Source: Anaeramoeba ignava BMAN
Lineage: Eukaryota; Protista; Anaeramoebae
Length of the DNA stretch: 64,000 nt
Direction: 5' to 3'
Assembly (NCBI GenBank): GCA_028826165.1
Contig: JAPDFW010000022.1
Coordinates: 690,758-754,757 of the forward strand
Part shown: positions 1 to 64,000 of the stretch, piece by piece
Position numbering within the stretch: position 1 is the stretch's first letter
How the letters are laid out: every line of letters starts with the position of its first letter
Program-made: the position numbers and the translations under genes
Notes under the pieces: generated by a model
Told to the model about the DNA's origin: nothing
Database searches by the model: none
What the model saw: only the letters and a program-made list of their open reading frames with translations

Positions 1-139
1 AAGTGAAAACAAAAAAAGTAGAAAGAAAAAGAATTGTCATTGAACGCCAAATAACATCATCTCCAACAAAATCAAGAAATTTAGGTGTTCCAATAAATTT
101 AAATACTTTTTTCCAAAATTTAGAGCATTTATTTTTCAT
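1..139 (-). CDS. 5' end of a membrane protein running off the window (possibly UNC-93/MFS-like)
   Basis: Minus-strand ATG at 139 opens MKNKCSKFWKKVFKFIGTPKFLDFVGDDVIWRSMTILFLSTFFVFT, ending in a hydrophobic segment. The family guess rests only on this first helix. Confidence 0.45.
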   Translation of the reverse strand, partial: MKNKCSKFWKKVFKFIGTPKFLDFVGDDVIWRSMTILFLSTFFVFT

Positions 140-715
140 TGTTTTGTTTTGTTTTGTTTTGTTTTGTTTTGTGTTTTTGAAATAAAAAGAAAGCTAAAAA
201 AAGAGATAAAGAGTGGTAAAAAAGTAAGAGAGAAAAAGAAAAAGTGAAAGAAAAAGTGAAAATGATTTTGATTTTCTAATTGAAAAAAAAAATTTTTATT
301 AATTTGGGAAGATCAAAGAAAAAAAGAAAAAAGTGGAAAGAAAAGTAAAATTGAATTAATTTAAATGATTAAATATTAATTAAATTATATTCTATTTTAG
401 ATTTAAATTGTTTTAAAAAGTAAAATTGAATTAATTTAAATGATTAAATATTAATTAAATTATATTTTATTTTAGATTTAAATTGTTTTAAAAAGTAAAA
501 TTGAATTAATTTAAATGATTAAATATTAATTAAATTATATTTTATTTTTGATTTAAATTGTTTTAAAAAGAAAAAAGTGGAAAGAATGAGTCAGAAAAAA
601 TAAAAATTATTTTTAATTATTTTTTTTTTAAATAAAAAAAATTTTTTTTTCATTTTTTCATTTTTCATTTTTTTTTCCCAAATTATAAAAAAAAAAATCA
701 ATTAAAAATAAAAAA

Positions 716-3700
716 ATGAAAATTATTTTATATTTCCTTTTTATGTTTCTCTTGTTGTTAAGATTATTAACAACAGCAGAACAAGAAAATGATGAACCAA
801 TTGAAGCAAAAGCAGATCCAATAATTGAAAATGATATTGTAGAAGATATAGGACATAAAACAGCACCAGGAAAAACTGAAATGTAAATATTTTTGATTTT
901 AATTTAATTTATTTTTTGAATTTTAATTTTTTAATTTTTTTATTTTTTATTTTTTAAAGAGATGAAGAAATTAGAAAACAAACACAACATTGGAGTCATG
1001 ATGAACAAGAATTAATCAAAGAAACTATGGAAAGTTTCAAATATCAAGCAGACACTGCAAAATTGATGGAATTAATTATTAACTCCATTTATTCAAATAA
1101 AGAAATTTTCTTAAGAGAGGTAATTTAATTTCAATTTCAATTTCAATTCAACTTAATTTAATTTTAATTTAATTCAATTTAATTTAATTTCAATTTAATT
1201 CAATTTAATTTAATTTCAATTTAATTCAATTCAACTTAATTTAAATTTAATTTAATTTCAATTTAATTTAATTTCAATTTAATTAATTTCAATTTCAATT
1301 TCAATTCAATTTAATTTCAATTTAATTTCAATCTAATTCAATTTAATTTAATTTCAATTTAATTTAATTTAATTTTAATCTAATTTAATTTCAATTTAAT
1401 TTCAATTTCAATTTAATTTCAATTTCAATTTAATTTCAATTTAATTTAATTTAATTTAATTTAATTTAATTATTTCAATTTAATTTAATCTAATTCAATT
1501 TAATTTTAATTTAATTTAAATTTTAATTTCAATTTAATTTAATTTAATTTCAATTTAATTTAATCTAATTCAATTTAATTTTAATCTAATTTAAATTTTA
1601 ATTTCAATTTAATTTAATTTAATTTCAATTTAATTTAATTCAATTTAATTTAATTTTAATTTAATTTCAATTTAATTTCAATTTAATTTCAATTTAATTT
1701 TAATTTAATTTCAATTTAATTTCAATTTAATTTCAATTTAATTTCAATTTAATCAATTTTAATTCAATTTTAATTTTAATTTTAATTTCAATTTAATTTC
1801 AATTTAATTTCAATTTAATTCAAATTTCAATTTAATTTCAATTTAATTTCAATTTAATTTCAATTTAATTTCAATTTAATTTCAATTTAATTTCAATTTA
1901 ATTTCAATTTAATTTCAATTTAATTTCAATTTAATTTAATTTCAATTTAATTTAATTCAATTTAATTTCAATTTAATTTCAATTTAATTTCAATTTAATT
2001 TAAATTTTAATTTCAATTTAATTTCAATTTAATTTCAATTTAATTTCAATTTAATTTCAATTTAATTTCAATTTAATTTCAATTTTATTTAATTCAATTT
2101 TAATTTAATTTAATTTCAATTTCATTCAATTTCATTTAATTTCATTTAATTCTATTTCAATCTAATTTCAATTTAATTTCAATTTAATTAATTTCAATTT
2201 AATTTCAATTTAATTTCAATTTAATTTCAATTCAATTTTAATCTAATTTAATCTAATTTAATCTAATTTAATTTTATTTCAATCTAATTTCAATTTAATC
2301 TAATTCAATTTAATTTTAATTCAATTTAATTTAATTTCAATTTAATTTAATTTCAATTTAATTTCAATTTAATTTAATCTAATTCAATTTAATTTTAATC
2401 TAATTTCAATTTAATTTAAATTTTAATTTAATTTCAATTTAATTCAATTTTATTTAATTTCAATTTAATCTAATTCAATTTAATTTTAATCTAATTTAAA
2501 TTTTAATTTCAATTTAATTTAAATTTTAATTTAATTTAATTTAATTTAGTTAATAAGTAATGCAAGTGATGCACTTCAAAAGATTCGTTTCCTTTCATTG
2601 TTAGATGCTTCAAAACTTGGATCAGATACTCTTGATGATTTAAAGATTAAAGTAAATAATTTGAAATTTAATTTTAATTTTATAAATGATTTTAATTTTA
2701 ATTTTAATTTTATAAATTTAATTTCAAAATGAATTTTAATTTCAAAATGAAATTTAATTTCAAAATGAAATTTAATTTCAAAATGAATTTTAATTTTATA
2801 AATGAATTTTAATTTTTTAAATTTAATTTTAATTTTAAATAGATTGCATTTGATTCAGAAAATAGATTGATAACTATTACTGATAATGGAATTGGAATGA
2901 CTAAAAACGATTTAGTAAACAATATAGGAAGAATTGCACAATCCGGATCTAAACAATTTCTCGACAAACTTCACGAAACAGGAGATCTTTCTGGAATCAT
3001 TGGACAATTTGGAGTAGGATTTTACTCCGTATTTTTAGTTTCTGATTCTGTAACAGTTATATCGAAACATAACGATGATCCAACTCAATGGATTTGGAGA
3101 AGTGATTTGAAAGGTGTAAACGAAACATCATACACAATCTCACCCGATCCGCGAGGAAACACACTCGGAAGAGGTACATCAATTGTCCTCCATATTTCAG
3201 AGGATTCGGAACTTGATCCGTTTCTTGATCAAGAGGAACTTACTGATCTTGTCATCAAATACTCTCAATTTATTGATTTCCCAATTTATATGTATAAGTA
3301 TGTTTGGGAAAATGTTCCAATAGAAAAAAAGCCAGAAAATGATGAAAAACAACCTGAAAAAGAACCTGAAAATGAACCAGTTACTGATTTCGAGATTGAA
3401 GAAGATGAGCCAGAAAATTTGGATCAAGATGAAAAAATTGATGAACCAGAAACTGAAAGAATTCAAATGTGGAAATGGGTTATGATGAATCCACAAAAGC
3501 CTATTTGGATCAGAAATTCAAAGGATATTTCCCCTGATGAATACAATTCTTTCTTTAAAATGCTTTCTAAAAAAACTGAGGATCCTATGACTTATATTCA
3601 TTTTTCGGCTGAAGGTGAAGCTGAATTTAGAAGTATTTTGTATGTTCCTGGTTCTCTTCCTTTTGGTTCAGTTGAACAAGCAATGCCTCATAATAATAAA

Positions 3701-5381
3701 ATTAAACTTTATGTTAAGAGAGTTTTTATCACAGGTTTGTTTATTAAATCAAATTAAAATTAAAATTAAAATTAAAATTAAAATTAAAATTAAAATTCAA
3801 ATTAAAATTAAAATCTAAATTAAAATTAAATTTAAAATTAAAATTAAAATCTAAATTAAAATAAAAATAAAAATTAAAATTCAAATTAAAAATTGAAATT
3901 AAAATTAAATTTAAAATTAAAATTAAAAATTAAAATTAAAATTAATATTTAAATTAAAATTAAAATTAAAATTAAAATTAAAATTAAAATCTAAATTAAA
4001 ATTAAAATTAAAATTAAAATTAAAATTAAAATTAAAATTAAAATTTATAAAATTAAAATTAAAATTAAAATTAAAATTAAAATTAAAATTCAAATTAAAA
4101 TTGAAAATTAAAATTCAAATTAAAATTGAAAATTAAAATTCAAATTAAAATTAAAATAAATTCAAATAATTTTCTTCTAAAAAGATAATTTCCTTGATGA
4201 ACTCCTTCCTACATATCTCTCATTTATAATGGGTGTTGTTGATTCCGATAATCTTCCATTAAATCTTTCCAGAGAAATGCTTCAAAAACATCGTCTACTC
4301 AAACTTATGAAAAACAAATTAACAAGAAAATGCTTAGAAATGATTCGTAAAATTTTCCAAGAAGATGATGATGTGAAAAAATCAAGATTTTGGAGTGAAT
4401 TTGGAACATATATTAAAGGAGGAATTATCGAAGAAAAAAGACCACCTTTCCAGAACAAACTTATTGATTTAGTTCGATTTTATTCATCAAAAAGTGAAGA
4501 CAAAATGGTAACACTTAAAGAATATGCCGAAAACATGAAAGAAGATCAAAAAGCAATTTATTATATTGGAGGTTCTCGAAAAGAAGTAGTTGCGCAATCA
4601 CCTCATATTGAAAGACTCAAAGAAATGGATTACGAAGTTCTTTATTTAATTGATCCAATTGATGAATATTGTGTTCTTGCAATAGATAAATATAACGGAA
4701 CACGTTTTGTTGATGCTTCAAAAGAATCTTTATTTGCATCTGATGAAGAAAATAAAATTATTGAGGAACTTGAAGAAGAATATGAAGATTTGATTAGTTG
4801 GTTTAAAATGATAATTCTTGATAAAGTCGATAGAGTAACAATTTCAAGAAGATTGAAATCATCACCTTGTGTTATTTCTTCTAAAGATTATGGGTATTTT
4901 AAAATGAAAACAAAATTTTTATTTTATTTCATTTCATTTCATGTTTTTGAACAAAAATTTATCTTTTTTTTTCTTTTCTTTATAAAGTGTTTCAGCAAAT
5001 TTGGAAAGAATTTTAAAAGCTCAACCTTTGAATCAACAACAAATGGATATGCTTATTAACTTATATAAAAAAACTTTTGAAATCAATCCAAATCATCCTA
5101 TTATTAAAAATTTACATTCAAGAATTAAAGAGAATCAACTTGATGCAAAAACACTTGAAATGGGAAAGCTTCTTTATGAAACAGCATTAGTTTCTTCTGG
5201 TTATCAATCAACAGATACTCCAGAATATACAAATAGAGTATTTAAAATTTTAGGTTTCAGTTTAGGAGTTGAAGAAAATGAAGTTGAATTTGAAGTTGAA
5301 GAAGAACAAGAAGAACAAGAAGATGAAGTTGAATTTGAAGAACAAGAAGAAATTGAAAAACCAGATAAAAAAGAACTTTAA
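716..5381 (+). CDS. HSP90B1: ER HSP90 (endoplasmin/GRP94), 6 exons
   Basis: Signal peptide [21 protein letters not shown]; [10 protein letters not shown]|[41 protein letters not shown] and EINPNHP motifs; C-terminal KKEL (KDEL-like). GT-AG introns 883-959, 1120-2549, 2652-2842, 3735-4184 and 4894-4987 all restore the frame. Confidence 0.96.
1120..2549 (+). repeat. Intronic degenerate (AATTT/AATTTC)n microsatellite filling a 1.43-kb intron
   Basis: Alternating 5- and 6-mer units AATTT and AATTTC, essentially G-free between the GT donor and AG acceptor. Confidence 0.9.
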
Positions 5382-5546
5382 AACAAATTAATTTCCTTTT
5401 TTCTTTCTTTCTTTCTTTCTTTTTCTTTCTTTTCTTTCTTTTTTTCAAAATCCAAAAACTCACAAAAGATTAAAAAACACAAATTAATTCATCAAAATTC
5501 AAAAATTTGTTTTGTTTTTGTTCATTTAAATTTTATCTATTTATTT

Positions 5547-7637
5547 TTAATTATTTGATATTTCTTTAATTTTATTAATTTTTTTTCTAATTTCATTATC
5601 AATTTCTTCAAGTTTTTTTTTTTTAATTTCATATTCTGCTTTAACTTTTTCATATTTCGGAGCAAACATTCTCTTTTTAAAATTAAAAAAATTAAAAAAT
5701 TAAAAATTAAAAAAATTATATTATTTTAATAAAAAAATACTTTGAGATATGGATTTGGTATTGAACCAATTTTTTTTTGAATTTCTTCAAGATCTTTTTC
5801 TAAAGTTTGAATTTCTTGTTCGAGTGTTTGCTTTTCAAGAATAATTTGTTCATCAATTTCTATAAGAAGAAAATTAAAAAAAAAAAATAAGGAATAAAAA
5901 GATAAAAATTTGTTTTGTTTTTGGAATATTATTTACCTGCTTCAATTTCCATTGCAGTTTCTTCTTGAATTTCATTTTTAATTTCATTTTTAATTTGATT
6001 TTGAATTTGATTTTGAATTTGATTTTGATTTTGATTTTGAATTTCATTTTGAATTTGAATTTGATTTTGAATTTGATTTTGAATTTGATTTTGATTTTGA
6101 TTTTGAATTTGAATTTGATTTTGAATTTGGATTTGATTTTGAATTTCATTTTGATTTTGAATTTGATTTTGATTTTGATTTTGATTTTGAATTTCTTTTT
6201 GATTTTCATTTTGAATATTTTGATTTTGAATTTGATTTTGATTTTGATTTTGAATATTTTGATTTTGAATATTTTCAATTTGAATTTCTTTTTGAATTTG
6301 AATTTGAATTTGATTTTCATTTTGAATTTCTTTTTGAATTTGATTTTGAATTTGAATTTGATTTTGAATTTTAAGTGGAATTCGATTTTGATTTTGAATA
6401 TTTTGATTTTGAATATTTTGATTTTGAATATTTTCATTTTGAATATTTTGATTTTGATTTTCATTTTGAATTTGATTTTGAATATTTTGATTTTGAATAT
6501 TTTGAATTTGATTTTCATTTTGAATTTGATTTTCATTTTGAATTTGATTTTCATTTTGATTTTCATTTTGAATTTGAATTTGATTTTGAATATTTTGAAT
6601 TTGATTTTGATTTTGATTTTGAACAAGAGTTAAATTTTGGTTTCTTGGAATTGCAAGTTCTTTTTCTTCAAAATCGAAATCTAAAGGAGTTTAATAAAAA
6701 TAATTTAAATAATAAATTTAATAATAAATTTAATAATAAATATAATAATAAATTAAATAATAAATTAAATAATAAATATAATAATAAATTAAATAATAAA
6801 TTAAATAATAAATTAAATAATAAATTTAATAATAATTTTAATAATAAATTTAATAATAAATTTAATAATAAATTTAATAATAAATTTAATAATAAATTTA
6901 ATAATAAATTAAATAATAAATTAAATAATAAATTTAATAATAAATTAAATAATAAATTAAATAATAAATTAAATAATAAATATAATAATTAATTTAATAA
7001 TAAATTAAATAATAAATTAAATAATAAATTAAATAATAAATTAAATAATAAATTAAATAATAAATTTAATAATAAATTTAATAATAAATTTAATAATTAA
7101 TTTAATAATAAATTTAATAATTAATTTTAAATAAAACCAACTTTCAAAAGTATTTATGCCAGTTCTATTTTTATGTTTAAGTAATATAGATTCACCAAGA
7201 CCCAAATCATCTAAAGATAATTGATTAAGAGCATCAATCCTAGTTTGAGAGATATTTTTAGTAGGATAAGTGATACCACTATTAAGTTGGAATCTTGAAG
7301 GAGAACGAGGACGAAGAGAATGAGGAATTGTAGTCATATCACGTGATTTTTCAACTAAATTCTCTATTTCCTCACCTCTTGGTTCAACAATCGCTATTTG
7401 CGAAATGTCCCCGCTTTTAAACAATACATAATTTTCCCATGTTTTTTGTGATTCAATGAAAGTTGGTAAATCAAATATTATTCCTGGTTTTTCATATTCT
7501 CCCATTTTAAATACAAAATTTCGATCGTTTGCAAACATCATTCCTACATCTTCTAATTCATCATTTTCATTTCTAAGTCTTCTTCTTAATATTTCTGCTT
7601 GATTTTCTGGTAAACGTAAAATAAATTGTTCTTCCAT
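5547..7637 (-). CDS. TAF7: TFIID subunit 7 (TAF7/TAFII55) with an N/Q-rich insert, about 4 exons
   Basis: N-terminal MEEQFILRLP...DLPTFIESQKT...FKSGDISQI...SGITYP matches the TAFII55 N domain. Downstream exons give an NQ repeat, then a coiled coil ending NPYLK|RMFAPKY...SNN-stop. The first donor position is ambiguous. Confidence 0.85.
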
Positions 7638-7979
7638 TTAAAATTTAAAAAAATGAAAAATGAAAAAATGAAAAATGAAAATTAAAAAAAAAAAATAATT
7701 AAAAAAAAAGGAGAAAAAAAATAAAAAACAAAAAGGAGAAAAAAAAATAAAAATTTGCGTCATTTATAATAAAAATTTGTATTTTAAAAATCATTTTTTT
7801 TCTTTTTATTTTTATTTTTTTATTTTTTTCCTTATTTCTTTTTTTTTGTGTGTAGAAAAACAAAAACAAAAACAAAAACAAAAACAAATTTTGTTTAAAT
7901 TCGATCAACAAACTTTTTTTTCTTAAATTTTTTTTTCAATAATCAAAAGAAAAAAAAAATATTTTCTAAAAACAATCAA

Positions 7980-10900
7980 ATGGAAAAGAAAATAGAAAAT
8001 AAAACAGATCCAAATGAAATGATATTAGAAACAAAATGGGTTTTTTGGTTTGATGAAGGTAAAAAAAAAAAGAAAAAAAAAAAAAAAAACGGAAAGAAAA
8101 AAAGAAAAAAAAAAAACGGAAATTTATTGAATAAATTTAAATTCAATTTTCAATTATAAATTGCAATAATTACAGGACAGCCAATTGGAACTGACTGTAA
8201 TAATTATCGTGAAAGTTTAGAAAAACTTGGAGAATGTGGATCTGTTCAAAGTTTCTGGGCATATCATTCCAAAATTAATGTGAATACTCTTCCAGATCGA
8301 ACAAAAGTTCTTTTTTTTCGTGAAGGAATTCAAGCTATTTGGGAAGATGATGCTAATAAAAATGGTGGGAAATTTGTCATAAAACAATTCCCTTTTGATG
8401 ACACCAATTCTATTTGGACTAATCTTTTGCTTGAATGTATTGGTGAACAATTTATTGATTCTGATCAAATTGTATTTTTACATTTGATTTAATTTTAATA
8501 TTAATTTAAATTTTCATTTTAATTTTAATTTTAATTTTAATTTTAATTTTATTAATAATTTTGATTTTGATTTTATAAATTAATTTTATTAATAATTTTG
8601 ATTTTGATTTTAATTTTAATTTTAATTTTAATTTTATAAATTAATTTTAATATTAATTTTAATTTTAATTTTAATTTTAATTTTAATTTTAATTTTAATT
8701 TTAATTTTAATATAAATTTTAATTTTAATTTTAATTTTAATTTTAATTTTAATTTTAATTTTAATTTTAATTTTAATTTTAATTTTAATTTTAATTTTAA
8801 TTTTAATTTTATTAATAATTTTAATATTAATTTTAATATTAATTTTAATTTTTAATATAAATTTAAATTTTAATTTTAATTTTAATTTTAATTTTAATTT
8901 TAATTTTAATTTTAATTTTAATTTTAATTTTAATTTTAATTTTAATTTTAATTTTAATTTTAATTTTAATTTTAATTTTTAATTTTAATTTTAATTTTAA
9001 TTTTAATTTTAATTTTAATTTTAATTTTCATTTTAATTTTATAAATGAATTTTAATTTTATTAATAATTTTGATTTTGATTTTATAATTTTAATTTTAAT
9101 TTTAATTTTAATTTTAATTTTAATTTTAATTTTGATTTTAAATTTAATATTAATTATAATTATAATTTTATTAATAATTTTAATTTTAATTTTAATTTTA
9201 ATTTTATAAATGAATTTTAATTTTAATTTTAATTTTAATTTTAATTTTAATTTAAATTTTAATTTTAATATTAATTTTAATTTTAATTTTAATTTAATTT
9301 TAAATTTAATATTAATATTAATTTTAATTTTAAACTTAAAAAAAAGTGTGGAGTTGTTTTATCTTTTCGTAAACAATCAAATATTATTTCTGTTTGGAAT
9401 CGTGACAAAACTAAAAATATTGATCAAACTATGAAAAGAATTCGAGATATAGTTGGAGAAAAACCAATTATAGAATACATACCACATGATATCAGAAAAG
9501 AAAATTTAATGATGATTATGCAAAAAGTTCCACAAATTCAAAGAAGACATTCATTAAATACAAGAACAGCAAATTTAATTTATGAAGATCTTCCTCAAAG
9601 AAAAAATCCTTCTTTAAATTCTCCACAAAATGGAAAAAATTTTAAAAAGAACAATCAAAAAAAAAATTCAAACCATAATAATTTTTTTAACCAAAAAACA
9701 AAAAGCAAAAGTAGTAATAATATTCATCAAAATTTTTTAGATGACAAAAAAAGAAACAATTTTAATCAGTTAAATAGAAATAACAATAACAATAACAATA
9801 ACAATAATAAATCTCCAAAAAAAAATAATGAGAATAAAAATCCATCTTCAATTAACTTAAATCCAAATTCAAACAAAAAGAAAAAAAAAAGAAATAAAAA
9901 AAAGAAAAATCAAAATCAAAATCAAAATCAAAATCAAAATCAAAATCAAAATCAAAATCAAAATCAAAATGAAACTAAAAATGAAACTAAAAATGAAACT
10001 GAAAATGAAAATGAAACTAAAAATGAAACTAAAAATGAAACTAAAAATGAAACTAAAAATGAAACTAAAAATGAAACTGAAAATCAGATTAAAAATGAAA
10101 ATCAAAATGAAACTAAAAATGAAATTAAAAATGAAATTAAAAATGAAATTAAAAATGAAACTAAAAATGAAACTAAAAATGAAATTAAAAATGAAACTAA
10201 AAATGAAAATCAAAATGAAATTAAAAATGAAACTAAAAATGAAATTAAAAATGAAATTAAAAATCAAAATAACAATCAAAATAACAATCCAAATTCAAAC
10301 AATCGAAATCAAAATTCAAACAAAAAGAAAAAGAAAAGAAATAACAAAAAGAAAAAGAAATACCGAAATTCAAATTTAAATAAAAACAAAATTCAAAACA
10401 AAAATAAAATCGAGATTAAAAATGAAATTGAAAATGAAACTAAAAATGAAATTAAAAATGAAATTAAAAATGAAATTAAAATTGAAAATGAAATTAAAAA
10501 TGAAATTAAAAATGAAATTAAAAATGAAACTAAAAATGAAACTAAAAACAAAAATGAAACTAAAAATGAAAATGAAACTAAAAATGAAAATGAAAATGAA
10601 ATTCAAAACAAAAATGAAATTAAAAATGAAACTAAAATTAAAAATGAAATTGAAATTGAAATTGAAAATGAAACTAAAAATGAAAATGAAAATGAAATTG
10701 AAAATGAAACTAAAAATGAAAATGAAATTGAAAATGAAACTAAAAATGAAACAAATGAAAATGAAACTAAAAATGAAATTAAAAATGAAACTAAAAATGA
10801 AAATGAAACTAAAAATCAAATTAAAAATGAAACTAAAAATGAAAATGAATCTAAAAATGAAATTAAAAATGAAACTAAAAACAAAAATGAAACTAAAAAT

Positions 10901-11517
10901 GAAACTAAAAATGAAACTAAAAATCAAATTAAAAATGAAATTCAAAACAAAAATGAAACTAAAAATGAAACTAAAAATGAAACTAAAAATGAAATTGAAA
11001 TTGAAAATGAAAATCTAAATCAAAAACTAAAAATGAAATTCAAAATGAAATTCAAAATCAAAATGAAAATGAAACTAAAAATCAAAATCAAAATCAAAAT
11101 CAAATTCAAAATCAAAATCAAAATCAAATTCAAAATCAAAATCAAAATCAAAATCAAATCCAAATTCAAAAAGATACAACTGAAATTAATCAAAATTCAT
11201 TAAAAAGTAAATCTACAAGTTTTATTAATAATTTAGAAAAACAAAAATCACAAGATGACATTAAACAAACCAAATTCAGAAAGAAAAAGATGAAAAAATC
11301 AAGTTCAAAACCAGAAAAAATTCGATCTTTTTCAGAAAAACAAAATTTTGATAAAAATCAAAACAAAAGAAACAGAAACAAAAACAAAAACAAAAACAAA
11401 AACAGAAACAGAACTAAAACCAATAAAGATATTGCTTTAATTTCTAAAATTGGAATAGGAATTGCTTTAATTGCATTTTTATTATTGATTTCAATGTTCG
11501 TTTCTATTCATCTTTAA
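7980..11517 (+). CDS. eIF4E-family cap-binding protein with a long N/E/K/T repeat stalk and a predicted C-terminal transmembrane helix (1-nt frameshift near 11021-11027)
   Basis: KWVFWFD, VQSFW, FREGIQAIWEDDANKNGGKF, WTNLLLECIGEQF and CGVVLSFR...ISVWN are eIF4E hallmarks. Introns near 8059-8176 and at 8472-9346. After the frameshift the reading continues to IGIGIALIAFLLLISMFVSIHL-stop. Confidence 0.85.
9908..11160 (+). repeat. Coding minisatellite, AAAAATGAAA(C/T)T 12-mers (KNET/KNEI) flanked by (CAAAAT)n NQ runs
   Basis: Directly visible tandem units inside the eIF4E ORF. Confidence 0.9.
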
Positions 11518-11828
11518 CAAATAACTTTTAAGCGAAAAAAGAGAAAATTATCTTTCAAATTTTTTAAACGTTTTTTTTTTGTTGATAAAAAAAAATTCTT
11601 GAGAAAATTTAATTCTTTTTTTCAAGATTCTTTCTTTTCTTTTCTTTTCTTTCTTTCTTTCTTTCTTTTTTTCTTTTCAAAAAGAGGAAAAATAAAAATT
11701 CTTCTTTTTCTTTTCAAGATTAAAAATTTTTTAATTTCATTTTTTTTTAATTTCATTTTTTTCTTTTTGTTATTTTTATTTTTATTTCCTTTTCTCTTTT
11801 TTTTTTTTTTTTTTGGTTTACTTTTAAA

Positions 11829-13713
11829 ATGGGATCTTCTCTTAAAAAACTTTTTAAAAAAAAACAAACTTCATTATTAATGGTAGGTCTTGATTCAGCA
11901 GGAAAAACAACAGTTTTAAATTGGTTAAAATCAGGTGTTAAAACAGATACAGAACCAACTATTGGTATTTATTCTCAATTTTTGAATAAAAATAAAATTC
12001 ATTTATAAAATTAAAATTAAAATTAAAATTAAAATTCATTTATAAAATTATAATTATAGTTTAAAATTAATATTAAAATTATAATCAAAATTCATTTATA
12101 TAATTAAAATTAAAATTAAAATTAATATTAAAATTAAATTTAAAAATTAAAATTAAAATTAAAATTAATATTAAAATTAAATTTAAAAATTAAAATTAAA
12201 ATTAATATTAATATTTAAATTAAAATTAAAATTAAAATTTAAATTAATATTAAAATTCATTTATAAAATTCATTTATAAAATTAATATTAAAATTCATTT
12301 ATAAAATTAAAATTAATATTAAAATTAAAATTAAAATTAAATATTAAAATTAATATTTAAAATTAATATTAAAATTAAAATTAAAATTAAAATTAATATT
12401 AAAATTAATATTAAAATTCATTTATAAAAATTAAAATTAATATTAAAATTATAATCAAAATTCATTTATAAAATTAAAATTAAAATTAAAAATTCATTTA
12501 TAAAATTAAAATTAAAATTAATATTTAAATTAAAATTAAAAATTAAAATTTATATTAAAATTCATTTATAAAATTAAAATTAAAATTAATATTAAAATTC
12601 ATTTATAAAATTAAAATCAAAATTAATATTCATTTATAAAATTCATTTATAAAATTAAAATTAAAATTAAAATTAAAATTAAAATTAAAATTAAAATTAA
12701 AATTAAAAATTAAAATTAAAATTAAAATTAAAATTAAAATTAAAATTAAAATTAAAATTAAAATTAATATTAAAATTCATTTATAAAATTAAAATTAATA
12801 TTAAAATTAATATTAAAATTAAAATTAAAATTAAAATTAAAAATTAAAATTAAAATTAATATTGAAATTAAATTTAAAATTCATTTATAAAATTATAATT
12901 AAAAATTTAAATTAAAATTAAAATTAAAATTTAAATTAATATTAAAATTCATTTATAAAATTCATTTATAAAATTAATATTAAAATTCATTTATAAAATT
13001 AAAATTAATATTAAAATTAAAATTAAAATTAAATATTAAAATTAATATTAAAATTAAAATTAAAATTAAAATTAAAATTAAAATTAAAATTAAAATTAAA
13101 ATTAAAATTAAAATTAAAATTAAAATTAAAATTAAAATTAAAATTAAAATTAAAATTAAAATTAAAATTAATATTAAAATTCAAATTAAAATTTAAAATT
13201 AAAATTATAATTAAAATTCATTTATAAAATTAATATTAAAATTCATTTATAAAATTCATTTATAAAATTAAAATTAAAATCAAAATGAAAATTAAAATTA
13301 AATTTAAAGGTTTTAGTGTTGAAACAATAAAATATCATAAATTAACACTTCGAGTGTGGGATATGGGAGGACAAGATAAAATCCGACCATTATGGGCACA
13401 CTATTACAAATCAGCAAAAGGAATAATATTCGTAATTGCAAGCGATGAACCACAAAGATTTGAAGAAGCAAATCTTGAGCTTCAAAAGATGTTAAATAAT
13501 GAAGATTTAGGTCCAGTTCCTCTTCTTGTTTTTGCAAATAAACAAGACTTACCTAAAGCAGAAAGTACTGATGCTATCTCACGTAAATTAAATCTTGGAT
13601 CATTGAATAATAGAGAGTGGTTCATACAAAAAACTTCAGCTATTTCCGGTGATGGTATTTATGAAGGTCTAAGTTGGCTCTCAAATCTCCTCTCAAAAAA
13701 GAATGAAAAATAA
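11829..13713 (+). CDS. Arf-family small GTPase, 2 exons
   Basis: MGSS N-terminus (Gly2 myristoylation site), [13 protein letters not shown]|[23 protein letters not shown] and TSA motifs. Intron 11965-13309 is filled with (AAAATT)n. Confidence 0.93.
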
Positions 13714-13966
13714 TTTTTGATCCAAAAAAAAAATGAGAAAAAAATTTTTCACGTTTTTTTTTCACTTTTTTTTTTTCTTTTTTCTTTTGATCTTTTTTTA
13801 AATTTTTTTTTTACTTCATTTAGAGAAAAAGTTGTTAAAATAAACTAAATTCAAAAAACTTAAAAATCTAAAAGAAAAATTTTTTAATTTTTTAATTTTT
13901 TCATTTTTTTATTTTTCATTTTTCATTTTTTTCCTTTTTTTATTTTTTATTTTTTTTATTTTTTTT

Positions 13967-14693
13967 ATGAATCGAAAACAAAATAAAACACCAACTAAAT
14001 CTAAAACAAAGGAACATTTCCAATTATATGTTTTAGGTCCTCATAGAAATTTCCATAAAAAATTAAATAAATTAGAAAATTCAAATGAAAATCTAAGACA
14101 TTTTCTTATAAATAGTTCACCTAAATTGGATTCGCAACAATTTATTGATTTAAATTATGGGTTTTATAAAATAAATGAAAATTCAAATCAAAATTCAAAT
14201 CAAAATTCAATTCAAAATTTAAATCAAAATTTAAATGAAAATTCAAATCAAAATTCAATTCAAAAAATAAATGAAAATTTAAATGAAAATTCAATTCAAA
14301 ATTTAAATCAAAATTTAAATGAAAATTTAAATCAAAAAATAAATGAAAATTTAAATGAAAATTCAATTCAAAATTTAAATCAAAATTTAAATCAAAATTT
14401 AAATGAAAAAAGGTAATTGATTCAACTTAAAAAAAATAACTTTTTTTCCGATTTTAAATTATTTTTTTACTTCATAAAAATATTATTTTAGTAAATCTTT
14501 GGAAAATGAAGATTTATTAAGCAAAGATGATTTATGTCGAATTTGTTTTGTAAATAAAAGAAGTTGTGCTTTTATTCCTTGTGGACATTATTATACTTGT
14601 GAACAATGCGCTTTAAATGAAATACAAAAAGAAGAAAGAAAATGTCCATTTTGTAATACTAGAATTGATAAATTATTAAGAATTTATGATTAA
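13967..14693 (+). CDS. Small C3HC4 RING-finger protein (IAP/MDM2-type RING at C-terminus), 2 exons
   Basis: CRIC...FIPCGHYYTCEQC...CPFCNTRIDKLLRIY. Intron about 14413-14491 joins an N/Q-rich first exon. Confidence 0.8.
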
Positions 14694-14761
14694 AAAAAGT
14701 GGATCAAAATTTTTATTTGTTTTTTATTTTTAAAAGGAATTTTTTTTCATTAAAATTTTTT

Positions 14762-16611
14762 CTATTTTATTGTTTGATTAACTTTTTTAATCTTTAATTG
14801 TTTTTGGAAATTTTTGAATGAATTGAGTTGAAAAAAATCATCGAAAGTTGATAATTCTTGAATAATTTCATCTTCTAAATCATTTGGAAAAGAATCTGTA
14901 TAAAAATATTCAATTAAAGATTGAATTGATTGAAATTTTGAATTTGTATAATCATGAACTTTATTTGAAGAGTCTTGCACATTAATAAACATTCCTCTGA
15001 ACAATTCACTTCGTGCAATCAATATAACTTTATGCGCTCTAATATCTTTATCTTGTGAAATTATTGAAAAGTCTTTAGTTTCATTATCAAAATATAGGTT
15101 TTGAAGATCTTGTTGAATTCCTTTATAATGTGATTTTGCATAAATTTCTTCTTCATTAAATCCAACTTTTATCAACAATTCCCAGATATCTCGTGTTAAT
15201 ATCCCCGAATATATCCATTTCACAATTTTTTCTCCGTTTTTTTTATCAATTTTCTTCAAATCATCCTTCAATAAAATTGAACGATCTTTTCCAATTCTCA
15301 TCAAGAAAATAAGAGAATGAATAGATTTTTTCCCATCTTCAAAAAATACAAGATCATCACAACAATCCTCTCTTTGGAATAAATTGAGCATATCTATGAT
15401 TAAGGGTTTATGGGGATGAGAAAAAACATATGAATTTAAAAGACCAGAATAAACTATTAAATGATTTTCATAATTAAGATCTTGGATAATCAATTTTTGA
15501 GGAGAATCAAAGGAAGTAAACGGTGATTCTTGTGCTAATTGATAATTTGAGTTATTTCCCCAAACAAAAATCTCATTCAATTCATTTAAAGCAAGTGAAT
15601 GAGAACTTCCAGAAGAAATTTGGATAATATTTTCTTCAAGAAACTCAGGAATTTTAGTGAATGAACAAATTCTATCTTCTAAATCTTTGATTAATCTTGT
15701 ATCATTGAAATTTGTAGTATAAACTTGACCAAATCCTTTTTCTTTAGCAAGAATTAAAGAGAATTGAGATCCACATTGAATATCAATTATTTGAACTTTT
15801 TCATAAGGAAATGGAACAAGTTTTGCAATTGAAGTTGATTCAAATGAGTTTGTCCCAAGTTGACCATTTTGATTTTCTCCAGCTGCATATATTTTATTAT
15901 CATTTGTTATTACAAGATAGTGATGAGAATCTTGACCAGAGAAAACTCTTTTAACATTTTTGAAAATTGGTTTCCAAGTCAAGATATGTTTATATTCTAA
16001 ATAATATAAATATTCATTATAAATATTCTAAATAAATAATATAAATATTATAAATATTCACCTAAATCTTCTATTGAACTAAATTCAGTTATTCCAAAAT
16101 GAAATAGAATCCCTTTTTCATCAACAATATAATAATCTCCAATTCCACAAACAATATCAATAACTCCTCCATTTGGAAATTGAACAAGTTTTTGGAAAGT
16201 TTTTTTACCTAAACTCTTTTCTTGAATACACAAATCTTCTCCCCAAAAATAAACAACATTTTCTTCTGTTAAACCAATAAATGTTGTTATTCCTGAACTA
16301 ATTTTTTTAAATTTGATTTTTGGGCTCATTTCAAAATAGTTTTTTTCAGTTAATTCTCCACAAATTATCATTTGATCATCAAAACCCAAAAAACAATCAC
16401 TTAAAAGATTAGATCTTATATTTTTAATAAAACCACCAGGAAATATTGAAAAAGATTTTGGAATCCAAAATTTTCTTTCTGATTTATTTTTGGAAAGATT
16501 GCTTGTCCAACTTTTTTATTGTTTTAATTTTTAATTTTTAATTTTTCTTTTTTCTTGTTTAATTTTTAATAAGATTTAAATTATTTACCCCCAATTAAAG
16601 TTATTAGTCAT
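14762..16611 (-). CDS. RCC1/BLIP-II repeat plus tandem BTB/POZ domain protein, 3 exons
   Basis: RCC1-type motifs (AAGENQNGQLG, QISSGSSHSLAL, WGNNSNYQLA) followed by BTB motifs (KDFSI...AHKVILIARSELFRGMF, LIEYFYTD). ATG at 16611 with a short first exon. Confidence 0.85.
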
Positions 16612-16703
16612 TTTAAAAACACAAACAAACAAAAAAAAGAGAGAAAAAAATAATTAATTTTTTCATTTTCATTTTTTCAATTTTCATTTTTTATTCTATT
16701 TTA

Positions 16704-18791
16704 ATGACTTCACAAAATTTCCCAAAAGAAAATTTACCACAAGAAATAGATATACAAAATTTACTTACAAAAACACAAATTCAAGTGATAATTCCATATA
16801 AATTTACAGGAAATCCAATTGAAGATCTATTTTCAAAATCAAGAAACTTTATTCTTCCTCAAGAAAATTTGAAATTCTATCTTGTTATCAATAAACCTTC
16901 TTTTAAATCCAAAAAGAAACCAGAAAATACAATTCTTGAAGATTTATGGTGTGATTTTTTCAAGTCAATTTCTATCAAAATCAGTTCAAATATTTCTTTT
17001 AGCGAACATTTATTTCATCAACATTTTTCTTCTTCTTCTTCTTCTTTGCAAAAAAGATATTCTGATTCATATGCAAATCCGCCAAATTTAATATTTGATT
17101 CCGCAAAATTATCAAGAAACATTACTCAATTATCATCTGATTCAAAATTTTTTTCAAATAGTGAAAATACTCAACTTTTTCATTCTCCAAATGATTCTGA
17201 AAATTCTATTAATAAACTTTTTGAGGAAAATACAACACAAGATAAAGGAAATAAACGGAATCCACAGAGAAAAATTCCTCGTGAAATGAGTCCAAGATCT
17301 AATTTGAGGTCAAATAAGGATGAGATGAAAAATATTAATTTATTAATTGATCAAAATGAAAATGAAAATGAATTTGAAAATGAAAATGAAAATCAAAATC
17401 AAAATCAAAATCAAAATCAAAAAAAAATTTACAACGAATCAACAAAATCAAATATTTATATTCTTTCATCAGATATAAAGAAAAACCAATATATTCTTTC
17501 AAATGAAGATATTGTATACATTTTAGAAACAAAAATTAATGTTGGAATGCAACTCTCAACAAATGCAAATGTTGTGATAAATATTGATATGTATACTAAA
17601 ACATTCCCATTAATTTCATCTATATTTCGACAAGGAATAGATTTCAATATTGATCCTCATTCATTCCAAAATTTACAACTCAAAAAAATAATTCAAACTT
17701 TCATCCCAAATTCAGATCACAAAAAAATTATAAATTATACAGAATCACCAAGAAAAATGATAGATAATATATATCGAGACAATAATATTCTTTCTAACCA
17801 TTTTCACCAATCTTTTTTATTAAAACAACCGCTGAAAATTCAGTTTTTCTCAAATTATATTGGCGAATTTAATTTAGTTTCAGTTAAAATTATGAACCGT
17901 GATCAAAATCACGAAATCGAAATCAAAAAAATCAATATCGACTTGAGTTCAACAAGAAACGAAATAACAAAAGCTCCAAAACCAAAACCAAAACCAAAAA
18001 TAAACATCTATCAAAATCATTTTGCAAGAAATGTTCTTTCATTTTCTCTTGGTGATTCTTCTTTATCTCAATTCCTGAATGAATATTTTCAAGTTGTCCA
18101 AATTCATCCTCCTTCAAAATCCAAATTGAATTCTCTTTTGAATAAAAATATACAAGAAAACTTGAACCAAAATTCAATCACAAAATCCAATAAGAAAATC
18201 ATTTTAAAACCAAAAGAAAAAATCACATGTTTATTCAAAATTATTCCCAAACCAAAATCCAAAAATATTCATGAAATTCAAGGAAAATTTTGTTCATTAG
18301 TTGATATCGAATGGTCATTTGAAAATTTACCAGATAGTTTAGTTTCGAAATATGAAATAAAATGGGAAATTCCAGAAAAAGAAAAATTTAAGTTGCAAAT
18401 AAGAAAACCTGAAATTGTTGAAAAAAATGAGTTATTCAAAGCAAATGTTGAGGTTATTAACAACGGAGGAAATTACCGCCGTTTTTCTATTTTAATCCCA
18501 TTAGAAAAAGATTCAGAAAATCAAATTCAAACTCAATCTTCTGATCAAAGTTTCCAAAATAATGATCAAGATGAATCCAACAAAAAAATCAATGAGCCCA
18601 ATAAAAATAGTATTGGAATCATCTGTTTAGATTCCTCTAAAGAAATTGACATCAATCCTTATCAAACTTCTTCAATAAATTTGCGTTTTTTAGCAATTAA
18701 TTCTGGTTATCATTCTTTTTGTATTAAATTAATGGATCAAGAATCTAATCGAATTTTAATTTCTCAAAATTGTCAAATTTACATAAATTAA
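16704..18791 (+). CDS. Probable TRAPPII subunit, Trs65/TRAPPC14-like (695 aa, single exon)
   Basis: Long clean ORF. The C-terminal beta-rich segment GIICLDSSKEIDINPYQTSSINLRFLAINSGYHSFCIKLMD resembles the Trs65/TRAPPC14 C-terminus as recalled; not searched. Confidence 0.5.
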   Translation: MTSQNFPKENLPQEIDIQNLLTKTQIQVIIPYKFTGNPIEDLFSKSRNFILPQENLKFYLVINKPSFKSKKKPENTILEDLWCDFFKSISIKISSNISFSEHLFHQHFSSSSSSLQKRYSDSYANPPNLIFDSAKLSRNITQLSSDSKFFSNSENTQLFHSPNDSENSINKLFEENTTQDKGNKRNPQRKIPREMSPRSNLRSNKDEMKNINLLIDQNENENEFENENENQNQNQNQNQKKIYNESTKSNIYILSSDIKKNQYILSNEDIVYILETKINVGMQLSTNANVVINIDMYTKTFPLISSIFRQGIDFNIDPHSFQNLQLKKIIQTFIPNSDHKKIINYTESPRKMIDNIYRDNNILSNHFHQSFLLKQPLKIQFFSNYIGEFNLVSVKIMNRDQNHEIEIKKINIDLSSTRNEITKAPKPKPKPKINIYQNHFARNVLSFSLGDSSLSQFLNEYFQVVQIHPPSKSKLNSLLNKNIQENLNQNSITKSNKKIILKPKEKITCLFKIIPKPKSKNIHEIQGKFCSLVDIEWSFENLPDSLVSKYEIKWEIPEKEKFKLQIRKPEIVEKNELFKANVEVINNGGNYRRFSILIPLEKDSENQIQTQSSDQSFQNNDQDESNKKINEPNKNSIGIICLDSSKEIDINPYQTSSINLRFLAINSGYHSFCIKLMDQESNRILISQNCQIYIN

Positions 18792-18954
18792 TTCCTCAAT
18801 TTTTCATCAAAGAAAATTAACGGAAGAAAAAAAATTTTTTTTTTTTTGGGAAACAAAAAAACTTTTCCAAAAAAAAAAATTATTAAAAAACAAATTTTTT
18901 TTCAATTTATTTTTTTTCATTTTTTTCATTTCTTTCTTTTTTAACAAATATAAA

Positions 18955-20618
18955 ATGAATCAAAAAATTATTAACCAAGAAAAAAAAATTCTTGTGGATT
19001 TTATTAATCAAACTTTGCAAAATGATGAATCAATTTATGAAAGAATTCCAATTTCAGAAACAAATAATGAACTTTTTGAAAAAATTAATGATGGAATTCT
19101 TCTTTCGTAAAATTATAATTAAAACTATAATTTAAATTTAAATTAAAAATTAATTATCCGTTTTAGAAAAATCATTTACAAATTCTTTCCTGAAAAAATT
19201 GAAATCAAAAAATTGAAAATCAAAAAAAGAATGAATAAATTCGAAATTCTTTCCAATTTAAAATTTGTTCTTGATTCTGCTTCAAAAATAGGATGTTCAA
19301 TTGTTAATATTGCGCCTCTTGATTTATATGATCAAAATCACAGTTTAATTTTAGGTTTAATTAGGCAGATCATGAGGAAATGTGAAGAAAAATCAGATAC
19401 AAAAAAACCAAAAACAGAAAAAAAACTGCCAATTAAACAAAAACCAGAAATTCAATCAAAATTACAAAAAAAGCAAGAAATAAAACCAATTCAAAATAGA
19501 GGCAAAAGTTATAAAGAAATTGAACCAGATTCTAATTTAAAAAATCAAAATATAAAGCAAGAAAATTCGGACATTTCCAAACATCAACAATTCATTGATT
19601 TTCTTTTTTCACAAGAACAAGAATCAATTTCTTCTGACGGAAATAATTCTGATGAAGAACAGGATTATCTTTTACCGCCAGATAATATGATTATTAATTG
19701 GATAAATTCACAATTACAAAATCATGGATTTTTTCGAAAAGTGAAAAATTTAACTTTAGATCTTCAAGTAAAAACAAAAAGAAAACAAAAAGAAAATTTT
19801 TATATTATTTTCTGATTTGGTTATTCTGTTAAAATTTCTTTAAAAAGGATTCAATAATTCTATTCAAACTTTTGAGTTTTTTTGGTTCAAATGAAATGAA
19901 TAATTTTCACAATGAAAGTATTGAAAAAAGAGCAGAAATTGTTATTAAACAAGCACAAAAAGTAAAAAAAAGAAAAACGAAAAACTCTTTTTAATTTAAT
20001 TTAAATTCAAAAAACTGAAAAATTTTTTTAAAAAAAAAAAGATTGGAATTAGAGTATTAATTTCACCTAAAGATATTTATGAATGTAATCAAAAACAAAT
20101 CAAATCATTCATTTCTCAACTTTTTGTTGCTTTTCCAGTTATTGAACCAATTCCAGAAAAAAAGGAAAATCTTGAAAAAAATAATAATAATTTTAATAAT
20201 AATTTTAATAATAATTTTAATAATAATAATAATAATATTTCAGAAATGTTCCAATCTTTTCAATATAAAATTAATAAATTAAATGAAGAACATGCAAATT
20301 TATCCTCAACTTTAAAAAATTTAGAAACACAAGTAAATTTTTTTTTAATCCACTTTTTTTCCATTTTAAATTTTAATCCATTTTTATTTTTATTTTTAAA
20401 TTAATTTTTATTTTTATTTTTAGCTTGTTGAAGAAGAAAAAGAAAGTAAAGAATGGGAAAAAAATTTAATTGAAATGGGAAATAAAATTATTAATCAATC
20501 TTCAATTTCTGAACAACAAAGATTAAGAAAAATAATGAATAAAAAATTAGAAAAAATTGAAAATGAAAATGAAAATGAAAATGAAAATGAAAATGAGAAT
20601 GAAAATGAAAATTTTTGA
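18955..20618 (+). CDS. Fimbrin/plastin-related calponin-homology protein (one CH pair plus coiled coil), about 5 exons
   Basis: EKKILVDFINQTL...LFEKINDGILLS|KII...NKFEILSNL...SASKIGCSIVNI...LILGLIRQI resembles fimbrin CH1. LPPDNMIINWINSQL...VKNLTLDLQ|DS resembles CH2. Confidence 0.75.
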
Positions 20619-20694
20619 AATTTGAAATTGAGAATTTTGTGATCTTATTTTTTTTATTTTTATTTTTTTTTAAAGAAAAGAAAATAAAAGAAAC

Positions 20695-21525
20695 CTTGAT
20701 TTTAATTTTAATTTTGAATTTGATTTTAAATTTGATTTTAAATTTGATTTTGATTTTGATTTTGATTTTGATTTTAATTTTGATTTTAATTTTAATTTTA
20801 ATTTGAATTGAATTTTAAATTGAATTTGATTTTAATTTGATTTTGAATTTGATTTTGATTTTGATTTTGAATTTGATTTTTAATTTAATTTTAAATTTGA
20901 TTTTGATTTTGATTTTGATTTTGATTTTGATTTTGAATTTGATTTTGATTTTGATTTTAAATTTAATTTTGATTTTGATTTGATTTTGAATTTGATTTTT
21001 AATTTAATTTTGATTTTGATTTTAATTTTAAATTTTAATTGATTTTGAATTTGATTTTGAATTTAATTTTGAATTTAAATTTTAATTTTAAATTTTAATT
21101 GATTTTGATTTTAAATTTGATTTTGAATTTGATTTTAAATTTGATTTTGATTTTGAATTTAATTTTGATTTTAATTTGATTTTAATTGAATTTGATTTTA
21201 AATTTGATTTTGAATTTAATTTTGATTTTAATTTTGAATTTAATTTTGATTTTGAATTTAATTTTGATTTTAAAATTGATTTTGAATTGAATTTGGATTT
21301 TGATTTTTTAATTTGATTTGATTTTGAATTTGATTTTTAATTTAATTTTGATTTTGATTTTAATTTTAAATTTTTAATTTGATTTTGAATTTGATTTTGA
21401 TTTTGGATTTGATTTTAATTTTAAATTGAATTTTTAATTTTAATTTTGAATTTAATTTTTAATTGAATTTAATTTTTAATTGAATTTTAATTTTAATTTG
21501 ATTTTGAATTTGATTTTGAATTTGG
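20695..21525. repeat. Intergenic (TTTTGA/TTTTAA/TTTGAA)n hexamer array between convergent genes
   Basis: About 830 bp of degenerate hexamers. Its right end runs into the last codons (SKSNSKSN) of the minus-strand gene. Confidence 0.85.
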
Positions 21526-24500
21526 ATTTGTAGTATAGTTAATCCTATATTCGCAATAAAATTGAGAATCTTTGGGAACAATAAAATGAGAGAATTTATT
21601 TTTTGGAAGTTTATTTTCGAGTAAAGGATTTTGAGGAGCTAATCTGATAAAACAAGCACTATTATATCCAAGATTTCTCAAGTCATGATCATTTTTAAAT
21701 TGATAAAAAGGAATATCTTCATCCAAAGGCATAAGATTTCCCAAAGAAACACGAGAAAGAAAAAGAGTGCGAGAAGTGGTTACATTATCTTCATTATCTC
21801 CTAAAATATCAACAGAGGCAACATGATTTGCAACTGCGAAATTATTGAAGAACGAATAAAAACCAGGGAAATTGAATGAATGATAATAAGAAGGAAGATT
21901 TAGATCATCAGAAAATTTCACGTTTTCGAAACGTTTCCCATAAAACAAGTAATTTTCATTGATTTTTTTGTTGAGAGGAAAACCAATTTTCTGAGAAACG
22001 GGTGAAAATGTTGATTGCTCTTTTTCAAATTGGATGTTGTTATTTGTGTAGGACACCCATTTGGATACGTTTTTGATTCGAGTGATGCTGGTTATTTTGA
22101 AAGAGGGAGTTAATCCGTTGAAAAGACAATCAAAAGAAGAAAAAATTATATTGCAAACTTTGCCGAATTCTTGTGATTCTTCATCCAATTTAATTTCATC
22201 TTCATAATTGAATAGTTGGCTATTTTTCAATTCCATATGGATATCTGACTTATTATTATTATTGTTATTGTTATTATTATTATTATTCTTTCCAAGATCT
22301 TGCTCTTTTGGGAAATCTCTGAACTCATTGTTAGAAAATATAGTTAATTTTGATAAATTTTCGAGTGTTGTTGTGTCGTGTGGTTCTACAATAGTTTTAA
22401 ATAACTCATGTTGATCGCTAAGTTCTTCGAAAAAATTAACTAAACCTTTTAATTTACTTTTTTCTACAGCCTCCAGTTCAAGTTGCTTTGATTCTGGAAC
22501 TCGTTCAAATGCTGTGAAAGAGAAACGGATTTTGAAATTATGAAGATTTCCGATTATAACATTTGCTCCTTGAGAAAAATCAACGAAAATAGAGCTTAGA
22601 GGAAGTTTTGAGAAATGGATATTTTTCAATGATAAAGATTGAAGTGCTTGAATAATTTGAGCCACAAATCGAAATAACAATTGATTATTAGTGTTCTTAT
22701 CAACGAAATCTTTCAAAGTGGTTTCGTAATAGGGCAAGGAAATTACCCAATTATTCTCGAATTCAGAAATGTATTCCAACTTGATAAAATTTGGATGATC
22801 AATCAAAATGAATGGGATAAGATAGCTTATTTTATCAGTCAAGAAAAACATTTTTTTCTTTTCTTTGGAAATTAAAAGCTCGTTTAAATTTTTTTGTTTG
22901 GATTGGATTTGTGATAGAACTTCTTTATCTGGGAATTCTTTCTTATAAAATTTCAATGTTCTAATTTCTTCCGGATTTTGATAATATGTTCCAAAAACGG
23001 AAAAGAAAGTAACTTTTCTTCTCAAAGCATTGAGAATCTGTAGAATTTTCTTTGAAATTATTGTATAATGAGCGCTAAGTTCTTGGATATTAATCTCATT
23101 TGGTTTGGTTTCTCCAAGTGCGCTGATTGTTTTTGCAATTTGTGAGAAATCGAGAATGTTAGAAAGCCAAGTTTTTGTTTCGGATAACTCGAAGTTCTTC
23201 ATTAAGGAATTCCAAAAGTGAATTTGAGTGTTGAATTCATTAAAAACAGTAATTTCGTTTGTATTGATTTTGGGATTTTCGTTCTTAATTGTGGAATTTA
23301 TTTTTTTCAAATTCAAAATACTTGTTATCATCAAGTCGCACATATCGATTTCTTTGTCGATAAATCGGTATGTATTATTTTTGAATTGTTTGATCTTTTC
23401 AGAGAGTTTTAAATTTTTTATCCTCTTGTATAATTGTTGTAAATGAAATATTGATGCGCTTATATAATTAAGATTAATCCAAAAACTTACTTCTTCAATT
23501 TTTGGGGTATTTTCTTCCTTTTTCTCTGAGAATTTTGTGATTATTTGATCAATGGATTTCATTAGATCTTTTGTTCGGGTTTCTTGGGGTTGGTTTGAAT
23601 CTTTGTTTTCTGGGTTTTTTTCTTTCAAAGTGTTGAAAGATAGCAAAATGTCAGGATTGATAACATTACTTGGATTTGGAAATGAATCCCAAAAATTATC
23701 TTTTAATAGAAAATCTTCTTGGAACTTTGTTTTGTTGTGGATATTTCTGTTTATGGAATCGATATCTCCATGTATTATACCTGTCGTATCAGTCAAAAAA
23801 CCTATATATTCCTCTTGTGTTTTTTTGTTTTGTTGAGACTCTTTTGATTTTTCAAGGATTTCATACTCAAATATGCTGTGCTTAATTAAAGAGAAAAGGC
23901 CAACAATTCCGTTTTTTGTATTTTTTTGTATTTCTTGAAGTAATTTCTCATCCTTTTGTTCTGCTTTCTTCTCTTCTTTGATATAGTTATATTTTTCAAA
24001 ATAGTTATCTTTTTTATATTCATATTCAATTGATTTATCTTTTTCGGATTCACTATCTGATAAGTCACTTTCATAACTATCTGTACTTACAGAGGAAAAA
24101 GATGATTCCTTACTTTTTTTATTTTTTTGATTTTGATTCTTTTTTGATGTTTGATTTTTTTTTCCATCATTTTTTCCATCTTTTTTTGAATCTTTTTTTG
24201 AATTTTTTTTTCCATCATTTTTTGGATTTTTTTTTTCAACTTTTTTTTCAACTTTTTTTGGATTTTTTTTGTCATCTTTTTTTGAATCTTTTTTGTCAAC
24301 TTTTTTTGAATCTTTTTTTCCATCTTTTTTTGAATCTTTTTTGTCAACTTTTTTTGGATTTTTTTTTCCATCATTTTTTGGATTTTTTTTTGAATCTTTT
24401 TTGTCAACTTTTTTTTCAACTTTTTTTTCAACTTTTTTTGGATCACTATCACTTTCGCTACTAGTATCTATTTCACTATCTGTTTCACTATCACTATCAC

Positions 24501-25470
24501 TATCACTTTTTTGATTTTGTTTTGTATTTTGATTTTGTTTTGTATTTTGTTTTTGATTTTGATTTTGTTTTGTATTTTGTTTTTGATTTTGTTTTTGATT
24601 TTGATTTTGATTTTGTTTTTGATTTTGATTTTGTTTTTGATTTTGCTTTGAATCACTATAACTACTAATATCACTTTCACTATCACTTTCACTTTCACTT
24701 TCACTATCACTTTCACTATCACTTTTTTGATTTTGTTGATTTTGTTTTGGTTGATTTTGTTGTTTTTGTTTTGGTTGATTTTGTTTTTGATTTTGTTTTT
24801 GATTTTGTTTTTGATTTTGTTTTTGATTTTGTTTTTGATTTTGTTTTTGATTTTGTTTTGAATTTTGTTTTGAATCTTGTTTTGAATCGCTATCACTTTC
24901 ACTTTCACTTTCACTTTCACTATCTGTTTCACTATCACTATCACTTTCACTATCACTTTTTTGATTTTGTTGATTTTGTTTTGGTTGATTTTGTTGTTTT
25001 TGTTTTGGTTGATTTTGTTTTTGTTGTTTTTGTTTTGGTTGATTTTGTTTTTGTTGTTTTTGTTGATTTTGTTGTTTTTGTTTTGGTTGATTTTGTTTTT
25101 GTTGTTTTTGTTTTGGATCACTATCACTTTCACTATCTGTTTCACTATCTGTTTCACTATCTGTTTCACTTTTTTTTTTTGGTAGAATTTTTTGATTTTG
25201 ATTTTGTATTTTTGTTGGACTTTTATTTGTATGTTTTGTTGGACTTTTATTTGTTGTGTGTTTTGAACTTTTATTTGTATGTTTTGTTGGACTTTTATTT
25301 GTTGTGTGTTTTGAACTTTTATTTGTGTGTTTTGTTGGACTTTTATTTGTGTTTTTTGTTGGACTTTTATTTGTGTTTTTTGTTGGACTTTTATTTGTTG
25401 TGTGTTTTGAACTTTTATGTGTTGTGTGTTTTGTTGGACTTTTATTTGTTTTTTTTTTGTTTTCAGACAT
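21493..25470 (-). CDS. Large single-exon protein: low-complexity N-terminus, helical region, pseudokinase domain, degenerate PARP-like catalytic domain
   Basis: ATG at 25470 (MSENKKK). Kinase-like DHPNFIKL...SLPYYETTLKDF...AQIIQALQSLSLKNIHFSKLPLSSIFV...IIGNL. PARP-like KITSITRIKN...NENYLFYG...GFYSFFNN...RTLFLSRVSLG...GYNS...QFYCEYRINY. Confidence 0.75.
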   Translation of the reverse strand: MSENKKKTNKSPTKHTTHKSSKHTTNKSPTKNTNKSPTKNTNKSPTKHTNKSSKHTTNKSPTKHTNKSSKHTTNKSPTKHTNKSPTKIQNQNQKILPKKKSETDSETDSETDSESDSDPKQKQQKQNQPKQKQQNQQKQQKQNQPKQKQQKQNQPKQKQQNQPKQNQQNQKSDSESDSDSETDSESESESESDSDSKQDSKQNSKQNQKQNQKQNQKQNQKQNQKQNQKQNQPKQKQQNQPKQNQQNQKSDSESDSESESESDSESDISSYSDSKQNQKQNQNQKQNQNQNQKQNQKQNTKQNQNQKQNTKQNQNTKQNQKSDSDSDSETDSEIDTSSESDSDPKKVEKKVEKKVDKKDSKKNPKNDGKKNPKKVDKKDSKKDGKKDSKKVDKKDSKKDDKKNPKKVEKKVEKKNPKNDGKKNSKKDSKKDGKNDGKKNQTSKKNQNQKNKKSKESSFSSVSTDSYESDLSDSESEKDKSIEYEYKKDNYFEKYNYIKEEKKAEQKDEKLLQEIQKNTKNGIVGLFSLIKHSIFEYEILEKSKESQQNKKTQEEYIGFLTDTTGIIHGDIDSINRNIHNKTKFQEDFLLKDNFWDSFPNPSNVINPDILLSFNTLKEKNPENKDSNQPQETRTKDLMKSIDQIITKFSEKKEENTPKIEEVSFWINLNYISASIFHLQQLYKRIKNLKLSEKIKQFKNNTYRFIDKEIDMCDLMITSILNLKKINSTIKNENPKINTNEITVFNEFNTQIHFWNSLMKNFELSETKTWLSNILDFSQIAKTISALGETKPNEINIQELSAHYTIISKKILQILNALRRKVTFFSVFGTYYQNPEEIRTLKFYKKEFPDKEVLSQIQSKQKNLNELLISKEKKKMFFLTDKISYLIPFILIDHPNFIKLEYISEFENNWVISLPYYETTLKDFVDKNTNNQLLFRFVAQIIQALQSLSLKNIHFSKLPLSSIFVDFSQGANVIIGNLHNFKIRFSFTAFERVPESKQLELEAVEKSKLKGLVNFFEELSDQHELFKTIVEPHDTTTLENLSKLTIFSNNEFRDFPKEQDLGKNNNNNNNNNNNNKSDIHMELKNSQLFNYEDEIKLDEESQEFGKVCNIIFSSFDCLFNGLTPSFKITSITRIKNVSKWVSYTNNNIQFEKEQSTFSPVSQKIGFPLNKKINENYLFYGKRFENVKFSDDLNLPSYYHSFNFPGFYSFFNNFAVANHVASVDILGDNEDNVTTSRTLFLSRVSLGNLMPLDEDIPFYQFKNDHDLRNLGYNSACFIRLAPQNPLLENKLPKNKFSHFIVPKDSQFYCEYRINYTTNPNSKSNSKSN

Positions 25471-25766
25471 TAAAAAAAATAAGAAAATGAAAAGGAAGAA
25501 AAGGAAAAAAATGAAAAAATGAAATTTAAACAATAATCCACTTTTTTAATTTTAATTTTAAATTTATTTTTTTTTTTCCTTTTTTTTATTTCTTTTTTTA
25601 TTTTATTAGTTATTTTTCATAATAATTCATCATCTTCACTTTTTTTTTTTTTAATTTTTTTTTAATTTTTTTTCCTTTTCATTTTTTTTTTCCTTTTCTT
25701 ATTTTTTTTTTTACCATCTTTATTATTTCTTTTTTTTATAAACAAACAAACAAACAAAAACAAACA

Positions 25767-26797
25767 ATGGATTCTTTTCAAGTAAACCAATTCAAAAATT
25801 ATTAAATTATAAAATTATTAAATTATTAAATTGTTAAATTATAAAATTATAAAATTATTTAATAAAAGGTTTCTTTAGTAGATAGTTCTGGAGAACCTAA
25901 ACTACAAGGACTTGCAACATTCAAAAAAGATCATATTGCTTTTCATTCGGAAAAATTTGAAATTATTTCATATTATAAAAAAATTTATAAAGTATTTTAA
26001 TTTTAATTATATAAATGAATTTTAATTTTTGACAGGTTTTTTTACAACAGAAGCTTAACATCATTCACTGTAAAATGTTAGAGAAAAAAATACTTTCAAT
26101 TAAATTTGAAAATCGACAAAATTTAATTGATTTTGCTCGCAAACTTCAAACTTTTAAACAATTTTTTGCTCCTCCTCCTGAAGATGATGAAATAGAAAAA
26201 GAAAGTGATGAAAAACCAAAAGAAACTGAAGTAGTGAAACATTCACATAAATCCAAAGACAAAATAAAAAAGCAAAAAAGTGAAAATTTCAACAAAAGAA
26301 TTGAAGAAGAAAAAAAAAAGAAAAAGAAACAGAAAGAAAAAATAAAAAAATCAAAAAGCGAACTTCCAAAACAAGAAAAACAACCGCTTTCAACAGCAAC
26401 AAGTTATGAAAGTGAATTTGAAAGAAGAGAAAATAAAATCGAAAATGAAATTTCTCTTGATATGTTTTCATCAGAAATCGAGACTCTTTATATTATTAAA
26501 TTTCCTGATGATGGAACAAAAAATGCTTTTGGAGAAATTGGAATTGGAAGAGAAATTTACCAAATCAAACTTCCAAATCAACGGATTCTTAAAGCAATTT
26601 ATACAGTTAATACAGAGTTACTTTTTCATCCAAAAGAACCTTCTTGTCGTCTTAATTTGGGCGATATTAAAAACTCTTTTCTTGAATTTTCTTTCCGTAA
26701 TTTTGAGAAACGCAATACTTTTTCAAAACATTTTTTGAAATCAAAGAAGTTATTTTTAGAAAAACTTAAAGCAGCTCCTAAAAAGAAAATGAAATGA
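25767..26797 (+). CDS. Hypothetical protein, 3 exons (two beta-rich modules around a charged linker)
   Basis: ATG 25767 MDSFQ|VSLVDSSGEPKLQG...; two short GT-AG introns link it to ORF 26075-26797. No family recognised. Confidence 0.6.
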
Positions 26798-27086
26798 ACT
26801 AATCAATTTATTTCTTGGATTTGTTTTGCTTTTCTCATTTAATTTTTTACTTTATCAAATTTACTTTTTTTTTCTTTTTCTTTCTTTTTTTTTTTGGATT
26901 GAAATGAAAATCTTTTTTTTTCTTTTTTTTTTTCTTCAATGAAATCTTTTTTTTTTAATTGTTCTTTCTTTTTTTAAAAAAAAAAATGAAATTCTCAACA
27001 AAAAATTTTTGATTATTTTTGTGAGAAAAAAGAAAAAAGAAGCAAAAAAAAAAAACGGAAAAAAACGGAAAAAAATTTAAACTCCA

Positions 27087-29292
<2,206 letters not shown>

Positions 29293-29594
29293 TTTAATTT
29301 GAAAGGAAAAAAAAAAGGAAAAAAGCAAAAAAAAGATAATGAAAAATGAAAAAAAAAATTTTATTTTTAATTAAAAAAAAAAATAAATTAAAAAAAAAAA
29401 AGAAGAAAAAAAAAATTAATTTTTCTCCTTTTAAAAAAAAAAATAAAAACAAAAAATTTTTTTTACATTTTTTTTTTTTCATTTTTTTCTTTTTTTCTTT
29501 TCAATTTTCCTTTATAAAATAAAACAACAACAACAAAAATAAAAAAAAAGAAAAACAATTAACAATTAAAAATTAAAAATTTTTTAAAAGAAAA

Positions 29595-32500
29595 ATGGAT
29601 TTTAATAATTCAAATATTCAAATGGAAGATGAAGATGAAGATGAATTAAATCAAGAATCTTCATGGAAAGTAATCAGTGCATTTTTTAGACAAAAAGGGT
29701 TAGTTCGACAACAACTAGATTCATTTAACGAATTTCTTGAGCATTCAATACAAGAAATAGCTGACAGCACAGAAGAAATCAAAGTATTTGTTGAACCTAA
29801 ACACACACCAGGACTTTCTTATGTAGATGCAGTTGAAAGTTACAGTTTAAAATTAGAAAAAACTTTTCTTACTCCTCCTACAATTACTCAAGATGATGGA
29901 ACTAGAAAATCCCTTCTTCCAAATGTTGCTCGTCTTCGTGATCTAACTTATGTCGCTCGTTTGCTTGTTGGTGTAGAATTGACAAATCCTAATGGTGAAA
30001 TTATTAAAACGGAACCTCCTCCAGAATTGGGTGCTATTCCTATTATGGTTAAATCTAGTTATTGTTCTTTAAGTAAATGTCCAACAGAAATTGATCTTGT
30101 TCAAGCTGGTGAATGTCCTTATGATCAAGTAATTAAATTTTATAATCTAATTTTATAAATAATTTAATAATTAATTTTATAAATAATTTTATAAATAATT
30201 TTATAAATAATTTAATAAATAATTTTATAAATAATTTTATAAACAATTTAATAATTAATTTAATAAATAATTTTATAAATAATTTAATAAATAATTTTAT
30301 AAATAATTTTATAAACAATTTAATAATTAATTTAATAAATAATTTTATAAATAATTTTATATTTAATTTATAATTAATTTTATAAATAATTTTATATTTA
30401 ATTTTATAAATAATTTTATAAATAATTTTATAAATAATTTTATAAATAATTTTATAAATAATTTTATAAATAATTTTATAAATAATTTTATAAATAATTT
30501 TATAAATAATTTTATAAATAATTTTATAAATAATTTTATAAATAATTTTATAAATAATTTTATAAATAATTTTATATTTAATTTTATAAATAATTTTATA
30601 AATAATTTTATAAATAATTTTATAAATAATTTTATAAATAATCATCAGAAATAATTTTATAAATAATTTAATAAATAATTTTATAAATAATTTTATAAAT
30701 AATTTAATAAATAATTTTATAAATAATTTAATAAATAATTTTATAAATAATTTTATAAATAATTTTATAAATAATTTTATATATAATTTAATATTTTGCT
30801 TTTAAAAGGGTGGTTATTTTATTATTAGAGGTGGAGAACGTGTATTAATTGCACAAGAAAGGCAAGCTAATAATAGAGTTTTTGTTTTTAAAAAAAAGCA
30901 ACCATCAAAATATTCACATGTTGCTGAGATTCGTTCATCAGAAGGACCATTAAAACCAGTCTCAACACTTTCTGTTAAATTAATGACAAAAAGAACAAGA
31001 CAAGTATAAGTCAAACTAATTAATTTAAATTTATTTAATAAAAATGATATTAATTTATTTAAATTTATTTATTAAAATTGATTATAATTTATTTAATAAA
31101 ATGATATTAATTTAATTAAATTTATTTATTAAAATTGATATTAATTTATTTAAATAAATTTATTAAAATTGATATTAATTTATTTAATAAAATGATATTA
31201 ATTTAATTAAATTTATTTATTAAAATTATATTAATTTAATTAAATTTATTTATTAAAATTATATTAATTTAATTAAATTTATTTATTAAAATTATATTAA
31301 TTTAATTAAATTTATTTATCAAAATGATATTAATTTATTTAAATTTATTTCAACATTTTTTTATCATTACAAAAAACAAAAGAACTTTGAAGGACCTCCA
31401 ATGTCTGCAACAATACCATATATTAGAGAAGAAATTCCAGTTGTTGTTGTTTTTCGAGCACTTGGATTTATTGCTGATAGAACTATTATTGATCACATTG
31501 TATATGATACACATGATCGAGAAATGATGGATGCATTAAGACCATCTCTTCAAGAATCATTTGTTATTCAAGACAGAGAAACAGCACTAGATTTTATTGG
31601 AAGAAGAGGTCACAGAGTTGGAGCTGTTTATGATAAGCGTCTTCGATATGCAAAAGATATTTTACAAAAGCGAATGCTTCCTCACATTTCTGTTGAAGAA
31701 TTCCAAGAAACTCCAAAGGCTTATTTTCTTGGTTATATGATTCATCGTCTTTTGTTATGTTCTTTGGGTAGAAATCAAGAAGATGATCGTGATCATTACG
31801 GAAATAAAAGATTGGATCTTGCTGGTCCATTGCTTGCAAGTTTATTCAATCAACTTTTCAAAAGATTAATTCGTGATATTAGAAAACGTCTTACTACTGT
31901 AAGATAATAAATAATAAAATATTAAATAATAATAAATAATATTAAATAATAATAAATATTAAATAATATTAATAATAAATAATATTAAATAATATTAAAT
32001 AATATTAAATAATATTAAATAATATTAAATAATATTAAATAATATTAAATAATATTAAATAATATTAAATAATAAATAATATTAAATAATAAATAATATT
32101 AAATAATATTAAATAATATTAAATAATATTAAATAATATTAAATAATATTAAATAATATTAAATAATATTAAATAATATTAAATAATATTAAATAATATA
32201 AAAAAATATTAAATAATATTAAATAATATTAAATAATATTAAATAATATTAAACAGCAAGCAAATGCAAATGGAGTCGATTCAGAAAATCTTCGTAATAT
32301 CTTTAATAGTCAAATCATCTCAGACGGATTGAGATACTCCCTTGCAACTGGAAATTGGGGAGCTTCTCGTTCTCAAGACCAAAAAGTTGGTGTTTCTCAA
32401 CCATTAAATAGACTTAATTATATTGCAACTCTTTCACATTTACGAAGAGTTAATACACCTATTGGAAGAGAAGGAAAACTAGCAAAACCTCGACAACTTC

Positions 32501-35500
32501 ACAATACTCATTGGGGAATTGTTTGTGTTACTAGAGACACAAAAATTCTTCTTGGAGATGGACTAAATACACTCCAAGCAGGAAAACTCGAAATGAATTT
32601 TTGCGATTCTTCAATTGCAACAATAAACTCATCCACACTCAAAGAATCAAAATCAGGAATTGCTGCTTTCCAAACTATTAACCCAACAATTTTGTGTAAA
32701 AAATTGTATAAAATCACAACAATATCAGGAAGACAAATTTGTGCAACTGAAGACCATCCCTTTTTAACAATTTCTGGTTGGAAAAGAGCAGAGAATCTCT
32801 ATCCCAACGATTTGGTTCGTGTTAGACCGACTCTTGTTGATTTGGAAGATATTTATGGTTGCGAAAATTTTGCAACTCCTCTGCAAATTATTCCAAGTCT
32901 TAAAGACATACCATTTGAAAGCTATAAAGAGCTTCGTTCTTTTCACGAAATTTCAAAGTTGGGGCTTATACCCTTGATGTCGGATAATAGTAAAATGGAA
33001 TTAATTTCGCGAATACTTGGATTCTTTTTCACCTCAGGAATGCTCGATATACAAAATGCTTTGTGTTCTTTTCATCTTCGTGAAAGAAGAGATATCCAAG
33101 TATTATCGAATGACATCCAATCTTTGGGATTTAATGATGCAGGCTCTCCAAACAAAACAATAAAAATAACAAACGGATTTAAATATCAAATTGGAGGATT
33201 GTTTTATGCTTTTTTAACTTTATTGACCCAAAAATCAAATACTCGAAATTTTCCGAATTGGATTCACAAATGCACCCGAGTTATCCAAAGGGAGTTTCTG
33301 GGATCGTTCTTTGGAGGAGGAGATGCTTCAAGTTTCTTGGTTAAATTATATAACAAAAATGCAAAAATTTGCACTATTCTTCCCATGTACATTCGAACAA
33401 CAAAATCCAACATTAAAGAATTGGGTTCTATAAGACAATTTTTAACAGAAATACAAAGTATGCTTGAAAGATTTGGGGTTTCTAGCTTTCCAACGCGGAT
33501 TTGCAAGAGGGTTGATGAAGAAAATGAAATTGGTTTTTCAATCACACAAACAGAAGAAAATATCCATAAATTCATAACAAGAATTGGATACCGATATTCA
33601 ACACATAAAGATTATGAAGGAAGATATGTGAATGAGTTTTTGATGATCAAGAAACATTATCCTTATTACTTGGAGACGTTTCTCAAGGAATGCGAAGCAC
33701 AAGAAGGAACAATTTATGTGCGAATTGCAAAGATTGAGGAAATTGAAGATGAAATTGTTGTTGATTTTACAACAAAAAACGAGGACCATTCTTTTGTAGC
33801 CAACGGATTTGTTACACACAATTGCCCGTGCGAATCACCAGAGGGACAATCATGCGGTCTTGTGAAAAACTTAGCGTTAATGACAACAATCTCTGTGGGA
33901 TCATCAACAGAGTCTATTTTGGAGGTTCTTGATGAATGGACTGTCGAAACACTTGAGGAAATTCAATCCAACGCAATTTTAGGATCAACAAAAGTGTTTG
34001 TGAATGGAAATTGGTATTGCATTCATCGAGATCCAAAAAAACTTGTTGATGCACTTCGTCAATTGAGAAGATCCGGGGATATTTCACGAGAAGCATCGAT
34101 TGTATATGATGTTGCGCAGAAAGAGCTTCGGATCCAAACCGATCCTGGAAGATGTTCGCGTCCGTTGTATATTGTCAAGGATCAAAAACTCGAAATCAAA
34201 AAGAGTCATGTTGCGCGTCTGGAGCGCGAATCGAATAACACTTGGGAAACCCTAATCGAAAGCGGATTGATCGAGTATGTGGATATAGAGGAGGAAGAAA
34301 CAGCGATGATTGCGATGATGGTTGACGATCTAAAACGGGCGCAACAAAGCCAAGAGAAAGCATACACACGCACATACACTCATTGCGAAATTCATCCTTC
34401 AATGATTCTCGGGGTTTCAGCATCAATTATTCCATTCCCGGATCACAATCAGTCACCGAGAAACACGTACCAATCAGCTATGGGTAAACAAGCCATTGGA
34501 ATTCATGCTCTGAATTACGAACTGCGCATGGACACTTTAGCGCATGTACTTTTTTATCCGCAAAAACCACTTGTTACAACTCATCCTATGGAGTATCTTC
34601 ACTTCAAGGAACTGCCAACAGGACAGAACTCAATTGTCGCCATCTCGTGCTATTCGGGATACAATCAGGAAGACTCTGTAATCATGAACCAGTCCGCAAT
34701 CGATCGCGGATTGTTCCGTTCCACTTTTTATCGCACATATACAGACATCGAGGAGGAAATCGGATATGGAGGAAAAGAACAATTCGAGATTCCCCAGCGA
34801 TCTGATACCAAGGGAATTAAACCCGGAACATACGGTAAGCTTGATATCGATGGCATTGTTCCTCCAGGAACGCGTGTTGTTGGTGGGGATATTATTATCG
34901 GTAAAACATCCCCTTTTATAATCACAGACGACGATGCTGACCACCAGATCATTCGCGGTCAAACCAAAAGGACTCTTCTGTGTCTGTTCGTCATGGCGAG
35001 ATTGGTGTTGTTGATAAAGTCGTTATTACACATAATGAAGCAAACAAAAAATTCGTTAAGGTTCGTGTTCGTTCAACAAGAGTTCCTGAAATTGGTGATA
35101 AATTTTCTAGTCTTCATGGCCAGAAAGGTACTATTGGTTTCACTATGAGGCAGGAGGATATGCCTTTTACTGCTGAAGGTATTACTCCTGATATAATTGT
35201 TAATCCTCATGCTATTCCAAGTCGTATGACTATTGGCCAGCTTATTGAATGTTTGCTTGGGAAAGTATCTGCTATTGATGGTGTTGAAGGTTCTGCAACT
35301 CCTTTTACAATTGAACAAACAGTGGATAAAATATCAGATAATCTTCATAAGTTTGGTTATCAATTAAGAGGAAATGATGTTATGGTAAATTTAAATTCAA
35401 TTAAAATTAAATTATAAAATTTAATTCAAATTAAAATTAAATTCAATTAAAATTAAAATTAAAATTAAAATTAAAATTAAAATTAAAATTCAATTAAAAT

Positions 35501-36453
35501 TCAATTAAAATTCAATCATAAAATTCATTTATAAAATTAAAAAATTAAAAATTAAATTTTATAAAATTAAAATTAAAATTCATTTATAAAATTAAAATTT
35601 AAAAATTAAATTAAAATTAAAATTAAAATTTTATAAAAATTAAAATTAAAAAATTAAAATTCATTTATAAAATTAAAATTAAAATTCAAATTAAAATAAA
35701 ATTAAAAATTAAAAATTCAATTAAAATTAAAAATTAAAATTCAATTTATAAAATTAAAATTAAAATTAAAATTAAAATTAAAATTAAATTTAAAATTAAA
35801 ATTTAAAAATTAAAATTAAAATTAAAATTCAATTATAAAATTAAAATTAAAATTAAAATTAAAATTAAAATTAAAATTAAAATTAAATTAAATTCAATTC
35901 ATTCAATTCAATTAAAATTAAAATTAAAATTAAAATTAAAATTAAAATTAAAATTAAAATTAAAATTAAAATTAAAATTAAAATTAAAATTCATTTATAA
36001 AATTAAAATTAGTATAACGGAAGAACAGGAAGAAAAATGGCAGCTCAAATATTTATGGGACCAACATATTATCAACGACTCAAACATATGGTGATTGACA
36101 AAATCCATTCAAGAGCAAGAGGACCACTTCAAGAATTAACAAGACAACCAGTAGAAGGGAGATCAAGAGAAGGAGGCTTAAGATTTGGAGAAATGGAACG
36201 AGATTGCATGATTAGCCATGGCGCATCACGTTTTTTAAAAGAAAGATTATTCGATCAATCTGATTATTATTCCGTTTATGTTTGTGAAAATTGCGGTTTA
36301 ATGGTTCCAATGAAAAATCAAACAAAAACTATCATTTGCAATAATTGTGGAAACCAAAAAACTGAAATTGCTCGCGTTGAAATTCCTTATGCTGCAAAAT
36401 TACTTTTCCAGGAATTAATGTCCATGTCGATTTCTCCAAGACTTTTTGTTTAA
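29595..36453 (+). CDS. RPB2: RNA polymerase II second-largest subunit, 5 exons, intein-containing, with a 1-nt frameshift near 34966-34971
   Basis: [89 protein letters not shown] and a C-terminal zinc finger. Exons 29595-30128, 30809-31003, 31383-31898, 32257-35384, 36013-36453. Confidence 0.97.
30129..30808. repeat. Intronic 12-mer array (ATAAATAATTTT)n in RPB2 intron 1
   Basis: Visible tandem units; the same unit fills the Rab intron at 60942-62656. Confidence 0.88.
32524..33822 (+). mobile_element. Intein (433 aa) with a LAGLIDADG-type homing endonuclease domain, inserted in RPB2
   Basis: In-frame insertion splitting HWGIV|CPCESPEGQ. Block A C1 ([10 protein letters not shown]), block B TEDHPF, block [15 protein letters not shown], block G VTHN, and Cys+1. 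Internal LAGLIDADG-like helices [10 protein letters not shown] and [13 protein letters not shown]. Confidence 0.95.
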
Positions 36454-36638
36454 AATCTCTAGAGTTTTTAATTATATTATTTTCTCATTCAAAGTTATAA
36501 GTTCAAGAAATGTGATTCTTTTCTTATTTTCTTATTTTCAAATTTTTCCGTTTTTTTTTTTGAAGTTTTTTTTTGAAGTTTTTTTTTCATTTTTTTTTTC
36601 ATTTTCTTTCTTTTTTTTTTACTTTGTTTGGTTAATAG

Positions 36639-37880
36639 ATGATCCCATTCATTCAAAATTTGATTATCAAAATTATTTTTATTTTAATAATTTTTGAATT
36701 TTTTTTACAAGTTTTAGATTTTTTTATTGAAAAAGAAATTGAAAAAGAATTTGAAAAAGAAATTGAAAAAGAATTTGATTCATTTTATTTTTTTGGAAAT
36801 TGGAAAATACAAAATCCAATAAATATCTCAAATAATACTTTTGTAAATATCAAAAATTATTGTATAAGAAAAAGTTCAATTTCAAGAGTTTATTCTCAAG
36901 TGAATAACAAAAATAACAAAGATGTTTGGGATCTTGATTTGTTTAATATAAAGTATGGAAACCCAAACAATTACAAAAAAGCAGAAAAAATTGGATCAGG
37001 AAAATATTCAAATGTTTATTTATGCGAGAATAAAAAATATGTGATCAAAGAATTAAAACCAATAAGTTTGAACAAAATCAAAAGAGAAATAAAAGTACTT
37101 GAAATTCTTGAAGGAAAAAACAACACAATAAAGTTATTAGATGTGTTCAAAAATGAAGAAGAAGAAGAAGAAGGAAAAAATCAATCATGTTTGGATTCAA
37201 GATATCATAATTGCACAAGTGTATCATTAGTATTTGAGTATATTGAGAATATAAATTACAAGGAATTATATCCAAACTTAACAAAACAAGAAATCAAATA
37301 TTATATGAAGCAATTATTGATTGCATTGGATTATTCCCATTCAAAAGGAATCATGCATCGAGACGTCAAACCTTCTAATGTTTTGATTGACCATCAAAAT
37401 CATCGCTTGGAATTATGTGATTGGGGACTTGGTGAGTTTTATCATCCTGGAAAGGAATACATTGTTCGTGTCGCAACAAGATATTATAAAGCCCCAGAAT
37501 TATTGCTTCAGAAAAAGGATTATGATTACTCTGTTGATATGTGGGCGTTTGGTTGCTTATTTGCTGGCGTTGTTTTTAGATCAAATGCTATATTTAAAGG
37601 ATCCAATAATTCGGACCAATTAGTAAAAATTGTCGAACAACTTGGTTTCAATGATTTGGACCAATATTTGATTCAAAATCACTTGTTTTTGGATTCTGAA
37701 GTTTTCGAGATTGTCAAGTATTTTGAGAAAAAAGATTTTTCACCTTTTGTTAATGAAGAAAATCAAGATATTGCAAATCAAAATGCTATTGATTTGATTG
37801 AGAAATTGTTGGTTTATGATTCTAAGAAGAGATTAACAGCTCGAGAAGCATTAGAACATCAATATTTTCAAGAGGAATAG
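36639..37880 (+). CDS. Casein kinase II alpha-like kinase with an N-terminal hydrophobic extension (single exon)
   Basis: SRVYSQVN, GSGKYSNV, KIKREIKVL, GIMHRDVKPSNV, DWGLGEFYHPGKEY, VRVATRYYKAPELL and DYSVDMW. The DWG motif is CK2-diagnostic. Confidence 0.9.
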   Translation: MIPFIQNLIIKIIFILIIFEFFLQVLDFFIEKEIEKEFEKEIEKEFDSFYFFGNWKIQNPINISNNTFVNIKNYCIRKSSISRVYSQVNNKNNKDVWDLDLFNIKYGNPNNYKKAEKIGSGKYSNVYLCENKKYVIKELKPISLNKIKREIKVLEILEGKNNTIKLLDVFKNEEEEEEGKNQSCLDSRYHNCTSVSLVFEYIENINYKELYPNLTKQEIKYYMKQLLIALDYSHSKGIMHRDVKPSNVLIDHQNHRLELCDWGLGEFYHPGKEYIVRVATRYYKAPELLLQKKDYDYSVDMWAFGCLFAGVVFRSNAIFKGSNNSDQLVKIVEQLGFNDLDQYLIQNHLFLDSEVFEIVKYFEKKDFSPFVNEENQDIANQNAIDLIEKLLVYDSKKRLTAREALEHQYFQEE

Positions 37881-37988
37881 AAAAACGAAAATTGAATAAA
37901 AAATAGATTTGATTTTATTTTTGATTATTTTATTTTATTTTTTTTGGAAATTTTTTTTCATTTTTTTCTTTATTCTATTTTATTTTTA

Positions 37989-40900
37989 ATGAATTCTGAT
38001 AAAAAAGTGAGCAAAAAAAAATTTTTTCCGTTTATTTCTTTATTTATTTATTTATCCAAAATCTTTTTGAATTAAATTAAAAATTTAAATTAAAAAAAAA
38101 TAAAAAAGAAACAAATTAAAAAAAAAGAAACAACATCAACATCAGAATCAACATCAAGATCATATACAGATAGTGATAGTCAAGATTCAAGATCATATAC
38201 ATATACAGACTCAGAAGATTCTGAATATGAATCATACAGCGGAAGTACAAATTCTTCCAATTCTGAAAATGAAGAAATTGAAGACAAAAAAATTCAAAAA
38301 CCAAAAACAACTGAAAATCAAGAACAAAAAACACCAACAAAAACAGAACAAACTCAAAAAAAACCGCAAAAAGAAACACGACCATTACCTCAACCAACCA
38401 AAAATATAAATAACGCTAATGCTCCCAATCAAAATAAACCCAAACCAGTTGCAAAAAACACTCAACCTCCAAAAAACTTTCCAAAACCAACAGAAAATTT
38501 AAACTCAAATGATAAGAAAAAACCGAAGCCATTGCCAAAGACAAAACCAAAACCTTTACCAAAAACACAACCGCAACCAAAAACACAAACCGAAATAAAA
38601 AACGAAGAAGTAAAAAAGAAAGAAATGATGATCAATACAAAAGAAGATCAAAAAAATATTTCGAAAGGAAATATCGTTGAAAAAAACAACAACCCACAAA
38701 TCAAGCCAATAACAACAAAGAAGCTTTCTGATAGGAGCATGGCTATTGCGGCCTTAATGCAAAATAAACCTCCTGCAATGGCGCCAAATATGAAGCGAGC
38801 TGTTGTACCTCAACAAACCGAAAATGCCAATAAAGATCAACAACAAAACGAAATTCTCAGCAAAAATTCTCAGCCTGAGCTTGTGCTTAATTTGGGTATT
38901 GAGTCCCTTTCTAACAAAGAAGAGTCAAAAAAGAATATTTCTTCAGAAAAAAAATCCAAATTGGATCAAGATAAAAAACAGAAAAAAAAACCCAATAAAA
39001 AGGCAAATACAAAAGAAGCTCCTAATTTATCAACAAATAATGATCCTTCGCTGAAATCTTCTGTTGTAATTAAGGGTAATAATCTTGATAATAATGCTCA
39101 AAGTTTGCTTTATAAGCAAATGGAAAATACAAAAAGATTGGATGTTCCTAAAAGAGCTGTAGGCAAAAAGGGAAGAAAGAGGCCTACAAGAGTTCAACCA
39201 AGAACTTTAAATGCAATTGATGTTGAAATTGTTTCTACTAAACAATCACAAAAATCCAAACAAAAATCCAAACAAAAATCAGAAAAACAATCCAAAAAAC
39301 AATCAAAAAAACAATCAGAAAAACAATCCAAAAAACAATCCAAAAAACAATCAAAAAAATCAGGTAAAAATTTGGAATATTCAATTAAATATTAAATATT
39401 AAATTAAATAATAATAAATAATAAATAAATATTAAATCTTCAATTAAATAATAAATATTAATATTCAAATAAATATTAAATTCAATTAAATATTAAATAT
39501 TAAATATTCATTTAAATATTCAAAATAAATATTCAAAATAAATATTCAATATTAAATTCAAATAAATAATATTAAATATTCAATTAAATATTAAATATTC
39601 AATTAAATATTCAATTAAAAGAAGAAGAACCTACACAAATCGCAAAGCAAATATTTACACCTAACATCCCTGAAGTAAAGAAAAATGAAGAAAACAATGG
39701 ACCATTTTTCGAAATCAAATTAGCACAATCACAAAAAATAAGCAAAGGAGCAAAGAAATATACAGTATATGAAACAGAGTTTCGCGAGACAGAAGATGGA
39801 AAGAAGAGATCAGTACCACGACGGTACAGCGACTTTCTATGGCTTCAGCACAGCTTAAGCGACGAGTGCGGTTCTTTTGTAATTCCCGTTGTGCCTGAGA
39901 AACAAATCCGCAACCGATTTTCCATAGAATTTATCGAGGCACGACGCAGAAGTCTTGAGAGATTCCTTGTACGCATCGTGAACCATCCGGTTCTTGCCAC
40001 AACAGAGTCTGTACGGCTTTTCTTCCAACAACAAGACTCAAGCGTTTTAAGAAAAATCAACATCCGAAAGTCGAAAAATTTTGCTCCCACTTTATTTACC
40101 AATTCTCTTAATGATTACCTACAAAACAACCCTTTGAAAGATGTGGAGTATCTTAATTTGAAGCAACATGAATTGGCGGATCTTGAAAAAGCAAAGTTAG
40201 CAATGACAAAAGTGTTTACAAGAGTGATCGACATCAAAACACAACAGGCAAAAATTTTCCGAGAAATTTCACAATGTTTACAAGTAACCATTCCGCTTGT
40301 TAAAGAGGGCCAAGATCTAGGGAAACTTTGGTTCAGCCTTCTGGACACTTTCGGGCTTTTAGGAGACCAATTCGATGCAAAAGCTCAACAAGAACTTGCA
40401 ATGGCTGAAGAACCTTTGAAAGAATTTGCTCGCCAAGTTCTCGGTTGCAAGACTGCATTGTCTAACTTCGATAAGCTTTCTGGTACTCTCACAAAAACCC
40501 ATCGCGATTACGAAGCAAAGAAACAGAAGTTTGCTCGTCTTGCAGGTCAAGGGCTTGGGGCGAAAGAGGACAAAGCGCAAAAAGACGCTCAAATTGCTGA
40601 GAAAAAATTGCAAACTACACAAGAAGAGTTCGACCAGATGAGCACAATCATGACCGCTGAGATGAAGCGGTTCGAACGCAATACAAATTCAAACTACAAA
40701 TCCCTTCTGTTGGATTATTCTATGACCCAATTCGCTTTCCAACGTAGTATTGTTGCTCTTTGGTCAAAATTTACTGATGAAAATATGTCTTTCCTCGATT
40801 TGGAACTTAAAAATCTCCCAGAAAATTTTGTTCTCCCAGAATTCCCTCTTGAAATCGCTGCTCTTAATGGTGATCTTCTTAAACCTAAACCTAAGAAAAA

Positions 40901-41000
40901 TCATTCAAATGGTCATCGATCTTCTCAAAATCAAAATCTTTCTCATAGCGACTCAGAATCCTCCTCTTTGGAAGACTCAGATGATAATAACCACATTTAA
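37989..41000 (+). CDS. PX-BAR sorting nexin with a long disordered N-terminus, 3 exons
   Basis: PX motifs RRYSDFLWL, IPVVPEK and FIEARRRSLERFLVRIVNHPVL, followed by a helical BAR-like region (EMKRFE...ALW). Introns 38007-38108 and 39364-39621. Confidence 0.88.
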
Positions 41001-41326
41001 CTTTCTTTTCTATTTGTTTTTTTCTCTTTCGTTATGTAGATCTCAGATGATAAAAATTATTCCTCTTTATTTACTTTTTTTTTTAATCCAAAAAAAATTT
41101 TTTTTTATTCCACTTTTTTTTTTTTTTTTTGCTTTTTTTTTGAATTAGAAAATTAACTCAAAAGAAAGTTTTTTTAAAAAGAAAAAGAAAAAGAAAAAGA
41201 AATTTTGGAAAGTTTTGATATTTTCTTTATTAATTTTTGATTTAAAAAAATTTGGAAAAAAGAAAAAGAAAAAAAGAAAAAGAAATTTGAGAAATGTTAA
41301 AGAAAATAAAAGAAAATTAATCAGCT

Positions 41327-42340
41327 TTAAAGTAAATCCAACATTTCAAGCATTTGTTCAAAACTTTTAAACATATTCTAAAAAAAAAAAAAAAAATTCC
41401 AAATTAAAAAAAATTCCCAAATAAAAATTTTTTTTTTTCTTTTTATTATTTTTATTTTTTTTACCTCAAATTCGGAAATTGTCATTTCAAAAGAATAAAC
41501 AGAAACAACATTATCTTGATTTGCTACTTTCATAAGAATAGAAACAAAAGCTTGTGAAAGATCAACACAATGAGAACTTTCAAAACTAACACCCAATTTC
41601 CATTGAAAATCAACAATTTTTCCAACAATTGGAATTCGAGATTTTTCAATTGATAATCTCTAAAAAAACAAAATAATTTAATCCAATTATTTACTCAAAA
41701 TTAATAAAAATATTCATTTCTATTCCATTAAATGTTTTCTAAACAAACCTTCTCTTTCCAAAAAGTTGCAAGAATTGTGTTTGTTTCTGATTTAATAAAT
41801 GTATTTTTGGAAAGAAATTGATAAAACTCTTGTTCTGTTAAATCTTCCTTTAATGCTGCTTCTCTGAAGAATTTAATCATAGATTTTTTGAGTAAAGTTT
41901 TTGGTAATAAAGTTTGTTGTTTTGTTTTTTTGTTTTTATATTGATTTTTTTTTTGATCATAAAGTGAGTAATTTAATTATGTTTTTTTTTAAAAAGAAAA
42001 TCACCTAAAAATCATTAAAATTGCATGAATTAAAGTTTTCACTTCATTTTCTTCTAAAGATACATTGTTTTTATTTAGTTCTTCTTGAATTTCATTGCAT
42101 TTTGGAATTGTTGATTTATATTGAATTGCTTGAATTGCTTGACTTGACTTGAAAAATTTATAAAAAAAATTATTATAAAAAAACAAATCAAAAAAAAAAA
42201 AATAAATTATAAACGAATAAATGAATGAAAAATTAAAAGCAAACAAGATGAAGTAAAATATTTTGAGGAATTTTATTAATTAAATAAATAGCTGTATCAA
42301 AACCGATTGGAAGTATTTGATTTTCTTTAAATAAACTCAT
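41327..42340 (-). CDS. COMM-domain protein (COMMD6-like), multi-exon
   Basis: C-terminal GKIVDFQWKLGVSFESSHCVDLSQAFVSILMKV...SFEMTISEF matches the COMM domain. ATG at 42340 and several short introns. Confidence 0.8.
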
Positions 42341-42422
42341 TTTAATTAAAATAGAAAAATGAAAAAAATGAAAAAAAAATTTAAATTTTTATTTTTTTAT
42401 TTTTTTATTTATTAAAAAAAAA

Positions 42423-44516
42423 ATGAATGATGATTTTATTGTTTTAACTGAATTTTCACAAAGAAAAGGTCCTGTAACTAGAATGACAATTCCTCCTCAA
42501 AGTTTAGATTTAAAAAGTTTTGCTATTCAAATTATGACAACAGATTATCAAAAAGAATTTGATGGAACTCCTGTTTCTGATACACAATTTGTTATTGCTT
42601 TTAATAGAAAATCGATGAAAAATTTTAATTGTGCTTTTGTAGTTTATTTCCCCATTTAAATTAAAATTAATTTATAAAATAAAATTAAAATTAATTTATA
42701 AAATTAAATTATAATTCATTTATAAAATTAAATTAAAATTTATTTATAAAATTAAATTAAAATTGAATTATAAAATTAAATTATAAAATTAATTTATAAA
42801 ATTGAATTAAAATTAAATTATAAAATTGAAATTAAAATTTATTTATAAAATTAATTTATAAAATTAAATTAAAATTTATAAAATAAAATTAATAAAAGGT
42901 AAATCATTTCACTCTTCTTGATATTCAAGCTCGTGGATTTGTTAGACCAATTTGTTTAAGTTTTGTTTCAAACGATATGACAAAAATAATGCAAAACCTC
43001 CCAAAAATGATGAAAGATTTTTCGGAAGTTACTCAAAAATTAAAACTAAATAATATCGCAATATTTATTCATGAAATCAATAAATATTTAATACAATTAG
43101 AAAAAACAAAAGAAAAAAAAGAAAAAGATCCAACAGTTGTACAAAAAGAAAAACAACACAATATTTTCAATGATAATTCATTCATCTATTCGTTTATATA
43201 AAAAAAAATAGGCAGAAAAATTTACATTGAAAACACTTCATGATTATTTTATTGATATGAAAAATTTAAAGGAAAAATTACTTAAATCATTGAAAAAAAA
43301 ACAATTTAAATATATACAAGAAAAATTACAAATATTGAATGAACAGGAAATGCATAATTCAAATGCAATTATTCTTATTGATGATAAAATCACAACTGTT
43401 CATCTCGATAGAGAATTAAGACCAATTCCATTAGTTTGTTTTCCTTCAGAATTTGAATTTACAAAATTTCAACTCAAATCAATTCATTCAAAATATTCTT
43501 CACAAAATTACAAGTTGATTCACGACAATCTGCTTTTCCCAAAAGTAAATCCAAAGTCTTCTTTATTAAAATTTGCAGGAATTCCTCTTGTAAATTTTAA
43601 TCAGAAAACTCATGATTTGGAAAATGAAGAAGTTGATTTTCTCACTCAAAATTATCTTAAAAATTGCAAATATAAAAAAATCAATCAAAATCTTTTATCT
43701 GAATATCTTTTTGTCACAGAAACAAAAATACCAAAAGAAATTTTTGCAGTTCAGCAAAAAGAAACACCAAATTTAACAGAAAAAACAAATGAGAAAAATA
43801 TAAATGAATTTTTCCGATCGCAAAATCCAAAAAAATCAAAATGGAAATCGATCCAAAAATATCAAAAACAAATTGGAAAAGTGATTTATAGTTTATTGAT
43901 AGGAAAACCGTTAGTTATTCGCTCTTCAAATGAGAAGAAATGCACGAAATTCATTGAAAGTATGAAATGCTTTATTCCAGGAGAAAAATTTTCAAATGAA
44001 AAAATAAATTGGATAATTTCCGATTTGGATTTAAAAATTTTATTATCTTCAAAAATTTGTGGAGTTTCAAATGAATTAAAAATTCCAAAAGAAATTCAAC
44101 AATTTATTTTTGAGTTTTCTTTAGAAACAAGTAGTTTTATTCCTGATTTTGAACTTCAAAGCAATTTAATTCAAAAAATTGTGAATTTTTTCATTTCAAA
44201 CAAAGAATATTCAATTGAAGAATCTTTTTTAACTTCAAAATTATTTGAAATTGCTTTAAATGCTTATTTATATTATCATATCACTTTTGATAAAGAAGGA
44301 GAACTACAAATTAAAAACCGTCTTGATAATCAAGTTCAAGATCAACACGAGAAAATTTTGACACATTTTTTTGATGGATCTGTTCTTCTTAAACATGATA
44401 AAAAAATTCTTAAATGTTTATCCATTTTTATTTCAAAACAACAACTTAATTTTTTTCGTCCAAATTTTCAAGAAAATGTATTTCAATTTCATTTAGATTT
44501 TTTACAAAATAATTAA
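42423..44516 (+). CDS. SMCR8: SMCR8 homolog (folliculin-like longin/DENN protein), 3 exons
   Basis: DFIVLTEFSQRKGP, FAIQIMTTDYQ, HFTLLDIQARGFVRPICLSFVS and IYSLLIGKPLVI match SMCR8 motifs. Introns 42639-42898 and about 43139-43211. Confidence 0.82.
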
Positions 44517-44690
44517 TTTGAAAAAATTTGAAAAAAAAAAAAATTTTTTTCTGATTTAATAAATAATCAAATATTAATTCACATTTTTATTTTCTTAAAG
44601 TTTTGTTTTCAGGCAAAAAAAAAAACACAAATTAAATTATTTTTTTAATTTTCATTTTTTTCATTTTTTTTTTTCATTCTCTTTTCTAAA

Positions 44691-47455
44691 ATGAATCAAA
44701 ACGATCAAAATCAAGAAGAAATATTTGCAACAATAAGTTCTACAGCTAAAAAACAATTAAACCAATTAGTTGTTCAATATTTTTCACAAGGAGGAGCAAA
44801 ATTTCTTGTAGAAATTTTAAAAAATCCAGAAGTTTCAACAGAAATTATTAAATCAGAATTAGATCAACAAAATGAAGAAAGACAATCAAACAGAATATTA
44901 GTTGTATCTACAGAACGTATTGGATTATTTTTAGGAGAAAATGAAGAATATTCGCTTCCTTATAATTCAGATTTAAATGTAAATTTTTTTTTCTTATTTT
45001 TAACAAATTTAGTTCAAGTCAATTTAATTAAGTTTTTTTCAAATAATATTAAATGCATGTTTTATTTGAATATCTCTTTTTATTGATTCGTAAACTTTGA
45101 TTTATGTTTTCAAATTGTAATTGATGATTTAGATTCTTATGGATGAATTTAATGCTAATGTTGTCAAATTGGTTATTTCTCCACAAAATTTAGCCTATTT
45201 AAAGCTTCCAAATCAATCTCAAAGATATATTTTGAAGAAATTGTTTGATATGTTTTATAATTATCGTGGAACTTATGTTGAAATGGTTCCTGTTCGTGGA
45301 GATATTATTGGAGGTAGTTATGATACAACAATTATAATATAAAATTCATTTATAAATTTAAAATTCATTTATAAAATTCAAATTCATTTATAAAATTCAA
45401 ATTAATTTATAAATTTAAAATTAATTCATAAAATTCAAATTAATTCATAAATTTAAAATTAATTTATAAAATTAAAATTAATTTATAAAATTAAAATTAA
45501 TTTATAAAATTAAAATTAAAATTCAAATTAAAATTAAAATTAAAATTAAAATTAAAATTAATATTCATTTATAAAATTCAAATTCATTTATAAAATTAAT
45601 ATTCATTTATAAAATTCAAATTAATTTATAAAATTAAAATTTATTTATAAAATTAAAATTCATTTATAAAATTCAAATTCATTTATAAAATTCAAATTAA
45701 TTTATAAAATTCAAATTAATTTATAAAATTCAAATTAATTTATAAAATTAAAATTCATTTATAAATTTAAAATTCATTTATAAAATTCAAATTAATTTAT
45801 AAAATTAAAATTCATTTATAAAATTCAAATTAATTTATAAAATTAAAATTCATTTATAAAATTAAAATTCATTTATAAAATTCAAATTAATTTATAAATT
45901 TAAATTAATTTATAAATTTAATATTAATTTATAAAATTCAAATTAATTTATAAAATTAAAATTCATTTATAAAATTCAAATTCATTTATAAAATTAAAAT
46001 TCATTTATAAAATTAAAATTAATTTATAAAATTCAAATTAATTTATAAAATTAAAATTAATTTATAAAATTAAAATTAATTTATAAAATTAAAATTCATT
46101 TATAAATTTAAAATTAATTTATAAAATTAAAATTAATTTATAAATTTAAAATTAATTTATAAATTTAAAATTGATTTATAAAATTAAAATTAATTTATAA
46201 AATTAAAATTAAAATTAAAATTAAAATTAAAATTAATATTCATTTATAAAATTAAAATTCATTTATAAAATTAAAATTAATATTAAAATTAATATTAAAA
46301 TTAAAATTAAAATTATAATAAAAATCAAAAGTCAAAGCGGAAAGTAGAGCTGTTATTAATAGATGTTTTGAAAAACGTTCTGCTACTTTTCAAGTTGAAT
46401 TAGAATATCAACTTAAAAACAGAAAGAAAATATCTGAATCTGGTGATAAAACAACTTTTCTTAGAATTGATCCAAATCAAATTGTTTTAGCTCAAATACA
46501 AAAAGATCCTATTTTATTTGATTGGGAAAATGATAATACTAAAGTATTAAAGAGATGATTTTGAAAATTAAAATTAAAATTAAAATCAAAATTAAACTTA
46601 AAATTAAAATTAAAATTAAAATTAAAATTAAAATTAAAATTAAAATTAAAATTAAAATTAAAATTAAAATTAAAATTAAAATTTAAATTAATATTAAAAT
46701 TAAAATTTAAATTAAAATTAAAATCAAAATTAAACTTAAATTAAAATTAAAATATAAATTAAAATTCATTTATAAAATTCAAATTCATTTATAAAATTAA
46801 AATTAAAATTCAAATTAAAATTAAAATTAAAATTAAAATTAAAATCAAAATTCATTTATAAAATTATTAAAATTAAAATTAAAATTAAAATTAAAATTCA
46901 TTTATAAAATTAAAATTAATATTAAAATTTATTTAGCTTTTTAAAGTTGCAGGAGAAAACAAAAAGTTACTTTTAGTTGACTATGTTTTAAAATGTTCTT
47001 CTGAAGTTACAAGAGAAATAATATTTCAATTATTTTATAAATTCTCATCAATAGCAATTAAAATTAATGAACCATCAGCAGAAAATGTATTCTCAGAAAA
47101 AGGAGGAACTTCATCACTTTTTTCAGAAATCAAATCTTCAGAATTTAATGCATTCGGTGATTTTTTTAATCCAGCAGAAGAAGATGAACTTGAATCTAAT
47201 GAACAAAATTTTAACCAAAATAGTTTTATTAATTTTGATTCTCGAAAATCTCATCCTTTTTTTGTTTCAGAAAAAATGGTTGAAGGTTTTGATGAAAAAG
47301 ATAATCCAAATTATGAAGCTTTTGATAGATCTTATATTAAATTTTTTGAACATTTTCCTTCTCCTTCTATTAAATTTTCTCAAACTGATTCTCAAAAGGA
47401 AAATCAACTTGATGGTTCAGATAGTGAAATTGACGATGATATTTTAAAAAAATAA
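44691..47455 (+). CDS. Hypothetical protein, 4 exons
   Basis: Coding-like blocks at about 44691-44978, 45133-45313, 46332/46338-46542 and 46938-47455, separated by GT-AG introns (two microsatellite-filled). No family recognised. Confidence 0.65.
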
Positions 47456-47672
47456 TTTTTCAATTAATTTTTTTCCCGAATTCCAAAAAAAAAAAAAAGA
47501 AAAAAATCTTTTTTTTGCTCTTCTTTTTAATTGAAAAAGAATTTAATTTTAATTTTAATTTTTCAAAAAACAAAAATGAAAAAACAAAAATCAAAAATCA
47601 AAAATCAAAAATCAAAATAATTTTCTTTTTGTTTTAATTGAAAAATTGTCCAAAAAAACAAAAATCAAAAAT

Positions 47673-50600
47673 TTAAATCATTTCTAAATTTATCCATTCA
47701 TCATCATTATTATCATCATTATTATTATTATTATCATTATCATTTTTATTTTTTTGATCAATTTGTTTTTTAGTTGGTTTTCTTTCAATTTTTTCAATTT
47801 CTATTTTTCTAGTTTCTATTTTTTGAGTTTGAGATTTATTTTTAATTTTAGGATTTGAGATTTCTTTATGAATATGATTTGAAAGATTTAAATGTGGATG
47901 ATGAATTTGATTATGATTATCAATTAAATGATGATTTTGGTTTAAATGTTGATTATTAGTTAAGTGATTTTGATTTGGAGGATTTGAATTTGAATGTTTT
48001 TCAATTAAAGATTTTTGGTTTGAATTCTTTTGTTTTTCTTCATAAGATTTTCCTCTTTGATGTGAAGAATGAATATGGTTTTGATTTTGATTTTGATTTT
48101 GATTTTGATTTTGAATATGGTTTTGATTTTTAATTTGATTTTGATTTTTAATATGATTTTGATTTTGATTTTGATTTTGAATTTGATTTTGATTATGAAT
48201 TTGATTTTGATTTTGATTTTTAATTTGATTTTGATTTTTAATTTGATTTTGATTTTGATTTTGATTTTGATTTTGATTTTGATTTTGATTTTGATTTTGA
48301 TTATGATTTTGATTTTTAATTTGATTTTGATTTTGATTTTTAATTTGATTTTGATTATGAATTTGATTTTGATTTTTAATTTGATTATGATTATGATTAT
48401 GATTTTCATTATGATTATGATTTTGATTTTCATTTTGATTTTCATTTTGATTTTCATTTTGATTTTCATTTTGATTTTCATTTTGATTTTCATTTTCATT
48501 TTGATTTTCATTATGATTTTGATTTTGATTTTGATTTTGATATGAATTTCCTTTTTTGTATGTAACATGTTTTAAATCAGACAAATTTTTTAATTGAGTA
48601 GTTTGAGTAAAATGTAGAGAATACTCATCATCAACTCTCATAAGCTTTCCAGAATCTTTTTTGGAAGAAAAAGAATCAACTGAATCACTTGACAAATTTT
48701 TTTGAGCCAAAAAAGAAAGATTGTCAATAGAAACTCTTAGGAAATTTGAGGGATCTTTTAAAAGATCACTTTGCTTCTTTTTGAAAGGATTAAGATCAAC
48801 AACAATAACAGAAATATTATCACTACTGCCTTTAGCAAAAGCAAAATTTTTGAGTTCTAAAGCAGCTTCATAAGGAGAATGAGCAGAATTTACAATATCA
48901 ACAGCTTCTTGATCAGAAACAACATCACAAACACCATCACAAACTAAAATCAAATTATCATCTTGAGGAGTGACATTAAAATAAGAAATATAAGGTTTTG
49001 GATAGACAAATGGCAAGTATTTTAAATCTCCAAGTGTTCGTGAAACTGCAAGTTCTCCAACAACTCTATCATTAAGAGAAACAAAACCTCCTAATTTTCT
49101 GATCCTTAATTTTTCTTCAGGAAGAAATGGTTTGTGGTCATAAGATACTCGAATAGCTTTTGAATTTCGAGACAATATTGCTCGTGAATCGCCAACATTT
49201 GCAATAAAGCATGTATTCTGTATAAATAGTGCTATAACTGCTGTTGTTCCACTTTCATCTTGATTGCTACGTAAATGTGTGTTAAATGAAGAAAAAATTA
49301 TTTTGAACATTGTTTTAATTGAAGAAACCATTTTTGGGTTAATATTTGAATCAGGAATTGAAGATTCTTGGTTTTCAATTAAATTTTCATTTGATTTTGA
49401 TTTTGATTTTTCATTTAAACTTTCACTTAAACTTTCACTAGATTCTGATTTTGATTCTGATTTTGATTTTGATTTTAATTTAGATTCTGATTTTGAATTT
49501 TGATTTTGATTTAGATTCTGATTTTGATTTTGATTTTAATTTTGATTTGGATTTTTCATTTATATCATCAAATGTTTTCTCAAATGCTGAATTTGGAAGA
49601 CTTTTAAAAATTTTTGATCGTTGAGATTTTGTTAAAGATTTCTTGTTCAATGGATAAGAACTTAAAAGAACCTCTTTGCCAGTCAAAATTTTTTGGATTG
49701 GATGACTCTGAATTCTTTGATAACGATTTTCGATTTGGGGGATAAGATTTTGTTCAGGTTGTTGAAGCTCTGGTAAATACTCTTGAATATAATAGAAGAT
49801 TGAGGAAGAGATGATTTCCGAGGCAAGAAGAGAAGAAGAATCACCGGAATGCCCATCATAAACAGCATAAAAATCGATATTTTTATATTTGCCAATTCCA
49901 GCTTGAATATCAATTGAATCTTCCATTTGCTTGCGTTTTCCGCGGATTTCTGAATAACCGACACGGAAGCGCAAAGATTGAGTATGCAAGACATGAGTGT
50001 CAATCATTTCTTTTGACGGGGAAATTAAAACATTGTTTATAAGAGGGAAGGATGCTTTTGGCTGATAGCTCACTGATGTTGAGTTGTTTGAAAGGATAAA
50101 GTTTGAGTTTTGAGAAAACTCAAGATCATCCCGAAGAAATTGGGATCTAGATTTTGTTTTGTTGAATTTATTCTTGAGAGTCTTAGCAAATTTGAGTGAG
50201 AGCTTGTTTCCTTCTATATGCAGTGTTTTCAGTTTTTCGAGATATTTTGCTGAGCTTAAATCAAGATTTTCAATTTTGTTATAAGATAATTTCAAGGTTT
50301 CCAAATTGGAAAGTTTTGCGAAACTGTTTTGCTCGATTGATTTGATTTGATTTCTAGAAAGATCAAGCTCCTTAAGGTTCGTCATTGAAAACCAATTTTT
50401 GTTGAATTTCTTCAATTTATTTCCTGAAAGATCAATTATCATTTTTTTGGGGAATATAAATTGATTAAGAAGAAATAATTCCTTTGGCAGAGATTGCAGA
50501 TGATTTCCTGAAAAATCGATATTCTTTAAATTATGCAAGTTGTGAATTGATTTGGGGATTTTTTTGAGAGTGTTACTGCTCGCGTTGAGCTTCTTAAGAT

Positions 50601-52023
50601 TTTTCATCCCAGAAAGATCATCTGGGAGCTTTGTTAATGAGCAACGCGAGATGTGGAGCTTCTTCAAGTTTTCCAATGATAATATTTTTTCTGGGAAAGT
50701 GTTCAATGGATTGCAAGAAATATTCAAGAATTGCAAGTTTTTGAGTTTGGAAAAGCTTTGGGGAAGATTATTGATGGAATTGCAAGTTAATGTGAGTTTG
50801 TTTAGCTGAGATAATTTGCCGAAATTTTTGGGTAAAGTTTTAAGGTTGTTTGAAGACAAATAAAGATTGCTGAGTTTTGTTAGTGAAGAAACGGAATCAG
50901 GCAGCTCTTGGATAAGATTACTTGAGAGGTTAAGGATGATAAGGGAAGTTAATTTGGAAATTTCTGAGGGAATCGCAACTATCTGGTTGTGTTGAAGATG
51001 CAAAAAATGGAGTTGGGAAACACCTGAGAAAAATTTTGATCCAAACGAGTCAATTTGGTTGTGGGATAAATTGAGTTCTGTCAGAGCTTTTGCAGACAAA
51101 ACAGCGCTCTTCAGTTTGTTGTTGTTCATTGAGAGGACAGTCAAGGAATGAAGCTTGCTTATTGACGATGGAATTTGTTCAAATTGGTTGTGGTTCAAGT
51201 GGAGATGAGTAAGCGAAGATGACAAGTGATTGAGATTTTCTGGGAGAGAACTCAAGCAGTTCTTATCAAGCATAATAGTCTTCAACTCAGGAATGCTCCC
51301 GATTTCTGGGGATATAGAGACAATCTTGTTGTCGTTGGCAAACAAATAATGCAATTTTTTAAGCATTCCAAATGAGTCGGGAATTTCTGTTAATTGATTG
51401 CTTGAAACATCTAAATACTGGAGATTTGAGAGTCCAGAAAACGTCGATGATTTCGGGAGCTCTTGAATCCAATTATTTGAAATATTGAGTGTAATTAAAT
51501 TTTCCAGTTGGGATAATGAAGTTCCCCATTCAGTGATGTTATTCACTTCTAAATGGAGATCTTTTAATGCTTTAAAATTTTCTAATGATTCGGGTATTTT
51601 TTCAAGTTTATTTCTGTGCAGATTCAAGAACGTGAGGTTTGGAAAATCTGCTTTTTGAAGGGAAGGAAACTGCTGTAATTGATTCAAACTGAGATCGATA
51701 TAGATAAGTTTTTTCAACTTACTAATTTTTTTTGGGATTTTTGATAAAAAATTTGCACTTAAATCAAGATACGCTAAATTTTTCAAAGAAAATAATGAAC
51801 TTGAAATTGTTTTTAATTGATTTTGATTCCAATGAAGAATTTGAAGTGATTTCTTGTTTTTGATAAATTTTGGTAATTTTTGTATTTTATTTCCTGTTAA
51901 AACTAATTTCTGTATTTGATCGTTTATTCCTGTTGAAGTTGAAATTTTTTCTAAATTTTGATTTGTAAAATTTACTTCATTTATTGAATCTGTTTTTTCT
52001 GTTAAAAAATGAGAAGGATGCAT
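47673..52023 (-). CDS. Leucine-rich-repeat plus PP2C phosphatase (PHLPP-like architecture) with an N/Q/H tail; 1-nt frameshift near 49494-49500
   Basis: More than 20 LxxLxLxxN repeats. PP2C motifs RKQMED, AVYDGHSG, SGTTA, ANVGDSRA, DHKP, LAVSRTLGD, CDGVCD and GSSDNIS are split across two ORFs joined within an (SK)n microsatellite. Confidence 0.9.

Positions 52024-64000: not shown

What the first reader, a model, noticed from the sequence alone, without database searches (positions are those of the whole stretch)
7980..11517. eIF4E-family protein apparently tethered to a membrane by a long stalk and a C-terminal tail anchor
Seen: a complete eIF4E domain with W102-E103 equivalents intact (WED), Tyr at the W56 position, and the dorsal VEDFW motif changed to VQSFW. 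It is followed by roughly 600 aa of N/K/E/T-rich repeats with basic patches. Across one apparent 1-nt slip (caaaaac, 11021-11027) it continues to a basic stretch and a terminal hydrophobic helix IGIGIALIAFLLLISMFVSIHL-stop. Known: characterised eIF4Es are soluble, and a single C-terminal helix after basic residues is the tail-anchor signature. Inference: a membrane-bound cap-binding protein that could dock, translate or silence mRNAs at the ER, hydrogenosome or another organelle surface. I know of no described example, but could not search.
Basis: partly seen in the sequence, partly recalled or inferred. Interest (0 to 1): 0.8.

Follow-up and report, generated by a model that had tools for sequence, protein, structure and literature searches.

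The report
Membrane-anchored mRNA cap-binding protein (eIF4E)
This amoeba gene pairs an mRNA cap-binding domain with a long floppy linker and, across a one-base frame break I could not check, a membrane anchor; that same layout occurs in many protists but is absent from the eIF4E surveys I read, so it may be an overlooked way to hold mRNAs at membranes.

Summary
Three exons (7980-8058, 8176-8471, 9347 onward) tile a complete eIF4E domain that is closest to 4EHP (eIF4E2): Tyr at the W56 position, WED intact, Ile at the K162 position.

Exon 3 continues through about 120 unique residues and about 430 residues of N/E/T/K repeats. The codon phase of the repeat holds over 71 consecutive copies, then shifts once between 11006 and 11032. 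From there a second frame runs open to a 20-residue hydrophobic helix (11449-11508), two more residues and a stop.

The decisive new result comes from relatives. Seven of the nine best matches to the domain among 1.84 billion proteins have the same build: N-terminal eIF4E domain, 130-760 residue disordered linker, one C-terminal helix. I counted 32 such proteins, from Thecamoeba, Sappinia, Stygamoeba, Protostelium, Cavostelium, Acytostelium, Naegleria and unnamed environmental eukaryotes. Several are complete transcript ORFs.

Four eIF4E classification papers and reviews never use the word transmembrane.

Not settled:
- The 1-nt offset could not be checked, because reads did not cover it. It is probably a Nanopore homopolymer error.
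- The domain sequence places this protein only weakly inside the anchored clade.
- Cap binding and the target membrane are inferred, not tested.

Tail-anchored eIF4E here: about 0.75. New variant of a known kind.

The parts
7980..8058 (+). Exon 1: start codon and the first strand of the eIF4E core (W43 and W46 equivalents, both Trp). The last base is the first base of a split Gly codon.
   Evidence: Aligns with the LExxWxFWYDE block of homologues. The donor GT is at 8059. There is no hydrophobic N-terminal segment: maximum KD is -0.63.
8059..8175 (+). Intron 1, 117 nt, GT..AG, A-rich.
   Evidence: Sequence. It must be removed for exon 1 and exon 2 to match the spacing seen in homologues. It contains an in-frame TAA at 8157-8159.
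8176..8471 (+). Exon 2: the main body of the eIF4E domain, holding Tyr at the W56 position, VQSFW, WED and the GGK loop.
   Evidence: Pfam IF4E 7.9e-24. The best solved relative is 4EHP/eIF4E2 at 8e-17, against eIF4E1 at about 3e-10.
8472..9346 (+). Intron 2, 875 nt, almost entirely a (TTTAAT)n microsatellite. Phase 0, between the ...DQI and CGVV... codons.
   Evidence: TRF finds 140 copies. There are stops in all frames and 8 phase changes. A metagenomic homologue has an intron at the same position (L020).
9347..9508 (+). Start of exon 3: the last third of the eIF4E domain (R157 and W166 equivalents present, Ile at the K162 position).
   Evidence: Pfam IF4E positions 111-149, 8.5e-6. Alignment A1.
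9509..9870 (+). Unique, low-complexity basic linker, including an RRHS basophilic-kinase-type site.
   Evidence: Open frame with P = 0.0012 by simulation. R[RK]x(1-2)S sites recur in the linkers of all family members examined.
9871..11158 (+). 12-nt tandem repeat array encoding N/E/T/K (then N/Q) repeats. This is the disordered stalk.
   Evidence: TRF. Codon phase is kept in 71 of 71 motif copies up to 11006. The intronic repeat used as a control loses phase 8 times.
11011..11031 (+). The interval in which the reading frame must change by one base. The candidate is the A5 run at 11022-11026.
   Evidence: The last stop in the downstream frame is TGA at 11008-11010. Motif spacing from 11006 to 11032 is 26 nt instead of a multiple of 3. 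There is no GT dinucleotide between 9770 and 11206, so no intron can start here.
11201..11203 (+). TAA that ends the exon 3 frame as assembled, after 58 codons of off-frame repeat (K/M/F/I).
11161..11448 (+). Unique basic, Ser-rich juxtamembrane segment in the second frame. It contains the ATG (11290) of the alternative 75-codon ORF.
   Evidence: The frame is open for 43 unique codons upstream of that ATG (P = 0.047) and for 118 unique codons overall (P = 0.00075).
11449..11508 (+). Predicted transmembrane helix, 20 residues.
   Evidence: The best 19-residue window has mean KD 2.66, and it is the only hydrophobic segment in the gene. One independent short-read contig matches 11427-11580 with no differences.
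11509..11517 (+). Two residues after the helix (His-Leu), then the TAA stop.

Best explanation
One gene (7980-11517, + strand, three exons) encodes a tail-anchored, 4EHP-like member of the eIF4E family of about 848 residues.

Layout:
- An N-terminal cap-binding domain faces the cytosol.
- An intrinsically disordered, highly charged stalk of about 650 residues follows.
- A single C-terminal transmembrane helix ends the protein, with only two residues after it. Such a helix can only be inserted post-translationally, as in tail-anchored proteins.

The one-base frame offset at about 11022-11026 is most likely an under-called A-run left in a Nanopore assembly, in a place where short-read polishing cannot work because it lies inside a tandem repeat.

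The protein belongs to, or sits next to, a widespread family of protist eIF4Es with the same build that the eIF4E surveys I read do not mention.

Inferred mechanism: the anchored domain captures m7G-capped mRNAs within reach of a membrane surface, with the ER as the default guess given the very hydrophobic helix. Through the conserved dorsal Trp it would recruit a partner carrying a 4E-binding motif. Because the pocket is class II-like (Tyr at W56, Ile at K162), competition or repression, or simple mRNA tethering, is more likely than eIF4G-driven initiation. Recurrent RRxS sites in the linkers suggest control by kinases.

Shown here: the domain, the exon structure, phase conservation in the repeat, the helix, and the conserved architecture in relatives.

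Inferred only: frame continuity, membrane insertion, cap binding, which membrane, and whether translation is promoted or repressed.
For: Domain and exon model.

Coding nature of the stalk:
- The frame is open for 618 codons.
- 71 of 71 repeat motifs sit in one phase, with spacings of 6, 9, 12, 18, 24 and 171 nt, all multiples of 3.
- The intronic repeat of the same gene changes phase 8 times in 90 copies.

A single phase change at 11006-11032 leads into a frame that continues the same N/E/Q codon pattern, then 118 unique open codons (P = 0.00075), then the helix.

Architecture in relatives:
- 18 of the 150 best hits carry one C-terminal helix, and they are concentrated at the top of the list (10 of 26 against 8 of 124, P = 8e-5).
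- Counting the further searches, I found 32 such proteins. Twenty-six have 14 or fewer residues after the helix. None has an N-terminal hydrophobic segment apart from one borderline case, P0162.
- Named sources are Thecamoeba, Sappinia, Stygamoeba, Protostelium, Cavostelium, Acytostelium and Naegleria. Several are complete Trinity or MMETSP transcript ORFs.

Placement:
- The window's nearest rows in the tree are anchored members.
- Holding the anchored proteins plus the window as one clade against 91 ordinary eIF4Es gives a better likelihood (+36.6) and is not rejected (p-AU 0.81).

AlphaFold model of homologue P0003: a confident eIF4E fold (TM-score 0.88 to Drosophila eIF4E, 0.87 to 4EHP), residues 182-315 disordered, residues 320-352 a confident helix.

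Assembly method, if the genome is Anaeramoeba ignava: Nanopore R9 reads, ABruijn assembly, Pilon polishing (PMC11550330).
Against: - As assembled, the two parts are in different frames, and no read or transcript evidence bridges them. The only contig that could be laid covers 11427-11580.
- The domain is not a clear member of the anchored clade by profile. Exon 2 scores 96.4 bits on the anchored-family model and 98.9 on the ordinary-eIF4E model. True members differ by +9 to +38 bits. Exons 1 and 3 lean only +7.4 and +3.9 bits. The family signature FWRYWNN / NLRLFK is degraded here.
- The frame upstream of the internal ATG at 11290 is only weakly non-random in its unique part (P = 0.047).
- No significant sequence similarity links this tail or linker to those of relatives beyond composition.
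- No close orthologue, such as one from A. flamelloides, was identified.
Confidence: 0.75

Rival explanations
1. Two genes. One is a soluble eIF4E with a long repeat tail that really ends at 11203. The other is an independent 75-residue tail-anchored mini-protein translated from the ATG at 11290.
For: This is exactly what the assembly reads. An ATG exists at 11290. The unique open stretch upstream of it is only marginally non-random (P = 0.047). Other ends of the form basic run plus hydrophobic stretch occur elsewhere in the genome.
Against: - The last 58 codons before 11203 are the off-frame reading of the same repeat, while the repeat's normal codon phase continues in the frame of the helix.
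- Only 86 nt separate the stop from the ATG.
- The nearest relatives of the domain all carry a C-terminal helix.
- The other genomic matches to the tail are low-complexity chance hits.
Confidence: 0.1
2. The frameshift is real in this strain. The ancestral tail-anchored eIF4E has recently lost its anchor and is now a truncated soluble protein or a decaying gene.
For: The frames differ as assembled. The domain is unusually diverged from the anchored family.
Against: The downstream frame is still intact for 168 codons including the helix, and the cap-binding residues are intact. The break lies in an A-run inside a tandem repeat, the typical place for a residual Nanopore error (inference from the assembly method in PMC11550330). 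Other first-stage notes report apparent frameshifts in conserved genes of this assembly (unchecked).
Confidence: 0.08
3. The whole repeat array is a large repeat-filled intron like intron 2, with donor GT at 9711 and acceptor AG at 11172-11173. Splicing would join the two frames without any error and give a 360-residue tail-anchored eIF4E.
For: This GT..AG pair restores the frame exactly, giving 360 codons. The acceptor context, an A-run followed by AG, resembles that of intron 2. Intron 2 shows that repeat-filled introns close to 900 nt exist here. Relatives can be as short as 337-353 residues.
Against: - The supposed intron keeps one open frame for about 1,490 nt, including its unique non-repeat parts.
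- It holds perfect codon phase over 71 repeat copies, unlike the genuine intronic repeat.
- The donor GTAGTA matches neither of the two observed donors.
Confidence: 0.07

Closest known systems
4EHP / eIF4E2 (class II eIF4E; PDB 2jgb, 5nvk)
   Same: It is the best solved relative of the domain: 8e-17 and 64.7 bits, against about 44 bits for eIF4E1. Shared features are Tyr at the W56 position, a hydrophobic residue at the K162 position, an identical WEDDANKNGGK loop and a conserved dorsal Trp (W73 equivalent).
   Different: 4EHP is a soluble protein of about 245 residues with Tyr at the W43 position. This protein keeps Trp there, adds a stalk of about 650 residues and, if the frames are joined, ends in a transmembrane helix.
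Protist eIF4Es with a C-terminal helix, annotated only as hypothetical protein or translation initiation factor 4E. Examples: Acytostelium subglobosum XP_012756069.1; Naegleria lovaniensis C9374_011458; transcripts of Thecamoeba, Sappinia, Stygamoeba, Protostelium and Cavostelium.
   Same: Same order of parts: short N-terminus, eIF4E domain with Tyr or Phe at W56, a disordered basic and Ser-rich linker of 130-760 residues with RRxS sites, and one hydrophobic helix at or near the C-terminus. They are the top sequence matches and the nearest tree neighbours.
   Different: The window's domain lacks much of the family signature (FWRYWNN, NLRLFK) and scores equally well on an ordinary-eIF4E profile. 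Its linker is an N/E/T/K repeat, in keeping with the AT-rich genome, not a Ser/Pro/Arg-rich one.
Fungal eIF4E classes with long extensions (F-Subclass IA and F-Class VI; Hernandez group, J Biol Chem 2024, PMC11791286)
   Same: F-Subclass IA has a W56-to-Tyr change, and both classes have C-terminal extensions of 160-850 residues.
   Different: That paper reports no membrane segment: the words transmembrane, membrane and hydrophobic do not occur in it. I could not link any of my hits to a named fungus, so any relationship is untested.
Integral-membrane or anchored mRNA tethers of ER and mitochondria, such as p180/RRBP1, AEG-1/MTDH and AKAP1 (from my own knowledge, not tested here)
   Same: The concept is the same: a membrane-anchored protein whose cytosolic part binds mRNA and holds it at an organelle surface.
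   Different: Those proteins bind the mRNA body through basic, KH or Tudor regions. None uses a cap-binding eIF4E fold.

Membership tests
eIF4E family (Pfam PF01652) | IF4E domain scoring above the curated threshold | tested here: met
   Exon 2 alone scores 84.6 bits against a cut-off of 28.7. Exon 3 adds 26 bits for model positions 111-149.
eIF4E family (Pfam PF01652) | Cap-sandwich aromatic pair (W56 and W102 positions), E103 and W166 | tested here: met
   Tyr, Trp, Glu and Trp in alignments to 4EHP and to homologues. [quoted passage not shown]
eIF4E family (Pfam PF01652) | Binding of the m7G cap | not testable with these tools
   Needs m7GTP-resin pull-down or a fluorescence titration.
Class II eIF4E (4EHP) | W56 replaced by Tyr or Phe | tested here: met
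   The Tyr aligns with the Tyr in the SQSYEQN stretch of human 4EHP, the class II substitution at the W56 position.
Class II eIF4E (4EHP) | W43 replaced by Tyr, Phe or Leu (the metazoan and plant definition, Joshi 2005) | tested here: not met
   Exon 1 reads KWVFWF, so Trp is retained. This is also true of the anchored family.
Class II eIF4E (4EHP) | R/K162 replaced by Ile, Val or Leu (the revised definition in PMC11791286) | tested here: met
   Counting from the conserved Cys to the conserved Trp in exon 3 (17 residues, as I recall for human eIF4E1 C150-W166; the numbering is from memory) puts Ile at position 162. In alignment A1 the same block lines up with the 4EHP-type row P0014.
C-terminally anchored eIF4E clade (defined here from the hits) | eIF4E domain, disordered linker and a single C-terminal hydrophobic helix on one polypeptide | tested here: inconclusive
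   All three parts are present in order on one strand. They are separated by a 1-nt frame offset that reads could not resolve.
C-terminally anchored eIF4E clade (defined here from the hits) | Domain sequence closer to anchored members than to ordinary eIF4Es | tested here: inconclusive
   For: seven of the top nine phmmer hits are anchored, the nearest tree rows are anchored, and the one-clade tree is not rejected (p-AU 0.81). Against: profile score differences are only -2.5, +3.9 and +7.4 bits for exons 2, 3 and 1, where true members show +9 to +38 on the main block.
Tail-anchored membrane proteins | A single transmembrane segment close to the C-terminus, too close to emerge from the ribosome before termination | tested here: met
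   A 20-residue segment whose best 19-residue window has mean KD 2.66, followed by 2 residues and a stop. This holds for the second frame as read.
Tail-anchored membrane proteins | No signal peptide and no other hydrophobic segment | tested here: met
   Maximum 19-residue KD is -0.63 in exon 1, 0.31 in exon 2 and 0.34 in exon 3.
Tail-anchored membrane proteins | Actual post-translational membrane insertion (GET/EMC or mitochondrial pathway) | not testable with these tools
   Needs fractionation, carbonate extraction or imaging with and without the helix.

The most novel reading that the evidence does not exclude
Tail-anchored, 4EHP-like eIF4Es form an old class of cap-binding proteins that the eIF4E surveys I read do not mention. 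They are present in Amoebozoa, Heterolobosea, Anaeramoeba and further uncultured eukaryotes. They would hold capped mRNAs on a long flexible leash at the ER or another organelle surface and so control local translation or repression, possibly switched by phosphorylation of RRxS sites in the leash.
Probability: 0.5. Interest if true: 0.85.

Novelty: new variant of a known kind. Interest (0 to 1): 0.74.

Why it matters
eIF4E is among the most studied translation factors, and every characterised member I know of is soluble. mRNA localisation to membranes is usually put down to nascent chains, RNA-binding proteins or ribosome receptors.

A conserved family in which the cap-binding fold itself is bolted to a membrane would add a direct route for spatial control of translation, acting at the 5' end of the mRNA. 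It would also extend the classification of eIF4E families.

The idea is directly testable in tractable relatives, namely dictyostelids and Naegleria. For this genome, the finding also flags a gene model that standard annotation would probably truncate or split.

Tried and rejected
Reads:
- The second call (10960-11600, four runs) laid a single 154-bp contig piece on 11427-11580. It gave nothing over the frame offset and no RNA evidence.
- The look-up of sequencing runs gave no clear RNA run of the organism.

Look-ups and searches that found nothing:
- Exact look-ups of the 75-residue and 590-residue ORFs found no record.
- A word search with the first 150 residues of exon 3, among proteins of 340-1080 residues, found nothing.
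- The third word search (P0004 domain) found only unnamed environmental relatives, so a link to the fungal long-extension classes could not be made.

Paralogues:
- Own-genome matches to the tail (C72, C60) are low-complexity chance hits, not paralogues.
- The gene has no close paralogue. The best is 41% identity over 50 residues on C71.

Linker and tail motifs:
- All-against-all BLAST of linkers and tails showed only compositional similarity.
- I do not rely on the motif-level resemblances: R-x-x-S-x-S-Q-N-F near the helix in P0003, P0005 and P0141, and SPF(I/L)xL in some linkers.
- The AlphaFold model of P0003 showed no linker motif docked on the domain.

Exons were searched, aligned and scored separately by reference, so no whole-protein search, fold or tree of the window's own protein was made.

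Full report
WHAT IS THERE

The window is very AT-rich (21.3% G+C). It lies in a 42.8-Mb, 147-contig eukaryotic assembly. Another agent's note names the organism as Anaeramoeba ignava. I did not verify this independently, but the base composition agrees with the 80.65% A+T published for that genome (PMC11550330).

The gene on the + strand has three exons:
- Exon 1, 7980-8058.
- Intron 1, 8059-8175, GT..AG.
- Exon 2, 8176-8471.
- Intron 2, 8472-9346. It consists almost entirely of about 140 copies of TTTAAT.
- Exon 3, from 9347.

Exon 2 alone passes Pfam IF4E at 7.9e-24, and the start of exon 3 matches the end of the model. Aligned as separate rows against homologues, the three exons tile the domain exactly, with no gap or overlap. 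That validates both splice sites. A metagenomic homologue has an intron at the same position as intron 2 (L020).

WHICH KIND OF eIF4E

- The best solved relative is human 4EHP/eIF4E2 (8e-17, 64.7 bits). eIF4E1 structures score about 44 bits.
- The W56 position is Tyr, WED (W102-E103) is intact, and the WEDDANKNGGK loop is identical to that of 4EHP.
- The R157 and W166 equivalents are present, and position 162 is Ile.
- These are class II features in the revised classification of PMC11791286. However, the W43 position keeps Trp, unlike animal and plant 4EHP.
- The dorsal Val and Trp (VQSFW) that contact 4E-binding motifs are kept.

THE STALK

Exon 3 stays open for 618 codons, to a TAA at 11201-11203. 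After the domain come about 120 unique low-complexity residues, including an RRHS site. Then a 12-nt tandem repeat spans 9871-11158 and encodes N/E/T/K and N/Q repeats.

Two of the three frames of such a repeat are open by construction, so openness alone proves little. I therefore tracked the phase of the AATGAAA motif. All 71 copies from 9968 to 11006 are in one codon phase, with spacings of 6, 9, 12, 18, 24 and 171 nt. The TTTAAT repeat in intron 2 of the same gene changes phase 8 times in 90 copies.

The unique segments are also significantly open: 103 codons after the domain, P = 0.0012. I conclude the stalk is coding.

THE FRAME OFFSET AND THE TAIL

Between 11006 and 11032 the motif spacing is 26 nt, and the motif moves into another frame.

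- In the old frame the text becomes the off-frame K/M/F/I reading of the repeat and stops at 11203.
- The new frame is open from 11011. It continues the N/E/Q pattern, then runs through 118 unique codons (P = 0.00075), a basic Ser-rich stretch, a 20-residue hydrophobic segment at 11449-11508 (its best 19-residue window has mean KD 2.66), two residues and a stop.
- It is the only hydrophobic segment in the gene, and there is no signal peptide. So if the two frames are one protein, it has tail-anchor geometry with the eIF4E domain on the cytosolic side.
- One extra A in the A5 run at 11022-11026 would rebuild a normal repeat unit and join the frames, giving about 848 codons.
- No GT exists between 9770 and 11206, so a local intron is excluded.

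Only a very large intron, with a donor at 9711 or 9769, could bridge the frames. The pair 9711/11172 does restore the frame exactly, giving 360 codons. But it would discard about 1,490 nt that keep perfect codon phase, so I rank it low.

READS

The repeat blocked the first call. In the second call only one DNA contig piece was laid, identical to the window over 11427-11580. Nothing covered the offset, and there was no RNA.

If the genome is A. ignava BMAN, it was assembled from Nanopore R9 reads and polished with Illumina reads. An A-run inside a tandem repeat is where such polishing fails. This is inference, not a result. Other first-stage notes list apparent frameshifts in conserved genes of the same assembly. 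I did not check them.

RELATIVES: THE MAIN NEW RESULT

A full HMMER search of 1.84 billion representative proteins with exon 2 found 1,525 hits. The best are not ordinary eIF4Es of 200-250 residues but long proteins of 353-1013 residues with the domain near the N-terminus.

- Reading them showed a long disordered basic, Ser-rich linker and a hydrophobic helix at the C-terminal end in seven of the top nine. One of the other two is a truncated transcript.
- Over all 150 hits, 18 carry such a helix. They make up 10 of the top 26 and 8 of the remaining 124 (Fisher P = 8e-5).
- Two further word searches raised the count to 32. Each has a single hydrophobic segment. Twenty-six have 14 or fewer residues after it. 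None has an N-terminal hydrophobic segment, apart from one borderline case, P0162.
- Named sources are Thecamoeba quadrilineata (two paralogues), Sappinia pedata, Stygamoeba regulata, Protostelium nocturnum, Cavostelium apophysatum, Acytostelium subglobosum (XP_012756069.1, annotated hypothetical protein), Naegleria fowleri and N. lovaniensis. There are also MMETSP transcripts and environmental contigs.
- Several are complete ORFs from transcriptomes, so in those organisms the fusion of domain and helix is transcript-supported.
- An AlphaFold model of the shortest member (P0003) shows a confident eIF4E fold (TM-score 0.88 to Drosophila eIF4E, 0.87 to 4EHP), a disordered stretch at 182-315, and a confident 33-residue terminal helix.

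DOES THE WINDOW'S PROTEIN BELONG TO THAT CLADE?

- On a 98-column tree, the helix label needs 6 changes, against 17.0 for shuffled labels (0 of 500 shuffles as low). The window's nearest rows are anchored members.
- Forcing the anchored proteins plus the window into one clade against 91 ordinary-length eIF4Es gives a higher likelihood than the free quick search (+36.6) and is not rejected (p-AU 0.81).
- Profile scoring is sobering. Exon 2 scores 96.4 bits on the anchored-family model and 98.9 on the ordinary model. Left-out true members differ by +9 to +38 bits, and ordinary ones by -39 to +5.5.
- Exons 3 and 1 lean towards the anchored family by only +3.9 and +7.4 bits.

So this is either a strongly diverged member or a neighbour with the same architecture. 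Strong divergence is plausible in a genome whose orthologues share only 37% identity with the sister species. The linker and tail share only composition with relatives.

HOW IT PROBABLY WORKS (INFERENCE)

The helix is inserted post-translationally, and the eIF4E domain stays in the cytosol on a leash of several hundred disordered residues. The intact cap pocket in this protein, and its near-invariance across the family (alignment A2), argue that cap binding is the selected function.

The class II-type pocket suggests moderate affinity and, by analogy with 4EHP, partner-dependent repression or tethering, with eIF4G-driven initiation less likely. The conserved dorsal Trp suggests that a partner with a 4E-binding motif docks there. 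R[RK]x(1-2)S sites recur in every linker examined and suggest kinase control.

Which membrane is unknown. The very hydrophobic helix with almost no C-terminal flank favours the ER. Many relatives have basic residues after the helix, which in other systems favours the mitochondrial outer membrane.

IS IT KNOWN?

- Full-text searches for eIF4E together with transmembrane or tail-anchored terms found nothing relevant.
- The classification papers and reviews I opened contain no occurrence of 'transmembrane': Joshi 2005; Jagus 2012; the 2020 review 'eIF4E and Interactors from Unicellular Eukaryotes' (PMC7139794); and the 2024 fungal survey. The same is true of the 2018 mRNA-metabolism survey, PMC5862402.
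- The fungal survey describes classes with C-terminal extensions of 160-850 residues, and W56-to-Tyr in its F-Subclass IA, but no membrane segment. I could not connect my hits to named fungi.
- The library lacks most subscription journals, so a prior description cannot be excluded.

VERDICT

- Observation: confirmed.
- Probability that this locus encodes an eIF4E ending in a membrane anchor, by either the repaired-frame or the spliced route: about 0.8. For the specific 848-codon model: about 0.75.
- Novelty: a new variant of a known kind. It is made more interesting, not less, by being a family and not a one-off.

Every search used the exons separately, by reference.

Noticed in passing
window 8472-9346: Intron 2 of the eIF4E gene is 875 nt of nearly pure (TTTAAT)n, about 140 copies. 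That is very long for an intron that carries no other sequence. It served as the internal non-coding control for repeat-phase drift.
   Followed up: partly
L020:440-560 (metagenome contig, ENA ERZ28593685); also P0043: Environmental homologues with the anchored-family signature have a phase-0 intron at exactly the same codon boundary as the window's intron 2, before the conserved CG(A/V)V. The intron is only 41 nt there, so its position looks old while its size varies 20-fold.
   Followed up: partly
P0004, P0007, P0016, P0178, P0179; L018:3001-6042: A tight group (76-83% identical in the domain) of 813-1056-residue anchored eIF4Es comes from unnamed GC-rich environmental eukaryotes. The one contig fetched (P0007, L018) carries its gene as a single open frame. 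These differ from the rest in having 37-65 residues after the helix. Their organism is unknown.
   Followed up: partly
P0003, P0005, P0006, P0004, P0007, P0016 linkers: A short acidic-flanked motif, SPF(I/L)x(L), recurs early in the linkers of several anchored eIF4Es. It has the form of an aromatic-x-x-aliphatic docking motif. It is not confidently structured in the AlphaFold model, and the window has no clear counterpart.
   Followed up: partly
window 7053-7637 (-) and 11829-12008 (+): The flanking genes are ordinary. A TAF7 (TAFII55_N, 4.4e-23) gene is transcribed divergently from the eIF4E gene. The first exon of an Arf-family GTPase (1.7e-11) lies 311 nt downstream of the tail's stop.
   Followed up: yes
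G000 contigs C1, C56, C64, C71, C97, C103, C104 (loci L002-L010): The genome holds at least seven further eIF4E-domain loci, all split by introns. None is close to this one: the best is 41% identity over 50 residues on C71. Their classes were not worked out.
   Followed up: partly
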